In this document: one piece after another, positions 1 through 64,000 of the stretch
How positions within the stretch are numbered: position 1 is the stretch's first letter
Layout: each line of letters starts with the position of its first letter
Source: Flavobacteriales bacterium
Lineage (GTDB): Bacteria; Bacteroidota; Bacteroidia; Palsa-965
Reading direction: 5' to 3'
NCBI GenBank assembly: GCA_040377305.1
Contig: JBEIPA010000011.1
Location: 64,001-128,000, forward strand
DNA length: 64,000 nucleotides
Position numbers and translations under genes: made by a program
The notes under the pieces: generated by a model
Told to the model about the DNA's origin: nothing
The model's database searches: none
The model's input: the letters and a program-made list of their open reading frames with translations, nothing else

Positions 1-115
1 CCCGCAATGCTTCCTGAGCTTCCGGAGTGAGTTTCGAATATTCACCTGCAATCCGTTTGAGGGTTGACTCCGGATGATTTTTGTAATTCCCGTAGAAAAA
101 ATCGCGACTATGCAT
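1..115 (-). CDS. hypothetical protein, N-terminal part only (runs off window start)
   Basis: Open frame from ATG at 115: MHSRDFFYGNYKNHPESTLKRIAGEYSKLTPEAQEALR..., with a TATATTCG -7-like box 3 nt upstream. Not in the ORF track. Confidence 0.5.
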   Translation of the reverse strand, partial: MHSRDFFYGNYKNHPESTLKRIAGEYSKLTPEAQEALR

Positions 116-265
116 ATACGAATATATCAACCTTCAGGCTATCTTGGGGTATGGAGTTCTCCAAAGGAATGAACGAAAGTACACCTTTGTAAGAACCAGT
201 TTTACCCCAGCTTAGCCAAACAGAATGTTCAGCAACGTGGAAAGACTCTCAATAAACTCAAACTC

Positions 266-637
266 ATGGAAAAGAAATTCGATTATGTCACCATTATGGA
301 AGTGCGTCACAAGCATCTTGAAACAATAGACGTTCCAAAAATTGTTTCCGAAGTGAAAGACCCGTGGTGGAATCAAACACTCACGGAAGTCAACGACAGT
401 TTTGTGCGTTTAGGAATTGTACACGGAGAATATCATTGGCACAAACACGATAATGATGATGAGTTTTTCTACATCGTCGAAGGACAATTGCTCATTGATC
501 TGGAAGACAGAACTATTGAATTGAATCCCGGCCAAGGTGTAACAATTCCGAAAGGAGTAATGCACAGACCTCGCGCACCGATCAAGACCGTGATGTTGAT
601 GGTGGAGACGAACGGGATTGTACCGACGGGAGACTAG
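266..637 (+). CDS. cupin domain protein
   Basis: 123 aa; cupin motifs WHKH..DEFF and G..VTIPKGVMHRP. Confidence 0.85.
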   Translation: MEKKFDYVTIMEVRHKHLETIDVPKIVSEVKDPWWNQTLTEVNDSFVRLGIVHGEYHWHKHDNDDEFFYIVEGQLLIDLEDRTIELNPGQGVTIPKGVMHRPRAPIKTVMLMVETNGIVPTGD

Positions 638-787
638 GTGTTTTGCCCCTACAGGGCAGTGGTATTAGTGCCAGACTTTTTTATGCATGTTTGGCTTCGC
701 TGAAGCCTTTGACTTTAGGTCCTGTAGGGACCAAACATGCATAAAAAAATGAAACGTGCACGACCTTGCCCTGGAGGGGCAAAACAT
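638..787. repeat. nested inverted-repeat (REP-like) element filling the stop-to-stop gap between cupin and dnaG
   Basis: Outer IR 638-658/767-787 (GTGTTTTGCCCCTACAGGGCA); inner IR 677-694/731-748 (TTTTTTATGCATGTTTGG); small internal hairpins. Confidence 0.8.
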
Positions 788-2767
788 CTACTTCAGGATA
801 ACTCTCCCGAGCTTCTTCGAAAATTCCCGCTTCGCCTGAATCAAACTATTCTGCTTCTGCAATAGAATCATCATGTCATCATGATCCACAGCCTCCTTCA
901 GTTCCTTCTGCACATCAGCAATCATCACCTCGAGGCGACGAAGCTGCAATGAATCAATGGCATATTGTGTTGCCTTGTGTAACACGTGCGTTTCTTCACT
1001 CACATAAATGAAGTGACGTTCCCAATTCGAGAGTGAATACGGTGTGGTCATGAAATCAACCGCAACTTCTGCGATGGCGCGATCAGGAAGATTCACAAAA
1101 TAGTTGAAGTCAATTGCAATGGACTGGTTGTGATGACTCACGTACTCTTCCATGATCTTTCGATACACTTCTGTTTCGAATGGAAATTGCTCGTGTTCTA
1201 TTTCGAGTACGATAAGATCTGCAACCGTTCCTTCAATTTCCATCTCGTTGCCTTGCTCGTCCTGACCTTTCATCGGAATAGGAACAGTGCCATAGTTCAG
1301 CAGCAGTCGCACAATTTCACGCTCCTGATATTCCGTACGCGTGGTTTGCGAAACAATGGGTTGTTCCATCCCCGGACCAACAGCGTCGGGAATAAAGTTC
1401 TGCGACTGCTCTTCTGCCGGACGGGCTTTGTTTGCATCATCGCGTTTCTTGTCGTGATTTTTCCGGCGATGCTTATTGAGCTCATTCAGCAAAGTCTGTT
1501 CGTCGATATTCAGAATGCGCGAACAGTCTTTCACGTACACACTGCGTGTAATTGCATCTGGAATGAGTGAAATACTTCCAACGATGTCGTGAATGAGTGC
1601 CGCTTTCTTGATCGGATCATTCTTCGTGTCGACAGAAAGCAATTCCGTTTTGAACGCGATAAAATCCTTCGTGTTCTCCTTAATAAACGACTTGAACGCT
1701 TCGGATGAAACTTTCTTGGAATACGAATCCGGATCGTCGTTATCGGGGAACAACAAAACGCGCACATTCATTCCTTCTTCGAGAATGAGATCGATTCCGC
1801 GGAAAGATGCTTTGATACCTGCAGGATCTCCGTCATACAGAATCGTGATGTTGCTCGTGTAGCGACGAATCAAACGAATCTGATCAACAGTCAACGCCGT
1901 TCCGGAAGATGCAACCGCGTTTTCAATTCCTGCCTGATGCATCGCAAGTACATCGGTGTAACCTTCCACGAGGTAGCACACATCGTCTTGTATGATTTGC
2001 TTCTTCGCGAAGTACAAACCATACAACACATTGCTCTTGTGATAAATTTCGGTCTCGGGCGAATTGATGTACTTCGCAACTTTCTTATCGGTGAGAAGTG
2101 TTCTTCCTCCGAATCCGAGTATGCGTCCGCTTGCGTTGTGAATCGGGAAAATCATTCTTCCCTTGAAGCGGTCGAAATATTTGTCTTTATTTTCTTCGTT
2201 CTGAATAGTGAGTCCCGCTTTCACGAGATACTCCAGTTTGTAGCCCGCAGCGATCGCAGCATCAGTCAGATCCTTCCACGTGTCGGGAGAAAACCCGAGC
2301 TGAAATTTCTCAATGATCTCCGGACGGAATCCGCGCTCACGGAAGTAGGAGAGACCGATGGCCTTTCCTTGTTCTGTTTCGTGCAGATTTTTCGTGTAAT
2401 GTTTTTGCGCAAATGCACTTACGAGAAAAAGCGACTCGCGTTCATTGTCACGAATCTGCTGTTCGTCGCTCTTCTGCTCTTCCGCAATCTCAATATTGTA
2501 TTTCTTCGCGAGCCAACGCAACGCTTCCGGATACGAAAGGTGCTCATGCTCCATAACGAAGTTCACCGAGTTACCGCCTTTACTGCAACCAAAGCATTTG
2601 TAAATCCCGCGCGCCGGAGAAACATTGAACGAGGGCGTCTTCTCATTGTGAAAAGGACACAACCCGATCATATTCGATCCCCGCTTTTTCAGCGACACGA
2701 ATTCCCCCACCACTTCGTCAATACGTGCGGTGTCGAGAATGAGGTCGACGGTTTCCTTTGGGATCAT
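788..2767 (-). CDS. dnaG: DNA primase
   Basis: CHC2 zinc finger (CPFH...CFGC), TOPRIM VEGYTDV and YDGD; start moved to MIPKETVD at 2767. Confidence 0.98.
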   Translation of the reverse strand: MIPKETVDLILDTARIDEVVGEFVSLKKRGSNMIGLCPFHNEKTPSFNVSPARGIYKCFGCSKGGNSVNFVMEHEHLSYPEALRWLAKKYNIEIAEEQKSDEQQIRDNERESLFLVSAFAQKHYTKNLHETEQGKAIGLSYFRERGFRPEIIEKFQLGFSPDTWKDLTDAAIAAGYKLEYLVKAGLTIQNEENKDKYFDRFKGRMIFPIHNASGRILGFGGRTLLTDKKVAKYINSPETEIYHKSNVLYGLYFAKKQIIQDDVCYLVEGYTDVLAMHQAGIENAVASSGTALTVDQIRLIRRYTSNITILYDGDPAGIKASFRGIDLILEEGMNVRVLLFPDNDDPDSYSKKVSSEAFKSFIKENTKDFIAFKTELLSVDTKNDPIKKAALIHDIVGSISLIPDAITRSVYVKDCSRILNIDEQTLLNELNKHRRKNHDKKRDDANKARPAEEQSQNFIPDAVGPGMEQPIVSQTTRTEYQEREIVRLLLNYGTVPIPMKGQDEQGNEMEIEGTVADLIVLEIEHEQFPFETEVYRKIMEEYVSHHNQSIAIDFNYFVNLPDRAIAEVAVDFMTTPYSLSNWERHFIYVSEETHVLHKATQYAIDSLQLRRLEVMIADVQKELKEAVDHDDMMILLQKQNSLIQAKREFSKKLGRVILK

Positions 2768-2935
2768 TTTGGGACCCTGAAGCACCTTATTAGTTGATCA
2801 GAGCAGGAGGTGAAGTTACCAAAAACGAAGGTTGTCCCGGCTGGTTTTGCAAATGAAAATGGCAGTAATTCAGGCTTAATACGGAAGGCTTCAACTGGCA
2901 TGGCAGAAGCAAAGCATTGACTAACAGCGTTGCGG

Positions 2936-3064
2936 TTAAATACGTATTCCAACCACGCAAACGTCATCGATGAGCGACGAAGGCCACGCCTTGTCGCCAT
3001 CGTGACTTTGCGTGGACTTGGTACTAATTTATATTCTGATTCCAACCACGCAAACGTCATCGAT
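2936..3064 (-). repeat. direct duplication of the last 12 codons of the SpoIIE gene, with an intervening hairpin
   Basis: 2936-2971 and 3029-3064 both encode IDDVCVVGIRI* on the minus strand; an imperfect inverted copy lies at 2998-3015. Confidence 0.9.
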
Positions 3065-5104
3065 CTGCTCCACATCGCCTTTCCACGCATCAAAAGCCTG
3101 CTTCAGCTTCTGCCCTTGTTCGCTCATTGGAAGATGCACCGTTTCATTCAACAGTTGTTTCAGCTGTTTGCCTTTGAATTTTTTTCCGTGAGGACCACCG
3201 AACTGATCTACGAATCCATCCGAAAACAGATAGAGCCGATCTCCGGGGAGAATGTCAATGGACTTGTTCGAGAACTGCTGTGTAATTTCTCCGAGCAAGG
3301 CGCCAACGGGCATTCGATCAGCAGGTATTTCCTGCAGTTCATTACCGCGAATCATGAGGAGTGAGTTAAATGCTCCTGCATATTCTACCACGTTATTCTT
3401 CCGGTCAATGGCAATCAGCGCAATGTCCATACCGTCTTTCACAACCTGTTCTTCTGCGCCCTGATGCAGAATTTTGTACAACTGCTTATTGATAAAATTC
3501 AGAATGAGTGCGGGCTTGTCGAGTCCAAAAACAGTAACCGCCTGATCGAGAAGATTGTGTCCAACGATACTCATGAATGCTCCGGGTACACCATGCCCTG
3601 TACAATCGGCAACAGCGATGAGTATTTTTCCGCCCCACTCTTCGGCCCAGTAGAAATCGCCGCTTACAATGTCTTTCGGCATGTAGAGAATAAACGAATC
3701 CGGAACAAGACGGTTCATTTGTGAATCAGGCGGAAGTATGGATTCCTGAATTCGTTTTGCATAATGAATACTGTCGGTGATTTCCTTATTCTTAATTCCG
3801 ATCAGAATATTTTGCTCTTCCAGTTTTGCAGAGATGCGCGTTTTCAGACGGAAACGGTTCCAGAGAATAAAAAGAAATGCGAGTGTGAGAATTCCGATGA
3901 TCGTTGCAAGAATAAATCCCCACTGCAGCGATTCCTTAATCACTTTTTGTTTCTCGAGTTCTGCCTGTGCAATCTTATTGTCTTTCGAGAGTACAATGAT
4001 TTCATTTTCACTTTTTTCTGCATTGTACTTCTCCTGCATCTCGGTAATCTGTTCTGCTTTGAGGTCGGTGAAAATGCTGTCTTTGATTTCCGTATACAGC
4101 TTGTAATACGCTAAGCTTTTTTCAAACTCACCTTTCTTCTCATAGGCAAGACTCAGTCCTTCGTAAATCACTTTCAGTTCTTCCGGTAATCCAAGTTCTT
4201 CCGCAACCTGCAACGCTATCGAATATTCTAAAATTGCTTTATCGAATTGACCGCGTTTTTCATACACGCCGGCAATGTTAATATGGCTATGCGATTTGCC
4301 CCGGAGGTCGCCGTGTTTTTCCTGAATGTCGAGTGCGCGCTTGTGATAGGACAGTGCTTCGTCATACAAATTTCCATTGTTGTTATCGAGAGAAGCAAGC
4401 TCCATGGAAATATTTCCAAGGTTGTTGTAAGTCCCGGAGAGATTGACTTCGAACGTTGCGTTGCCGGGATTCATGCTAACGAGTTTCAGCTGCAATTCTT
4501 CTGCACTTTGCTGGTAGCTTTTGGCAATGCGGAACAAGGAGTCTGCTTCCCGCGGAGTGCCTTTTACGGCTGCATCACGGCCGAGATCATAATAAATATT
4601 TCCGACGTTGCCGTAACTCGATGCAAGTCCACTGTGGTCGTCTCGTTTTTGTTTAATCGCAATAGAACTGAAATGATACTGCAATGCTTTAAGCCGATCT
4701 CCCATCTGGTAATGCACCAGCGCAACGTTGTTGTACACCTTAGCCATGTTCACAGAATCCTTGGTCTGCTCGCGGTACTTGAGCGCTTCGAGATAGTGCT
4801 TCAGCGCTTCAGCATAGTTTGCCTGGATGTAGTAAATGGTTCCGGCAGTGTGCTGTGAACGCGCAATTTCTTTTGGGTTCCCGTTCTTCTCGGAAAGTTC
4901 AATCGCATCGAGCGCATAGGCAACAGCTTTCCGCGGATCTGAATTTTTTAATTCAAAACTCAGCGTATTGTATACGTCGATTCGTGTGGAATCAGGAATG
5001 TCGCCCTGGAGAACAAGTTCAAGACTGTCGCTTTTAGTACCTGCGATCAGGAGAACAGTGTTGAGCAATAAAAATGTAAGCAGCGCGGTGGTACGTAGTT
5101 TCAT
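3029..5104 (-). CDS. TPR sensor / transmembrane / SpoIIE (PP2C) phosphatase
   Basis: Signal peptide, TPR repeats, one TM helix, then VSGDFYW, ADCTGHGVPGA, SDGFVDQFGG, QIDDVCV; start moved to MKLRTT at 5104. Confidence 0.92.
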   Translation of the reverse strand: MKLRTTALLTFLLLNTVLLIAGTKSDSLELVLQGDIPDSTRIDVYNTLSFELKNSDPRKAVAYALDAIELSEKNGNPKEIARSQHTAGTIYYIQANYAEALKHYLEALKYREQTKDSVNMAKVYNNVALVHYQMGDRLKALQYHFSSIAIKQKRDDHSGLASSYGNVGNIYYDLGRDAAVKGTPREADSLFRIAKSYQQSAEELQLKLVSMNPGNATFEVNLSGTYNNLGNISMELASLDNNNGNLYDEALSYHKRALDIQEKHGDLRGKSHSHINIAGVYEKRGQFDKAILEYSIALQVAEELGLPEELKVIYEGLSLAYEKKGEFEKSLAYYKLYTEIKDSIFTDLKAEQITEMQEKYNAEKSENEIIVLSKDNKIAQAELEKQKVIKESLQWGFILATIIGILTLAFLFILWNRFRLKTRISAKLEEQNILIGIKNKEITDSIHYAKRIQESILPPDSQMNRLVPDSFILYMPKDIVSGDFYWAEEWGGKILIAVADCTGHGVPGAFMSIVGHNLLDQAVTVFGLDKPALILNFINKQLYKILHQGAEEQVVKDGMDIALIAIDRKNNVVEYAGAFNSLLMIRGNELQEIPADRMPVGALLGEITQQFSNKSIDILPGDRLYLFSDGFVDQFGGPHGKKFKGKQLKQLLNETVHLPMSEQGQKLKQAFDAWKGDVEQIDDVCVVGIRI

Positions 5105-5292
5105 ACGAAAGTTACCATCCGAAGATAACAAAATAATGACGCTCATCTATAGCGACTATTATCGGGAGAGAAGCGCCGCTTGCTCCAATTATGGAATAGG
5201 AATCTCCAGTTATGAGATAGGCGTGTGTTCATTGGCAAAGGGCGTTGATTTATTCTATCTTCGGAACTCATCCCCAACTAAATAAAAACGCT

Positions 5293-8200
5293 ATGCTGCG
5301 AATTTTACTGCGTGTTTGTTTGGGGATGGTGGGTGGGGTAATCTCGTTACAAGGATTTGCACAGGTTAGTACCTATTGCACACCGCCGTATTCCAAGATT
5401 GATCTTGACATCAACAACGTGCGCACCACAATATTGGTGGGTGGAGATATGTGGTGGGATCTGACGACGGCACGATATGAAATTCCGAAAGGATCTGGAA
5501 AGAACAGTTTGTTCTGTGGCTCAATTTGGATAGGCGGTCTGGATCCAATCGGAAATCTTCACATAGCTGCGGGAACTTATCGTCAGTCTGGTATTGATTT
5601 TTGGTCGGGACCGTTGGACACTGTGAATTTATTTCCGAATGATTCTTCCTGCAATATGTATGATCGTATCTGGAGATTGAATCGTTCAGATGTAGAATCA
5701 TTCATACAGAATCGCACCGATCCGAATTATGTCATCCCTGAAGAGATTCTATCGTGGCCTGGTAACGGTAATACGGCGTGGGGTCATGCTCATCAACTTG
5801 CACCATACGTTGACGTGAATGGAAATGGATATTACGAGCCAGTGCACGGAGATTATCCTGCTTTCAATTTTAGTGGTCAGAATAACTGCGACTATGATTT
5901 ATTGGGTGACCAGGCTTTGTGGTGGGTATTCAACGATAACGGAAACCAACATTCGGAAACGGGAGGACAGGCCTTGGGATTGGAAGTACATGCAATGGCT
6001 TATGCCTACCGCTCACAGTACGAGGCACTCAATAATGCAACGTTTTACAGATATAAATTGATCAATCGTTCATCGAATGATTATCACGCGGTATGGTTCG
6101 GAATCTTGTCTGATTATGATTTGGGAGATGCTTTTGACGATTATGTTGGTTGTGATGTGGGGCGCAGCCTCGGATACTGTTACAATGGAGATCGAGCTGA
6201 TGGCGACACTGCCGTTGGTGGTCCGGGAACTTATGGTGATCATCCTCCGGCGATTGGAATTGATTTTCTAAGCGGTGTTTTGGCGGATGTTGATGGTCGT
6301 GACAATGACAGGGATTTTATTGTTGATGAACCCGGCGAACGAATTGCATTGGCAAGCTCAATGTATTACGACGGAAATTTCACCGTTACCGGAAATCCAG
6401 GCTTGGGTCCGGAATTCTATACGTTCCTAAAATCAGAATGGAAAGACGGCACGCACCTCACCTATGGAGGAACAGGATATGGTGGTGCTGTTCAAGCTGA
6501 CTTCATGTTCCCTGGTGTAAGTGACCCACTGGGTTGGGGAACGGGTGGTGTGCCGCAACCAGCGTGGGATGAATTTATATCTGGAAATCTCCCTAACGAT
6601 CGTCGGCAGCTGAATTCAATTGGTCCGTTCACGTTGCAATCAGGAGAAGTAGATGTAGTACACATTGGTGTTCCTTGGGCACGCGACACTATGGGCAATA
6701 ACCTTGATGCAATTGCAGCACTTCAATCTGCAGATGACGACATTCAACTCCTCTTCAATAACTGTTTCTCACTTCCATGTGCTTTTCAAGCTCTCCCCGA
6801 AATCACATACACTTATGCCGACGAACTCGCTTTCTTCACTTTACTCGGTGGCGGTACTTCCTGGTCATGGGATTTTGGTGACGGACAAACATCTGCTTTA
6901 CAACATCCATCTCACTACTATACGATTCCCGGAACATACACAATTGCAGTTGCGGTAACATCGTCGTGCGGAACGTACACAGACACAACTACACTCGTAG
7001 TTCCTGATTACACACAACCGTGCGGTCCATCACTTACTCGCATCGAAGGACAAGGAAACGGAAATCAGGAAATACATTTCACGAAAGAGACCATCGAAGA
7101 GATTCTTTCTTCACCAACTCATCGTTCCTTGTTTCCCATCTATACGCCGGGTCACGGTCCGGTGCAGATTAGCTATGAAGATTATCATCACTTGCAGGAC
7201 GGAGAATACAGAATTGCATTCGATTCGGTTACTTCCAACGCCAAATGGAAAATGTGGATCGTTGGAGGAACGGACACCGTTTATTCCGACTCTACTATCA
7301 GCAGTGGAAATGTTCAACGCATTGCCATGTGGGGACTGGGCGTACGAATTCTCCAGGTGAACAAACCGGGATACAACAACAATCCGGATCGCAACGGATT
7401 TCTAACGGCTTCAATGTCATTCGATGATCCTTCGAAGAATTGGTTGACCGGAATGCCCGATGATGAAGAAAACACTTCGGATAACTGGATTCGCTCGGGT
7501 TGGAGAACAGGAACCGGAGTATGCGTTGCAGATTTTAATGATCGTCATAACGGACTTAATCCAATCGACTACGACGAAGATTACGAATCAATTCTCGGAG
7601 GCACATGGGCGCCTTATCGCATTTGTGCATACAATCCGTATCCGAATCAAGCAACGATCTGTTACGACAAAGGTCCTGCGTGGTTTCCTTCTCCGCCTTC
7701 TGCAACAGTGGCGAACAAATTTGAAAACATTGCTAACGTTGATGTGGTCATCACCAGCGACAAATCAAAATGGACACGCTGTTGTGTTATTGAAAGTGGA
7801 GCGACGTACGAATTGAATCAGGGTCAACGTGAAACATTTCATCTGCGCGATTCACCTTCTGTTGATAAAGACGGTCGCAACATTTCCAACGGCGGAAGTT
7901 CTGATCCGAATGATCCGAATGCTGCCGATTACATTGGTGCAAACGGAATGGGATGGTTTCCGGGTTATGCAATCAATCTTGAAACAGGTGAACGATTGAA
8001 CATGGCGTTCGGAGAAAACTCTGCTTACCTGCAGGAGAATGGTCGCGACATGTTGTGGAATCCAACGGAGAATGAATTTACACCACTGGTTGGAAATTTG
8101 TGGGGAGGTTGTCATTTCATCTACGTGTTTGGTCACAATGGAGATGCAACGTACACAACCGGAAATCTCAGTGGAGAATTGATGGACATGCCGCGGTATG

Positions 8201-8703
8201 ACTATGGACAAGCGATGTACACCATTCTTAATTCAGCTTCTTCCGCGAATACCCAATTGCGTGAAGTATATGCGGATGCCATGTGGACCACCATTCCGGT
8301 GATCAATCCGGGACATTCATTACTGGAAAGTGATGTCACCGTAAAATTGCGCGTGCAGAAACCGTATGCGAAGTATCAGACGGATTCAATTCCGCAGAAT
8401 AAAAATTATCCGTTGTATGGTTTCCGCATCGACAAATTCAATCTGGAGTGCAACGCATACATGGGCGATGTGAATGTGTTTCCGAATCCGTTCTCTGATC
8501 AGTCGGTGATTCACTTCGAGAACATGCATGAACATGAAGCGACGGTAAAACTTTACGATGTGCAAGGAAAACTCGTGCGTGAACTCAATACAACTTCCGA
8601 TCGTGTTGTGATTTCTTCGGCGGGATTATTTGCGGGGATGTATGTGTGGACGTTGGAACTTGACGGAGAGAAACCGAGAACGGGGAAGATCATCTTACGA
8701 TGA
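5293..8703 (+). CDS. large secreted protein with PKD domain and T9SS type A C-terminal sorting domain
   Basis: Signal peptide ending AQ; PKD motif WSWDFGDG...PSHYY..PGTYTI; CTD VFPNP...YDVQGKLV...GMY...KIILR; start moved to 5293. Confidence 0.85.
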   Translation: MLRILLRVCLGMVGGVISLQGFAQVSTYCTPPYSKIDLDINNVRTTILVGGDMWWDLTTARYEIPKGSGKNSLFCGSIWIGGLDPIGNLHIAAGTYRQSGIDFWSGPLDTVNLFPNDSSCNMYDRIWRLNRSDVESFIQNRTDPNYVIPEEILSWPGNGNTAWGHAHQLAPYVDVNGNGYYEPVHGDYPAFNFSGQNNCDYDLLGDQALWWVFNDNGNQHSETGGQALGLEVHAMAYAYRSQYEALNNATFYRYKLINRSSNDYHAVWFGILSDYDLGDAFDDYVGCDVGRSLGYCYNGDRADGDTAVGGPGTYGDHPPAIGIDFLSGVLADVDGRDNDRDFIVDEPGERIALASSMYYDGNFTVTGNPGLGPEFYTFLKSEWKDGTHLTYGGTGYGGAVQADFMFPGVSDPLGWGTGGVPQPAWDEFISGNLPNDRRQLNSIGPFTLQSGEVDVVHIGVPWARDTMGNNLDAIAALQSADDDIQLLFNNCFSLPCAFQALPEITYTYADELAFFTLLGGGTSWSWDFGDGQTSALQHPSHYYTIPGTYTIAVAVTSSCGTYTDTTTLVVPDYTQPCGPSLTRIEGQGNGNQEIHFTKETIEEILSSPTHRSLFPIYTPGHGPVQISYEDYHHLQDGEYRIAFDSVTSNAKWKMWIVGGTDTVYSDSTISSGNVQRIAMWGLGVRILQVNKPGYNNNPDRNGFLTASMSFDDPSKNWLTGMPDDEENTSDNWIRSGWRTGTGVCVADFNDRHNGLNPIDYDEDYESILGGTWAPYRICAYNPYPNQATICYDKGPAWFPSPPSATVANKFENIANVDVVITSDKSKWTRCCVIESGATYELNQGQRETFHLRDSPSVDKDGRNISNGGSSDPNDPNAADYIGANGMGWFPGYAINLETGERLNMAFGENSAYLQENGRDMLWNPTENEFTPLVGNLWGGCHFIYVFGHNGDATYTTGNLSGELMDMPRYDYGQAMYTILNSASSANTQLREVYADAMWTTIPVINPGHSLLESDVTVKLRVQKPYAKYQTDSIPQNKNYPLYGFRIDKFNLECNAYMGDVNVFPNPFSDQSVIHFENMHEHEATVKLYDVQGKLVRELNTTSDRVVISSAGLFAGMYVWTLELDGEKPRTGKIILR

Positions 8704-8792
8704 TTACAATGCGCAATAGCCAATGCGCAATGCTCAATACACTTCATCCTGGTTTATATGCTGCGCATTGCGTATTGGCTATTGCGCATTGA
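8704..8792. repeat. 7-nt periodic (CAATnnn) arms in inverted orientation
   Basis: caatgcg caatagc caatgcg caatgct ... gcattgc gtattgg ctattgc gcattg; sibling element at 56056-56125. Confidence 0.8.
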
Positions 8793-9347
8793 TCAGCGCT
8801 TAGCGCTTGTATCCGGCATCACCCCGCCATAATCCCGCTCCACCAAATTGTGCCCTTGCTCACTCCAGTATTTCCATTTGCCAACGGTCTTCCCCTGATT
8901 GTAATAACCTTCCGAAGATTTCGATCCGTCGTGATACCACGATACGCCGTAACCCGTGCGGTAACCTAAATGGTATGTTCCGCGGCTATATGGTTTTCCG
9001 TCGTCGTAAAATGTGAGCCATTCTCCCGATGCAAGTCCGCCTTTAATGTAACCGCGTTTCTTGATGATGCCATTCTCATACTTCTCAATGTAATCTCCAT
9101 CCCAAATTGAATCTGCAATCTGTTGCGGCACCGGAGAATTCGGCGGCGTAACGGAAAGCGATTTCAACGGAACATTTTGATCTGTCGACACTACCGTTGT
9201 TGTACTATCTGCATTACTCACCGGTTGATCCGGACTGCAACTTTGGATCGCAAGTATTCCAAAAGCCAGCATCAATAGTTTTGTGCTCGGGATGAACGAG
9301 GATTTATACTCCCGTCTCCCATCTCTGATCTCCCAACTTCTATGCAT
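8793..9347 (-). CDS. MORN-variant (YwqK-like) repeat lipoprotein
   Basis: Lipobox AIQSC; repeats of the GEW..FY.DG/SEG.Y type. Start uncertain: 9347 (overlapping the upstream stop) or 9272. Confidence 0.7.
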   Translation of the reverse strand: MHRSWEIRDGRREYKSSFIPSTKLLMLAFGILAIQSCSPDQPVSNADSTTTVVSTDQNVPLKSLSVTPPNSPVPQQIADSIWDGDYIEKYENGIIKKRGYIKGGLASGEWLTFYDDGKPYSRGTYHLGYRTGYGVSWYHDGSKSSEGYYNQGKTVGKWKYWSEQGHNLVERDYGGVMPDTSAKR

Positions 9348-10140
9348 AAATAATCTCTTTAAAAAGTTTAGCGTCCCGGTAAATTTCTTTGCGATCCATT
9401 TTTCCGTCTTCGCCAAAGTACTTCCATTTCTTCACTTTCATTCCGTTCTTATAACAACCGGTCGCACTCACTTTACCGTCGGCATGAAAACCGGTCCATT
9501 TGCCATCCCACTCACCCCCGGAATAGGAACCTTCCGAGTTTTTCTTTCCATCAGCATTCCAGAAAACCCATTTGCCATTGGCTTTCCCATTCGCAATTTC
9601 ACCTTCCGATTGCAACTGTCCGTTGTCGTACCACTGACGGAAATGTCCGTGCATTACACCTTGCGCGTAATTTGCTTCCTCCTGAATACTTCCGTTCGGA
9701 TACCACTTCTTCCACGATCCTTCTCTCTTGCCATTACGATTAATGCCTGCTTCTTTCTTCAACGTGTCGTTCCAGAACTCAGCAAACAATCCGTCTTCGA
9801 TATTGTTCTTGTAAAAACACAAGCGGGCGAGACGTCCGTTTGCATCGAAGAAATACCAACAGCTGTCGAGTTTGTCTTCCTTGTAATATCCTTTTTTTTC
9901 AAGACGACCGAATTCATCCCAATAAAACCATTCCGATGTGGCTTGTCCTGCTGCATAAGATCCCATCATTTTGCGCGTACCATTCTCGTGGTAATACGTC
10001 CAGATGCCGGTGGTTTTTCCTTCTGCATCGAGTGTGCCTTCGGAAGAGACTTTTCCGTTCGCGTGATAATATTTTCGGGGCGTTTGCGCGTGAACGCTAA
10101 CGGCAATAATGATCAGCAGGGATAAAAGTATATTCTTCAT
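9340..10140 (-). CDS. secreted MORN-variant (YwqK-like) repeat protein
   Basis: Signal peptide ending HAQ; about 10 repeats of ~24 aa (W..Y..NG....EG.Y..G). Confidence 0.85.
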   Translation of the reverse strand: MKNILLSLLIIIAVSVHAQTPRKYYHANGKVSSEGTLDAEGKTTGIWTYYHENGTRKMMGSYAAGQATSEWFYWDEFGRLEKKGYYKEDKLDSCWYFFDANGRLARLCFYKNNIEDGLFAEFWNDTLKKEAGINRNGKREGSWKKWYPNGSIQEEANYAQGVMHGHFRQWYDNGQLQSEGEIANGKANGKWVFWNADGKKNSEGSYSGGEWDGKWTGFHADGKVSATGCYKNGMKVKKWKYFGEDGKMDRKEIYRDAKLFKEIIYA

Positions 10141-10145
10141 TGGGG

Positions 10146-11120
10146 CTATTTCTCTCGTTGAGTGGTGTAGACAACCAGTTCGCGCAGTGCTTCTTTCGCT
10201 TCACCGTCTTTGAATTCGTTCAGGACACTCAACGCTTTCTCCTTGTACTCGTTCATCTTCTGCGTTGCGTATTCAATTCCTCCGCTCGTGTGTACGAACG
10301 CAATTACTTCTGCAACACGCTCCGGCTCTTCGTTGTGATTCTTCACGATGTTGATAATGCGTTTCTTTTCACTGCCTGAAGCTTTGCTCAATGCGTAAAT
10401 CAACGGCAACGTCATTTTCTTTTCCTTGATATCGATACCGGTTGGTTTACCGATGTCTCCAGGCTTACCGTAATCGAACAAATCGTCTTTGATCTGAAAT
10501 GCAATTCCGGTATGCTCACCGAACAAACGCATTTTATCTTCCACGTCTTTGTCCGGAGAAACGCTTGCCGCACCACATGCACAACAGGATGCAATGAGCG
10601 AAGCGGTTTTCTGACGAATGATATCGAAGTAAACCGGTTCAGCAATATCCAAGCGACGGGCTTTTTCAATCTGCAGCAATTCTCCTTCACTCATTTCACG
10701 AACTGCATTCGATACAATTCCCAGAAGGTGAAAATCTTTGTTGTCGACAGAAAGAAGTAATCCGCGGGAGAGAAGAAAATCGCCAACGAGAACCGCAATC
10801 TTGTTTTTCCAGAGTGCATTTACCGAAAAAAATCCGCGACGCATGTTGGAGTCATCAACTACGTCATCATGAACGAGTGTAGCGGTATGCAGCAATTCAA
10901 TCAACGCTGCCGCGCGATACGTAGAGTCGTTCACTTCACCGCACATCTTCGCCGATAAGAACACGAACATGGGACGGAGCTGCTTGCCTTTGCGCTTCAC
11001 GATATACGCCGTGATCTTGTCCAGCAAAGGCACATTGCTCTTCATAGAGTCTCTGAACTTTCGTTCAAAAAGCTCCATTTCTGCAGCTACTGGAGATTTG
11101 ATTTTGGAAATGACTGACAC
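10146..11120 (-). CDS. ispB: polyprenyl (octaprenyl-like) diphosphate synthase
   Basis: GKQLRP, LVHDDVVD, FQIKDD, GKPTGID motifs. Confidence 0.9.
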   Translation of the reverse strand: MSVISKIKSPVAAEMELFERKFRDSMKSNVPLLDKITAYIVKRKGKQLRPMFVFLSAKMCGEVNDSTYRAAALIELLHTATLVHDDVVDDSNMRRGFFSVNALWKNKIAVLVGDFLLSRGLLLSVDNKDFHLLGIVSNAVREMSEGELLQIEKARRLDIAEPVYFDIIRQKTASLIASCCACGAASVSPDKDVEDKMRLFGEHTGIAFQIKDDLFDYGKPGDIGKPTGIDIKEKKMTLPLIYALSKASGSEKKRIINIVKNHNEEPERVAEVIAFVHTSGGIEYATQKMNEYKEKALSVLNEFKDGEAKEALRELVVYTTQREK

Positions 11121-11136
11121 CGTGGTAAAGGTACTT

Positions 11137-11229
11137 AGTTTCCAGTTCCCAGTTCCCGGTTTTCGGTTGGAAAAGGTTCTTTATGAACGACAATTTAACA
11201 GGGAACAGGGAACGGGAAACCGGGAACGA
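11137..11229. repeat. 7-nt periodic GG(G/A)AAC arms in inverted orientation
   Basis: tttccagttcccagttcccggtt ... acagggaacagggaacgggaaaccgggaac; same unit at 17889-18047 and 61091-61176. Confidence 0.8.
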
Positions 11230-12771
11230 TTAGTCGAACTTGACCTCAGCGAGCTTGTACATACTCCGCCTCTGTCCATACAAAAACAACCGCTTTTCAC
11301 TGACACTCATGTACAGCTTCGGTCGCAAATAGGTCTTCAGATCCTCGCTTCGGAACATGGGCTGACGAACCTGATCGCCTTTCATGTCCATGCTCACCAG
11401 TACCGCCACCGACTTCTTCAGATTCCCCATGTACTTGTACTTCCCGTTGAGCGGAAGGTTCAGGTTTTTGGGATTATCGTTGAACATGAAGTATAGCGTG
11501 TTGTCGGTCACGTGGAGCGCAAACGAGAGATAATATCCGCCATCGTTGTGACTCACCTGCAGCTTTGGAATTTTACGTGTCCACTGAATTTTGCCATCCG
11601 GATTGATATTCACCACGATGATATCATTGTAATAGTAATAGTAAGTGCACGTGGTTGCGCCCGTTCTTGGATCTGTTGAGCAGACTTCGTATTCGTAATA
11701 TTGTTCAGCTACGAGAATCGCTCCTCCGTCTCCGCGTTGAACGAGATATCGAAGATTGTAGTTGTACAGTTCTTTCTTCTTTGCCGCGCGGCCTTCGCTC
11801 ATGAACTGAACAAGAAAGTCGGCTGAAAAATCCATTGTGCCTTCGGTTTCTACTTTCTTCGTTTCCTTATCAATCTTCATGTAGAAGGTGCCGATGATAT
11901 CGTGTGAGTTCTTGTTCGAGTAAAATCCGCTGCACACAATATCTCCGCTGTCGGTTACAGCCATGATAATATCGCTGATGAATTTCGGATCGAGCTTGAT
12001 ATTGTATTCGGTCAGTTCGCTTTTGTCGGGATTAAAAACCAATGCGGAGTGATAATACGTTGGCGTTTTTCTTCTTTCCTTCAGCGACATCCCGGATTGA
12101 TCTTCAGCGATTGTTGCAAGCATGTACACATGACCGCTGTCGGTAATGGTGTAATTCTGCAGTGAGAAATACTTGTCTTTGTATGGAGGTGCAACATCAT
12201 TCTTCCAGATGGTGGCGAGATTTTCGTCAATGAGCTGCATGGTGAATTTCTCATCCGCATATTTCTCGTACGGAGGATTTGCAACGATCAATATTTTGGT
12301 TGAGTCCTGCGACAAACGAAAATAGAACGAACCGCGATTTGATTTTTTATCGGCACTGATGCGCGCAACTTCTACCCACGCACGTGTAGGTGTTGCGCGA
12401 TCGTCGAGTAATTCTGCATACGCGAAGTTGATGTCTTTATCGCGATCGTAGTAAGTAGCGAATGCGATGATTTTTCCATTGATGAAAAACTGTGCGGCCG
12501 GAGTCAGAGAAACTCCATCGAAACGTTTGTGCGAAATACGCTTGGTGTAATCGAGGCCGAGGTCGGTCTGTTTGTAACGCTCAATGATCGGATCATCGCT
12601 ACCGAATGCCGATCTGTCCTGGCGTAAAGCGTAGACGTAAGCTTCATCGGCTCCGAGAAGGTTCGTCATCTCTGTTTTTCGCTCGGCTTTTTGGGGAATT
12701 CCCCAGGTTATTTCCACTTGTGCAGAAACCAGAGCCGGATAGAGAAGAAGCAGCAGAAATAATCGGAACAT
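11230..12771 (-). CDS. secreted hypothetical protein (beta-rich, possibly propeller)
   Basis: 513 aa; signal peptide ending SAQ; Bacteroidota-type motifs LVAEQYY and W...IPK.Q. Confidence 0.7.
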   Translation of the reverse strand: MFRLFLLLLLYPALVSAQVEITWGIPQKAERKTEMTNLLGADEAYVYALRQDRSAFGSDDPIIERYKQTDLGLDYTKRISHKRFDGVSLTPAAQFFINGKIIAFATYYDRDKDINFAYAELLDDRATPTRAWVEVARISADKKSNRGSFYFRLSQDSTKILIVANPPYEKYADEKFTMQLIDENLATIWKNDVAPPYKDKYFSLQNYTITDSGHVYMLATIAEDQSGMSLKERRKTPTYYHSALVFNPDKSELTEYNIKLDPKFISDIIMAVTDSGDIVCSGFYSNKNSHDIIGTFYMKIDKETKKVETEGTMDFSADFLVQFMSEGRAAKKKELYNYNLRYLVQRGDGGAILVAEQYYEYEVCSTDPRTGATTCTYYYYYNDIIVVNINPDGKIQWTRKIPKLQVSHNDGGYYLSFALHVTDNTLYFMFNDNPKNLNLPLNGKYKYMGNLKKSVAVLVSMDMKGDQVRQPMFRSEDLKTYLRPKLYMSVSEKRLFLYGQRRSMYKLAEVKFD

Positions 12772-12816
12772 AGGTTGCGCTTTTGTAACTTTATCAAAGC
12801 TACCTAATCAAAAGCG

Positions 12817-13554
12817 ATGTTCCGACTCACGGGCATTTTCTTTCTGTTGATTTTCACCCTCAGGATGGGTGCGCAAACTTCTACACCAGAAGATACAACC
12901 AGGCTGCAGAAGAAAACGATCAAGGTGAATGTAATCGATCCGAAAGGAAAGAAGCGCGTGCAGTACAATGGTGAACCGCTTTTTCTGGACAGTGTTCAGA
13001 AGGCAATCAAAGTTGATCCGTGCTTATTGTTTCGCGGAGAAATATCTGTTTTTTATGAATGGAGATTGAGTCGCCACTTTAGCGCAGAAGGATCTGTAGG
13101 AATCACGTTTATCGATTTTCTGTATGAGACTTTCGAAAACGGTGCGCAGTTTCTTCCGCAAGGAGAGCAAGCGAATCGGGTGCAGTTTCATACGGGCATT
13201 GCAGCAAGAATTCAACCGCGCTATTATCCCTCGCGTTATGAATCGGCAATAGAAGGATTGTACATCGCACCAACTTTCGTTTACCGTACCTGGAACATGG
13301 AGTATTTCGTGAGTAACGGATTGGTTTCGTTTCCGCACGATGTAAGACGCACGTGGACAGAATTCCGTTTGCAGGTCGGAGAACAGGATTGCGATCCGTA
13401 TTCAGTTGTATTCACGGAATGGTATCTCAACATCGGAATACAAATGAGAAATGACGATTACGTGGTAAGTCGCGGCGTGACTGCCGAGGTACGGCATGAA
13501 AATTACTCGCGAATGGTTTTTGGAGCGGGAATTAAAATCGGATTTGTACTCTAA
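12817..13554 (+). CDS. putative outer-membrane beta-barrel protein
   Basis: Signal peptide; alternating beta pattern; C-terminal GIKIGFVL. Confidence 0.65.
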   Translation: MFRLTGIFFLLIFTLRMGAQTSTPEDTTRLQKKTIKVNVIDPKGKKRVQYNGEPLFLDSVQKAIKVDPCLLFRGEISVFYEWRLSRHFSAEGSVGITFIDFLYETFENGAQFLPQGEQANRVQFHTGIAARIQPRYYPSRYESAIEGLYIAPTFVYRTWNMEYFVSNGLVSFPHDVRRTWTEFRLQVGEQDCDPYSVVFTEWYLNIGIQMRNDDYVVSRGVTAEVRHENYSRMVFGAGIKIGFVL

Positions 13555-13600
13555 ATCCGGCAGGCTTCAGCCGCCGAAGCATAGAGTTTGAAAAGGAAGA

Positions 13601-14656
13601 CTAGATTTTTTTCACGGCAGCATTCTTATTGGCAAGTTGCCCACAAGCCGCATCAATATCTTTCCCGCGACTTCTTCTCACATTCACAATCACACCACGT
13701 TCTTCGAGCACATTTTTGAAAGTCTCGAGTCGCTCAGGAAGTGTCTGTTGAAATTCTCCTCCGTCTATCGGATTGTATTCAATGATGTTCACTTTCGCAG
13801 TTACACGCTGACAGAATGCAAGAAGTTCTTTCGCGTCCTGTACACTGTCGTTGAAATCTTTGAACACGATGAACTCGAAAGTCACACGCGTCCCTGTTTT
13901 GTCGTAGAAATGATTTAACGCATCCGCCAATGAATCGAGTGTATTCTGTTCATTGATCGGCATGATGTGATTCCGTTTCGCATCATTCGCAGCGTGTAAT
14001 GAAAGTGCAAGATTGAATTTCACTTCATCATCGCCGAGCTTTCTGATCATCTTCGCAATTCCCGCAGTGGAAACAGTAATTCGTTGCGGCGACATTCCTA
14101 AACCATCGGGAGAAGTGATGCGATCCACCGACTTTATCATGTTGCTGTAGTTGAGCAGAGGTTCGCCCATTCCCATGTATACGATGTTCGAGAGTGGTGC
14201 ATTGTATCGTTCCATGGATTGATTACGAATCAGCACAACCTGATCGTACATTTCTTCTGCATCGAGATTGCGTAGTCGTTCCAATCGCCCGGTTGCACAG
14301 AACTTGCAGGTGAGACTGCAACCAACCTGTGAAGAAATGCAGGCCGTCATTCTCGTGTCGGTGGGAATCAAAACACCTTCTACGATATTTCCATCGTGCA
14401 AACGAAACGCACTTTTGATTGTACGATCGCGACTTACCTGAAAGTTATCGATCGTTACAATTGGGAACGAGAAATTCTCAGTGAGCAGTGCACGCGTTTC
14501 TTTCGAGATGTTCGACATCTCATCAAAGCTGCGTGCCGATTTCATCCACAGCCATTCCCACGCTTGTTTTGCCCGGAAAGCTTTTTCGCCGTGATCGAGG
14601 AAGAATTGCTTGAGTTCTTCAGACGTTAGGGAGCGGATGTTTTTCTTGGTGTTCAC
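13601..14656 (-). CDS. rlmN: 23S rRNA m2A2503 / tRNA methyltransferase (radical SAM)
   Basis: CISSQVGCSLTCKFCATG, MGMGEP, DIDAACGQL; start moved to GTG at 14656. Confidence 0.97.
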   Translation of the reverse strand: MNTKKNIRSLTSEELKQFFLDHGEKAFRAKQAWEWLWMKSARSFDEMSNISKETRALLTENFSFPIVTIDNFQVSRDRTIKSAFRLHDGNIVEGVLIPTDTRMTACISSQVGCSLTCKFCATGRLERLRNLDAEEMYDQVVLIRNQSMERYNAPLSNIVYMGMGEPLLNYSNMIKSVDRITSPDGLGMSPQRITVSTAGIAKMIRKLGDDEVKFNLALSLHAANDAKRNHIMPINEQNTLDSLADALNHFYDKTGTRVTFEFIVFKDFNDSVQDAKELLAFCQRVTAKVNIIEYNPIDGGEFQQTLPERLETFKNVLEERGVIVNVRRSRGKDIDAACGQLANKNAAVKKI

Positions 14657-14700
14657 TGTGCAAAGGTACGGAGAAAGAGATTGGGGCAATGCCCTAATTT

Positions 14701-15600
14701 CTACTGCAACGGTCTCTTCTTCACCATTCCACCACTGGTATCATTGATACTTTGGTAAATGATGAATGCATTCTCATCAATCAATTCGATCTCCGTTTTG
14801 AGCCGGGAAATTTCGAGACGAGTGATAACGGTATAAACAACATCAATCTCTCCTTGCTTGCCGTGTTTACCGTATCCGCCTTTACCGACGAAAATGGTTA
14901 CACCGCGACCCATTTTCTCAATAATCATTTTGCGGATGGCGTCGCTATGTGCAGAAACAATTGTGACTCCCGTGTGTTCTTCGATTCCGTGAACCACGAA
15001 GTCGATTGCTTTGGATGCAGCAAAATAGGTGAGAAGTGAATAGAGCGAGATCACGAGTGTAAATTTGAAAGCAGCGACAGCGAAAATGATTACGTTGATG
15101 ATGAGGATGACATCGCCGATACTGAGTCCGCTTTTTCTTCCGGTATAAACAGCAAGAACTTCTGTGCCGTCAATTACGCAACCTCCGCGTATACATAACC
15201 CAATACCCAAGCCTAGGAAGAAGCCACCGAATACTGCGACCAGTAGTTTGTCGTCGGTCACCGAATCAATCGGAATAAACGCAATGGCCAACGCAAGCGC
15301 ACAAATTGCTCCCAACGTTTTCATCGCGAAGCGGAGATTGAACTGTTTGATCGCAAGCAAAATGAATGGGATGTTGATCACCACGATCAAAATGGGTAGT
15401 GACCAACCCGTTATCGCATTCACGAGCAGACAAATTCCTGTTACACCTCCATCCAGAAAATGGTTGGGCAGTACAAAGCCTTTCAATCCGAAGGATGCCG
15501 ATAGCACACCCAGAATCATGAGCAAGAAGCCGCGAATCTCACCGCTTACGAGCTTGCGGCTGATACGTCCAAACACAGGTGCATTCAACATCTTCTTCAT
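14701..15600 (-). CDS. YitT family membrane protein
   Basis: DGGVTG, DGTEVLA, MGRGVT, C-terminal DUF2179-like IDENAFI; start moved to 15600. Confidence 0.88.
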   Translation of the reverse strand: MKKMLNAPVFGRISRKLVSGEIRGFLLMILGVLSASFGLKGFVLPNHFLDGGVTGICLLVNAITGWSLPILIVVINIPFILLAIKQFNLRFAMKTLGAICALALAIAFIPIDSVTDDKLLVAVFGGFFLGLGIGLCIRGGCVIDGTEVLAVYTGRKSGLSIGDVILIINVIIFAVAAFKFTLVISLYSLLTYFAASKAIDFVVHGIEEHTGVTIVSAHSDAIRKMIIEKMGRGVTIFVGKGGYGKHGKQGEIDVVYTVITRLEISRLKTEIELIDENAFIIYQSINDTSGGMVKKRPLQ

Positions 15601-15669
15601 GCGTTGATCAAAATACGGCAAATATTTCGGAATCGCGTGGAACGTTCTCCGGCGGCGTCAGTATAGCTG

Positions 15670-15797
15670 CTTTACCACGGCGGCACGGCGAGCACAGCGA
15701 AATATTTTTAACTTTTGGTGAGCGCGGCTCGACGGTTGTTTCAATGTGTCGAGGTCGAAATTCAAATTGCCGTGCTCGCCGTGCCACCGTGGTAAAG
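15670..15797. repeat. ACCACGGCG-core inverted repeat element
   Basis: 26-bp near-perfect IR at 15670-15695/15772-15797; core shared with the elements at 21794, 52205 and 60626. Confidence 0.75.
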
Positions 15798-15840
15798 TTG
15801 CCGCATGGCGGCAAGCCACCGAAATCCGTAGTTTTGTTGT

Positions 15841-17004
15841 ATGCGTTTGCTTACAGCCGATTACATCTTCAACGGAGAAGCGTTTTTTCAGAATGCAGTT
15901 CTCGTTTTAAACGATGACGGTTCGATCAAAGAATTTATTTCTGTGGCGGATCGTGCCCAACTTGAGGCAGCAGAAAAATTCAGTGGTACTCTTTCCCCGG
16001 GTTTTATCAACGCGCATTGTCACCTCGAACTTTCTCACATGATCGGCAAGGTGACACCGGGAAAAGGTTTTGCAAAGTTCGCTACAGAATTAATTCCTCA
16101 GCGCAACTGGATTTCTCCCGAACAAATTGCAGAAGTCTGCGCCGAAGCCGATGTAGAAATGTACGCGAACGGAATTTCCGCAGTGGGCGACATCTCCAAC
16201 TTCACCCATTCCTTTGCAGCGAAAGCCGATTCTAAAATTGCTTATCACACATTTATAGAGTTGCTGGGTATAAATCCTATTGCGTCTCAGCGGATTTTCG
16301 ATGAAGGAATGAAACTGAAAGTGCTTACACCACAATCGAAATCACTTTCACCGCATGCACCGTATTCTGTCTCAGCTGATCTTCTTCAACTAATTAGTCG
16401 CGAAGAGGATAGCGCGAAAAGCGTTGTGACCATTCACAATCAGGAAAGCAAAGCAGAAAGTGAATTTACCGAACGCGGAACAGGTGATGTGCTGCAAATA
16501 TTCGAAATGTTTGGAATCGATATTTCCTGGTACAAACCTTCCGGAAAGAATTCACTGCACACAACATTGCCAAATCTCCTGGGCGCATTCAATCTGCTGC
16601 TCGTTCACAATACGTTTTCTTCTGCTGCCGATATTCAGTGGGCACACATACAACACGAACAGCTCTACTGGTGTTTGTGTCCGAATGCAAATCTCTATAT
16701 CGAAAAATCACTTCCGGATGTGATGATGATGCGCGATAACAACTGCCGCATTGTAATTGGAACCGATAGTCTCGCGTCTAATCATCAACTCAGCATTCTC
16801 GAAGAGCTGAAAGTGCTGCACAAAAACTTTCCGGAGATTCCGGTTGCGGAATTGCTTACTTGGGCGACGAAGAATGGAGCCGCGGCACTGAAGATGGATT
16901 CACTTGGAAGTTTTGAGCAAGGAAAGAAGCCTGGAGTGGTTCACCTTGATGGATTTTCGCCTTTGGAAATTACGATGAAAGCCAGATCGATCCGGGTTGA
17001 TTAG
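15841..17004 (+). CDS. metal-dependent amidohydrolase (SsnA/MtaD-like nucleoside deaminase)
   Basis: [33 protein letters not shown]. Confidence 0.85.
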
Positions 17005-17168
17005 TTGATTTCCGATTAGTTGATTTCCGATGGTTGTGGTTGACCACTTGTGCACCGCAGTTGTGCACGGAACAACTCGGCACGAAATTCATAGCTAGAG
17101 TAGAAAATGACTGCCTACATTGGAAACGCAGACATCAACTAATCGGACATCGAAAATCAACTAATCGA
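16998..17168. repeat. GATTAGTTGATTTCC tandem / ATCAACTAATCG inverted element
   Basis: Two 15-mers overlap the amidohydrolase stop, with inverted copies at 17134-17166; same unit at 36910-36937. Confidence 0.75.
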
Positions 17169-17169
17169 A

Positions 17170-17871
17170 TTACGGGTGCGTCCCACCACTCATATCCCCA
17201 GTCGTATCCTTGAGTAAAGCTTCCGCAACAATCAAATCAATTCGTGTGGTGAGTTTGAAGTTGTTTGTATTTCCGTCAACGAGATGAACTTCATTACCAT
17301 CCGCTTCTACAACGGATGCATCATCGGTAAACTGGTAACGATATTCCTGTCTGTATGCTTTCGCGAGAATGGAAAGCTGGAAACACTGCGGAGTTTGTAC
17401 CAAACAAAATTTTGTGCGATCAACAGAAACAGATTGCTTCGATTCTATCTGTCGGATGGAATCATTCAGCGGCACAGCAGGAATTCCGCTGCCGTAACGT
17501 TCTGCAGATTTAAATGCGCCTGAAATTGTTTTATGGGAAACTAAGGGTCGCACTGAATCGTGAATGCCAACGAGGGCTTCTTCTTCCTGGATGAGCGCCA
17601 ATCCGTTCTTTACCGATTCAAAACGCGTTTCTCCGCCGGCAGTAATCTGTACGGGAACTTGCACATTGTAATCTGCCACAATTTTCTCCCACGTCCCGAA
17701 CTGATCTTTCGGAAGAACAAGAATGATTTTGATTTCCGGATTGTACGACGCGAACGCCTGGATGCTGTGCAACAAAACCGGTTTTCCATCGAGCTTGAGG
17801 AATTGTTTTGGGGTAGGAAGGTGCATTCTTGAACCTCGACCTGCTGCGACGATGATTACGTATTGTTTCAC
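17170..17871 (-). CDS. ispD: 2-C-methyl-D-erythritol 4-phosphate cytidylyltransferase
   Basis: VAAGRGSRM, PKQFL, IHDSVRP, VQTPQ, FTDDASV. Confidence 0.93.
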   Translation of the reverse strand: MKQYVIIVAAGRGSRMHLPTPKQFLKLDGKPVLLHSIQAFASYNPEIKIILVLPKDQFGTWEKIVADYNVQVPVQITAGGETRFESVKNGLALIQEEEALVGIHDSVRPLVSHKTISGAFKSAERYGSGIPAVPLNDSIRQIESKQSVSVDRTKFCLVQTPQCFQLSILAKAYRQEYRYQFTDDASVVEADGNEVHLVDGNTNNFKLTTRIDLIVAEALLKDTTGDMSGGTHP

Positions 17872-17888
17872 GCGATGAAAGTAGTTAA

Positions 17889-18047
17889 AGTTTCCTGTTT
17901 CCCGTTTCCTGTTTCCCGTTCGTGGGGCGGAGAAATTTCAACAAGTGTTAATTGCCTGAAAACAAAAACGCCGTTCTCAAGTTTTCACTTTTGAACGGCG
18001 TCTGTATTGGTTCACAACCGGAAACCGGAAACTGGAAACCGGGAACT
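17889..18047. repeat. 7-nt periodic GGAAAC arms in inverted orientation
   Basis: tttcctgtttcccgtttcctgtttcccgtt ... ccggaaaccggaaactggaaaccgggaact. Confidence 0.8.
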
Positions 18048-19095
18048 AAACGATCAGCATCGCATCCCCATAACTCAGGAAACGATATTTCTCTTTCACC
18101 GCTTCTTTGTACGCCTTCATCACGTTATCGTAACCACCGAAGGCAGTTACCATCATGAGAAGTGTAGACTCCGGAGCGTGGAAGTTCGTCACCATTGCAT
18201 TTGCAATAGAGAAGTCGTGTGGCGGGAACAGGAACTTGTTTGTCCACCCGGAAAACGGCTTCAGCATTCCTTCAGTCGAAACAGAAGTTTCAGTAGCACG
18301 CATGCAGGTTGTTCCTACAGCGCAAATACGTTTCTTCGCGCGTTTCGCTTTGTTCACCATATCAGCACACAGCTGTGGAATTTCCAATTGCTCAGATTCC
18401 ATTTTGTGCTTGGTGAGATCTTCAACCTCAACCGGACGGAATGAACCAAGTCCAACATGAAGTGTGAGTGTAGGGAAATCAATTCCTTTCAGCTCGAGAC
18501 GCTTCAAAAGTTCGCGGCTGTAGTGCAATCCTGCTGTTGGAGCAGCAACTGCGCCTTCTACTTTCGCGTAAACTGTTTGGTAACGCTCGGTGTCATCTTC
18601 CTGTAACGGACGACGAATGTATTTTGGGATCGGACAATTTCCGAGTGCCTCAATAGTTGCCTTAAATTCTTCGAACGGACCGTCGAACAGGAAGCGAAGT
18701 GTGCGTCCACGTGAAGTTGTGTTGTCGATTACTTCTGCTACCAACGAATCGTCTTCACCGAAGTACAATTTGTTTCCGATACGGATTTTGCGTGCAGGAT
18801 CAACGAGCACATCCCACAGGCGGCTTTCGCGGTTCAATTCGCGAAGCAGGAAAACTTCAATTTTAGCACCCGTCTTTTCCTTGTTGCCATAAAGACGTGC
18901 AGGAAAAACTTTAGTGTCATTCAGAATCATCACATCTCCGTCGTCGAAGTAGTTGATGATGTCCTTAAAAATTTTGTGTTCGATTTTTCCTGTCTTGCGA
19001 TGGAGAACCATCATGCGCGACTCATCGCGATTCTTTGCAGGAAAGTCAGCCACGAGATCACGCGGCAGATTGAATTTAAACTGCGATAATTTCAT
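18046..19095 (-). CDS. queA: S-adenosylmethionine:tRNA ribosyltransferase-isomerase
   Basis: [40 protein letters not shown]. Confidence 0.98.
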
Positions 19096-19225
19096 AAAAA
19101 TGCGTCCTTACGGGGACGTCCGATTTTACATCGTCCAGACGGAAATTGTCGTCAGGCCGAAAAGTTTGAAGTCCCGTCGAAGTGAGCTTTATTCTTGCCT
19201 CGCTCCATTCCCCGACAGGTGCTCG

Positions 19226-19257
19226 CAAATGTACGCTTGCGAGGGGGCCGTTGTCAA
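19226..19257 (-). promoter_or_regulatory. Bacteroidota primary-sigma promoter of queA
   Basis: TTG at 19255-19257, 21-nt spacer, TACATTTG at 19226-19233; implies a ~125-nt leader. Confidence 0.7.
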
Positions 19258-19374
19258 GTAAAGACACGAGTATTTTCACCGCAAACAGGGAAATGATCCA
19301 ATGAGTCAATGATTCGATGATCCAATTGAAGCTCGGAGATGTATCGAATACCTGCTGTGAGCTATATTTAAGAT

Positions 19375-19659
19375 GTGGTAACGCTCATCGTGCTCGGATC
19401 ATTCGGTATCGTTCAGGCGGTTTTCTATTGGATGTGCATTCGCAGGAGATGGAATTATGTTGACTACGCGATGTTGGCGTTTGCAATTTTCTGCAATTGC
19501 TGGTTGATCCCTAAGCTATTGATGGATCCTCACCCGTACGAAGATGGATGTGCAATGTCGTACAATGAAATTACCCGTGGATTTTGTTTTATTCTCGGAA
19601 ATGTGATCTCCGCGGTGCTCTTCCTTGTTTATGTTGTTTTAAGAAGAGAACGCAAGTAG
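19375..19659 (+). CDS. small membrane protein (3 TM)
   Basis: 94 aa with three hydrophobic segments, GTG start; oriented against the truB-queA run. Confidence 0.6.
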   Translation: MVTLIVLGSFGIVQAVFYWMCIRRRWNYVDYAMLAFAIFCNCWLIPKLLMDPHPYEDGCAMSYNEITRGFCFILGNVISAVLFLVYVVLRRERK

Positions 19660-19796
19660 AACCATACTACGTCATGTGCGGCTGGATTTCTTTGCGGTCC
19701 TTTGCGCCTCAGCGCCTTTGCAGTAAATGACCATGAAGATTCAGGTTCTCAGAAAAAAGCCGTGATCTCGGTTCTCCCACCAAAGCCACAATACCG

Positions 19797-20513
19797 TTAA
19801 CCAAGAATCGCCTGAAATTGTTCAATGCTCATCGCACCTTCCAACTTAAAATTTCCAATTCTGGTTCTCACCAATTTTCTGAGATACGCCCCTGATCCTA
19901 AGGCAAGACCGAAATCTCTAGCGAGCGATCTGATGTAAGTTCCCTTACTGCACACCACACGAAAATCGAACTCCAGCACCTGTTTCTCCGGATGACTTTC
20001 ATTCTCCACCTGACGAAACGCCGAGATCTCAAATTCACTGATGGTAACTCGTCGCGGTGGCAATTCAACAGCTGTACCCGCACGTGCCTTATCGTAAGAG
20101 CGTTTGCCTTCAACCTGAATGGCAGAGAAAATGGGTGGAATCTGATCAATTTCCCCAGTGAGACTTTTTACCGCAACATCAACGGCTTCCTGGCGAATGT
20201 GATTCACCGCGAAGTAATGATCAACTTCTTTCTCCAGATCGTAACAAGGAGTAGTTGCACCAACAACAAATGTTCCGGTGTATTCTTTCTCCTGCGCCTG
20301 ATACTGATCAATATTCTTCGTTTGTTTTCCGGTGCAGATAATGAGCAATCCTGTCGCTAGCGGATCGAGCGTTCCCGCATGACCAACTTTCAGTTTCACA
20401 CCGAGTTTCTGCTTGAGCATCCAACGGATTTTGTTCACCGCATCGAAAGAAGTCCACGTAAGTGGCTTATCGATGAGCAAAACTTCTCCGGCAATGAAGT
20501 CGTAGGTTTTCAA
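19797..20513 (-). CDS. truB: tRNA pseudouridine(55) synthase
   Basis: KVGHAGTLDPLATG, CSKGTYIRSLARD. Confidence 0.97.
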   Translation of the reverse strand: MKTYDFIAGEVLLIDKPLTWTSFDAVNKIRWMLKQKLGVKLKVGHAGTLDPLATGLLIICTGKQTKNIDQYQAQEKEYTGTFVVGATTPCYDLEKEVDHYFAVNHIRQEAVDVAVKSLTGEIDQIPPIFSAIQVEGKRSYDKARAGTAVELPPRRVTISEFEISAFRQVENESHPEKQVLEFDFRVVCSKGTYIRSLARDFGLALGSGAYLRKLVRTRIGNFKLEGAMSIEQFQAILG

Positions 20514-21316
20514 TTGACGTGGAGCTCGAATATTTTCAGGTAGAAAATCAACAGCACAAAAACTCCGACCACGATGCGGTACACGCCCCAGATGCGGAAT
20601 CCGTATTTCTTCACCATACCGATGAAGACTTTGATAGCCGCAATCGCGACAATGAACGCAACAACATTTCCGATGGCAAGTGTTACCATTTCATCTCCGG
20701 AAAACATGCCGTTGTCTTTCACGTGCTTGAGCAATTTGTATCCTGTTGCTGCAAGCATGGTTGGTACTGCGAGGAAGAAAGAAAATTCAGCTGCTACATC
20801 GCGCGTGAGTTTCTGCTGCATTCCACCAATGATGGTTGCACCGCTGCGGCTTAATCCCGGAAGTATCACCGCGAGACATTGCCAGAATCCAATCATCAGC
20901 GCTTTCATGTAGGAAATTTCTTTTTCGTCATTCACTACCGGATTGCGAAACCACTTGTCGACGAACAACAAAAGAATTCCACCGCCGATGAGTGAGCACG
21001 CAATGAAAACCGGATTGCCCAATGCAGCATCGATGTGATCGTCGAGTAATTTTCCGATGATGAGCGCAGGTATGACTGCAACGCCGAGTTTCAGATAAAA
21101 TTTAGGATTGCGGAAGTCGATGAATTTTTTCCAGTACACTGCAACTACCGCGAGAATTGCTCCAAGCTGAATAGCAACGGTGAATGTTTTTACAAAGGGC
21201 AGATCAGCAATGCCCAACCCCGACGACACAATGATCATGTGACCAGTCGACGAGATCGGAAGAAACTCAGTGAGTCCTTCGATGATTGCCAGTAAGATTG
21301 CGTGAAATAATTCCAT
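20510..21316 (-). CDS. uppP: undecaprenyl-diphosphate phosphatase
   Basis: EGLTEFLPISSTGH, PGLSRSGATI, AEFSFFLAVP. Confidence 0.97.
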   Translation of the reverse strand: MELFHAILLAIIEGLTEFLPISSTGHMIIVSSGLGIADLPFVKTFTVAIQLGAILAVVAVYWKKFIDFRNPKFYLKLGVAVIPALIIGKLLDDHIDAALGNPVFIACSLIGGGILLLFVDKWFRNPVVNDEKEISYMKALMIGFWQCLAVILPGLSRSGATIIGGMQQKLTRDVAAEFSFFLAVPTMLAATGYKLLKHVKDNGMFSGDEMVTLAIGNVVAFIVAIAAIKVFIGMVKKYGFRIWGVYRIVVGVFVLLIFYLKIFELHVN

Positions 21317-21318
21317 TG

Positions 21319-21410
21319 GTAAAGTAGGAAAGGCATGAAGTAAAAAAAGTAGGCGAGTCGGTACTTTGCCTGACTCGCCTACTTAATTACTTTATCACTT
21401 ATTGACTTTT
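21319..21410. repeat. AGTAGGCGAGTC / GACTCGCCTACT inverted element with short periodic flanks
   Basis: Perfect ~13-bp IR; related element at 38740-38852. Confidence 0.7.
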
Positions 21411-21731
21411 TTATTCAGCTGAAGTAGGAGCCACAACTTCTTTCGGTGATTTCATGATGCCGTAAAGCACCACGCCGAAACCGAGAAGCAGGGTAATTGG
21501 AGCAACTGTAATGCGTTGCGCGCTGAAAATCTCCGGGTTGTACTGCTTTGGATCGTCCGATCCTCCGCCAATCATCAACAGGTATCCGAGCACCAAAAGA
21601 CCAACTCCACCAAGGATGATGTAGTAGTTTTCTTTGCTGAAAGCCAGCGTGTTAGGTGCTGTCTCACGATTAGAATCAGAACCGGTCGTTTTACGTGCTC
21701 CGGCCTTTGGGGCGATGATTTTCTTAGCCAT
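21411..21731 (-). CDS. DUF3098-like small membrane protein
   Basis: F.KENY...LM.GGGS.DP...NPEIFS..RITVAP; canonical position between ftsX and uppP. Confidence 0.88.
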   Translation of the reverse strand: MAKKIIAPKAGARKTTGSDSNRETAPNTLAFSKENYYIILGGVGLLVLGYLLMIGGGSDDPKQYNPEIFSAQRITVAPITLLLGFGVVLYGIMKSPKEVVAPTSAE

Positions 21732-21793
21732 GTCGCGAAGATAAGGTTTTCCGCTTATTTGCCCAGTTAAGAAAAGTGAAGCTATTGTGGTTG

Positions 21794-21976
21794 TCTGCGA
21801 CGCTCACCACGGCGAAACGGGGAAACGGCGCTAAATGTTTATTGTCCGAAACCCAGGCGGAGGTACGGAGAACCATACATCACGTCAGTGAAACCGCCGA
21901 TCCGCCGGTTGGGATTAGATGAATAACACTAAGAAAACGCCGTAACGCCGAGCCGCCGTGGTAAGCGCCGCAGGCA
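21794..21976. repeat. ~185-bp REP/MITE-like element, copy 1
   Basis: 40 bp at 21937-21976 is the exact reverse complement of 52205-52244; the other end (CTGCGAnGCnnACCACGGCGAAACGG) is also shared. Confidence 0.85.
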
Positions 21977-21978
21977 CA

Positions 21979-22851
21979 CTAACTGGTGTATAGTGCCTCT
22001 GTTGACTGACGTAGGAACTTGCGCACTGCGAGAGACGCACTAATCCACGCGATCAGAATTCCGAGCAGAATCTGGATGGCGCACAGAATGCCGAGTGTTT
22101 CCACATCAGCAACGTCAATGAGCTTGAGGTCGCGGAAATTATTGTCGATGAGCAACACAATTCCAACGGTGATGATGATGGCGAAAATAGCACCGAGAAT
22201 TCCGTTGCGGATGCCGCGCCACACAAACGGGCGACGAATAAATCCTTGTGTTGCACCCACGAGATTCATCGTGCGGATGAGGAATCGTTGCGAGTAAATT
22301 GCGAGACGAATGGTGTTGAAGATTAATCCGATGGCAACAACCAGAAGTGCGCCGCTGAAGATGAGAATGACGAGACTGATGGAACTCATGCGTTCATTCA
22401 TCACACCAATCATGTCTTTCTGGTACACGACATCTTTCACGCGTGAATCTTCGCGAAGTTCTTGTTCGATGAGTGCAATGCTGTCGTTGTTCACGTATTC
22501 TGCGTTGAGGTAAATCTCCACCGAAGTCTGCAGCGGATTGTATCCAAGCGTCTTGATGAAATCTTCTCCGAGATCTTCCGTGAGTTTCTTCGCTGCTTCT
22601 TCTTTTGAAACGAGCACAGAGCTGCGTCTCCACGGTTTGCTGTCGATGGTTTTCTTCTGAAATCCTTCCGCGTCTTTCACATCGTCGCCCAAAAACACGG
22701 TGATGTTTACGCTCTCAGAAACGTAGCGTGCAACCTGCTCCGCTTTCAGCAAAAGCACGCTAAGCAAGCCAAGCATTACGAGCACTAGCGTGATGCTGAT
22801 GACGATGGTTACGTTTGATCCGCCCGAACGACGACGAGGAGTGTCTGACAT
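21979..22851 (-). CDS. ftsX: cell division permease FtsX
   Basis: LGYNPL, NTIRLAIYS.RFLI.TM.LVGAT..FIRRPF; start moved to ATG at 22851. Confidence 0.93.
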   Translation of the reverse strand: MSDTPRRRSGGSNVTIVISITLVLVMLGLLSVLLLKAEQVARYVSESVNITVFLGDDVKDAEGFQKKTIDSKPWRRSSVLVSKEEAAKKLTEDLGEDFIKTLGYNPLQTSVEIYLNAEYVNNDSIALIEQELREDSRVKDVVYQKDMIGVMNERMSSISLVILIFSGALLVVAIGLIFNTIRLAIYSQRFLIRTMNLVGATQGFIRRPFVWRGIRNGILGAIFAIIITVGIVLLIDNNFRDLKLIDVADVETLGILCAIQILLGILIAWISASLAVRKFLRQSTEALYTS

Positions 22852-22929
22852 TGGGACGAAATTAGGGAATGAGAGAGGAGGGATGAGGGACGAGGAGTGT
22901 GGGTTATCAAAAGAGTTGTTCACAATTGA

Positions 22930-23089
22930 CCACATAGGATCATAGCCCGTTGTTTTCTTGCGCGGCTCAAGAATTACATAGATCACATGAGTAGAGGAAT
23001 CGCGGGCGATTTCCTCTCTTGTGAAGTATGTCGGCCGGGTTCGCCCGGCTCGCTTAGCAAACAAAGCTCTTTTCTATGATCCTATGTGG
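22930..23089. repeat. nested inverted-repeat element
   Basis: Perfect 16-bp IR CCACATAGGATCATAG at 22930-22945/23074-23089, with an internal hairpin around 22983-23023. Confidence 0.75.
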
Positions 23090-23090
23090 T

Positions 23091-23129
23091 AAAAAAAAAG
23101 CGCGACCTCCATTTCTGAAAGCCGCGCTT
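23091..23129 (-). terminator. intrinsic terminator after the Gly-rich T9SS gene
   Basis: AAGCGCG...CGCGCTT stem followed by a 9-T run on the minus strand. Confidence 0.65.
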
Positions 23130-23144
23130 AAATGTTAAAACGAT

Positions 23145-25214
23145 TTATCTCGTGATCACCAACTTCTGTGTTGTAGCACCAATTCTCACCGTATAAATTC
23201 CTTCTGCAAGAGAAGCAATGTTCAACTCACCGTTGTTTTCAACTTCACGCGAGATGCAAACTTTTCCGTTGAGGTCAATAACCTCTACCGGAACTTTGTC
23301 GCCGCTGTTGTGCTGTATGCGAATGAATGTGCTCGCCGGATTCGGATAAATGAGATTCACATTTCCGTTCGACTCAGCAATGCCCATGCAAAGATCATCG
23401 GTTACACAGAGTGTATCAATCGTAACGCAACCCATGCTATCGGTCATATGAACGTAAAGACATTCAGTAGTGTCAGTTGTAACACAAGGTGCTGTTGAGC
23501 TGTTGCTCCACATATAAGTCATGGCTCCGCTTGCGCAAATTGTAATGGAAGCAGGATCACAAATCGTTGTATCTGCTCCTAAGACTGTAACCTGCGCTGG
23601 TGGCGGTTCAGATATTGTGATGAAATCTACCGCCGTACATCCATTCGCATCTGTGATATTAACCACGCATGGCATGTCGCACAAGGCAACTGCAATCGCA
23701 CTGGTTTCTCCGCTGCACCATGAGAAATTGTACGGACCTGTTCCTCCAACTACTGTAATAGTTCCGGAGCCGTTGCAAGCACCGTTACAGGTTGGATTCG
23801 TTGCAACAAGCGTTGATGTAATTGCAGGCGGCTCAGTAACACAAACCGTTTGAGTAGTCGAACATCCATTAAGATCGGTCACATTCACAGTGTAACATCC
23901 TGCAGATAGGTTTGTCGCAGTTGCGGCATTTCCACCTGTTGGCGACCACGTGTAATTGTATGATGGCACACCGCCTGTTACTGCAACGCTCGCAGAACCA
24001 GTTGCTGCGCCGTTGCATAATACATCAACTGCAGTACCAGTAACAACGATTTGCGTCGGTTCAGTTATTGTCACCGTTGTCGTAGCAGTACAACCGGAGT
24101 TATCCGTAACTGTGTAAGTGTACGTTCCCGCTGTAAGTCCTGTTGCAACCGTAGAGTTTCCACCTGACGGAGACCACGTTTGTGTGTACGGTGCATTTCC
24201 ATTCATGTTCGTTGCTAATGCAGCTCCATCGCTTCCGCCAAAGCAGGAAACGTTTTGTGTAACGACTGCAGCCGTTTGTAATGTGCTCAACGGTGAATGA
24301 TGTCCGACTGCAGGGCTCGTTGTTCCGGATCCCACGAGTGCTCCATTGTAATCCAAACGGATTCGTCCGTCAGAACCTGTTGCACCTGTTCCGTAATATG
24401 GATTTCCGGGTACGTTAGAAGCACCACCAATTCCACCATTCGCAGTAATATTTCCGTTGTTCGTCATTGTAGTTGCAACCAACCAGATCGATCCACCCGA
24501 TCCGCCACCGCCACCGCCGCAGTTACCTGTTCCATCACTTCCGCCGTTACCGCCGTTAGCACTGATTAGACCGCCTGTGCCAATCGTAAATATGTTCGCA
24601 GAAATCATGAGGTAGCCACCGCCACCGCCACCACCGCCGCCACCGCAGCTGTAACCACCCGAGCCGCCACCGCCACCGGAGCCAGCATCGAATGCTGAAA
24701 TTGGTGCAGTTCCATAAGCTGGTCCGCCGAAGCCACCACCCGAATTGCCGCTCGCACCACCGACGTTTGCGTAGCCCGCACCGCCACCACCTGACCATGC
24801 ACCGCCTTGGTTATTTGTTGCACCAGGCCCTGTTCCTGCAATTCCTGCAAGTGGTCCAACTGAACTCGAATAAGTTCCATCTCCACCGTTTCCACCACCA
24901 GCTACACCCATTCCACCAACACCGAATGTTGAGAATGTTACCGCGTCACCACCGTTCGATCCATTCACAAGTAATGCACCGTCGATGGTTGCTGTTCCCG
25001 TGCAATAGATCACGAGCGGAGCTGATCCGGTAACCGTAACCGTTACTCCAGCAGGGATGTTGATTGACGAATAATTGTAAGTTCCACTGGCAAGCGTTGT
25101 TGTTGACACTGGAGAATAGGCTCCATCGACACCTGTGCCGAAGTTGCCGCATTGAGCAATTGCGCTGGTAAAGGCGCACGTTGCTGCGAGAATTGAGAGT
25201 AGAGTTTTTTTCAT
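23145..25214 (-). CDS. T9SS-secreted protein: glycine-rich domain, SprB repeats, CTD
   Basis: Signal peptide ending IAQ; poly-Gly tracts; SprB-type C.G...G.A......GG..PY.Y.W...L.AG.Y.V.VTD.NGC repeats; IYPNP...GIY...KLVITR. Confidence 0.85.
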   Translation of the reverse strand: MKKTLLSILAATCAFTSAIAQCGNFGTGVDGAYSPVSTTTLASGTYNYSSINIPAGVTVTVTGSAPLVIYCTGTATIDGALLVNGSNGGDAVTFSTFGVGGMGVAGGGNGGDGTYSSSVGPLAGIAGTGPGATNNQGGAWSGGGGAGYANVGGASGNSGGGFGGPAYGTAPISAFDAGSGGGGGSGGYSCGGGGGGGGGGYLMISANIFTIGTGGLISANGGNGGSDGTGNCGGGGGGSGGSIWLVATTMTNNGNITANGGIGGASNVPGNPYYGTGATGSDGRIRLDYNGALVGSGTTSPAVGHHSPLSTLQTAAVVTQNVSCFGGSDGAALATNMNGNAPYTQTWSPSGGNSTVATGLTAGTYTYTVTDNSGCTATTTVTITEPTQIVVTGTAVDVLCNGAATGSASVAVTGGVPSYNYTWSPTGGNAATATNLSAGCYTVNVTDLNGCSTTQTVCVTEPPAITSTLVATNPTCNGACNGSGTITVVGGTGPYNFSWCSGETSAIAVALCDMPCVVNITDANGCTAVDFITISEPPPAQVTVLGADTTICDPASITICASGAMTYMWSNSSTAPCVTTDTTECLYVHMTDSMGCVTIDTLCVTDDLCMGIAESNGNVNLIYPNPASTFIRIQHNSGDKVPVEVIDLNGKVCISREVENNGELNIASLAEGIYTVRIGATTQKLVITR

Positions 25215-25339
25215 ATGGAGTGGTTTAGCCTTTTCAAATATAGACAAATACACTACTCTCTCACTTGCATTATATCACAACCAATGAGGTACAAATCCCT
25301 TGAACAACGTAAATTCGCTTCCTCAATCGCACTACCCAA

Positions 25340-28162
25340 ATGGAATATAATTTTCGTGAAATAGAACAACGCTGGCAGGCGGAGTGGAAGAAGAACAAGA
25401 CGTATCGCACGGAAAATTCAAGCGATAAGCCGAAATACTACGTCCTTGACATGTTTCCTTATCCTTCGGGAGCAGGTTTGCACGTTGGTCATCCACTTGG
25501 TTATATCGCATCAGATATTGTTTCCCGCTATAAGCGATTGAAGGGATTCAATGTGCTGCATCCGATGGGTTACGATGCTTTTGGATTGCCAGCTGAACAA
25601 TATGCAATTCAAACAGGTCGTCACCCTGCTGATACCACAAAAGAAAATATTGCACGTTACCGCGAACAACTCGACAAGATTGGATTGTCGTTCGACTGGG
25701 ATCGTGAGGTGCAAACCTGCGATCCGAAATATTACAAGTGGACACAGTGGATTTTCGTGCAGCTTTTCAAGTCGTGGTACAATTGCAAATCACAGCGTGC
25801 AGAATCGATCGACACGCTCATCGCAATATTTGAGAAAGAAGGATTCAAAGGTGAACTGCATCGTGTACTCACTGGCGACATAGAACATGATCTCCCAGCA
25901 TTTACATCGGCGCAGTGGACCAATTTTTCAGAGAAAGAAAAATCAGACATCCTGATGAATTTCCGTCTCGCCTATTTGGGCGAAGCGTGGGTGAACTGGT
26001 GTCCTGCAATGGGAACTGTACTCGCGAATGACGAAGTGAAAGACGGCGTTTCTGAGCGAGGCGGTTATCCCGTTGAACGCAAACGTATGCCGCAGTGGAG
26101 TATGCGAATTACTTCTTACGCTGATCGTTTGCTGAGTGATCTGAACGATATCGAGTGGAGCGATTCAATCAAAGAAGCACAACGGAACTGGATTGGGAAA
26201 TCACAAGGTAGCTCAATCCAGTTCGCAGTGCACAGTGCTCAGTTCGCAGTGGAAGTGTTCACGACAAGACCGGACACGATATTCGGAGTTACGTTTGTGA
26301 CACTTGCGCCTGAGCATGAACTCGTACATCAAATCACAACTGCAGAATATAAATCAGCAGTAGAAGCATACGTGAACGTTGCGAAGAATAAATCGGAGCG
26401 CGAACGTCAGGCGGAGAAGAAAGTTTCCGGGCAATTCACCGGTGCGTATGTTGTACATCCGTTTACGAATGAAAAAATTCCGGTGTACATCGGAGAATAT
26501 GTGCTCGCCGGATACGGAACAGGTGCAGTGATGGCGGTGCCTGCGCATGATTCACGCGATCACGCATTTGCGAAACATTTCAGTCTTCCGATAGTTCAGG
26601 TTGTCAGACTGAGCGGAGTCGAAGGCGACAACACGGATGTGCAAGTAGAATCCTACGACGCGAAAGAAGGCAAATGCATCAACTCCGATTTCCTGAACGG
26701 ACTCGAAGTAAAAGACGCTGTCAAAAAAGCGATCGAAGAAATTGAAAAGCGAGGAATCGGAAAAGGAAAAGTGAATTTCCGTTTGCGTGATGCCGCGTTT
26801 GGTCGTCAGCGTTACTGGGGAGAACCGATTCCGATTTACTATAAAGACGGAGTGCCGTTGACGATGGAAGAAAGTGATCTCCCGTTGGTGTTGCCGGAGA
26901 TTGATAAATTCCTGCCGACAGAAACTGGCGAACCTCCACTTGCGCGTGCGAAGAACTGGTCGTACAATAATCATCCGCTTGAAACCACCACAATGCCAGG
27001 TTGGGCAGGATCGTCGTGGTATTTCCTGCGCTACATGGATCCGAACAACGACAATGATCTTGTCGACCGGGAAATTGCAGACTACTGGGGCAGTGTAGAT
27101 TTATATCTCGGCGGTGCAGAACACGCAACCGGTCACTTGTTGTATGTGCGCTTCTGGACGAAGTTTTTGTACGACATCGGAAAAATTTCCGTGAATGAGC
27201 CGGCAAAGAAGTTGGTGAATCAGGGGATGATACAGGGCATGAGTATGATGGCGAATGTTTTCGTAGATCGCACTGGCGGTGAAGAAAAATATTTGATTCT
27301 TCCACCGGATGAAAAACGCGAAGGATCGTTCCGCAAAAATTATCTCGTGAATCACGTAAGCTTTGTCGATGGCAAATATTGGATCGATGAAGCAGGAGCA
27401 AAGCTAACGCGTGAGAAGGATGCGGTATTCCGAAATTTCTATCTCACTGCAGAGAAAGTGGAATTGACTCCTGAAGTGGAGAAAATGTCGAAGTCGAAAT
27501 ACAACGTTGTTTCTCCTGATGACATTTGCACTGACTACGGCGCAGACACACTTCGTCTCTATGAAATGTTTCTCGGTCCGCTTGAAGCGCATAAGCCGTG
27601 GAGCATGAACGGAATTTCGGGCACGCATAATTTCCTGAGACGTTTCTTCCGTCTGTTTGTGAAGAACGACGCAATTTGTATTTCGGATGAAGCTGCGAAT
27701 GAAAACGAGTTGAAGACACTTCACCGCACGCTGAAGAAAGTTTCGGAAGATATCGAGCGCATGTCGTTCAACACGAGTGTGAGTGCTTTCATGATTGCGG
27801 TGAACGAACTCACCGAACAGAAATGCAACAAGCGTTCAGTTCTTGAACCACTCGTGATTGCGTTGTCGCCTTTTGCGCCGCACATTGCAGAAGAGCTGTG
27901 GAGTCAGCTTGGCAATTCCGGCAGCGTTACACAAGCCACTTTCCCTGCCATCGAAGAAAAATATCTCGTCGACAACACGGTAAATTATCCGGTGCAGTTC
28001 AACGGAAAAATGCGTTTCACCATTTCATTGGCTGCTGATATGTCGAATGCAGATGTGGAGAAGGAAGTTTTATCCTCCGCGGAAGCGCAGAAGTTTCTCG
28101 AAGGGAAAACGCCGAAGAAGGTGATTGTTGTGCCGAAGAAGATAGTGAATGTGGTTCTCTGA
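25340..28162 (+). CDS. leuS: leucine--tRNA ligase
   Basis: MFPYPSGAGLHVGH, FTTRPDT, GTGAVMAVPAHD, RQRYWGEP, KMSKS. Confidence 0.99.
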   Translation: MEYNFREIEQRWQAEWKKNKTYRTENSSDKPKYYVLDMFPYPSGAGLHVGHPLGYIASDIVSRYKRLKGFNVLHPMGYDAFGLPAEQYAIQTGRHPADTTKENIARYREQLDKIGLSFDWDREVQTCDPKYYKWTQWIFVQLFKSWYNCKSQRAESIDTLIAIFEKEGFKGELHRVLTGDIEHDLPAFTSAQWTNFSEKEKSDILMNFRLAYLGEAWVNWCPAMGTVLANDEVKDGVSERGGYPVERKRMPQWSMRITSYADRLLSDLNDIEWSDSIKEAQRNWIGKSQGSSIQFAVHSAQFAVEVFTTRPDTIFGVTFVTLAPEHELVHQITTAEYKSAVEAYVNVAKNKSERERQAEKKVSGQFTGAYVVHPFTNEKIPVYIGEYVLAGYGTGAVMAVPAHDSRDHAFAKHFSLPIVQVVRLSGVEGDNTDVQVESYDAKEGKCINSDFLNGLEVKDAVKKAIEEIEKRGIGKGKVNFRLRDAAFGRQRYWGEPIPIYYKDGVPLTMEESDLPLVLPEIDKFLPTETGEPPLARAKNWSYNNHPLETTTMPGWAGSSWYFLRYMDPNNDNDLVDREIADYWGSVDLYLGGAEHATGHLLYVRFWTKFLYDIGKISVNEPAKKLVNQGMIQGMSMMANVFVDRTGGEEKYLILPPDEKREGSFRKNYLVNHVSFVDGKYWIDEAGAKLTREKDAVFRNFYLTAEKVELTPEVEKMSKSKYNVVSPDDICTDYGADTLRLYEMFLGPLEAHKPWSMNGISGTHNFLRRFFRLFVKNDAICISDEAANENELKTLHRTLKKVSEDIERMSFNTSVSAFMIAVNELTEQKCNKRSVLEPLVIALSPFAPHIAEELWSQLGNSGSVTQATFPAIEEKYLVDNTVNYPVQFNGKMRFTISLAADMSNADVEKEVLSSAEAQKFLEGKTPKKVIVVPKKIVNVVL
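26601..26631 (+). repeat. 31-bp REP inside leuS (in frame, VRLSGVEGD)
   Basis: TTGTCAGACTGAGCGGAGTCGAAGGCGACAA; 29/31 identical to the intergenic copy at 36812-36842. Confidence 0.85.
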
Positions 28163-28316
28163 TCATCCCTCGGTACGCGCAAGATTTTCAGTCAGGTTAC
28201 TCCGTAATTAATTTATCGCTACTCGGTCTGACAAGTATACGGTGCTTGTCAGACCGAGTAGACTCGTACATCTGCGGAGCAGTTCATCATGCTAATATCG
28301 GCGTACCGAGGAATGA
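28163..28316. repeat. nested inverted-repeat element between leuS and the DoxX-like gene
   Basis: Outer IR 28163-28178/28301-28316; inner perfect 17-bp IR 28219-28235/28245-28261 containing TTGTCAGACCGAG; partial sibling at ~50795-50866. Confidence 0.8.
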
Positions 28317-28325
28317 CAACCGAGA

Positions 28326-29570
28326 CTAGTCTTCATCAATCAACGTAAACTCATTTTCCATCAACGGAAGTTCTTCGGTATGCAACCGAACAACATTCAA
28401 TCGTCCATACATGTGATCGAATACTCCGAGAAATTCCAGTGTGTCTCCATTGATTTCTCTCCACGTGAATTTCATGTCATCGTAGCGTATTGTCTTTGAT
28501 GTCGTATCAATGGACATGGGATAATCTACCATTTCTCCACTGTAGTATTCGAAAATCACATAACCCCTTCGATGAATAAATATTCGTGAAGGAAGATTGT
28601 GAGCAGTTGAGATTGTAGTGTCGGGAAATGCGGAATTTACAATTTGCACGTCATACGCCCCACACATCGGCGGCCGTTCACTCACATCATCATTAAACGT
28701 TCCTGTTTCGGTGTACGGATAGTGTGATTCTGCGAGGAGCAATGCAATCGCCGCAACTTTTAGAACCGGAGAAATCCACTTCTTACTTGGAGCAATCACC
28801 ATCGCAGGATACTTCCATTCTTCGGTCGCTTTTCCTGTGAACAACGCCACAATTCTTTTTCTTCCCGGAATCAAAATCACCAGCGACATGATCAGCAGCA
28901 TCATCGAATGTAATTTCACCGTGATGTCGAATCCGAAATTCACGGCAACAACATTTGTCATGACAAGCACCGTGATGAATGCTCCGATCAACGTCGTTCT
29001 CCGGAAGAGCAAAAGGATTGCCGGAACAATTTCAATGAGGCCCATGAACATGGAGTAGGAGCGCGACGTTCCCATGCTTGTCCAATAGAGTATATCGCGG
29101 TGCATTTCACCAACGCGTGTGTAGAGAATATTCGGCTCAGGCAACATGAATTGCCATTTGTACAGCTTGGAGAATCCGTACACAAATAAATTCAGCGCAA
29201 CGAAATACCGCAATAATGTTAAAGTGATGGGGTGAAATTTTGTCAGACTGAGCGGATCCCGATAGCTATCGGGAGAAGGCGACAAAATCGTCCACACACT
29301 TGCGGTGATCATCGCAATCATCGCCAGATTAAAAACGTGAACGCAAACGAGCAGTGAATCAGAATAGAATTTATCGGCTCCCAATAAATTCACACCGAAG
29401 AACAACATGCCGGTTTGTTCCGCGAGCCATTTGAAAGGAACCGTGACTACATCGAACCAGAATTCGATCAGGTAGTAGTCGAATGTCAGGGTAAATACGT
29501 ACAGGAAAAAAAAGACTGAGGCGAATCGCCAGAGCCATGATTTGAGTTTTTCCTGTGGAATTGAGGGCAT
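28326..29570 (-). CDS. DoxX-like polytopic membrane protein with C-terminal soluble domain
   Basis: About 8 TM; YGFSKL...QF, W.SMG.S..YS.F.G.IE, LLLFRRT..IGA, NV..VNF.FDI.VKL motifs typical of Bacteroidota DoxX-like proteins. Confidence 0.75.
   Translation of the reverse strand: MPSIPQEKLKSWLWRFASVFFFLYVFTLTFDYYLIEFWFDVVTVPFKWLAEQTGMLFFGVNLLGADKFYSDSLLVCVHVFNLAMIAMITASVWTILSPSPDSYRDPLSLTKFHPITLTLLRYFVALNLFVYGFSKLYKWQFMLPEPNILYTRVGEMHRDILYWTSMGTSRSYSMFMGLIEIVPAILLLFRRTTLIGAFITVLVMTNVVAVNFGFDITVKLHSMMLLIMSLVILIPGRKRIVALFTGKATEEWKYPAMVIAPSKKWISPVLKVAAIALLLAESHYPYTETGTFNDDVSERPPMCGAYDVQIVNSAFPDTTISTAHNLPSRIFIHRRGYVIFEYYSGEMVDYPMSIDTTSKTIRYDDMKFTWREINGDTLEFLGVFDHMYGRLNVVRLHTEELPLMENEFTLIDED
29240..29285. 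repeat. REP with nested 18-bp palindrome inside the DoxX-like gene
   Basis: TTGTCAGACTGAGCGGA-TCCCGATAGCTATCGGGA-GAAGGCGACAA; translated as LSPSPDSYRDPLSLT. Confidence 0.85.
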
Positions 29571-29580
29571 AATTGCGTCT

Positions 29581-29641
29581 TGTACAAAGAACCGACAAAA
29601 AAGTTCATTTCTGGTGAACCTTCACTTTTATTGGGTGTACA
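29581..29641. promoter_or_regulatory. back-to-back ECF-type promoters TGAACY-N15-TGTACA
   Basis: Minus strand: TGAACT 29602-29607, TGTACA 29581-29586. Plus strand: TGAACC 29615-29620, TGTACA 29636-29641. Confidence 0.7.
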
Positions 29642-29661
29642 GGGATCAAACGCGACTATTT

Positions 29662-29913
29662 ATGAGCCGTATTCTTATGCTAGCAGCTTTCGTTTTTCTG
29701 TCTTTGAATTCTGATGCGCAGAGTGACAACTATGGCGGCGTTGGTGGACCCTATACACCGATGAAGTATGTCGTGCATATTGATTCAGTTAGTAAGACCG
29801 AGGATGATTCGGTTTTGCCGGCTGATGACTCAACTGATTCTCAACACCCGAAATTGCAGACCACAGAACTTAACGCATACGGTAAAACACTTTCAAGCCT
29901 CACAGAAAAATGA
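29662..29913 (+). CDS. small secreted protein, paralog 1 (lacks the His motif)
   Basis: 83 aa; signal peptide ending DAQ; DNYGG.GGPY.P; C-terminal LNAYGK. Confidence 0.7.
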   Translation: MSRILMLAAFVFLSLNSDAQSDNYGGVGGPYTPMKYVVHIDSVSKTEDDSVLPADDSTDSQHPKLQTTELNAYGKTLSSLTEK

Positions 29914-30242
29914 AAACATTATTCACGATTATCTTGCTGACTGCAGTATTCGCACTGAATGCTCAAACCCGCCGCATCGCTCACCGTTTTCACAGCGGAA
30001 CGAACATTGAACGTTACGATGGTCAGGATGGAAATTATGGCGCGCCGTATATTCCGTATAAGAGGATCACGGTAACCGACACGTTGCGCGAGACGCATGG
30101 AAAAGATACGGTCATGCGTTTGCGGGACACAACGTATTATATTCTGGATACTACTAACTTGCACCAGAGCCGTGTCGACAGCAACCTGAACGATGTTCGC
30201 GAATACGGCAAGATTTGTTCACGCTACACGGATTCAAAATGA
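29910..30242 (+). CDS. small secreted protein, paralog 2 (IAHRFHSG motif)
   Basis: Signal peptide, then QTRRIAHRFHSG..RYDGQDGNYG; ATGA overlap with the previous gene. Confidence 0.8.
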   Translation: MKTLFTIILLTAVFALNAQTRRIAHRFHSGTNIERYDGQDGNYGAPYIPYKRITVTDTLRETHGKDTVMRLRDTTYYILDTTNLHQSRVDSNLNDVREYGKICSRYTDSK

Positions 30243-30562
30243 AGTTGAGTATTACCATTCTTTTCCTCGTTGTTGCAGTTGCAGTTCACGCGCAGACACG
30301 ACGTATTGCACATCGTTTTCACAGCGGTGCAGATCATGTACGTTATGATGGGAACGATGGAAATTACGGTGACCCCGGGCCATCGATGATTCTGATTCAC
30401 CTTGAGTCTGGCCGCGATACTGCAGTCTGGCCCTGGGATTCACTTGCAGCGCCGATGTATCTTGATACAACTCCGCGTGCCATGATTCATCCGCGCATGG
30501 GTCGACAAGAAGACATTCGCAACATGGGTAGTGTTACACATCGTCTTATCACAAAATCATGA
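30239..30562 (+). CDS. small secreted protein, paralog 3 (IAHRFHSG motif)
   Basis: QTRRIAHRFHSG..RYDGNDGNYG...HLESGRDT.VWPWDS; start moved to 30239 (ATGA overlap). Confidence 0.8.
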   Translation: MKLSITILFLVVAVAVHAQTRRIAHRFHSGADHVRYDGNDGNYGDPGPSMILIHLESGRDTAVWPWDSLAAPMYLDTTPRAMIHPRMGRQEDIRNMGSVTHRLITKS

Positions 30563-30879
30563 AGACCATATTCACTTTTGTATTCATGCTTACGGTTGCA
30601 ATCGGCTTTGCACAAACGAATCGCATTGCACATCGTTCCCACAGTGGGAAAAAGAATTCAACGTACAGTTCAACGGAAGGATCGTACGGAAAAGTTGCCC
30701 CGCGCAAAGTGAAAGTGCATCTCGAATCAGGTAAAGACACCATGGTTTATCCCTGGGATTCAATCGCACGTCCGTACTATCTGGACAAAGACGGTCAGCC
30801 GAAATACAACGAAGTCGGTCACAAACCAATTGAAACTGCGAAAGAAATCGGACATGTTGCCGGGAAGTTGGTGATGTAG
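30559..30879 (+). CDS. small secreted protein, paralog 4 (IAHRSHSG motif)
   Basis: QTNRIAHRSHSG...EGSYG...HLESGKDT.VYPWDS; ATGA overlap. Confidence 0.8.
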   Translation: MKTIFTFVFMLTVAIGFAQTNRIAHRSHSGKKNSTYSSTEGSYGKVAPRKVKVHLESGKDTMVYPWDSIARPYYLDKDGQPKYNEVGHKPIETAKEIGHVAGKLVM

Positions 30880-30923
30880 CTAAACTTTGATTTAGCACAT
30901 TAACCCATTAGCAAATTAGCATA

Positions 30924-32333
30924 TTAAATGTGCTTCTCCTTCCTCTTCTTCCCATTTTCATCCCAATAATACCACGTCTTTATTTTCGTGCCATTGAGAT
31001 AAGTGCCTTTCGATTTCTTCTTTCCGTTCTCGTAAAATTCTTCCCACTCTCCGTCTTCTTTTCCGAAAGTATACTGACCGCGCACTTTTACTTTGCCGTT
31101 TTCGTAATATAGCGCATAAATGCCGTGAAACGTTGCATCACTGTATGAACGCATTTCTTTTGGATGACCGTTCTCGTAGAAGTACATCCATGTGCCTTCT
31201 TTTTTTCCTTTCGAGTTGTAGTATCCGGAGTCCTGAAGAATTCCGTTCGGATACCAGCGTTTCGATTCACCCGCCAGAACTCCGTTCATATAGTTCTGTT
31301 GCAAAAGTTTCTTTCCGGTTGAATCCCATTTTTCCTGAAGACCTTCCAGTTTTCCATTCCCATTGTGAAATGAAACTTCTTGCTGCTTTCCGTTTTCGTA
31401 CCACTGTTCCTTTTTACCGTATGGAATCCCATTGGAGTACTCTGATCTCAATATCAAATTACCATTCTCATAATAGGCTTCCTGCAAACCATCGAATTCC
31501 CCGTTTTTAAATCTCGCCTTTGCCTTTATATTTCCATTGTCATACCATTCAGTTGCTACACCTTCAAGTTTTCCGGTTACTGAATAATGCGACTCGGATC
31601 TGATTTTTCCATTCTCATGCCACTTGGTCATCTTCCCCATTGGTTTGCCGTTGGAGTAGGTTGCGAACGAAGCTGTTGTTCCATTCTCGTGATACGTCAC
31701 CCAATCACCTGTTTGTTTATCATCGGCATAATCACCCTTCGTGTACAGTTTTCCGCTCTGATAATAAGATTCATAAGAACCATTTTTTCTGCCGTCTTTC
31801 ATCATGTACTTCTCGATAACGAACCCACTATCGTTATAAGTCTTCCATAATCCTTCCTGCACATCACAAACTTTTATTCCCGTTGCTTTGATTGCACCAC
31901 TTGGGTAATGAAGGGTATCCAACACCGGGACTCCGTACTCATACTTGGAAAATTTCACCCGCGTGTCTTTGCGAAACTGATTTCTCTTTTCACCATTCAT
32001 CGAGATGTCAGAAGTTTCCTCAAGCACTTTGAACTTCACCGTTTTTCCTTTTACAGATACGACCTCAACAATTCCAATACTCATCCAACCGGAAACGTTC
32101 GACTTGAAAATTTTCGTTTCAAACTGCTTGTGCATTTCTCCTTTGTCGCCCGGACGAAGTGATTCTTCTTCGTTGAGTTGCATGACCGGAAGCTTATCGC
32201 TGTCAGTAGTGAGCATTCCCTCAATGGAATAAGTTGCCGCATCTGAGCATTTTACTTCGCCCGAGTCCTGACTGTAAACAGGAATAACAATTTGATGCAG
32301 AATCAGAATGAGCAGCGAAATAAATTTGTGCAT
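30924..32333 (-). CDS. secreted MORN-variant (YwqK-like) repeat protein with an N-terminal beta domain
   Basis: Signal peptide; about 13 W/Y..YENG repeats. Confidence 0.85.
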   Translation of the reverse strand: MHKFISLLILILHQIVIPVYSQDSGEVKCSDAATYSIEGMLTTDSDKLPVMQLNEEESLRPGDKGEMHKQFETKIFKSNVSGWMSIGIVEVVSVKGKTVKFKVLEETSDISMNGEKRNQFRKDTRVKFSKYEYGVPVLDTLHYPSGAIKATGIKVCDVQEGLWKTYNDSGFVIEKYMMKDGRKNGSYESYYQSGKLYTKGDYADDKQTGDWVTYHENGTTASFATYSNGKPMGKMTKWHENGKIRSESHYSVTGKLEGVATEWYDNGNIKAKARFKNGEFDGLQEAYYENGNLILRSEYSNGIPYGKKEQWYENGKQQEVSFHNGNGKLEGLQEKWDSTGKKLLQQNYMNGVLAGESKRWYPNGILQDSGYYNSKGKKEGTWMYFYENGHPKEMRSYSDATFHGIYALYYENGKVKVRGQYTFGKEDGEWEEFYENGKKKSKGTYLNGTKIKTWYYWDENGKKRKEKHI

Positions 32334-32444
32334 GATTCAAAAGTAACGAACTACGCAATTGAAGAATGTTAATATTGAGAATAGTCCTTGTCAGCTAAAA
32401 AATATTGTATAATTTTCGCCATCTAACAATTTAATCTACCTAGA

Positions 32445-33032
32445 ATGAAAAACAAATTTATCCTTGCTGTTGCGGTTCTCGTATCAGCATCATTGATTAC
32501 TTCATGTTCGATTGAGAAACGCCACTATATGTCTGGCTATCATGTTGAGTGGAAGAACAATAACGAAAAGAGCAATACCGTAACAGCGCAGCAGGACAAA
32601 ACACAGACAGTTGCTAAGAATGAAACAGTAGCATTTACAGACGAGCAGATTACTGCTCCGGTAATTGAGAACACAACTCAGAATGCAGTGGTAACAGACG
32701 TTACTTCGGAAAACACAGACGTCGTAGTTAACTCTCAAACTTCTAAGATTAATACTGTAGTTGCAGACCATGACGCAGCGAAGCAGGAAGTAACCGTAAA
32801 GAACAACACGAAAGAGTCGGTGAAAGTTGCAGCTAAACAGACACAGAACAGTCCCGCTGACGATGTACCGAAAGGTTTGTTGATCGTTCTATGTTTCCTT
32901 TTGCCTTGGCTTGCAGTAGGTCTTGCTACAAACTGGGAAGTAAAACCACTTATTATCAACCTGCTTTGGTGTCTTACGTGCATCGGCGGAATCATTCACG
33001 CACTCATCGTAGTGAACCGTGAGGTGAAATAA
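32445..33032 (+). CDS. lipoprotein with low-complexity linker and C-terminal YqaE/Pmp3-like membrane hairpin
   Basis: Lipobox ITSC; SIEKRHY..GYHVEW; C-terminal LCFLLPWLAVGL...INLLW.L...GIIHAL. Confidence 0.8.
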   Translation: MKNKFILAVAVLVSASLITSCSIEKRHYMSGYHVEWKNNNEKSNTVTAQQDKTQTVAKNETVAFTDEQITAPVIENTTQNAVVTDVTSENTDVVVNSQTSKINTVVADHDAAKQEVTVKNNTKESVKVAAKQTQNSPADDVPKGLLIVLCFLLPWLAVGLATNWEVKPLIINLLWCLTCIGGIIHALIVVNREVK

Positions 33033-33343
33033 TGTCGAAGAAGACAGGATTAATTATTCTTGTTACCGGAATGATCATTGGCCCTCTGGCGCTGATGATC
33101 ATTCCTTTTGATACGTTTGACTACGGCGAAAGTATCTGCCCTTCAAAATTGTTATTTGACAGCGAATGCCCCGGTTGCGGCACGACACGCGCAACCATGC
33201 GGATATTTCATTTTCGTTTTGCAGAAGCATGGCAGTTTAACCGTTTAAGTTTTATCACTGTACCGCTCATTGGGTTTCTCTACATCCGGATCCTCTATAA
33301 ACTCATTAAGAGGATACGTGCTAAATCAGAACCCACAGCCTGA
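33032..33343 (+). CDS. DUF2752-like membrane protein
   Basis: CP..LF...CPGCG.TRA...AW.FN motif. Confidence 0.85.
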   Translation: MSKKTGLIILVTGMIIGPLALMIIPFDTFDYGESICPSKLLFDSECPGCGTTRATMRIFHFRFAEAWQFNRLSFITVPLIGFLYIRILYKLIKRIRAKSEPTA

Positions 33344-33586
33344 CCGGATCTGCGCTTATTTTCCCTTCTTATTTTCCGCTTCGTTCACCGGCAACCGGCA
33401 AATTAACATTGATTTGCACTTGTTGCGGACTACCACATTGACACTGTTTACGTCCACTTATTAAGTGCGCCCGAAGGACAGAGTCCTACAAGGCGCTGTA
33501 AATCAAGTTGGAAATGGATAATGTAAATTTAGGGTGTCAAATTGCCATCCACACCGGGAGGCGAACTTGGTGGGTAGAGTACTTCA

Positions 33587-33602
33587 TGGCACATGCTTTG
33601 CA
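33587..33602 (+). promoter_or_regulatory. sigma54-type -24/-12 promoter
   Basis: TGGCACATGCTTTGCA (GG-N10-GC), 33 nt upstream of the DUF3108 start. Confidence 0.65.
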
Positions 33603-33635
33603 TTTTAGTATGAAAACGCCCTAATTTTAACGATT

Positions 33636-34415
33636 ATGAAACGCATCTTTTTAGCATCGGCACTCTTAGCAGCAATGGCTGTTCACGCTGATCCGGATCC
33701 AGTGTACCGTGTTGTAACAAACACTGCATTCAAACGTGGGGAAGAATTAAAATATCGTGTTCACTACGGTGCGATGAACGCCGGTTTGGCAACATTCACA
33801 ATCGACAACACGAACAAGTTGATCAACGGACGTCCAACACTTCACGTAGTTGCAACGGGAAATACGATCGGTGCATTCGAATGGTTTTACAAAGTGCGCG
33901 ATCGCTACGAGTCGTATGTCGATGAGCAGGCGATGATGCCGTGGATTTTTATTCGACGCGTGGATGAAGGTGGATTCAAGATCAACCAGAATCAAACGTA
34001 CGACCATAACGTTGGACGTGTGAATTCGAACGGAAAATTCATGACTGTTCCGAAGTATATACAGGATATGGTTTCTTCGTTCTACTATGCGCGTACAATG
34101 GATTTCACGAATGCCAAAGTGGGTGACATCTATTCGGTTCCTACTTTTATCGATGATTCGGTGTGGACTATGAAGCTCAAGTTTAAAGGACGCGAGGCAA
34201 TCAGAACAGATCTTGGTCGTGTGAACTGCATCAAGTTTTGTCCGGTTGTACAAGTGGGTCGTGTCTTCAAGAAAGAAGAAGACCTGCAGCTCTGGATCAG
34301 CGACGATGCTAACCACGTTCCGATGAAAGTTGAAGGTTCGATTCTCGTCGGATCAATCAAGATGTCGATCATCAGCACGGCGAATTTGATGGTGCCGCTG
34401 AATAAGGTGAAATAG
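33636..34415 (+). CDS. DUF3108-like secreted protein
   Basis: AF..GE.L.YRVHYG..NAG, YKVRDRYESY, QDMVSSFYY.R, WISDD.N.VP. Confidence 0.85.
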   Translation: MKRIFLASALLAAMAVHADPDPVYRVVTNTAFKRGEELKYRVHYGAMNAGLATFTIDNTNKLINGRPTLHVVATGNTIGAFEWFYKVRDRYESYVDEQAMMPWIFIRRVDEGGFKINQNQTYDHNVGRVNSNGKFMTVPKYIQDMVSSFYYARTMDFTNAKVGDIYSVPTFIDDSVWTMKLKFKGREAIRTDLGRVNCIKFCPVVQVGRVFKKEEDLQLWISDDANHVPMKVEGSILVGSIKMSIISTANLMVPLNKVK

Positions 34416-34427
34416 GTCCGCTGCTTT

Positions 34428-34511
34428 GTTAATGTGCTAATCAGGCATGAGATTTATCATTCTCACCCCGATTAGCACATTTTGCATATTAACCCATTAG
34501 CACATTATTAG
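34428..34511. repeat. ATTAGCAC-type 8-nt periodic element
   Basis: aatgtgctaat ... attagcacat...attagcacat; same unit at 30891-30926 and 63081-63126. Confidence 0.7.
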
Positions 34512-34540
34512 TAATTTGGCACCACTAAAAATTCATTGTT

Positions 34541-35476
34541 ATGGGTGATGCTAAAACTCCGGACCGCACGGAAATCCTGAAGAAGATTGAAGAGAAGTAT
34601 GAGGCGCTGGGACAAGATGCAGGAAATTTCCTAAAAGGATTTTCGCACATCAAAGCACTAACATACTGGGACTATGTTGAAGTTGACACGTTGCTTTCTC
34701 TTCAGCGTCCCCGCACCGATTTTCCGGATGAGCCAATCTTCATCATGTACCACCAGGTGACGGAATTGCTCTTGAAACTTATTCGTCACGAATTGCAGCA
34801 GGTCACCGACAATCCGGATATCGACACCACACTATTTCGTACGAAGCTCGAGCGTGTGAATCGCTATGCGGGAATTCTTACGCAATCATTCAGCGTAATG
34901 CGCGAGGGAATGGATTACGAACAGTATAACGAATTCCGTTTGACGCTTGCACCAGCTAGTGGATTTCAGTCGGCGCAGTTTCGCTTCGTGGAACTGATGT
35001 GTACCGATGTTTCTTTGCTGATGAATCACCGCGTGAAAGGAAAGTACACAAACGATTCCAGTCACGACGAAATGTTCGAACACTTGTATTGGCTCGACGC
35101 AGGACTCGATCGTAAGACCGGAAAGAAAACGCAAACGCTGCAGCAATTGCTTGATCGTTATCTCGACGATTTCAAACGCACGGCGGTGAAGATGAAATCG
35201 AATAATCTTTATCAGCGCTTCAAGCAACTTGATCCATCAACGGCAGGATTTGCAGAATTGAAATCTGCCATGCGCAGTTTCGATCATACTTACAATGTTG
35301 TTTGGCCACTCGCGCATCTCAAAACGGCGGAACACTATCTCAATTCGAAAGGAGAAACGAAAGCTGCGACCGGCGGAAGTGAATGGCAGAAGTATCTGCA
35401 TCCTTCTTACCAGCGCAGAATTTTCTTCCCGGATTTGTGGACTGCGGAAGAGTTGGAGAAGTGGGGAACGTTTTAA
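34541..35476 (+). CDS. kynA: tryptophan 2,3-dioxygenase
   Basis: Y.DY...D.LLSLQ, DE.IFIMYHQ.TEL, FR..L.PASGFQSAQFR, ATGGS. Confidence 0.9.
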   Translation: MGDAKTPDRTEILKKIEEKYEALGQDAGNFLKGFSHIKALTYWDYVEVDTLLSLQRPRTDFPDEPIFIMYHQVTELLLKLIRHELQQVTDNPDIDTTLFRTKLERVNRYAGILTQSFSVMREGMDYEQYNEFRLTLAPASGFQSAQFRFVELMCTDVSLLMNHRVKGKYTNDSSHDEMFEHLYWLDAGLDRKTGKKTQTLQQLLDRYLDDFKRTAVKMKSNNLYQRFKQLDPSTAGFAELKSAMRSFDHTYNVVWPLAHLKTAEHYLNSKGETKAATGGSEWQKYLHPSYQRRIFFPDLWTAEELEKWGTF

Positions 35477-35563
35477 CCAAACGATTGTCAGATTGAATTT
35501 TCTCGCCTGACTTTTTTCCTGAAAGCTTGTGCGGTATTGTTTGTCAGAACATCGCTCGTTTAC

Positions 35564-36028
35564 TTAATACTTTCCAAAGCGTTTCTCCAAAGCGATCATT
35601 CTGTATTCGAAAATATTCTGCAATTGTTTTTTGATGAAAAGTGTATTCGCAAGTACTCCGAAAATTCCAAAAGGAGGTTGATAGGTAATGATATCAGTCA
35701 TTAAAACCCCACCTTGAATAGGTTCAATTTTATGCTGATGATGCCACATGGCATACGGACCCACTCGCTGTTCATCCACGAAATATTCATTCTCTCTCAC
35801 GTGCGTTATTTCAGTTACCCACTTCAGTTTTATTCGAAGTATTGGACTTACCGTGTATGAAATGATCATGCCCGGATACATTTTCTCTGAACCGTTATTG
35901 CTCCTTATAATAAAGCCCATGTACTCCGGAGTTATTACTTTCAGATTCGACGGGGAGGAAATGAAGTTCCAAACATCGTCAATGGTTGCAGGTACTTTTT
36001 GTGTCTTAGTAAATTGATATACGGCCAT
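35564..36028 (-). CDS. SRPBCC family protein
   Basis: VWNF.SSP.NL..ITP, W.TEIT.V....YFVDEQR.GPY..WHHQH; start moved to 36028. Confidence 0.88.
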   Translation of the reverse strand: MAVYQFTKTQKVPATIDDVWNFISSPSNLKVITPEYMGFIIRSNNGSEKMYPGMIISYTVSPILRIKLKWVTEITHVRENEYFVDEQRVGPYAMWHHQHKIEPIQGGVLMTDIITYQPPFGIFGVLANTLFIKKQLQNIFEYRMIALEKRFGKY

Positions 36029-36271
36029 AACTGGTACAAGGAGGGGCGTAAAAGTACAACCATCTGAATGCTGACACTGCACGTTGCTCTTCTTTCTGCA
36101 TAAATGTTGTTGCGTGTTTAGTTCTGTGGTAGGAATGCAAATCAGAAATTCAACAGAGATGGCTTATAGGGTGGAGTTGTCCACTTTTACCTGGAAAGTA
36201 TGGTCGAGAAATAGGGTCAAATAACGCTTTTTGGGTCAAAAACGCACATTTTTAATATATTCCAGTGATAC

Positions 36272-36300
36272 TGTAACTTCCCCTCTTTAATTCCGTCCTA
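36272..36300 (+). promoter_or_regulatory. ECF-type (likely autoregulatory) promoter
   Basis: TGTAAC-N16-CGTC, 27 nt upstream of the ECF sigma gene. Confidence 0.7.
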
Positions 36301-36324
36301 TACCCAGAACGCACCACCATTGCC

Positions 36325-36810
36325 ATGACCGTAGACGAATTTAACCGCTGCGTGGACCTGTACGCCGATAGCTTGTACCGGTTCATATTGAAAAACGTAA
36401 AGGACAAAGACAAAGCGAAAGACATTGTCCAGGACACGTATGAAAAACTCTGGGTGAAAGTTTCGGAAACCGAAGCGAAGAACGCAAAGTCGTACATGTT
36501 CACAACAGGATACCGCACCATGATTGACTATCTGCGAAAAGATGCGCGTCAAGGATCAATGGAAGAAGCGCCGATGATTGCAGTATCGCATAACAAGCAG
36601 TACAGCGACCTGAAGGAAATTCTGAATGAAGCTTTGAATAAGCTGCCCGATATTCAACGCTCCGTAATTCTTCTCCGCGACTACGAAGGATATTCATACA
36701 CAGAAATAGGACAAATCACGAACCTCAACGAATCGCAAGTGAAAGTTTACATTTTCCGCGCAAGAACATTTTTGAAAAACTACATTGGCAGTATTGAGAA
36801 AGTCGTGTAG
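36325..36810 (+). CDS. ECF sigma-70 family RNA polymerase sigma factor
   Basis: AKDIVQDTY.KLW (region 2); LP..QRSVILLRDYEGYSY.EI...QVKVYIFRAR (region 4). Confidence 0.95.
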   Translation: MTVDEFNRCVDLYADSLYRFILKNVKDKDKAKDIVQDTYEKLWVKVSETEAKNAKSYMFTTGYRTMIDYLRKDARQGSMEEAPMIAVSHNKQYSDLKEILNEALNKLPDIQRSVILLRDYEGYSYTEIGQITNLNESQVKVYIFRARTFLKNYIGSIEKVV

Positions 36811-36894
36811 TTTGTCAGACCGAGCGGAGTCGAGGGCGACAAGACAAGAACATTTTTGAAAAACTACATTGGCAGTATTGAGAAAGTCGTATAA
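36761..36894 (+). repeat. direct duplication of the sigma gene 3' end flanking a 31-bp REP
   Basis: 46 bp identical (36761-36806 = 36845-36890); last codon and stop read GTG TAG vs GTA TAA. Confidence 0.92.
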
Positions 36895-36936
36895 CCACAT
36901 TGGCATCTACTAATCAGAATCGAAAATCAACTAATC

Positions 36937-38742
36937 GTGAACATTAACCGCAATAACGCCGAAGCCTTCTTCCTCGATTACTACGAGGGGAACTTGTCCG
37001 AAGGACAGGTGGCCGAGATGTTTGCGTTCCTGAAAGCGAATCATGATCTGCGTGAAGTGTTTGAAGCTTTTTCCAATATTCAGTTGGATGCCGAAGATGA
37101 TTCCGACTCGACACTCATTCATCATTCCTCTTCCGACCGAACTCCCGATTTCTCTTTCCTGAAGAAAGAACCTGTTGTTGATATTCACGAGAAAGCTCAG
37201 GAGTGGATGGTTGATTTTGTGGAGGGAACTATTTCTGTTGAAGACAATACTTCGCTCGGGAAATACCTGGCTGAAAATCCTTCGAAGCGTGAAGAACTTG
37301 CAGCTTTTGAGAACACCGTATTACGTGCAGACGAAAACGAAACAATCGGCGATCTCAGTAGCCTGAAGAAAGAAACGGCGATCACGTCCGAGAATTTCGA
37401 GCACTATGCAATTGCATTGATTGAAGGAACCATTTCTCCGAATGAGAAATCGCTCCTTGAGTCATTTGTGCTCACGCATCCTGAGTTCAGTATTCAACTC
37501 GATTCATTCCGGGATTCTGTTCAGAAAGCAGACGAGTCGATTGTATTTGACGCGAAATCGTCTTTGAAGCGTTCTTCAGTTGTGGTTACCAAAGACAACA
37601 TCGAAGAATTGCTCTTTGATAAAACAGAAGGACAACTTGCCTCTCACGAAGAAGCAGCAGTGGATGCATTCCTTGCTGCAAATCCGGAATACAAAAACGA
37701 TCTCGGGTTATTGGCGAAGACAAAACTCGTTCCTGATACAACTGAAACGTTTGACGCGAAAGACAAACTCAAGCGCGGAGTAACTTTGATCAACGAAAGT
37801 AACTTCGAACAGTATTTGATTTCGGCTTCAGAAGGATTGCTTAACCGCGAGGAGTTGAAGGCGTTCAATTCATTTGTTGTCACACATCCGAAATACAGAA
37901 ATGCACTTGCTCTTTACGCTGCAACAAAATTGCAACCGGATATGTCTGTCGTGTACGACGACAAAGAAGGACTGAAGCGCAAAGAAAAAGGTGCGATCAT
38001 CTGGTTCAGCGTAGGATTCCGTTATGCGGCGGCAGCTGTGCTCGTGATTTTGCTCAGCGTTTATTTCTGGACGAAGTTCGATGCTTCTAATCAGGGAGAT
38101 GTTGAAATGGCGGATAAAACGAAGCAGAATTTCCAGAACAATGACGTGATCCCACTCGATAACAATACGCAGCCGGGCACGAATCCAAACGCGCTTGCAA
38201 GCAACACCGACGAAAACACTTCAAAGTTTCCGGAGTGGAACACAAACAATGCAAACAAGGATGACGTGAACGGATCGCGCAAGGTTGTGGATCCTAATCC
38301 GGAGGAAAATATTCTTGTTGCAACTTTCACACCGATAACAATCCTGGTGTCAAGTATTCCGAATGGGGCAAACGAAAGTGTTGCATTCTCGGGGGCGTTA
38401 TATGACGTTGTATTCAACGACAACAACAAGACGCAACCTGTTGCCGAAGTTCCTGCAGATGATTACATCACTCCGGGACAATTAGCAATGCGTTGGATGA
38501 AAGACAAGATTGACGGCACTGATCCTATGCTGGTAAGTGGGCAGGATGATGTTGTGAACACATGGAGTGCACCGGGCAGTAAGCCAGATCCAAAAGACAA
38601 AAACGTCGATGGAATGGACATCACCGAAAGTGCAGTGAACCGTGTTGGGCAATCGGCTGCTCATGGCAATATCGCTATGGAGCAGCGCAAGGACGGAACG
38701 TATCTGCAGCTGTGGAATTACGAAGTGCGTGTGGGGAAGTAG
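36937..38742 (+). CDS. putative anti-sigma factor with five tandem ~67-aa N-terminal repeats and one TM helix
   Basis: Directly downstream of the ECF sigma; repeat I...N.E......EG.L...E......F...P...L......LKR; TM at RYAAAAVLVILLSVYFW. Confidence 0.8.
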   Translation: MNINRNNAEAFFLDYYEGNLSEGQVAEMFAFLKANHDLREVFEAFSNIQLDAEDDSDSTLIHHSSSDRTPDFSFLKKEPVVDIHEKAQEWMVDFVEGTISVEDNTSLGKYLAENPSKREELAAFENTVLRADENETIGDLSSLKKETAITSENFEHYAIALIEGTISPNEKSLLESFVLTHPEFSIQLDSFRDSVQKADESIVFDAKSSLKRSSVVVTKDNIEELLFDKTEGQLASHEEAAVDAFLAANPEYKNDLGLLAKTKLVPDTTETFDAKDKLKRGVTLINESNFEQYLISASEGLLNREELKAFNSFVVTHPKYRNALALYAATKLQPDMSVVYDDKEGLKRKEKGAIIWFSVGFRYAAAAVLVILLSVYFWTKFDASNQGDVEMADKTKQNFQNNDVIPLDNNTQPGTNPNALASNTDENTSKFPEWNTNNANKDDVNGSRKVVDPNPEENILVATFTPITILVSSIPNGANESVAFSGALYDVVFNDNNKTQPVAEVPADDYITPGQLAMRWMKDKIDGTDPMLVSGQDDVVNTWSAPGSKPDPKDKNVDGMDITESAVNRVGQSAAHGNIAMEQRKDGTYLQLWNYEVRVGK

Positions 38743-39000
38743 TAAGTAGTTAAGGTTTTAAGTAGGCGAGTAAACGAACTTCAGTTTTCTGCTCCCTTTT
38801 TTATTTAAAATTCATGACTTGCCTACTTAAGGACTTAGGGACTTACAACTTCATTTAACATTTGGTAACTTAGAGGTTAAATCCCAGGCGGCGGAACCAC
38901 CGTAGATGGAGAGTCACTGAGTATTTGAGCCATGAAGTAGGAAAGTCACTGACGAATTCCCACTGGTCTACTTTCTGACTTAACTACTTACAAACTTTAA

Positions 39001-39510
39001 ATGAAAATGTTTCTCGCAACAGTCACACTCGCAATCGGACTCGCCAGCTGCGGATCTCCCGATACAATTCCGGTTAAAGAAAATTCAGATTCAACAATCA
39101 CCATGAGCGATACCACAAAGAAAGTCCCGGCAACAGATGCAGAATGGAAAGCGCAACTTACTCCCACACAATACAACATTCTGCGTGAGAAGGGAACAGA
39201 ACGAGCGTTCACAGGCGAATACTGGGACAATCACGCGCAAGGAGTTTACCATTGTGCCGGATGTAATTCTGTGTTGTTTTCTTCGGAAGAAAAATTCGAC
39301 AGCGGATGCGGATGGCCAAGCTTTTCATTGCCCTGGGATTCTACAGCAGTGAATTATCATGAAGACGTTACGTACGGCATGAAACGAACTGAAGTCACCT
39401 GCAAGAAATGCGGAGGTCACCTCGGTCATGTTTTCGACGATGGTCCACCGCCAACGAATCTGCGCTACTGTATTAATTCCGGTGCGATGGTCTTTGTGAA
39501 AAAGGAATAG
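39001..39510 (+). CDS. msrB: methionine-R-sulfoxide reductase (lipoprotein form)
   Basis: Lipobox LASC; [34 protein letters not shown]. Confidence 0.95.
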
Positions 39511-39531
39511 TGCGCATTTCAAATAGCTTTT

Positions 39532-39564
39532 AAAACGACTGGCATTGCCGGTCGTTTTGTTTTT
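39532..39564 (+). terminator. intrinsic terminator after msrB
   Basis: AAAACGACTGGCA/TGCCGGTCGTTTT stem plus T run. Confidence 0.7.
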
Positions 39565-39639
39565 AGGTGTGTAGTTCTCCAATGAAATAAAAAACCCCGC
39601 GAGACAAGCTCTGCGTGGTTCGGGGATAATTACAAATAC

Positions 39640-39975
39640 TTACTTATTCTTCGCATGTCCTGGATTTGTAGACTGCGGATGATGTGGGTTATTCGGATTT
39701 TTATTCCACCCTTTTTTCTTTCCGTGATTCGCTCCGTTGTTTCCTTTTTTGTCTTTCGGATTCTTCACCTGATCAGGAGCAGGAGCTGTTGTGCCTCCCG
39801 GAGTTGATGTGCCCGGACGTGGTGTTGGAGCTGGAGCCGGTGGAGCTGGAGCTGGAGGTGCAGGAAGTGTTGGAGGTGCAGGTGTTGTTCCCGGACGTGG
39901 ATCACCAGGACCGCCTGCGTATACTGTTCCAAACATCATTACGATTGCGATTGCAGTTGCGAGTGTGGTTTTCAT
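39640..39975 (-). CDS. small secreted Pro-rich basic protein with GKKKGW..N..NPH.P motif
   Basis: Signal peptide; PAPP repeats; NHGKKKGWNKNPNNPHHP. Confidence 0.75.
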   Translation of the reverse strand: MKTTLATAIAIVMMFGTVYAGGPGDPRPGTTPAPPTLPAPPAPAPPAPAPTPRPGTSTPGGTTAPAPDQVKNPKDKKGNNGANHGKKKGWNKNPNNPHHPQSTNPGHAKNK

Positions 39976-40007
39976 AGTAGATAGTTATTGATATCTGTCA
40001 TGAATAT

Positions 40008-40080
40008 TGCAAAGCAGTTGCCAAACACGAAAAAGTGTTGTGTAATAATGCAAGTGGTCTTCTCTGCACATCAAGTGGAC
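40008..40080 (-). promoter_or_regulatory. sigma54-type promoter plus 21-bp-period CCACTTG boxes
   Basis: TGGCAACTGCTTTGCA at 40008-40023; CAAGTGG (plus strand) at 40051 and 40072. Confidence 0.65.
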
Positions 40081-40112
40081 AAAAAAATCCCGACGAGCAG
40101 CGCTGTCGGGAT
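40081..40112 (-). terminator. intrinsic terminator
   Basis: ATCCCGAC...GTCGGGAT stem plus 7-T run on the minus strand. Confidence 0.7.
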
Positions 40113-40212
40113 AGGGATGTGTAAACTTCAAAACCAAACCACTGGCATTGATTATGCGGTGTTCAACGTCACTGTCGATGAAGAGTGAACAGCCAAACGA
40201 ATGGACGCAGAA

Positions 40213-40410
40213 CTATTGAACCATGTCACAACCTTTGCTGTTGCGACGACTCATTTTCTTTTTCTTCTTGCCACCTTTTTTGTGCTTCTTTTTCTTCGTC
40301 ATCATTTCGTGACGATCACCTTTATTTACAGGTGTTGGTCCGTTACCGGCGTATGCAGGTGCTACAAATGAGAGCATCAATGCTGTTGAAAGGGCGATGA
40401 GGGTTTTCAT
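40213..40410 (-). CDS. tiny secreted Lys-rich peptide
   Basis: 65 aa; signal peptide ending AYA-G (cf. VYA-G in the 39975 gene); KKKKHKKGGKKKKK. Confidence 0.7.
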   Translation of the reverse strand: MKTLIALSTALMLSFVAPAYAGNGPTPVNKGDRHEMMTKKKKHKKGGKKKKKMSRRNSKGCDMVQ

Positions 40411-40437
40411 AGTATTTTAGATTTATACTATTACTAA

Positions 40438-40510
40438 CGCAAAAGCATTGCCATTTGTTTGTTAAGAAGGGAGTAGCTATACAGGTGGTGAATTTTGATC
40501 AGCAAGTGGT
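40438..40510 (-). promoter_or_regulatory. sigma54-type promoter plus 21-bp-period CCAC(T/C)TG boxes
   Basis: TGGCAATGCTTTTGCG at 40438-40453; CAGGTGG at 40482 and CAAGTGG at 40503. Confidence 0.65.
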
Positions 40511-40537
40511 CAAGCGCAATAAATTCGTCGACAAAAA

Positions 40538-40747
40538 CTAATTGAAATCTAAACGGGTGAAGTGTTTTTTTCCTTTACCTTTTGGATTGTCGGTATTCGG
40601 GTTGTGCGGATTGTGGCGGTTTTTGTACCAGCCTTTTTTCTTGCCGTTGCTGGTTCCGCTGGTTCTTTTCGCGTTAGGGGTAACAACAACGCATGCAGAA
40701 CTTACAAGCATGAAGCTTGCAACGATTATTGAGAGTAGTGTTTTCAT
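40538..40747 (-). CDS. tiny basic lipoprotein with GKKKGW..N..NPH.P motif
   Basis: Lipobox SSAC; NGKKKGWYKNRHNPHNP. Confidence 0.75.
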   Translation of the reverse strand: MKTLLSIIVASFMLVSSACVVVTPNAKRTSGTSNGKKKGWYKNRHNPHNPNTDNPKGKGKKHFTRLDFN

Positions 40748-40757
40748 ATACTTATTA

Positions 40758-40783
40758 AACGACTCTGCTCCACAGTCGTTACA
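40758..40783 (-). promoter_or_regulatory. ECF-type promoter
   Basis: TGTAAC-N16-CGTT, 10 nt before the ATG at 40747; same geometry as 36272-36297. Confidence 0.5.
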
Positions 40784-40803
40784 GACTTAGGTCGGGAAGA
40801 CAC

Positions 40804-41013
40804 TTAGTGTCGACGGTTGGTAACAAGCTGCATACTGTTGGTAATCGGCGAGTTTCTGATTGTTCCGCTTTCTGGATCACAGCGAATATTATGAGTTGCA
40901 GGACTCATTCCAGCACTGTCCGATTTCTTATACACCTTTGTTGGCATCTGCATGCATCCGTGCATTCCAAAAAGCATCGCAATAGTGCTGAACATTACAA
41001 CGAATGTTTTCAT
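40804..41013 (-). CDS. tiny putative lipoprotein
   Basis: MKTFVVMFSTIAMLFGMHGC; start moved to 41013. Confidence 0.5.
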   Translation of the reverse strand: MKTFVVMFSTIAMLFGMHGCMQMPTKVYKKSDSAGMSPATHNIRCDPESGTIRNSPITNSMQLVTNRRH

Positions 41014-41164
41014 GACACGTGTTTTGTATTTTATACGGATGTGATCAACCGTATTCAAAACAATTCTATACTTCACTCATAATCGTCGATAGTTCCGTGC
41101 GCTAAACTCACTGTCTCGATTTCCTGCAACCGCTTCTCCGTTTTCTTCGCGCCTCCGCGGTAAT

Positions 41165-41198
41165 AAAAAAAGGGACCGCATCCTGAATGCGATCCCTT
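41165..41198 (-). terminator. intrinsic terminator
   Basis: AAGGGA.CGCAT...ATGCG.TCCCTT stem plus T run. Confidence 0.7.
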
Positions 41199-41239
41199 GA
41201 ATCAAAACCACGCGTTTGCCGCGCATGGACTATCTAACC

Positions 41240-44200
41240 CTATCTTGAAATCGTTAGCTTCTGTGTAATTACACTTGAACCATTCTTCACGTTCACGAGG
41301 TACATACCATTTGCAAGTGATGATGTTTCAAATACCGTAGTAGTTCCGTTCGGCACAATTGTCTTCACTACACGTCCACTCATGTCGCAGATTTCAATCA
41401 CTTGTGTTGCGGAAGATGTTTGCACGGTAACTTTATCGTTCGCAGGGTTCGGGTACATCGAGAATGAAAGTACCGGCTCATGCTCATTGTATCCTGGCAT
41501 TACACTTGGATCGATCACCACAGAATCATTCACCGGAGTCATTGCGATATAGGTTTGACGGGCCGTTATTGCGGTGATATCTGAGAGATCAAAGTTGCAG
41601 GTTTCAATTCCGGAAAGATTGTCTGTGGTTACGATGAAAAACGTTGCAATCACACCGCTTCCGTTAATCGTATTGATGTGGTTGTTCTTCACCTCAGCGA
41701 AATCAATCACCGCATTCGAGAGGAAATGTTTCTGGAAAGTGAACATGTCTGTTCCTGTATTTCCAAGCCACGAGTTGTTTGCGTTGATCACCGTAAGGTT
41801 TGTATCGATCAGGAATGCTTCTGATGTAATGCGGAACGAAATTCCATACAAACTATCGATTGGAGTTAATGCAGTTCCAAGTACTACATCAATTTGAACG
41901 AGTGTTTGCAATCCAACCGTGTCAGGAGTACAAACGAGCGTGAGTGATGATGCAGCTGCAGTTTCTTCTGGTGACCCCAAACGGAAAGGATGCGTGAGTG
42001 AGTAGTTCAACGAGATTGGTAGTGTATCGGCAACATCAATTGTTCCGTTGCCATCAGCATCACCATGCTTGTAATTGCAGTTCACATAATTCTGCGACCA
42101 ATCGACCATGGGTTGTGCGTACCACGCGTTCGACGCGCCCGGACGTACTGCATCCGTTGCTCCATAACCTAAACCGATGTGTAATGCATCTGCCATGTTT
42201 ACAACAAGATCGTAGTTGCAATCGCCCGGCCATACATTCGCAACATACACGTTACACGAATCAACTACTGTGAATACGCTTGTGAGTGCACCGCATCCAG
42301 GGAACAGTCCAATTCCGCTGTATGTGCCCGGTTGAGTAACCGTAAGCTGTTGCGTAGGAATATTCAGGAACGTTGTGTTGCCCGTAGTGTCCGTGAAGAA
42401 TTGCCAGCTATAACCCGATCCACCCGGACCGAAGTCAAGTGTTGCGGGACTACCATTGCAGATGAATGTGGTGTCTTGCACATGGAAGTAGTATGCGCTT
42501 ACAACTACAGTGTCCTGAGCAACGCAACCGCCCTGCAGGTCAGTCATGGTTACAATATATTGCTGATTGTGCACCCCGGAAACTACGATCGGACTCTGAA
42601 TGTTTGGATTGTTTAACCCAGTTGCAGGCGACCACTGATATGAATACAATCCCGGAATCTGTGGTTGCGCAAATAGCTGGCCCATCTGCTGACAGAATGT
42701 TGTATCAGGTCCGGCAAATACGCCACACGTGTCGCAGTTGGCAACAACATTAAAAACACTGGTCAATGTTCCACATCCAGGGAAGGTTGCGAAACCAACA
42801 TATGTTCCCGGCTGAGATACTGAGATGGACTGCACCGCCTGATTGAGGAATGTAGTGTTGCCAAGTGTATCCGTAAACGTCTGGAACATATAACTAGTTC
42901 CTCCCGGACCGAGGTTCAACACAACGCTGGTGCACACATTAAATGTATCTGACATCGTATAAAAGTAATATGCGCTAACTACTACAGTGTCGGTTGACGA
43001 GCAGCCGTTGTTCAGGTCAGTCAGAGTAACAATGTATTGCTGATTGGAAACACCTGTGACCACATTCGGTGTTGGTGAATACGGATTATCAAGTCCGGTA
43101 GATGGCGACCACTGGTAAGAATAGTTTCCCGGAGCTCCCGGTGTTGCCTGTAGTTGTCCTTGTTGCTGACAGAAAACAGTATCTGGTCCAGCATATACAG
43201 AACAAGACGACTGAACACAGTTTGTATCCCATTGTACAGCGAATACGTAGTTGTACTGGTTACCACACGCGTACGCAGCACCGAAGTACACACCGATTGT
43301 ATCAACGAACATGACTTGCGATGAGTCCATCTGCATCTGCCAGTAATATCCGTCTTCGGCACCAGCACCCAAATCAAGACCAACACTATCGCCGGGACAC
43401 AGCGAAACTAACCATGTTGGTTGACTCAATGGAACGTACGTTGTTGAATCAGTAATGAGAACCACCATATCAGTAAGCATACCACAGCCCGTGATCGGAT
43501 CACTCATGGTGATGATGATCTGTAAAGTGTCAAACGCGATGCTATCATTTACGTAATAGTATTGACCATAGGACATTGCTGTGTCCAGTACCCACGCTGG
43601 TGTAACATTGAACACATAAGGATTCAACGCAGACGCAGACGCAGTGAAGACTGCCAGAGAATTGGCACATGCTTCTATCGTGTCTGGCATTGAAACTGTA
43701 TTCTGAACAATCATCGTCGGACAACCGGAACCGGCGTTCGTCGTTTTCCACGTCCCACTAAAATCTAGTGTAACAAATCCTGTATCGTTGCTGATGAAAT
43801 CACAATCGCGCACCATATAGCCCGGAGGAATATGATTCAAACCAATCCAGGATGCTCCACCATCTATAGTACGGAATACATTTCCACCAACACCCGTCAT
43901 GTAGCCTGTGTCCGCTGACGGAAAATCAATGGAGAGGAATTGATATGTACCGTAAACTGTAATAGGATTCCAATTTGTTCCACCATTTGTGGTGCGCATT
44001 AAACCATAAGTTCCTGTTGCACATCCGTTCATCGGATCTGTAAATGCGATATCCTGAAATTCGTAGAAGATGCTCGAGAACTGCTGAGTCCACGTTGTTG
44101 CATTGCTAGTCTTGATAATGATTCCGTCATCACCGCCAACCCAACCTGTTGTTGCATTCGCAAATTCAATGGAATAGAGATCAAGTGTTGTTGTTGATGA

Positions 44201-44683
44201 AAGCGTAGTCCAACTCGTTCCTCCGTTAATTGTTTTGCGGATAACTCCACCACCTCCAACTACAAATCCGTCGGTCGAAGAAGTGAACCAAACAGCATTC
44301 AATGGTTCGTTCGATGAGACATTTTGCATCGCAGTCCACGTGGAGCCACCGTTAGAGGTTTTCTTGAACCAACCTGCGTAGTTACCGAAACCAAGATTTT
44401 CACTGTACACCGCAAATCCCTCGTTCGCATTCAACCAGAACATTCCTGATTGATTGAATGAACCGCTTACCGAATCGATCGTGGTCCATGTTATACCGCC
44501 GTCGGTAGATTTCTGCATCGTGTAAACACTTTGCAGGAAACCAACTGAGCTCGACACAAACTTTATGGATTGACCACCATTGTTTGGTGCGATGTTGTTC
44601 CATTGCGCAGATGCAGGTAGCATTAATAAAATCGCGGCTACGGTTGCAATCAGTTTTGTAGGGGAGAAAACAAGTTTACTCAT
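41240..44683 (-). CDS. T9SS-secreted protein: YCF48/BNR beta-propeller, duplicated Ig-like block, dockerin-like, cohesin-like, CTD
   Basis: KTTxGG.xW BNR repeats; WPGDCNYD..VN..D and GDADGNGTID..D Ca-loop pair; MYPNP...GMY...KLTISR. Confidence 0.85.
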   Translation of the reverse strand: MSKLVFSPTKLIATVAAILLMLPASAQWNNIAPNNGGQSIKFVSSSVGFLQSVYTMQKSTDGGITWTTIDSVSGSFNQSGMFWLNANEGFAVYSENLGFGNYAGWFKKTSNGGSTWTAMQNVSSNEPLNAVWFTSSTDGFVVGGGGVIRKTINGGTSWTTLSSTTTLDLYSIEFANATTGWVGGDDGIIIKTSNATTWTQQFSSIFYEFQDIAFTDPMNGCATGTYGLMRTTNGGTNWNPITVYGTYQFLSIDFPSADTGYMTGVGGNVFRTIDGGASWIGLNHIPPGYMVRDCDFISNDTGFVTLDFSGTWKTTNAGSGCPTMIVQNTVSMPDTIEACANSLAVFTASASALNPYVFNVTPAWVLDTAMSYGQYYYVNDSIAFDTLQIIITMSDPITGCGMLTDMVVLITDSTTYVPLSQPTWLVSLCPGDSVGLDLGAGAEDGYYWQMQMDSSQVMFVDTIGVYFGAAYACGNQYNYVFAVQWDTNCVQSSCSVYAGPDTVFCQQQGQLQATPGAPGNYSYQWSPSTGLDNPYSPTPNVVTGVSNQQYIVTLTDLNNGCSSTDTVVVSAYYFYTMSDTFNVCTSVVLNLGPGGTSYMFQTFTDTLGNTTFLNQAVQSISVSQPGTYVGFATFPGCGTLTSVFNVVANCDTCGVFAGPDTTFCQQMGQLFAQPQIPGLYSYQWSPATGLNNPNIQSPIVVSGVHNQQYIVTMTDLQGGCVAQDTVVVSAYYFHVQDTTFICNGSPATLDFGPGGSGYSWQFFTDTTGNTTFLNIPTQQLTVTQPGTYSGIGLFPGCGALTSVFTVVDSCNVYVANVWPGDCNYDLVVNMADALHIGLGYGATDAVRPGASNAWYAQPMVDWSQNYVNCNYKHGDADGNGTIDVADTLPISLNYSLTHPFRLGSPEETAAASSLTLVCTPDTVGLQTLVQIDVVLGTALTPIDSLYGISFRITSEAFLIDTNLTVINANNSWLGNTGTDMFTFQKHFLSNAVIDFAEVKNNHINTINGSGVIATFFIVTTDNLSGIETCNFDLSDITAITARQTYIAMTPVNDSVVIDPSVMPGYNEHEPVLSFSMYPNPANDKVTVQTSSATQVIEICDMSGRVVKTIVPNGTTTVFETSSLANGMYLVNVKNGSSVITQKLTISR

Positions 44684-44852
44684 GACTTTGATTTTTTATC
44701 GTTTCGGACGGGTATCGATTGGATACTTGATCACATTACAAACGTAGACCGAAAGCAGCGCCCTTAAAAATACAAAAATTAGTATTTGTCGGATATATAT
44801 AATTACAAATAACGCTCAAATAGCTTATAATTGCTGTATTAAAGCTGATATT

Positions 44853-46280
44853 TTGTCGGAAATACATAAAAACAAGGTTTTGGGCATAATCAGTGGTTTG
44901 TCGGCCGCTGAACTCCCTCTTTTTCGTTCCTGGATCAGTAATGGAGCCACGAACGACAAACTGCTTTTGTCATTGTTCGACTATTGCTGCGAAGTTGTGC
45001 GCAATCCCAAACCGGATACTATATATAAGAAGAATGACGCGTGGAGTGCTTGCTTCGGAAAGTTGAAGTTTGACGACAGTCGTTTTCGTTACCTCAATTC
45101 GGATCTCGTGATGCGTTTGGAAGAATTCATCTTGTGGCGAGGTAATGTAAAGGATGAACTGCGCAGGGAAGAAGTCTTACTGCACGAGTACGGCAAGCGC
45201 GGCAGCATGAAAGCGTGGCATGCGCACTTCGGACAATTCGATGCATTCATCAAAACGGAGAAAGTGCAGGATGCCGATTATTTCTCGCACGCATGGGAAA
45301 TGGAGTTTACACATCTCTCGATGATGTCGGCGGGAAAAGTAGATCCGGAAGCAGCAGCAATTACGCGGGCAGCGGGATATCTCGATCGATTCTACTTAAT
45401 ACGCAAGCTGCAATTGTGTTGCGAAATATTCAACGTGCAAAATGTATTCGCGCAGGAGCATCAGGTTTTTTTGCTGGATGAAATTCTCATTCACATGAAG
45501 AATCGCAGTTACGATGATGTGCCGGTGATTGTGATTTATTACCGCATTCTCATGACGCTGCGCGAGAGTGAGAAAGAAGAACATTATCACACCTTGAGGA
45601 AATTATTACGTGAGCATGCAAATGTTGTAACAACCGAAGAGCTGCGCGACATGTACAAGTACGTGCTCAATTACTGCATCAAGAAAATCAATCTCGGAAA
45701 TATCGATTGGCAAGGTGAGTTGTTTGACATTTACAAAACTACTCTGGAGAACCGTGTTTTGTTAACGGAAGGATTTCTCTCTCACCGCGATTTCAAAAAC
45801 ATTGTCACCATCAGCCTGCGATTACGTGAACTAAAATGGGCAGAAGAATTTATTCCGAAATACGTTCCGGAGTTGCAAGCGAGGGAAAGAGAAAACGCGA
45901 GAATGTACAACACCGCCAATCTTCTTTTTCACAGGAATGATTTCTCCGGGGCTTTACGTCTGCTGCAGCAGGTCGACTTCTCGGATATTTTCTACGATCT
46001 GGATGCACGTTCTATTGTCCTCAAAACTTACTTCGAGCTCGATGAAGAAGAATCATTCGAGTATCATGCAACGGCGTTCCGGAAATTTCTCAAGCGAAAC
46101 AAAAGTGTATCGGAATACCAGCGCAGCATTTATGAGAACCTGATTTTCTACACTTCCCGACTTATGAAAGCCGGAGCCCGGGAGAAACAGATCGAACAAC
46201 TGCGAACAGAAGTCATGGACAAAAAGAATATCGCCGATTTACGCTGGTTGCTCGCGAAAATTGAAGAGAGACTTTCTTAG
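44853..46280 (+). CDS. cytoplasmic all-helical (TPR-like) hypothetical protein, possible regulator
   Basis: 475 aa, no signal peptide or TM, helical pattern; divergent from the T9SS gene; TTG start uncertain. Confidence 0.7.
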   Translation: MSEIHKNKVLGIISGLSAAELPLFRSWISNGATNDKLLLSLFDYCCEVVRNPKPDTIYKKNDAWSACFGKLKFDDSRFRYLNSDLVMRLEEFILWRGNVKDELRREEVLLHEYGKRGSMKAWHAHFGQFDAFIKTEKVQDADYFSHAWEMEFTHLSMMSAGKVDPEAAAITRAAGYLDRFYLIRKLQLCCEIFNVQNVFAQEHQVFLLDEILIHMKNRSYDDVPVIVIYYRILMTLRESEKEEHYHTLRKLLREHANVVTTEELRDMYKYVLNYCIKKINLGNIDWQGELFDIYKTTLENRVLLTEGFLSHRDFKNIVTISLRLRELKWAEEFIPKYVPELQARERENARMYNTANLLFHRNDFSGALRLLQQVDFSDIFYDLDARSIVLKTYFELDEEESFEYHATAFRKFLKRNKSVSEYQRSIYENLIFYTSRLMKAGAREKQIEQLRTEVMDKKNIADLRWLLAKIEERLS

Positions 46281-47818
46281 AATCCGTTTCTGATCAAGGG
46301 TTCATCCAGTACGATTACATCAATACCCGGTACAACAGGAATTTCTGCTGGATTGTCCCTGAAAATTGCGACAGGACGATTCTGGATCCGACAATTTTCG
46401 AGCTGATCCGCAGAAGGCAGTCCATCGTAAGCCGTAAAACCCGTGTAATACATGCACGGAACAGCATTCCATTCCCCGCAATTGAAAATTACCGTGTTTG
46501 CGGGAAGTGTTAGCCCTGCACGTTCAAAGCATTCGCGGTTATTGATTCTCGTCTTGCGATAAAATTCTTTAGGATCGCGATCGGTGTGATAATGTTCCAG
46601 TCGACCGATATTCGTAGTGAAGAATATTATTACAACGCCAACGACCGACAGCCACAACATTTTTCTTTGTGCTTGCTCTATTACGCGTTCAATTCCAAAT
46701 GCGACGATGAGCAGTAACAATGGTGTAACCGGAAAACAGAAGAAGGGCATCTTCGTTGGAACAAAACAGTAGAATCCATACACAGCCACAAGTGCAACTA
46801 AAATTCCTGCTTTGATTTGCCCATTCGATTTTCCATGGAGATAAATGAAAAGGGAGATCACGAACGCGACAATAAATACCCAGCCAAACTGTTCACGTAC
46901 CTGATCAAAGTGATACCACCAGGAACCGGAATGGGCAAAGTCGGAACTGAGATGTTCGGCGTAGTTGCCCATTGTCGCACTCCATTGTTCCGGCCACGTT
47001 TGTGATGCATAAACAAACCACGGCGCAGCGAGTAACGTGGTTATTCCAACCGCAAGGAATAACTTCAGCCATCCGTTTTTCGAGAGGCGATTATCAAAGA
47101 ACAGAAACTGCACGGTGAAGGCAACTCCGAATACCAGCATGCCGGGTAGCCATTTGGTGAGCACTGCCCCCGCAGCAAAACACGACATCAGTACTAACCA
47201 CCGTGTTTTTTTCGTGTGAACGTATTCCATCCATGTCCAGAGACTGAAGAAAACATAATAAGCAAACACGGCATCGTTGTGATCTGTATTGAGCCAGCCG
47301 GAAACAATATTGATCTGGATATTAGAGCACGTGATCAGCAATGCGGCAATAAATCCCACGCGTTCGTTTCCGATAATTTTCCCGCAACGATAAATTGCGG
47401 GAATCATCAATACGGAAAGCACTACGCTTGGAATGCGAATAGCCCACGTTGTCGCTCCAAACATTTTTATTGCAAGCGCCATTTGCCACAGAAATAGTGG
47501 CGGCTTATGCAACCAGGTATCCGTGAATGCCCAATACGCCGGAGACATGTTGCTGTCTGCGCTATTCGCTACTAAAACCGGGTGGAAGAAATCGCTGGTA
47601 AGATTTTTTGCAACGAGGGCGTGATATTGCTCATCCCAAATGTTGACGAAGGGATCAATGAAGGCCATCATTAAACGAAACGCTAAGCCGGAAACAAGCA
47701 AAAGAAGAAGTGAAGCCCGAACGTTACCGCGGCTGAAAAGGACCACGGCCATTAACGCAAAAACAATACCGGAGGCAAGAAATGCCAGATCGCGATCCGT
47801 AAAGTGAGTATCAATCAT
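46277..47818 (-). CDS. ArnT/PMT-family (GT-C) glycosyltransferase
   Basis: WDEQYH..VA.N, HKPPLFLW, AIRIPS, LTKW.PG, multiple TM. Confidence 0.9.
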   Translation of the reverse strand: MIDTHFTDRDLAFLASGIVFALMAVVLFSRGNVRASLLLLLVSGLAFRLMMAFIDPFVNIWDEQYHALVAKNLTSDFFHPVLVANSADSNMSPAYWAFTDTWLHKPPLFLWQMALAIKMFGATTWAIRIPSVVLSVLMIPAIYRCGKIIGNERVGFIAALLITCSNIQINIVSGWLNTDHNDAVFAYYVFFSLWTWMEYVHTKKTRWLVLMSCFAAGAVLTKWLPGMLVFGVAFTVQFLFFDNRLSKNGWLKLFLAVGITTLLAAPWFVYASQTWPEQWSATMGNYAEHLSSDFAHSGSWWYHFDQVREQFGWVFIVAFVISLFIYLHGKSNGQIKAGILVALVAVYGFYCFVPTKMPFFCFPVTPLLLLIVAFGIERVIEQAQRKMLWLSVVGVVIIFFTTNIGRLEHYHTDRDPKEFYRKTRINNRECFERAGLTLPANTVIFNCGEWNAVPCMYYTGFTAYDGLPSADQLENCRIQNRPVAIFRDNPAEIPVVPGIDVIVLDEPLIRNGF

Positions 47819-47937
47819 CGGTGCGCTAAATATACACTTAAGGGTGTGCCGTTTTGTGTTAGAATTTAATGAATAAGTAAACGAAAATACTACCCGCTGT
47901 GCACTGGCAACTGCGCACTGAGTAGTAATTTTGCGCC

Positions 47938-49233
47938 ATGAATGTACTCCTTCTTGGTTCCGGTGGACGCGAACACGCTTTCTCCTGGAAAATGTCTCAA
48001 AGTCCGCTTTTATCGAAACTCTTCATTGCGCCCGGAAATGCAGGAACTTCCCTGCACGGAACAAACGTTGACATGAGTGCAACTGATTTTCCTAGAATCA
48101 AATCGTTTGTGCTGGAGAATAACATTGAGCTTGTCGTTGTGGGACCGGAAGATCCGCTGGTGAAAGGCGTTCACGATTTTTTTCTCGCAGATGACGCGCT
48201 GAAAAACATTCCGGTAATTGGTCCGCAAAAACAAGGGGCACAACTCGAAGGCAGCAAAGATTTCTCGAAACGATTTATGATGCGTCATGGTGTTCCGACT
48301 GCAGCTTATGAAACGTTCACGAAAGACACACTCGAAGCCGGATTGAAATTTCTCGAGACACTTTCTCCGCCGTATGTTCTGAAGGCAGACGGACTTGCAG
48401 CAGGAAAAGGCGTTGTGATTCCTACAACACTTGCTGATGCGAAAGCAGAATTAACTGCAATGCTCGCCGATGCAAAATTCGGTGAAGCAAGTAGCCGCGT
48501 GGTGATTGAAGAATTTCTGCAAGGAATTGAGCTTTCTGTTTTCGTTCTCACCGATGGAGTGTCGTATAAAATTCTTCCTGCAGCAAAAGATTACAAACGC
48601 ATCGGGGAAGGCGATACAGGATTGAACACCGGTGGAATGGGCGCGGTGTCTCCGGTTCCGTTTGCAGATGAAGCGTATCTCAAAAAAGTGGAAGAGCGCG
48701 TTGTAATTCCTACCATCGAAGGATTGAAGAAGGACAACATTCCGTATTGCGGATTCATCTTCATTGGCTTGATGAACGACAACGGCGATCCGAAAGTGAT
48801 CGAGTACAACGTTCGCATGGGCGATCCGGAAACAGAAGTTGTTCTTCCGAGAATCAAATCCGATTTGCTGGAGCTTTTTATCGCAGTAGGTAAGAAGCAG
48901 CTCTCATCTGTGAAAGTTGAAATCGATTCACGTACAGCAACAACAGTCATGATGGTTGCAGGCGGTTATCCCGGCGATTACGAAAAAGGAAAAATAATTT
49001 CCGGTCTCGATAAAGTTTCAACGGCAACTGTTTTTCACGCAGGAACGAAGAAATCAGGTGATAACGTTGTGAGCAATGGCGGACGTGTACTTGCATTCAC
49101 TGCGCTGGGCAATTCTATCCAGGAGGCGCTCGATGGATCATTTACAGCAGCGAAAACTGTTTCGTTTGAGGGATGTTATTACCGGAAAGATATCGGACAG
49201 GATTTGCTGAAGCTCATAGGCGAGAAAGTATAG
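47938..49233 (+). CDS. purD: phosphoribosylamine--glycine ligase
   Basis: GSGGREHA, LEGSKDF, KADGLAAGKGV, NTGGMGA, EYNVR.GDPE. Confidence 0.99.
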   Translation: MNVLLLGSGGREHAFSWKMSQSPLLSKLFIAPGNAGTSLHGTNVDMSATDFPRIKSFVLENNIELVVVGPEDPLVKGVHDFFLADDALKNIPVIGPQKQGAQLEGSKDFSKRFMMRHGVPTAAYETFTKDTLEAGLKFLETLSPPYVLKADGLAAGKGVVIPTTLADAKAELTAMLADAKFGEASSRVVIEEFLQGIELSVFVLTDGVSYKILPAAKDYKRIGEGDTGLNTGGMGAVSPVPFADEAYLKKVEERVVIPTIEGLKKDNIPYCGFIFIGLMNDNGDPKVIEYNVRMGDPETEVVLPRIKSDLLELFIAVGKKQLSSVKVEIDSRTATTVMMVAGGYPGDYEKGKIISGLDKVSTATVFHAGTKKSGDNVVSNGGRVLAFTALGNSIQEALDGSFTAAKTVSFEGCYYRKDIGQDLLKLIGEKV

Positions 49234-49238
49234 CGCTT

Positions 49239-49285
49239 CACTTGTTCGAAATCTGCTCCACTTGCTCGGAGCGGGAATACACTTG
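49239..49285 (+). promoter_or_regulatory. three CACTTG boxes with 20-21-bp period
   Basis: CACTTG at 49239, 49259 and 49280, upstream of the lipoprotein pair. Confidence 0.55.
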
Positions 49286-49330
49286 ACGGCCCTGATGTTT
49301 TTCATTCGGCTTAAGAAGTAATTTTAAATC

Positions 49331-50017
49331 ATGAGAAATTTCTTTCTGGCTTCCATTATTTTGCTGTCAGCTTGCAGCGACACACCTGTTCATAATCAGA
49401 ATGATTCTGTAATTGTGGATTCAGTTGCCGTGATGACGGACAAAACACTTCCACGTCCGCATTCGGTTGTACTTGATACTGTTCCCTCCAAAGATCCGGA
49501 ACTGTATAGCAGGATGGATCCCGCTGCAATATCCGATGCGATGGTGAAAAATACTCCTGAGGGTTGGGTAATTATGGACACAATGACGGGTGATCTCAAC
49601 CGTGACCAATTCACAGATCTTATCATAATACTACAACGCGAGAATGAGTCGGAAAATGATTCCGACGTGGTGCGTCCTCTTCTTATTTTCACCGGCAATA
49701 CGGGAGGCGGATTGGATTTTCGCGAACGAAATGACCATGTAGTTTTGTGTTACCATTGCGGAGGAGTTTACGGTGATCCTTATGATGGTCTCGCCATTAA
49801 GAACGGATATTTTTCCGTCGAACATTACGGCGGTAGCAGTGATCGGTGGACCAGGATCATCACGTTCAAATATTCTGAGAAGGGAAAAACATGGATTTTG
49901 CATCGTGATGCGGGGATCAGCTACAGTGTGTGGGACCCGGAAAAGGAAGAACCGGAAACTGTTTCGAATCAGGAGCACTACGGCAAGATGAAATTCACTG
50001 AATACAATTCGCTATAA
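49331..50017 (+). CDS. lipoprotein (GDLNxD / HYGGS..RW family), paralog 1
   Basis: Lipobox LSAC; GDLNRD..D; C.HCGG..GDP; HYGGSSDRW. Confidence 0.8.
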   Translation: MRNFFLASIILLSACSDTPVHNQNDSVIVDSVAVMTDKTLPRPHSVVLDTVPSKDPELYSRMDPAAISDAMVKNTPEGWVIMDTMTGDLNRDQFTDLIIILQRENESENDSDVVRPLLIFTGNTGGGLDFRERNDHVVLCYHCGGVYGDPYDGLAIKNGYFSVEHYGGSSDRWTRIITFKYSEKGKTWILHRDAGISYSVWDPEKEEPETVSNQEHYGKMKFTEYNSL

Positions 50018-50707
50018 GTGAATCGGACTGTACTTTTTGTTCTTGGGTTCTTACTTCTGGCTTGTGGACAAAGTGAGGAGGTTGAGAAATTGGACAGCAA
50101 TCCGAACGATTCCACAATTGCAGATACAATTCATCGCGACACAATTTTACAGGAAGAAGCACGCCTTGTCTTTGGAGACACTTCCATCATTCCTTCCGGT
50201 TATATTATAATGGAGTCGGCGTATGGAGATCTGAATCTCGATCCATATGCGGATGTTGTTCTCGTACTAGGACATAAATCGGAAACAGAAGGAGCAACAG
50301 GGAGCGAAAAGCCAAGAGTGCTGATGATTTTTTTGTGTGATGCATCAGGTAAGCTGAACTTGGCAGTGCGAAACGATAACATTGTTTACACGGAAGCCGA
50401 AGGACAAATGTTCGGCGAGTCATTCGCGGGAATTGAAGTTGATTCCGGCTCATTGCGCGTGAATCACTACGGAGGCAGTCGTTACCGATGGACAGCGGAC
50501 TACATATTTGAATACAATCCCGATAAAAAGTCGTGGTTCTACACACGTAGCTACGCAACAATGGGCGACATGCTGGGAGAAATGAATGATCTGACGGAAA
50601 CTGGTCAATGTATCCCTTACGCGAATGATACATTAGTCATCAAAAGGCCAATCGACATTCGGAAATTTGATAATCGTACTGCTCCTGTTGCTGCTACACG
50701 CGAATAG
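50018..50707 (+). CDS. lipoprotein (GDLNxD / HYGGS..RW family), paralog 2
   Basis: Lipobox LLAC; GDLNLD..AD; HYGGSRYRW; abuts paralog 1. Confidence 0.8.
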   Translation: MNRTVLFVLGFLLLACGQSEEVEKLDSNPNDSTIADTIHRDTILQEEARLVFGDTSIIPSGYIIMESAYGDLNLDPYADVVLVLGHKSETEGATGSEKPRVLMIFLCDASGKLNLAVRNDNIVYTEAEGQMFGESFAGIEVDSGSLRVNHYGGSRYRWTADYIFEYNPDKKSWFYTRSYATMGDMLGEMNDLTETGQCIPYANDTLVIKRPIDIRKFDNRTAPVAATRE

Positions 50708-50874
50708 TTTTCTAACCTGAATCATGCTTCGTTTCTGCACGATCCTGATTCTCTTCTTAACCAAGCACGTGTTGTCCGCACAAGATGCGTCTATCTTGTC
50801 AGACCGAGTAAACTCGAGTGTTCGCGTAGCGACTTGTGAAATAGTCTTGGTTGTACCGAGGTATGATCAGAAAC

Positions 50875-50906
50875 AAAAAAAAGCGTCGCTCTTTCGAACA
50901 ACGCTT
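50875..50906 (-). terminator. intrinsic terminator
   Basis: AAGCGT...ACGCTT stem plus 8-T run on the minus strand. Confidence 0.55.
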
Positions 50907-50930
50907 ACGTATAGAGAATTGAGTTGGGTA

Positions 50931-51125
50931 CTACTTCAAAGTGCCGTTAGCTGCGGCCGCTTTATTATACTTATGCTGCACGTAAATCCATGCTGCAGTT
51001 GCAACGAAACCTACTACGATCAAAACTTTGTTTGGAGTGATTGTTTCGTATGTCCATTCAAGTGCGCGGAAGCAATCGTAACAGAAGTCACCAAATGCCC
51101 ACCAGAATCCTTCGTGCTTAATCAT
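50931..51125 (-). CDS. small single-TM protein (DUF6341-like)
   Basis: 64 aa; N...I.VGFV....W.....KYN..A..NGT pattern; followed by a terminator. Confidence 0.7.
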   Translation of the reverse strand: MIKHEGFWWAFGDFCYDCFRALEWTYETITPNKVLIVVGFVATAAWIYVQHKYNKAAAANGTLK

Positions 51126-51207
51126 AAGTCATTGTTTTTTGAACGGCTCAAAAATACAAATTCAAATCAATCCGCAATGCCTTAACTTTGGGAAAACCTC
51201 GGTTTTT

Positions 51208-52200
51208 GTGGTAATCAGCCCTGTACGTCAGCATTCTCCTCTTGCATTGATCATCATTCCGGTGCTGGCGATCGCCCTGTGGATTCCCGCGTTCCTCCAT
51301 CCTTTAGCGCCGATACAACAGGTTGAAATGCCGCTGTATTCCTATCTGGATGTGTTTTTTCGGAACCATCATTATCTGGCATTGACGATTGGATTGCTGT
51401 TACTCATTGCTGAAGCGTTCATACTCAATCTGATTCTTCAGGCACACCAAGTCATCGTAAAAAAGAACTGGTTGCCCGCATTGCTTGTAATCGTTTTCGG
51501 TTCGTGTTCTCCGGGATTACTCTGGCCGAATGCCGAACAGTTCGCGGGGCTGCTGATTCTCTTTGTGATTCATATTCTGCTTGGAACTTACCGGCAGGAC
51601 AAATCATTCGGATCGGTTTTCAATAGCGGATTGCTCATCGGATTAGCAGCACAGCTCTACCTACCTACACTTGTATTTTTTCTGTTCGGTCTTATCGCAA
51701 TTATCATCCTTCGTCCTTTCATCTGGCGCGAATGGGTGATGCTGATTCTCGGTGTGCTCATTCCGTTTCTCTACGGCGGAGTTTATTATTTCTGGAATGA
51801 TGAGTACTCTGAAATCACGAGGCGGGTGATCACAGAACCAATCGCAAACCGCAGCTTTTTCTTAAAGCTCGACTCTGCAGATTACTTTCTCACAGCCATG
51901 ACACTTCTCGTACTGCTGGTGTCGGCCGGCCGATTGGTGTCAGGATCACTCACTTCCACACTCAAAACCAAGAAAGGGATTTCCGTTTTCCTGTGGTTTA
52001 CCTTCTTCGCATTAATTGCGGTGTTGCCTGCCCAGAATTTTGGTGTCGCCACATTCCGTTTTGTGATTTATCCGTTCGCGTTTTTCGCCTCAAACTACTT
52101 CCTCAACGCCCGCCGCGGTTGGATCGCCGAAGTCATTTTTACGCTTCTGCTGGCCGGAATCGGTGTTTCTTACCTGATAGAATCTGGTTTTACCATCTAA
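51208..52200 (+). CDS. polytopic membrane protein (DUF6427-like)
   Basis: About 10 TM; FN.GLLIGLA...Y.P, RPF.WREW...LG...P; start moved to GTG at 51208, after TAACTTTG. Confidence 0.75.
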   Translation: MVISPVRQHSPLALIIIPVLAIALWIPAFLHPLAPIQQVEMPLYSYLDVFFRNHHYLALTIGLLLLIAEAFILNLILQAHQVIVKKNWLPALLVIVFGSCSPGLLWPNAEQFAGLLILFVIHILLGTYRQDKSFGSVFNSGLLIGLAAQLYLPTLVFFLFGLIAIIILRPFIWREWVMLILGVLIPFLYGGVYYFWNDEYSEITRRVITEPIANRSFFLKLDSADYFLTAMTLLVLLVSAGRLVSGSLTSTLKTKKGISVFLWFTFFALIAVLPAQNFGVATFRFVIYPFAFFASNYFLNARRGWIAEVIFTLLLAGIGVSYLIESGFTI

Positions 52201-52204
52201 CGGA

Positions 52205-52393
52205 TGCCTGCGGCGCTTACCACGGCGGCTCGGCGTTACGGCGTGTGCTTGGTGCGTGATTACCAATACCCATCCGGCGTTCACGGTGTTGTGATGTCAG
52301 GGTCCCAATCTTGACATTGATATACGCCGTGTCCTCCGGTTGGGCCTAAAACCATCAACACTTACTCCGTTTCGCCGTGGTTGGCCTCGCAGA
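52205..52393. repeat. ~190-bp REP/MITE-like element, copy 2
   Basis: Ends match 21794-21976 in inverted orientation; interior diverged. Confidence 0.85.
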
Positions 52394-52487
52394 GTCCCAA
52401 TGATTTTGTTAGGATCAAGTGAAAAATTTAGCAATTCCACTCCCGTCTCCCGGCTGACGTCTCCCGTCTATTAAGTAAATTTGCACT

Positions 52488-53180
52488 ATGAAATTCGGCG
52501 TTGTTATTTTCCCTGGATCCAACTGCGATCAGGACATGATTTATGTTCTCAAAGAGATCATGGGTCAGGAAGTTGTTGAACTCTGGCACAAAGATCACGA
52601 CCTTAAAGGCGTTGATTGCGTAGTACTTCCGGGAGGATTCTCGTACGGCGATTATTTGCGCTCTGGTGCAATCGCACGTTTCTCTCCTATCATGAACGAA
52701 GTAATTGATTTCGCTGGTAAAGGTGGATACGTTTTCGGAGTTTGCAACGGATTTCAGGTGCTCTGCGAATCGGGATTACTTCCGGGCGCATTGCTACATA
52801 ACACCGAACGTAAATTCAATTGCAGCAACGTTTACATCAAAGCACAAACGAACGATACACTTCTCACGTCAAAAGTTCCGACTTCAAAAGCGTTGAAAAT
52901 TCCAATCGCGCACGGAGAAGGTCGTTTCTATGCTGATGAGAAAACACTCCGCGAGTTGAACGCAAACGGACAAATTCTTTTCCGCTATTGCGATGAGAAC
53001 GGAGAAGTCACTCCGGAGTCAAATCCGAACGGAGCACTCGAAAATATTGCGGGCGTTTGTAATGCTGGGCGCAACGTATTCGGAATGATGCCACACCCGG
53101 AACGCGCTTCTGATCCGGAATTGTCGAATATCGACGGAAAAGTGCTGTTTCAGTCTTTGGTGAGCCTCGTGCACGCTTAA
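52488..53180 (+). CDS. purQ: phosphoribosylformylglycinamidine synthase glutaminase subunit
   Basis: [40 protein letters not shown]. Confidence 0.98.
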
Positions 53181-53202
53181 ACTGAGCAGGTAAGATATCG
53201 GG

Positions 53203-53235
53203 AGGCTGTTTTCATTGAGAAAGCAGCCTTTTTTT
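53203..53235 (+). terminator. intrinsic terminator after purQ
   Basis: AGGCTG...CAGCCT plus T run. Confidence 0.75.
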
Positions 53236-53340
53236 CGGTCGATGTATTAGTATGATTTGTCGAATAATCGTTTGATTCCGGGTTCAAACTTCTCAACTTT
53301 TGTTCAGCAAACCCGGGAGAAAATCCCCTAAAATCTCTAC

Positions 53341-56055
53341 ATGAAAAAACTTTACTCCTCATTCGCGGTTCTGTGTGCAACAGCAATCACACTTTGCGCG
53401 CAACAACCAGAAGTCGGCACACCAGCTTACGCTCAGTGGTTGAATTCCCAGAACATTCAATCGCAACGTTTGATCGGACCAACGGTTCAACCATTAAACG
53501 GTAACGATACACTCACGACAACTTATTCGAACACGGCGTGCGGACTGAACTACAGTCTCACTTCAGTTCGTTTGGGACAACGTTTTGTTCCGGTTGGAGT
53601 TCCGCAACCAGCGGCAATGAACGTGAATGCAATGCCAACCTGCGGACAAGTTCTTCAGGCGTATCTCTACACCGAATGTCTCGGAGCTGCGGGTTCAATC
53701 ACTGCAACACTTACTGATCCTTCGAATACTACTACTGCAGTTCCCATGACATTGATCGGAAGCTCGCTTGATGTATGCTGGGGAATGGGTGGAACGCACA
53801 TGTGGCGTGCAGATGTAACGAGCCTCATCACTGGCGCTGGTACATACATGCTCAGTGGACTTCCGGTTTCCGCATCTCCTGCAACAGTAGACGTTGAAGG
53901 TGCAACACTTCTTATTATCTACGCAGATCCAACTGCATCGTACACAGGTTCAATTCAGATCGATGATGGTTGTCATACCGTACAAGGCGGAAACCTCTCG
54001 CACACGATGACAGGATTCAACGCGTGTTCAAACTCAACCGCAGGTTCAGCGTTTATGCTGGTTGGAGATATGCAATTGACCGGCTACAACATTAACATGA
54101 ATGGTAACGCAGTGGCACAACCACAATGGAATTGGTGGAATGAAGTTTCTGCACCAACGTCTGTTGTTTCCGGACAAAATTTCTGCGCTTTCACAATGTA
54201 TAATGCAGGCGACTGCTACACATTGGGTGTTGCCGGATTGTATTACCAATCTAACTGCAACTCATGTACACCACAACAAGTGGGACTCGCAGTTTCAGCA
54301 ACCGGAACTTCCGCGAGCTGCGGAAACAACGGAACTGCAACAGCAACAGCAACTGGCGGAAATGGTAACTACACGTACGTGTGGGCGCCAGGTGGACAAA
54401 CTACAGCTACGGCTACAGGTCTTGCTGCAGGTACATACACCGTGAACGTAACGGATGGAACTACATGCGGTACTGCAACTGTTACTATTGCGAATACGTC
54501 AATGTCAGTAACAACGTATGTTGTTGGTTCAAGTTGTATGTCAGCAACCGGAACTGCATCAGTATCAGTAACGGGCGGAACTGGTCCTTATACCTATGCA
54601 TGGTCACCGTCTGGTGGAAATACTTCAACTGCAACCGGACTTGCTCCAGGAAATTATACCTGTACAATTACAGACGCTGCATCGTGTACAACAACGGTTA
54701 CTGTAAATATTGCGAATGCCAGTCAACTGACAGCGTACGTGTATGCATGGCCAGACAGTTGTCCTTCACCAACAGGCAGTGCGTATATATGGCATTCAGG
54801 TGGTAATGGTCCATTCACTTATTTATGGTCGAACGGAAACACAACCAACAATCCTACAAACTTAGCGGCAGGTATTTACTGCTGTACAGTTACGGATGCT
54901 GCAGGATGTACTGCGACTGCGTGTGATACGGTTACTGCTGTTCCGAGCAACTTCTCACACGGCACAAATATGTTCGCTTATGTTTCCTGCGGCGATTCCG
55001 CAATGTTGACCGCGTGGAGTTCTGATCCGACATCAACGTTCAGCTGGTCACCTGCAAACCAATGCAACACGCCAACAAACGATTCCACGTACGCACATCC
55101 AACACAACCATTCACTGTGTTCTACGTTACAATCACAGGTTCTTGCGGAACAGCAGTTGACAGTGTGTGGGTTTTCACCGACAGCTTGAACTGGTACAAC
55201 GAGCAAATTTGTTTCGTGACTGTTGACACGGCGAATAACCACAACCTCATTACGTGGGAGCGCGCAAATTCACCGTCATCAGGAACGTACAACATTTATC
55301 GTGAGACTGCAGTTTCTGGTGTGTATGCTTTGATTGCAACGCAACCGGTTTCTCAGTTCACCACGTACCTCGATGTAACGTCAAATCCTTACGTGCAGCC
55401 GTACCGTTATCAGATCACTACAACTGATGTTTGCGGAAATGAATCCGATACGAGCTGGCATCACCGCAGCATTCACTTGCAGGCGAGTGCGTCTCCGTTC
55501 GGTGGGTGGAATTTGTTCTGGACAGCTTACGAAGGTTTGCCGATTGCGACTTACAACATTTATCGCGGCACAAACATTTCGAACATGACGTTGCTTACAC
55601 AGGTTTCCGGAAGCACATTTACGTACACAGATCTTACAGCGCCAATGGGTCCAATCTGGTACATGATTGAAGCTGTTCACCCGAATGGCGGATGTTCTCC
55701 TTCACGTTGGGCAGAACCAGGAAACACGTTCGATTACAGTTCAATGTTGTCAAACCTACATCTCGCAGATCCTCTTGGAATCAACAATGCCAACGCAATT
55801 CAGAATTCACTCACGGTATCTCCGAATCCAGGTAACGGGAATTTTGTATTGTCTTGCAACCTCGCGACCAGCGGACCGGCAACAGTTACAATCACGGATG
55901 CACTCGGACGAGTTGTGTTTACTGAAACCGGCGCTTCGAATGCTCCAACAATGACGATGTACCTTGATCTTTCTTCACTTGCAGCAGGAGTGTACAATGT
56001 GAAAGTGACGAATGGTGCGAGCGAAGGAGTTACGAAGCTGGTGATTACACAATAG
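53341..56055 (+). CDS. T9SS-secreted protein: DUF3344-like N-terminal domain, SprB repeats, FN3-like domains, CTD
   Basis: Signal peptide ending CAQ; V.QAYLY...RADVT...EGA.L.IIY.D; SprB repeats; YNIYR motifs; VSPNP...GVY...KLVITQ. Confidence 0.85.
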   Translation: MKKLYSSFAVLCATAITLCAQQPEVGTPAYAQWLNSQNIQSQRLIGPTVQPLNGNDTLTTTYSNTACGLNYSLTSVRLGQRFVPVGVPQPAAMNVNAMPTCGQVLQAYLYTECLGAAGSITATLTDPSNTTTAVPMTLIGSSLDVCWGMGGTHMWRADVTSLITGAGTYMLSGLPVSASPATVDVEGATLLIIYADPTASYTGSIQIDDGCHTVQGGNLSHTMTGFNACSNSTAGSAFMLVGDMQLTGYNINMNGNAVAQPQWNWWNEVSAPTSVVSGQNFCAFTMYNAGDCYTLGVAGLYYQSNCNSCTPQQVGLAVSATGTSASCGNNGTATATATGGNGNYTYVWAPGGQTTATATGLAAGTYTVNVTDGTTCGTATVTIANTSMSVTTYVVGSSCMSATGTASVSVTGGTGPYTYAWSPSGGNTSTATGLAPGNYTCTITDAASCTTTVTVNIANASQLTAYVYAWPDSCPSPTGSAYIWHSGGNGPFTYLWSNGNTTNNPTNLAAGIYCCTVTDAAGCTATACDTVTAVPSNFSHGTNMFAYVSCGDSAMLTAWSSDPTSTFSWSPANQCNTPTNDSTYAHPTQPFTVFYVTITGSCGTAVDSVWVFTDSLNWYNEQICFVTVDTANNHNLITWERANSPSSGTYNIYRETAVSGVYALIATQPVSQFTTYLDVTSNPYVQPYRYQITTTDVCGNESDTSWHHRSIHLQASASPFGGWNLFWTAYEGLPIATYNIYRGTNISNMTLLTQVSGSTFTYTDLTAPMGPIWYMIEAVHPNGGCSPSRWAEPGNTFDYSSMLSNLHLADPLGINNANAIQNSLTVSPNPGNGNFVLSCNLATSGPATVTITDALGRVVFTETGASNAPTMTMYLDLSSLAAGVYNVKVTNGASEGVTKLVITQ

Positions 56056-56125
56056 CAATACGCAATTGTCAATGCGCAATACGCAGTCTATAGGGCTTGC
56101 GTATTGCGCATTGTACATTGCGCAT
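56056..56125. repeat. 7-nt periodic CAATnnn inverted element
   Basis: caatacg caattgt caatgcg caatacg / cgtattg cgcattg tacattg cgcatt. Confidence 0.8.
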
Positions 56126-56700
56126 TATTTTTCGTAGAAATGCATCTCCTCACAATACTTCCAAGCTCCTTCAGGCATAAAGTATTGCATGTTCTTTTTC
56201 GCTTTGATCGCTTCGCGAATCATGGTTGAGGAAATACTCATTTGTGGTGCATCGGTCATCACCACACTTTTGTGCTTAGCAAACTCTCCGCCGGGAAACC
56301 CAGGTCGCGGGTACACGTAAATCTTGTAGCGCTCAAGAATCACTTCAAAGTTTTTCCACTTATTGAGCGATTCAATATTATCAGAACCCATGATGAGCGC
56401 GAATTCATCGTTCGGGTATTTTTCTTCGAGATGCGCCAGTGTGTTTACCGTGTACGAAGGTTGCGGCAGACTGAATTCAATATTGCTCGCCTTGTATTTC
56501 GGGTTTTCCCCAATAGCGGCGCGAACGAGTGCCAGGCGTTGAACATCGGAAAGCAGTGTAGCTTTTTTCTTCAGCGGATTGTGTGGCGTAACCACGAACC
56601 AGATTCTTTCAAGATCGGTGAACTCCAGCATGTAATTCGCCAGCACCATGTGACCGATGTGAATGGGATTAAACGATCCGAAGAAAAGTCCGATTTTCAT
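56125..56700 (-). CDS. nadD: nicotinate-nucleotide adenylyltransferase
   Basis: FFGSFNPIHIGH, PSYT..TL, IMGSDN, ISST.IR. Confidence 0.96.
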   Translation of the reverse strand: MKIGLFFGSFNPIHIGHMVLANYMLEFTDLERIWFVVTPHNPLKKKATLLSDVQRLALVRAAIGENPKYKASNIEFSLPQPSYTVNTLAHLEEKYPNDEFALIMGSDNIESLNKWKNFEVILERYKIYVYPRPGFPGGEFAKHKSVVMTDAPQMSISSTMIREAIKAKKNMQYFMPEGAWKYCEEMHFYEK

Positions 56701-57272
56701 TGGGGTTGATTCAGAAAGCCTCGCACTATTTCTTCTGCACGTTTCAATGCTTCTTCGAGATTGTCGTTGAGCAAAACCGTATCGAAATGCACCGCATCGT
56801 CGAGTTCACTTTTGGCTTTCGCAATGCGCATCTGAATTTTCGATTCAGGCTCCGTTGCCCGCGAACGCAAACGTTTTTCCAAAGCAGCGACACTTGGCGG
56901 CATCACAAACACCGACAGCGCACGCTCACCGAATTTCTTCGCGAGATTAATTCCGCCTTTCACATCCACATCAAAAATTACGTGGTGACCTTTTCTCCAG
57001 ATGCGATCAACTTCAGCCTGCAACGTTCCGTACATCTGCCCGGGATAAACTTCTTCCCATTCTACAAACTCGCCGGCATCGATACGCTTTTTGAATTCTT
57101 CAACCGAGAAAAAATAGTAATCGCTGCCGTGATTTTCATCACCACGCAATGGGCGCGATGTGGCAGAAACCGAAAACTCAAGCTCAGGAAATACTTTCAG
57201 AAGGTGGTGGACAATCGTGGTCTTACCGGCACCCGAGGGAGCAGAGAAGATGACGAGCTTGCCGTTTTCCAT
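56697..57272 (-). CDS. gmk: guanylate kinase
   Basis: SAPSGAGKTT, SATSR..R..E..G.DYYF, YGTL; start moved to ATG at 57272. Confidence 0.96.
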   Translation of the reverse strand: MENGKLVIFSAPSGAGKTTIVHHLLKVFPELEFSVSATSRPLRGDENHGSDYYFFSVEEFKKRIDAGEFVEWEEVYPGQMYGTLQAEVDRIWRKGHHVIFDVDVKGGINLAKKFGERALSVFVMPPSVAALEKRLRSRATEPESKIQMRIAKAKSELDDAVHFDTVLLNDNLEEALKRAEEIVRGFLNQPQ

Positions 57273-57303
57273 ACGCCAAAGATAGTGATAGGCATGAGAC
57301 GGG

Positions 57304-57506
57304 AAATTGGAACGCGGATTTTGTTGTTCGTTGTTTTCTATCGCTTTTCCCGGATGAGTCGGGGAGACTTCAACTGTTTTCCATCGGATTTTATGAGATA
57401 AACTCAAACTTATCTCATAAAATCAAATAGCCAGATTTTCTATTTACCGGAGTGATCCAATGGAACGACTAACACCAGACGGGCTTAGAAATCCGCGTTC
57501 CAATTT
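57304..57506. repeat. nested inverted-repeat element between yicC and gmk
   Basis: Perfect 18-bp IR 57304-57321/57489-57506; inner 15-bp IR 57387-57401/57410-57424. Confidence 0.8.
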
Positions 57507-57512
57507 ACAACC

Positions 57513-58379
57513 CTAGAGTACGTTCAGAAGTTGCTCCTTTATCTTCTCCAACTCATCCTTCATCTCCACCACATATTTCTGGATTTCAGCGTCATTGGCT
57601 TTAGAACCAATCGTGTTAATCTCCCGCCCGATTTCCTGAGCAATGAATCCGAGCTTTCGGCCGCTCGATGCTTCTTTCATGGTGTCGAGAAAGTAATTGC
57701 AATGTGTGGTGAGACGTAATTTCTCCTCCGTGATGTCAAGCTTCTCCACGTAGTAAATCAGTTCCTGCTCGAAACGATTTTTATCGGTATGTTCAGCGGG
57801 AACATTCTCCGACATGTATTTGTTGAGTCGTTCGCGTACGGCTGCAATTCGTTGCGGATCGCGATCAGTCACTTCTTTCAGTTTGGTCTGAATCATTCCG
57901 ATACGCTGCGTGAATTCATTCGCAAGAACTTTTCCTTCGTCGTCGCGGAATTTCTGAAACGCATCAACGGCTTCATTCACGGCTTTCATCACGGCAACCC
58001 ATTCGTTTTCATCGGGAACAACTTTATCCTGCTTGAGAACATCGGGCATGCGCATGACAATTGCGAGAAGATCTTTTGTGTTATCGCCGTTTGCCTCAGC
58101 TACTTTTTTAAGCTCCTTATAGTATTCACTGGCAAGCGACTGGTTGACGATGTTGCTGCTTCCATCGCCGGTTGATTCTGCAAAAACAGTGAAATCAATT
58201 TTTCCTCGCTCTAGCGTGCGTGAAATCAGTCCGCGCATCTCAGATTCTTTATCGCGATACTGCGATGCCACACGAAAATTCAGATCGAGCTGTCTGCTGT
58301 TCAGTGAACGGATTTCAATCGTCACTTTTTTATTGGGCAACTCACATACTGCCTTGCCAAAACCGGTCATTGATTTCAT
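57513..58379 (-). CDS. yicC: YicC/YloC family endoribonuclease
   Basis: SMTGFG, EIRSLN.R.LD, EKLDITEE..RL..H, GRKL.FI.QE..REINTIGSK. Confidence 0.94.
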   Translation of the reverse strand: MKSMTGFGKAVCELPNKKVTIEIRSLNSRQLDLNFRVASQYRDKESEMRGLISRTLERGKIDFTVFAESTGDGSSNIVNQSLASEYYKELKKVAEANGDNTKDLLAIVMRMPDVLKQDKVVPDENEWVAVMKAVNEAVDAFQKFRDDEGKVLANEFTQRIGMIQTKLKEVTDRDPQRIAAVRERLNKYMSENVPAEHTDKNRFEQELIYYVEKLDITEEKLRLTTHCNYFLDTMKEASSGRKLGFIAQEIGREINTIGSKANDAEIQKYVVEMKDELEKIKEQLLNVL

Positions 58380-58396
58380 AGGGTCAAATATAGCAA

Positions 58397-58498
58397 CATA
58401 AAAAGGCTAAGGAGTCATTGCGAGCCTGCGAAGCAATCTCCTGTGACGAAACTCAGTGATAACGGTGCTGCGGCATGCACTTCATAAGCCTTTTTATG
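58397..58498. repeat. inverted-repeat element carrying a GTCATTGCGAG...GAAGCAATCTC REP-like unit
   Basis: 12-bp IR 58397-58408/58487-58498; unit at 58414-58440. Confidence 0.65.
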
Positions 58499-58500
58499 GT

Positions 58501-59394
58501 TCATGGAATACTCTTCCGTACAGTATTCTGGCTTGCCAAAAACACCCCAAGAAAAATGCAAAGACCCAGTACAACTTTTACCCACGTCAACTCATCTTTT
58601 CCAAGGTATAGAGCAATTGCCGCTGCGAACAGTGGTTGTGTATAGATGTAAGCGCTCACAACTGTCGGACTCAATACTTTCAACGAGAAAACATTCAGTA
58701 GGTATGCGATAAATGTAACACCAAGCACAACGAATGAAATATCAAACCAGGTTGCGCCTGTGAACGTAGACCACTGCGCATCCATCATTCCCGTCCAGCC
58801 AAGCGGCACAAGTATCGGCAGCCCGAAAAGGAATACCCATTTCAATACCGTTACCGTATTGTACTTCATCATTAATGGTTTTACAAACACCAGGAATGTT
58901 CCCCACGAAAGCGCATTGATGAAAATGAACAAATCGCCAAGTGCATTGTCTTCTTTTCCATTGCTGAGTGAACTGGAAAGAATCAGAAGTCCTGCGCCGG
59001 TGAGGCCTAACAATACTCCTGTGACACGCGTAGCCGTCAATTTCTCTTTCAGTACAATTGCCCCGATGATCAGTACGATGAGCGGAGATGTGATCATGAT
59101 TATCGCACCACTGATCGGCGATGTGAGCGACATTCCCTTGATGAAGAGCGACTGATTGATCGAAACACCGAACAAAGACAGAACGGCAATTCTTTTCAGG
59201 TCGGCTTTCTCCACTTTTTCCTTGATGAAAATTCCGGTGAGCCACAACAGCGGTGTAGCGCCGAGTACACGCACTGCAACAAATCCTGCCGGTGAAATGA
59301 ATTCCGGCGTAACCTGTTTGATGATCGTAAATCCCGCCGCGTAGATAATCATTGATGTGAGCAACGTAAGATGGGCGAGGAGGGTGCGATTCAC
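58501..59394 (-). CDS. EamA/DMT family transporter
   Basis: 10 TM in two repeats; LKEKLT..R..G..LG..G; S.Y.Y.QP. Confidence 0.92.
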   Translation of the reverse strand: MNRTLLAHLTLLTSMIIYAAGFTIIKQVTPEFISPAGFVAVRVLGATPLLWLTGIFIKEKVEKADLKRIAVLSLFGVSINQSLFIKGMSLTSPISGAIIMITSPLIVLIIGAIVLKEKLTATRVTGVLLGLTGAGLLILSSSLSNGKEDNALGDLFIFINALSWGTFLVFVKPLMMKYNTVTVLKWVFLFGLPILVPLGWTGMMDAQWSTFTGATWFDISFVVLGVTFIAYLLNVFSLKVLSPTVVSAYIYTQPLFAAAIALYLGKDELTWVKVVLGLCIFLGVFLASQNTVRKSIP

Positions 59395-59412
59395 GGCGCA
59401 AAGGTAAGTATT

Positions 59413-59479
59413 CAGCGGCAGTGGCAGTTGCAGTCAGTATGCAGTTACTGCCACCTGACTGCAACTGCTACTGCCACTG
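59413..59479. repeat. 6-nt periodic CAGTnG / ACTGCn inverted element between two divergent -7 boxes
   Basis: cagcgg cagtgg cagttg cagt ... actgca actgct actgcc actg. Confidence 0.75.
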
Positions 59480-59497
59480 TTTTCACTACATTTGATC

Positions 59498-60616
59498 ATG
59501 GCTAAGAACGTAGTATTTACCCTTGTGCTTGTGTTGGGACTTCATGTATGCAACGCCCAAACCTTCACCGGCAAACCACAATACGACATCAACGTTTACC
59601 GCGATACAACGTATATCGGAACAACCAGGGTCGAATTGTTTCCGGCAATTGCTCCGCTGCACACGCACATGTTCGATAGCCTGGTGAGCACACAGTTCTA
59701 TGATAGCACGGCGTTTCATCGTGTAATTCCGGGATTCATGATTCAGGGTGGAGATCCGAATTCACGCAGCGGACCAATCAGCACCTGGGGACAAGGCCAA
59801 CCCTGGCAGCCAACCGTGAATGCAGAATTCACCGCAGCAAGACATTTGCGCGGAAGAATGTCGGCAGCACGTGACGCAAATCCGAACAGTGCAACTTCAC
59901 AATTCTTCATTTGTGTTGCAACAGCAAACTGGCTTGATGGACAATATTCAGTTTACGGACGCGTAGTTGGCGGAATGAATTTCGTAGACACCATTGTAAA
60001 CGAGCCTCGTGATGCGAACGACAATCCATTCATCAAGATGTCGATGTTCGTTGATTACGTAGGAGAAGTTGATACACTCGCAGTTCCGCCTACGCATAAC
60101 GCACCTGCGAATTTCTCATCGAGTAATTCAACATCACGTGTAGTTAGTTGGCTAGCGGTACCCGATGCAGCACTGTACAATCTTCAGGTGTCAACAGATT
60201 CAACTTTTGCAACTACTCATCTTGATGTGGATGTTGGAAACACAACGCGTCTTGTAAGCGGACTCACACTCGGACAAACTTATTACTGGCGATTACGCAG
60301 CAACAACGGCGGCGACACAAGCGCATTTACGCAGTGGTGGTGTTTCAACACTTCTCCAACTGGAATTGCAGAAGGAAGCGTTCAAAGTGAAGTAGTTGTT
60401 TATCCTAATCCAAGTGCAGGACAGTTCACCTTCGCCGACATGGAAGTTGGAAACACCATCGAAGTTTTCGATCTCTCCGGTCGCGTGATTTATACATCGA
60501 CTGCAAACAACGCCATCTGCATGGTTGATCTTTCAATGTTCACTAGTGGAGTTTACTTCTACGGCATTCGAAAGGACAACGAGAAAGTACAGCAAGGAAA
60601 ACTCGTCATCGAATAA
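59498..60616 (+). CDS. cyclophilin-type PPIase fused to an FN3-like domain and T9SS CTD
   Basis: FHRVIPGFMIQGGDP, SATSQFFI, WLDGQYSVYGRV; YYWRLR; VYPNP...GVYF...KLVIE; start moved to 59498. Confidence 0.9.
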   Translation: MAKNVVFTLVLVLGLHVCNAQTFTGKPQYDINVYRDTTYIGTTRVELFPAIAPLHTHMFDSLVSTQFYDSTAFHRVIPGFMIQGGDPNSRSGPISTWGQGQPWQPTVNAEFTAARHLRGRMSAARDANPNSATSQFFICVATANWLDGQYSVYGRVVGGMNFVDTIVNEPRDANDNPFIKMSMFVDYVGEVDTLAVPPTHNAPANFSSSNSTSRVVSWLAVPDAALYNLQVSTDSTFATTHLDVDVGNTTRLVSGLTLGQTYYWRLRSNNGGDTSAFTQWWCFNTSPTGIAEGSVQSEVVVYPNPSAGQFTFADMEVGNTIEVFDLSGRVIYTSTANNAICMVDLSMFTSGVYFYGIRKDNEKVQQGKLVIE

Positions 60617-60625
60617 CATCGTGAA

Positions 60626-60720
60626 TGCCTGCGGCGCTTACCACGGCGGCGCGGCGTTACGGAGAAAATCCTTTGGAATTATACCCAATACTATCGGGAC
60701 CGTGGTAAGCGCCGCAGGCA
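60626..60720. repeat. ACCACGG-core REP pair (perfect 21-bp IR)
   Basis: TGCCTGCGGCGCTTACCACGG 60626-60646 / 60700-60720. Confidence 0.85.
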
Positions 60721-60727
60721 ACCGCAG

Positions 60728-61075
60728 TTATTTGGCAGCCTCTTTAAGGTTAGCAACATTCGTCTTTGAATTGCCGATGAAAATCTGACCGTTAATAATA
60801 GCGACCGGTCTTTTCAGAAAAGTATATTCTTCAAGAATCAATTTGCGATATTCTTTCTCCGTCGTCGGTTTCGGATCAAGCGATTTGTACTTCAATGCTA
60901 CACGCGAGAAAAGTGCTTCGTAGCTACCCGCCATCTTTTTCATTTCATCCAGTTGCGCCGCAGTAATTGGTTGTGTCTTGATATCCTGCAACTCAAAACC
61001 TTTCGGTGTGATCTTGCAATCTTTCATGATGCGCGCACAAGTGGAGCAGGTGGAGAGGTAGTACATTTTTTTCAT
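60728..61075 (-). CDS. ArsC/Spx-like thioredoxin-fold protein
   Basis: YYL.TCSTC, GSYEALFS, YTFLKRPV. Confidence 0.88.
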   Translation of the reverse strand: MKKMYYLSTCSTCARIMKDCKITPKGFELQDIKTQPITAAQLDEMKKMAGSYEALFSRVALKYKSLDPKPTTEKEYRKLILEEYTFLKRPVAIINGQIFIGNSKTNVANLKEAAK

Positions 61076-61090
61076 GTCGTAAAGATAAAA

Positions 61091-61176
61091 GTTCCCCGTT
61101 TCCAGTTCCGGGTTTCCCGTTAAGTTGGACTAAGTAACGATATTCAACAGGGAACTGGAAACAGGGAACGGGGAAC
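61091..61176. repeat. 7-nt periodic GG(G/A)AAC inverted element between two divergent -7 boxes
   Basis: gttccccgtttccagttccgggtttcccg / cagggaactggaaacagggaacggggaac. Confidence 0.8.
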
Positions 61177-61193
61177 AGTAGTACATTTGCATC

Positions 61194-62351
61194 ATGAAAG
61201 ACGCATCCGCATACGGCTTCGGCACAAAAGCAATTCACGCCGGACAAGAACCTGATCCTACTACCGGTGCAATCATGACACCGATTTACCAAACGTCTAC
61301 GTATGTGCAGGAATCTCCCGGCACAAACAAAGGGTATGGTTATGCACGTGGAAAAAATCCTACGCGTGTTGCACTGGAAAATTGTTTGGCTGCGTTAGAA
61401 GGCGCGCAATACGGATTGTGTTTCTCCAGCGGCATGGGCTCCATGGATGCTGTGTGTAAATTGCTTCGTCCCGGAGATGAAGTAATTACTGGTGACGATT
61501 TATACGGTGGCGCGTATCGCATGTTCACGAAAGTATTTGCGAACTACGGAATCAAGTTTCATTTCATCAACATGACGAACGCGGAGAACATCCGTAAGTA
61601 TGTCAATGCAAATACAAAATTGATTTGGGTGGAAACACCTTCGAATCCAACGATGCAGATTATTGATCTCGCCGCGGTTTCGAAAATCGCGAAGGAAGCA
61701 AAAGCAATTTTCGCAGTCGACAATACATTCGCAACGCCGTACCTGCAGAATCCCATTGCACTGGGTGCTGATATTGTGATGCACTCTGTAACAAAATATC
61801 TTGGTGGTCACTCGGATGTCGTGATGGGCGCGCTGATGATGAATTCAAAAGATCTGTATGATCAATTGTATTTCATTCTCAACAGCTGCGGTGCTAATCC
61901 GGGACCTATGGATTCTTTCCTCGTGCTGCGTGGTGTGAAAACATTGCACGTGCGAATGGATCGTCATTGCGAAAACGGAAAGCAAATTGCTGCATACTTG
62001 AAAACACATCCGCGCATTGATAAAATCTACTGGCCGGGATTTACTGATCATCCGAATCACGACATCGCGAAGAAGCAAATGAAAGATTTCGGTGGCATGA
62101 TTTCATTCTCACTGAAAGGTGCAGATCTGAAAGAAACATTCCGCGTAGCATCTTCATTCAAAGTGTTCTCACTGGCAGAATCATTGGGCGGAGTAGAATC
62201 GTTGATCAATCACCCGGCAACCATGACGCACGCTTCCATTCCGAAAGAAGAGCGCGAGAAATCAGGAGTGGTTGACAACCTTCTTCGTCTCAGCGTGGGA
62301 ATAGAAAATGCAGAAGATTTGCTTGCGGATTTGAAACAAGCTCTCGGCTAA
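61194..62351 (+). CDS. cystathionine gamma-synthase/lyase family PLP enzyme
   Basis: PIYQTSTY, NPTR, VDNTFATP, HSVTKYLGGHSD, AESLGGVESL. Confidence 0.95.
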   Translation: MKDASAYGFGTKAIHAGQEPDPTTGAIMTPIYQTSTYVQESPGTNKGYGYARGKNPTRVALENCLAALEGAQYGLCFSSGMGSMDAVCKLLRPGDEVITGDDLYGGAYRMFTKVFANYGIKFHFINMTNAENIRKYVNANTKLIWVETPSNPTMQIIDLAAVSKIAKEAKAIFAVDNTFATPYLQNPIALGADIVMHSVTKYLGGHSDVVMGALMMNSKDLYDQLYFILNSCGANPGPMDSFLVLRGVKTLHVRMDRHCENGKQIAAYLKTHPRIDKIYWPGFTDHPNHDIAKKQMKDFGGMISFSLKGADLKETFRVASSFKVFSLAESLGGVESLINHPATMTHASIPKEEREKSGVVDNLLRLSVGIENAEDLLADLKQALG

Positions 62352-62461
62352 TGATTGGATGATCTGATGATAGAATGATAAGATTCAGGCGTTGTAAGAA
62401 CGAATGATCTTTTCAGTATGCTTCAATTCTATCATCCAATAATTTTATCATCCTATCATCA
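62351..62461. repeat. 8-nt periodic ATGATnnn inverted element
   Basis: atgattgg atgatctg atgataga atgataag / atcat...atcatcct atcatcat; related unit at 19293-19326. Confidence 0.75.
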
Positions 62462-62944
62462 TTACCGTGTTTTCACAATCCTGAACGGTGGCACTTTCAT
62501 CGCTATCGGTCTTCCGGCAAGATCCACTAGCTCGACTTTTGTGACCGTAACGTACGCACCGATTTTGTGTTTTTCAATTGCACGAACCGCTTGACCGAAG
62601 TCTCGACGTTCGCTGCACCCACCCCGAATGAGATTGCCATTGAAGTATTCGAAATTGTAACTCTTCACGGCATAGTTCTGCACATTTCCGGCAGCGTCTG
62701 TGAAGACCAGAATTCCTTTGCATTCAGCCGGATAATAGGAACATTCATATTTGTCGTCAGTCACAATTTTAAACGTATGCCGATTGTAGTGCAGACTGTC
62801 ACTTGTCTTTCCTGTGAGCGTATCGAGACGCATGCTGAGATCAGTTCCCCACATGTTCACGAATACAATCTGTGTCGTCGCTTGTGAATTCAGATAACCG
62901 GTAAAGAACAGGAGAAATAAAGCAAGTATTATTTTCGATTTCAT
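62462..62944 (-). CDS. secreted hypothetical protein, weak resemblance to the GldM C-terminal domain
   Basis: Signal peptide ending NSQ; V.SY.F...GN...I.....G..V.V..V......G......P.FRI pattern. Confidence 0.6.
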   Translation of the reverse strand: MKSKIILALFLLFFTGYLNSQATTQIVFVNMWGTDLSMRLDTLTGKTSDSLHYNRHTFKIVTDDKYECSYYPAECKGILVFTDAAGNVQNYAVKSYNFEYFNGNLIRGGCSERRDFGQAVRAIEKHKIGAYVTVTKVELVDLAGRPIAMKVPPFRIVKTR

Positions 62945-63123
62945 ACCTGTTTATACCGGAGTGAAGCAATAGGTAACCGTAAACTCGTGGTTTTATTCTC
63001 CGCCGTCCCCAATAGAGATATGCTCGTCGGGACAGATTTCGCTGACTGCTATTTGTTACATAGTAACACCTAACGACCTCAGCTAATTCATTTAGCACAT
63101 TACCTCATTAGCATGTTAGCACA

Positions 63124-63504
63124 TTACTGATCATTCCACTGTTCTTTCACCCGAATCTTATATCCACCCGCATCTTCACACTTTTGTCTCGCTGCTTCAT
63201 CCGCTTCATCTTGTGTGGCGTAACCGAATGCAACGCCTATGACTTTCGAATCAACGTAGTCTGTTCCGATACAGATGGCCCCGTACCCCTTTTTCGCTGA
63301 GAAGTCCTGCACAACAGGTTGGGTGCCTCCGCTCTTGATGCAATTGGAGTATGCGCATTCACGCGCCGCCATTTCCGAAGAAGCTCCATAACAAAAGCCA
63401 TAATTGCCGGTTTCAGCGCAGAAATACACAGCACTTTGCGCTTTAGAAATCACCGGGAAAAACACGAGTGACAATACGCAGACAATTAACAAGCGATTCA
63501 GCAT
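63124..63504 (-). CDS. secreted DUF4189-like protein
   Basis: Signal peptide ending KAQ; two G..YG..S...A...A...C...GG units. Confidence 0.75.
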   Translation of the reverse strand: MLNRLLIVCVLSLVFFPVISKAQSAVYFCAETGNYGFCYGASSEMAARECAYSNCIKSGGTQPVVQDFSAKKGYGAICIGTDYVDSKVIGVAFGYATQDEADEAARQKCEDAGGYKIRVKEQWNDQ

Positions 63505-63584
63505 GGGGTGGATGATTTTATAAGTTAAAAATAGGAAAATCCCCCATTGCGGAATGTGGAAAAAGAGGTTTGTTTTACCCTATA

Positions 63585-64000
63585 ATGCAAACAAAACTGC
63601 ACGTGAATTACTATTTCATCACTGGAACATCGAAAGGAATCGGCAAAGCTATTGTTGATGAAATTTTGCTGCGTGAGCACGTGAAAGTCACTGGCATTGG
63701 CAGAAAGAATTCGCATTCATCGCCCAGGTTTGTGTTTGTTCCACTTGATTTATCCAATACAAAATCTGCTGGCGAATTTGAATTTCCTTCCTGTAGTGAT
63801 GCGAAGAACATTTATCTCATCAACAACGCAGGAGCATTGGGAGAAGTGAAGCATGTTGGCGATTTCTCCAATCAAAACTTCGAAGAAATCATCAACCTGA
63901 ATTTAACCGCGGTTATGATTATCACGAATAAGTTTCTGGCTGCGTTTTCGAAGAAAAATGTTCCTCTTGTGATACTGAATATCAGTTCAGGTGCTGGGAA
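63585..64000 (+). CDS. SDR oxidoreductase (benzil/sepiapterin reductase-like), truncated by the window end
   Basis: Translated by hand: (MQTKLH)VNYYFITGTSKGIGKA...LINNAG...ILNISSGAG; start 63585 or 63603; not in the ORF track. Confidence 0.85.
   Translation, partial: MQTKLHVNYYFITGTSKGIGKAIVDEILLREHVKVTGIGRKNSHSSPRFVFVPLDLSNTKSAGEFEFPSCSDAKNIYLINNAGALGEVKHVGDFSNQNFEEIINLNLTAVMIITNKFLAAFSKKNVPLVILNISSGAG

Follow-up and report, generated by a model that had tools for sequence, protein, structure and literature searches.

What does a bacterium do with a membrane protein whose gene stands back to back with a chain of genes for small secreted peptides? The locus that raises this question lies in a 64,000-nucleotide stretch of DNA from a Flavobacteriales bacterium (the window, which means that stretch at its full length), and its features are collected in Table 1. 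The membrane gene and p1 diverge from a 91-bp gap (29571-29661) and the four peptide ORFs are coupled, as first described, through ATGA overlaps at 3/3 junctions. On its other side the membrane gene converges on a gene that we take, from its sequence, to be leuS-like, and the hairpin between the two is possibly a terminator or a REP-like element. Throughout the genus, the module keeps its place next to this one housekeeping gene.

Table 1. Features of the locus, in positions of the window.
Feature	Position	Strand	Description
Membrane gene	28326-29570	(-)	414 aa
p1	29662-29913	(+)	83 aa; paralog resembling p2, no His segment between Q1 and NYG; 3 O-glycosylation sequons
p2	29910-30242	(+)	110 aa; signal peptide, N-terminal motif, tail with 4 sequons
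p3	30239-30562	(+)	107 aa; signal peptide, N-terminal motif, tail with 3 sequons
p4	30559-30879	(+)	106 aa; signal peptide, N-terminal motif (SYG variant), tail with 2 sequons
ECF-type promoter motif TGAACT-N15-TGTACA	29581-29607	(-)	10 nt upstream of the membrane gene start codon
ECF-type promoter motif TGAACC-N15-TGTACA	29615-29641	(+)	20 nt upstream of p1
Perfect 17-bp hairpin	28219..28261	(.)	between the membrane gene and the converging, presumably leuS-like gene

The preliminary description proposed that peptides and membrane protein form one linked module, and the data bear this out: of 80 genome loci, 78 have a DoxX-clan membrane gene no more than 5 kb away, as do 76 of 80 metagenome loci. 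In the reverse direction, 18/18 membrane proteins of the linked clade have a peptide neighbour, as opposed to 0/12 of a sister clade (within 1.5 kb). The linkage is kept in both layouts (21 divergent and 57 co-oriented loci), and in one genome the two genes are separated, both being present. Because the peptide (156 of 160 loci) and the membrane gene (152) are the only clusters to recur broadly, the next one reaching 17, no other linked maturase is available; in particular, no recurring cluster in the 160 loci corresponds to MNIO (DUF692), DUF2063/RRE or radical SAM (HxsB, HxsC) genes. On a quick tree, made from 68 of 104 rows, the linked membrane proteins form one clade and the linkage thus does not stand for many independent events. 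Fusions of peptide and membrane protein were absent from the 133 peptide-HMM and 120 membrane-HMM matches. In one lineage, 15 loci adjoin a gene that we presume, from its sequence, to be cation-efflux-like, and locus L110 adjoins a separate chryseobasin-related cluster.

The promoter sequences suggest that both halves of the module answer to a single ECF sigma factor, which likely activates them together. The pattern TGAACY-N15-TGTACA does occur on both strands of the gap, and 7 bp separate the two -35 boxes, as reported; these are its only 2 matches in the entire window, and 0/100 shuffles matched. The motif stands upstream of 34/78 related arrays (control, 12/458) with this spacing only, the spacings 12-15 and 17-20 giving 0 of 78. 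The reverse copy is tied to orientation (8/21 divergent loci against 0/55 co-oriented ones), and the copy on the membrane gene side is conserved in genomes G015 and G013. One autoregulated ECF sigma factor was found in 10/10 and 19/19 motif-bearing genomes; its sigma/anti-sigma operon (G000:C45:102190-104902) carries the same motif upstream, as do 9 orthologous loci, a count of loci with enough flank that leaves out 3 loci that were too short. ECF control as first suggested therefore gains a conserved, orientation-tied motif and an identifiable stress sigma factor predicted to read it in a large share of lineages, but it is not universal, 44/78 arrays being without the motif. The search for an ECF group gave no assignment for the sigma factor, the best match (PRK12513) falling below the cut-off.

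A family of small, predicted secreted peptides beside one dedicated inner-membrane protein is, on present sequences, kept by many environmental Bacteroidota, and it has no model in Pfam, NCBIfam or PADLOC. Members were found in 41/301 genomes of the class. Carriers in culture include Flavobacterium hercynium DSM 18292 and Brumimicrobium salinarum LHR20, the latter with both the promoter motif and the sigma factor. A phylum-wide peptide search found at least 12/401 genomes (12 candidates were scored per genome, and this is not a prevalence figure), and a single-sequence search with p2 at least 4/26 genomes of the same genus, further members being found later in G026 and G008. An ESM Atlas search with p3 gave no usable match and a pattern search of viral contigs gave none.

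The peptides consist of a signal peptide, the motif QTKxIAx(K/R)SHSG..NFG and a variable tail; secretion and pyroglutamate formation are predicted from sequence and from the Bacteroidetes Q-rule (PMC5837995). In the window, we recover the shared mature start QT(R/N)RIAHR(F/S)HSG..(D/E)G(N/S)YG of p2-p4 and the segment HLESG(R/K)DT..PWDS..P.YLD common to p3 and p4. Of the likeness seen between p1 and p2, the C-terminal YGK is indeed shared but the NYG-to-PY spacing is not (4 residues in p1, 1 in p2). Among 5.8 billion clusters only p1 itself matched a search for p1-like peptides at near length, and p1 is likely a one-off, lineage-specific deletion derivative. The HxxH motif, described as conserved, does not hold up in the family: F, L, Y, W or A takes the place of the first His in 13/190 peptides, 10 of the 13 in loci found via the membrane protein and not via the His pattern, while the second (His10) is kept in 189/190. 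Since searching with QT[KRA]xIAH[RK][SA]H makes conservation of the motif look higher than it is, His7 was judged on loci found through the membrane protein first. Strictly invariant are only Q1, T2 and the final G, Asn being replaced in 13/190 peptides. The length from Q1 to G is fixed, at 26 in 109/190 peptides and 34 in 52/190; residues that track the 26 or 34 spacer were considered as evidence of co-evolution and rejected, since they follow one lineage. With 1-5 paralogs per single membrane gene, a fixed Q1-to-G length and variable tails, the design is precursor-like. In six polyproteins, a hydrophobic, signal-like segment resembling a cleavage site precedes every internal motif.

The tails are likely sugar-coated, judging from their sequons: the motif D-(S/T)-(A/I/L/V/M/T) of Bacteroidota O-glycoproteins (PMC8550257 and PMC12871550) occurs 283 times in 107 tails, against 29.7±5.2 in shuffled ones, an enrichment of about tenfold, and the ..DT.. 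and ..DS.. motifs singled out earlier in the window are partly such sequons. The tails have a basic character, with a median net charge of +6, and 36/107 end in a C-terminal TM segment, about two thirds being without one. Cys occurs in 44/107 tails and is missing from the motif consensus; the mature parts of p1, p3 and p4 have none and that of p2 has one.

The membrane protein combines N-terminal helices, a DoxX-clan four-helix core (about residues 110-238), a last TM segment and a lipocalin-like beta-barrel (residues 298-397; Z 7-8 against lipocalins), as seen in AF2 models with pLDDT 92 and 93; positive-inside counts place the barrel on the periplasmic side. The label "DoxX-like" is justified at clan level, through weak matches of relatives, and not by the window protein itself, which has no Pfam or NCBIfam match. 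Among 120 relatives, MauE was matched in 36 (best E 8.8e-5), DoxX in 14 (both counted at E<=0.1) and DUF417 in 9; in another comparison, relatives scored 14.7-17.4 bits against gathering cut-offs of 23.6 and 27 for the clan (PF07681, PF07291, PF04224). Profile and fold do place the family in the clan, by the four-helix core with G..K and a conserved Glu; G132, K135 and E180 are invariant. Names given to related proteins agree (YphA DoxX/SURF4 at JGI; DoxX-clan names for an Atlas cluster at 0.97). NACHO/TMEM35A belongs to the DoxX family. It tops two structure searches and is the best solved match to the core (PDB 9H9E; Z 7.4, rmsd 2.8, 111/133 residues, 17% identity), a Z under 13 that perhaps reflects a common helical-bundle arrangement. 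Searched against PDB sequences, the membrane-protein profile gave 0 matches, and Foldseek gave none at E<=0.001 for either model. The residues D71, K135, Q140, W163, E180, N211, D215 and K219 are invariant in the linked and sister clades, whereas E145-P-N147, D159, N293-D294, R299, H333-R334, Y337 and D349 are clade-specific and predicted to face the periplasm, H333 (97%) and D349 (97%) being specific to the peptide-linked clade. Conservation is concentrated on polar residues and not on lipid-facing surfaces; the loops in which the invariant ones lie are periplasmic by positive-inside counts.

We tentatively favour, at somewhat less than even confidence, a two-part envelope module in which the dedicated DoxX-clan protein binds and modifies the free N-terminal motif of the peptides, as a RiPP maturase facing the periplasm would. 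Once exported by Sec and cleaved before a Gln that is then cyclised to pyroglutamate (the Q-rule), the peptides would present a free motif on tails that may serve as O-glycosylated stalks, about one third of them membrane-anchored. The basic motif QTKxIAx(K/R)SHSG would dock on the clade-specific periplasmic residues, and the residues invariant in both clades could form a catalytic site acting inside the fixed 26- or 34-residue segment, with His10 or the N-aromatic-G end as best candidates. The parts of this reading differ in strength. Direct recognition of the motif by the membrane protein is highly probable; that the membrane protein is catalytic is a matter on which we lean slightly to the negative. 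Several points speak against the reading: (i) the sister clade, without a peptide neighbour, keeps the same invariant residues, (ii) the best solved match is an assembly chaperone, (iii) the link to GGCX and HTTM is weak, (iv) bufferin modification does not need the DoxX protein BufD1 (PMC11626156), (v) so few residues of the motif are strictly invariant and (vi) the linkage amounts to one clade. Among the matches that Foldseek lists for the TM model, GGCX chains have the best TM-scores (0.30-0.31, with a weak E of 1.3-1.6); they reach Z 4.2-5.2 in VIA (5.0-5.2 over GGCX residues 61-186, with K218 outside), but GGCX is absent from the top 50 of a wide VIA search; hhalign against HTTM gave a probability of 6% (E 0.006), and no HTTM domain (PF05090) was found among the Pfam matches of 120 members or in G000. 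Prediction of a complex between residues 8-414 of the membrane protein and residues 19-58 of p3, with alignments, scored 0.01 and gives no verdict either way. The boldest version is doubtful: a new class of periplasmic RiPP-like glycopeptides with the DoxX-clan protein as sole maturase, which would recognise the pyroglutamyl motif via its lipocalin-like domain and act on His10 or the N-aromatic-G end by quinone-linked, carboxylase-related chemistry. The idea that the family might instead supply the missing transferase of general O-glycosylation (PMC12871550) was rejected, since it occurs in so few genomes of the class.

Alternatively, and with a lesser but still serious chance, the peptide may be a stoichiometric partner and not a substrate: the motif would dock and complete a site, in which His10 with H333, D349 and E145 might for example bind a metal or another cofactor, and the resulting envelope complex would protect against stress. 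The near-universal His10, the clade specificity of H333 and D349 and the C-terminal TM segments, which would tether the motif to the membrane, all fit, and a predicted two-gene HTTM-DUF5819 complex (10.64898/2026.08.19.745780) sets a precedent. However, up to 5 diverging paralogs per membrane gene would be unusual for a subunit, no fusion of motif and membrane protein stands among the peptide-HMM and membrane-HMM matches, and locus L243 does without both His.

It is improbable that, in a version that builds on the metal binding suggested in the preliminary description, the peptides are free periplasmic His-based metal buffers, akin to bufferins without the Cys chemistry, with the DoxX-like protein as an accessory. 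The 4-6 His of each of p2-p4 and the cation-efflux-like neighbour of one lineage would suit such a role, and in bufferin and hvf clusters, too, a DoxX gene and a secreted peptide stand together under ECF control. Against it, the first His is dispensable, there is neither a conserved Cys nor a linked MNIO, and the linkage is near-obligate here, whereas BufD1, a DoxX protein, is dispensable for bufferin modification and buf2 comes without DoxX (PMC11626156).

We give the same low chance to a non-catalytic, NACHO-like role as chaperone or receptor, with the membrane protein holding, folding or passing on these glycopeptides. This role would agree with the top match, NACHO/TMEM35A being an intramembrane assembly factor (PMC11565801), but that match may reflect the bundle arrangement, the conserved surface is polar and periplasmic, and most tails have no TM segment. 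A defence or immunity array, in which basic periplasmic peptides block phage DNA entry or neutralise toxins like HxsA, is the least probable of all: weak HxsA3 matches (2/120 members, best E 0.0028), the SHS/HxS-like motif, the basic tails and the diversified paralog arrays are offset by a single motif in place of repeats, the absence of linked radical SAM genes, which HXS needs (PMC13128918), the lack of a PADLOC match in 8/8 proteins, the stable place beside the same housekeeping gene and a conserved stress-type promoter.

The module is a minimal two-gene case, a DoxX-clan protein with one near-obligate, short and synthesizable partner, and this opens DoxX function to direct testing with mass spectrometry and pull-down. 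A further gain is a Bacteroidota ECF sigma factor for which the analysis gives a promoter prediction and first regulon members, together with a peptide family absent from current model libraries. If the sole-maturase version is true, DoxX proteins would gain a first defined peptide substrate, and the DoxX/HTTM fold a minimal model in bacteria. Our search of CC-licensed PMC and bioRxiv literature listed no paper on this module.

Among the systems closest to this one is the peptide-free sister clade of the membrane protein (GSGD..P type; G000:C46:166539-167849), for which the searches made found no function: it has the same architecture and the invariant D71, K135, W163, E180, N211, D215 and K219, and lacks the periplasmic residues of the linked clade. 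NACHO/TMEM35A differs from the membrane protein in being a eukaryotic chaperone of the ER that serves the TM domains of receptors, a 133-residue chain in the structure, without N-terminal helices, barrel or peptide partner. The HXS antiphage system (HxsA-D, PMC13128918) has in common a periplasmic, basic, His-x-Ser effector, and HxsA is matured by dedicated enzymes; its five repeats, peptidoglycan-binding domain and radical SAM maturases are not seen in the module. Bufferin buf1ABCD of Caulobacter vibrioides (PMC11626156) and hvfXABC/oxazolin of Haemophilus influenzae (PMC11252979, PMC7907618) are alike in the Sec-exported small peptide, the DoxX gene and the ECF sigma control, features that are here read from sequence only; the papers cited leave their DoxX genes without a known role. 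MNIO, DUF2063 and conserved Cys are missing here, and the DoxX-clan protein, of 414 aa and with a lipocalin-like domain, is the sole partner and a near-obligate one. GGCX, in which K218 is the catalytic base (10.1101/2025.02.09.637231), and the bacterial HTTM proteins (PF05090; MloH; the DUF5819-HTTM pair) differ in that our family has no HTTM Pfam match, a weak structural likeness (Z ~5) and peptides without a Glu-rich core. They are alike in the membrane helical core with an extracytoplasmic beta domain, in a G-x-x-K motif at the outer helix end, the one around K135 resembling that of bacterial HTTM proteins, and in the logic of the substrate, where a signal peptide is followed by an N-terminal recognition segment and a variable part.

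The peptides and the membrane protein are linked in both directions. In a genome scan (147 pattern matches, 117 confirmed, 80 kept), a membrane gene lay within 5 kb of the peptide at 78 of 80 loci, directly downstream at 57 and divergent at 21; one of the two misses sits at a contig end, and the other, L039, comes from a genome that carries a membrane gene of the linked clade at another site, with no peptide adjoining it. In metagenomes, where 80 loci were retained from 121 matches (84 confirmed), 76 of the 80 had the gene; each of the four misses was flanked by fewer than 800 bases on one side or both. In the reverse direction, a membrane-protein profile, itself built from linked genes, matched 41 of 301 class genomes, and among the best 30 loci a peptide was present within 1.5 kb at 18 of 18 scoring at least 360 bits (window genome included) versus 0 of 12 at or below 277 bits. 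The neighbourhood linkage on which the preliminary description had staked its reading is thus borne out. Only two genes persist throughout the 160 loci, namely the peptide in 156 and the membrane gene in 152; the next neighbour cluster reaches 17. A quick tree of 68 of the 104 sequences split linked and peptide-free groups by one branch (SH-aLRT 100), indicating that the linkage is that of one clade and not of independent events. Order labels of module loci were Flavobacteriales (43), Chitinophagales (13) and smaller groups, with no Bacteroidales among the 62 labelled. Three loci are labelled Burkholderiales (L053), Alphaproteobacteria (L055) and Chryseobacterium (L049); their genes nest within Bacteroidota sequences, L049 belongs to G015, of the window's genus, and the L053 genome holds an ortholog of the sigma factor discussed below. 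These labels are probably wrong and therefore no evidence of transfer. In a single case (L110), the module adjoins a RiPP precursor and a gene that we take, from its sequence, to be MNIO-like.

Re-reading the window returned the five reading frames, three ATGA overlaps, 91-bp gap and peptide motifs as first described, together with the twin TGAACY-N15-TGTACA elements, the only two copies in the 64 kb and found in 0 of 100 shuffles of the window. The five module proteins had no match in Pfam or NCBIfam (best E 0.087), and a search of the genome for peptide paralogs beyond p1-p4 found none. The 14-bp core of a palindrome within the membrane gene occurs 17 times in the genome; because relatives (P0142, P0143, P0146, G015) carry other short insertions in the same loop, this suggests a tolerated REP-like insertion site.

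Coordinates of the module and of associated features
Feature	Location	Strand	Remarks
Membrane gene	window 28326-29570	-	414 aa
16-bp palindrome	window 29258-29273		in frame within membrane gene, cytoplasmic loop
Motif copy	window 29581-29607	-	
Motif copy	window 29615-29641	+	
Peptide array p1-p4	window 29662-30879	+	83, 110, 107, 106 aa
MORN_2-repeat protein	window 30924-32333		convergent with array; adjoins module in closest relatives only
ECF sigma, then putative 601-aa anti-sigma	window 36325-38742		anti-sigma with internal repeats
Small Pro-rich secreted protein	window 39640-39975		basic C-terminal tail
Secreted TPR-like gene, ECF sigma, likely anti-sigma (operon)	G000:C45:102190-104902 (L141:691-3403)		genome's top-scoring motif site upstream
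SIMPL/DUF541 gene pair	G000:C45:227337-229387 (L143)		under motif, as in L252-L256; tandem double promoters in G015, G013, G010
Second ECF sigma and anti-sigma pair	G000:C45:231516-233490 (L142)		weaker motif copy upstream, score 16.5
Distant membrane-gene paralog	L016:5539-6849 (G000:C46)		sister-clade type, peptide-free; invariant residues identical to window protein's
Module beside a chryseobasin-related RiPP precursor	L110:555-1493 (G164)		precursor matches NF050125 at 35.9 bits (cut-off 40)

A peptide profile from 20 close relatives recovered 120 representatives among 1.84 billion sequences (E<=0.001). All begin with a signal peptide and the motif QTKxIAH(R/K)SHSG-x-NFG, whereas their tails are unrelated to one another. 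p1 is p2-like with the His segment deleted, and a separate database search with p1 as query hit p1 alone. Gln1 is an ordinary mature first residue in the phylum (PMC5837995, PMC10653852). Over 190 peptides (146 non-identical loci), in counts biased by the search pattern used to find the loci, 189 retain the second His, 177 the first His and 177 the Asn, and Gln1 lies 26 residues from the final Gly in 109 and 34 in 52. Thirteen peptides lack the first His, 10 of them from loci located via the membrane protein, and the L243 peptide has neither His, so that the HxxH initially singled out as conserved is not the conserved unit. In six polyproteins (P0037, P0039, P0041, P0051, P0052, L027), a hydrophobic signal-like segment precedes each internal motif copy, from which we infer that the motif must finally stand at a free N-terminus. 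The tails contain 283 D-(S/T)-(A/I/L/V/M/T) sequons over 107 sequences (2.3 per 100 residues), the Bacteroidota O-glycosylation motif according to PMC8550257 and PMC12871550, versus 29.7±5.2 after shuffling; 454 crudely predicted secreted proteins of the same genome have 0.76 per 100 residues. A C-terminal TM segment is found in 36 of the 107.

Of 78 arrays, 34 have GAAC-N16-TGTA in the 120 nt ahead of them, compared with 12 of 458 control ORFs; none of the other spacings from 12 to 20 was found upstream of these arrays, and T precedes GAAC in all 34 motif-bearing arrays, though outside the search pattern. The ECF-type control proposed at the outset would thus extend, at fixed spacing, to these relatives but not to the arrays that have no motif. 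A reverse copy accompanies 8 of 21 divergent versus 0 of 55 co-oriented genome loci, and 3 of 14 versus 0 of 56 in metagenomes. The GAAC motif is absent from the available text of the F. psychrophilum promoter paper. The C45 sigma operon is kept across many families, at times with a second, more distant copy, and its first and third genes matched no curated family. Comparison of its sigma factor with known ECF families yielded no group assignment, the best match, PRK12513, staying below the cut-off. Orthologs of this sigma factor (at least 158 bits) occur in all 10 module genomes that carry the motif, in none of the 10 that lack it (best 108 bits) and in 2 of 20 further genomes; a second set gave 19 of 19 versus 6 of 30. 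These are bare counts, without a P value, from related, not independent, genomes. Every ortholog locus with long enough flank has its own motif copy ahead of the operon, which adjoins the module in 15-16 loci. The motif also precedes the SIMPL/DUF541 gene in 5 of 5 sigma-bearing relatives (0 of 1 sigma-less) and a 580-aa protein in 3 of 4 (0 of 4). Since these further likely regulon members are exported proteins, the regulon points to an envelope response. The L142 sigma, with its weaker upstream motif copy, makes a sigma cascade possible. The ECF sigma of the window was rejected as cognate because its upstream region lacks the motif.

The AF2 models of the membrane protein are of high confidence (pLDDT 92 and 93). 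Family members match MauE, DoxX and DUF417 weakly; the modelled core best resembles NACHO/TMEM35A (Z 7.4, rmsd 2.8, 111 aligned; next 6.1) and residues 298-397 lipocalins (Z 7-8), both middling scores. Weak similarity hints at a possible relationship to GGCX/HTTM: the protein has a G-x-x-K motif, and GGCX chains reached the top TM-scores in the Foldseek list. HTTM genes in six relatives (L127-L132) are unrelated to the module; they lie between what we take, from sequence, to be a lipoprotein-like gene upstream and, where the flank reaches, a TonB-receptor-like gene on the other side. Positive-inside counts predict that loops 28-72, 136-170 and 212-220 and the barrel (mean 1.8 sequons) are periplasmic. 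D71, K135, Q140, W163, N211, D215, K219 and, inside a helix, E180 are invariant in both clades, and E145, P146, N147, D159, N293, D294, R299, H333, R334, Y337 and D349 are specific to the linked clade; both sets lie mostly on the predicted periplasmic side.

The membrane protein probably recognises the N-terminal segment of the peptides directly, because: (i) the two-way linkage survives inversion and separation, (ii) the promoters are mirrored, (iii) the N-terminal segment is constrained and (iv) the periplasmic surface is clade-specific. Recognition would occur in the periplasm. There, the membrane protein may act as an enzyme on the peptides as substrates, a candidate to which we give somewhat less than even chances; several diverging paralogs per membrane gene, the fixed segment length, the lack of another linked enzyme and the invariant polar residues favour it over its rivals. 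However, the invariant residues recur in the peptide-free sister clade, NACHO is a chaperone (PMC11565801), DoxX is dispensable in the bufferin system (PMC11626156), and no biosynthetic role is expected for HvfX (PMC11252979). That the peptide is instead a stoichiometric subunit of the membrane protein we hold to be unlikely, if a serious contender; a new maturase class is rather doubtful. The resemblance to NACHO notwithstanding, a chaperone is improbable, and peptides acting as a free metal buffer equally so. Least probable of all is a defence array, and PADLOC returned no match for the five module proteins.

No published description of the module was found in openly licensed PMC and bioRxiv literature. 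It works partly like the ECF-controlled bufferin/hvf clusters (PMC7907618) and is similar in logic to propeptide-guided carboxylation (10.1101/2025.02.09.637231; 10.64898/2026.08.19.745780), yet it cannot be classed with either, nor with HXS (PMC13128918). We rate the module as one of the kind in which a secreted peptide is paired with a dedicated membrane partner.
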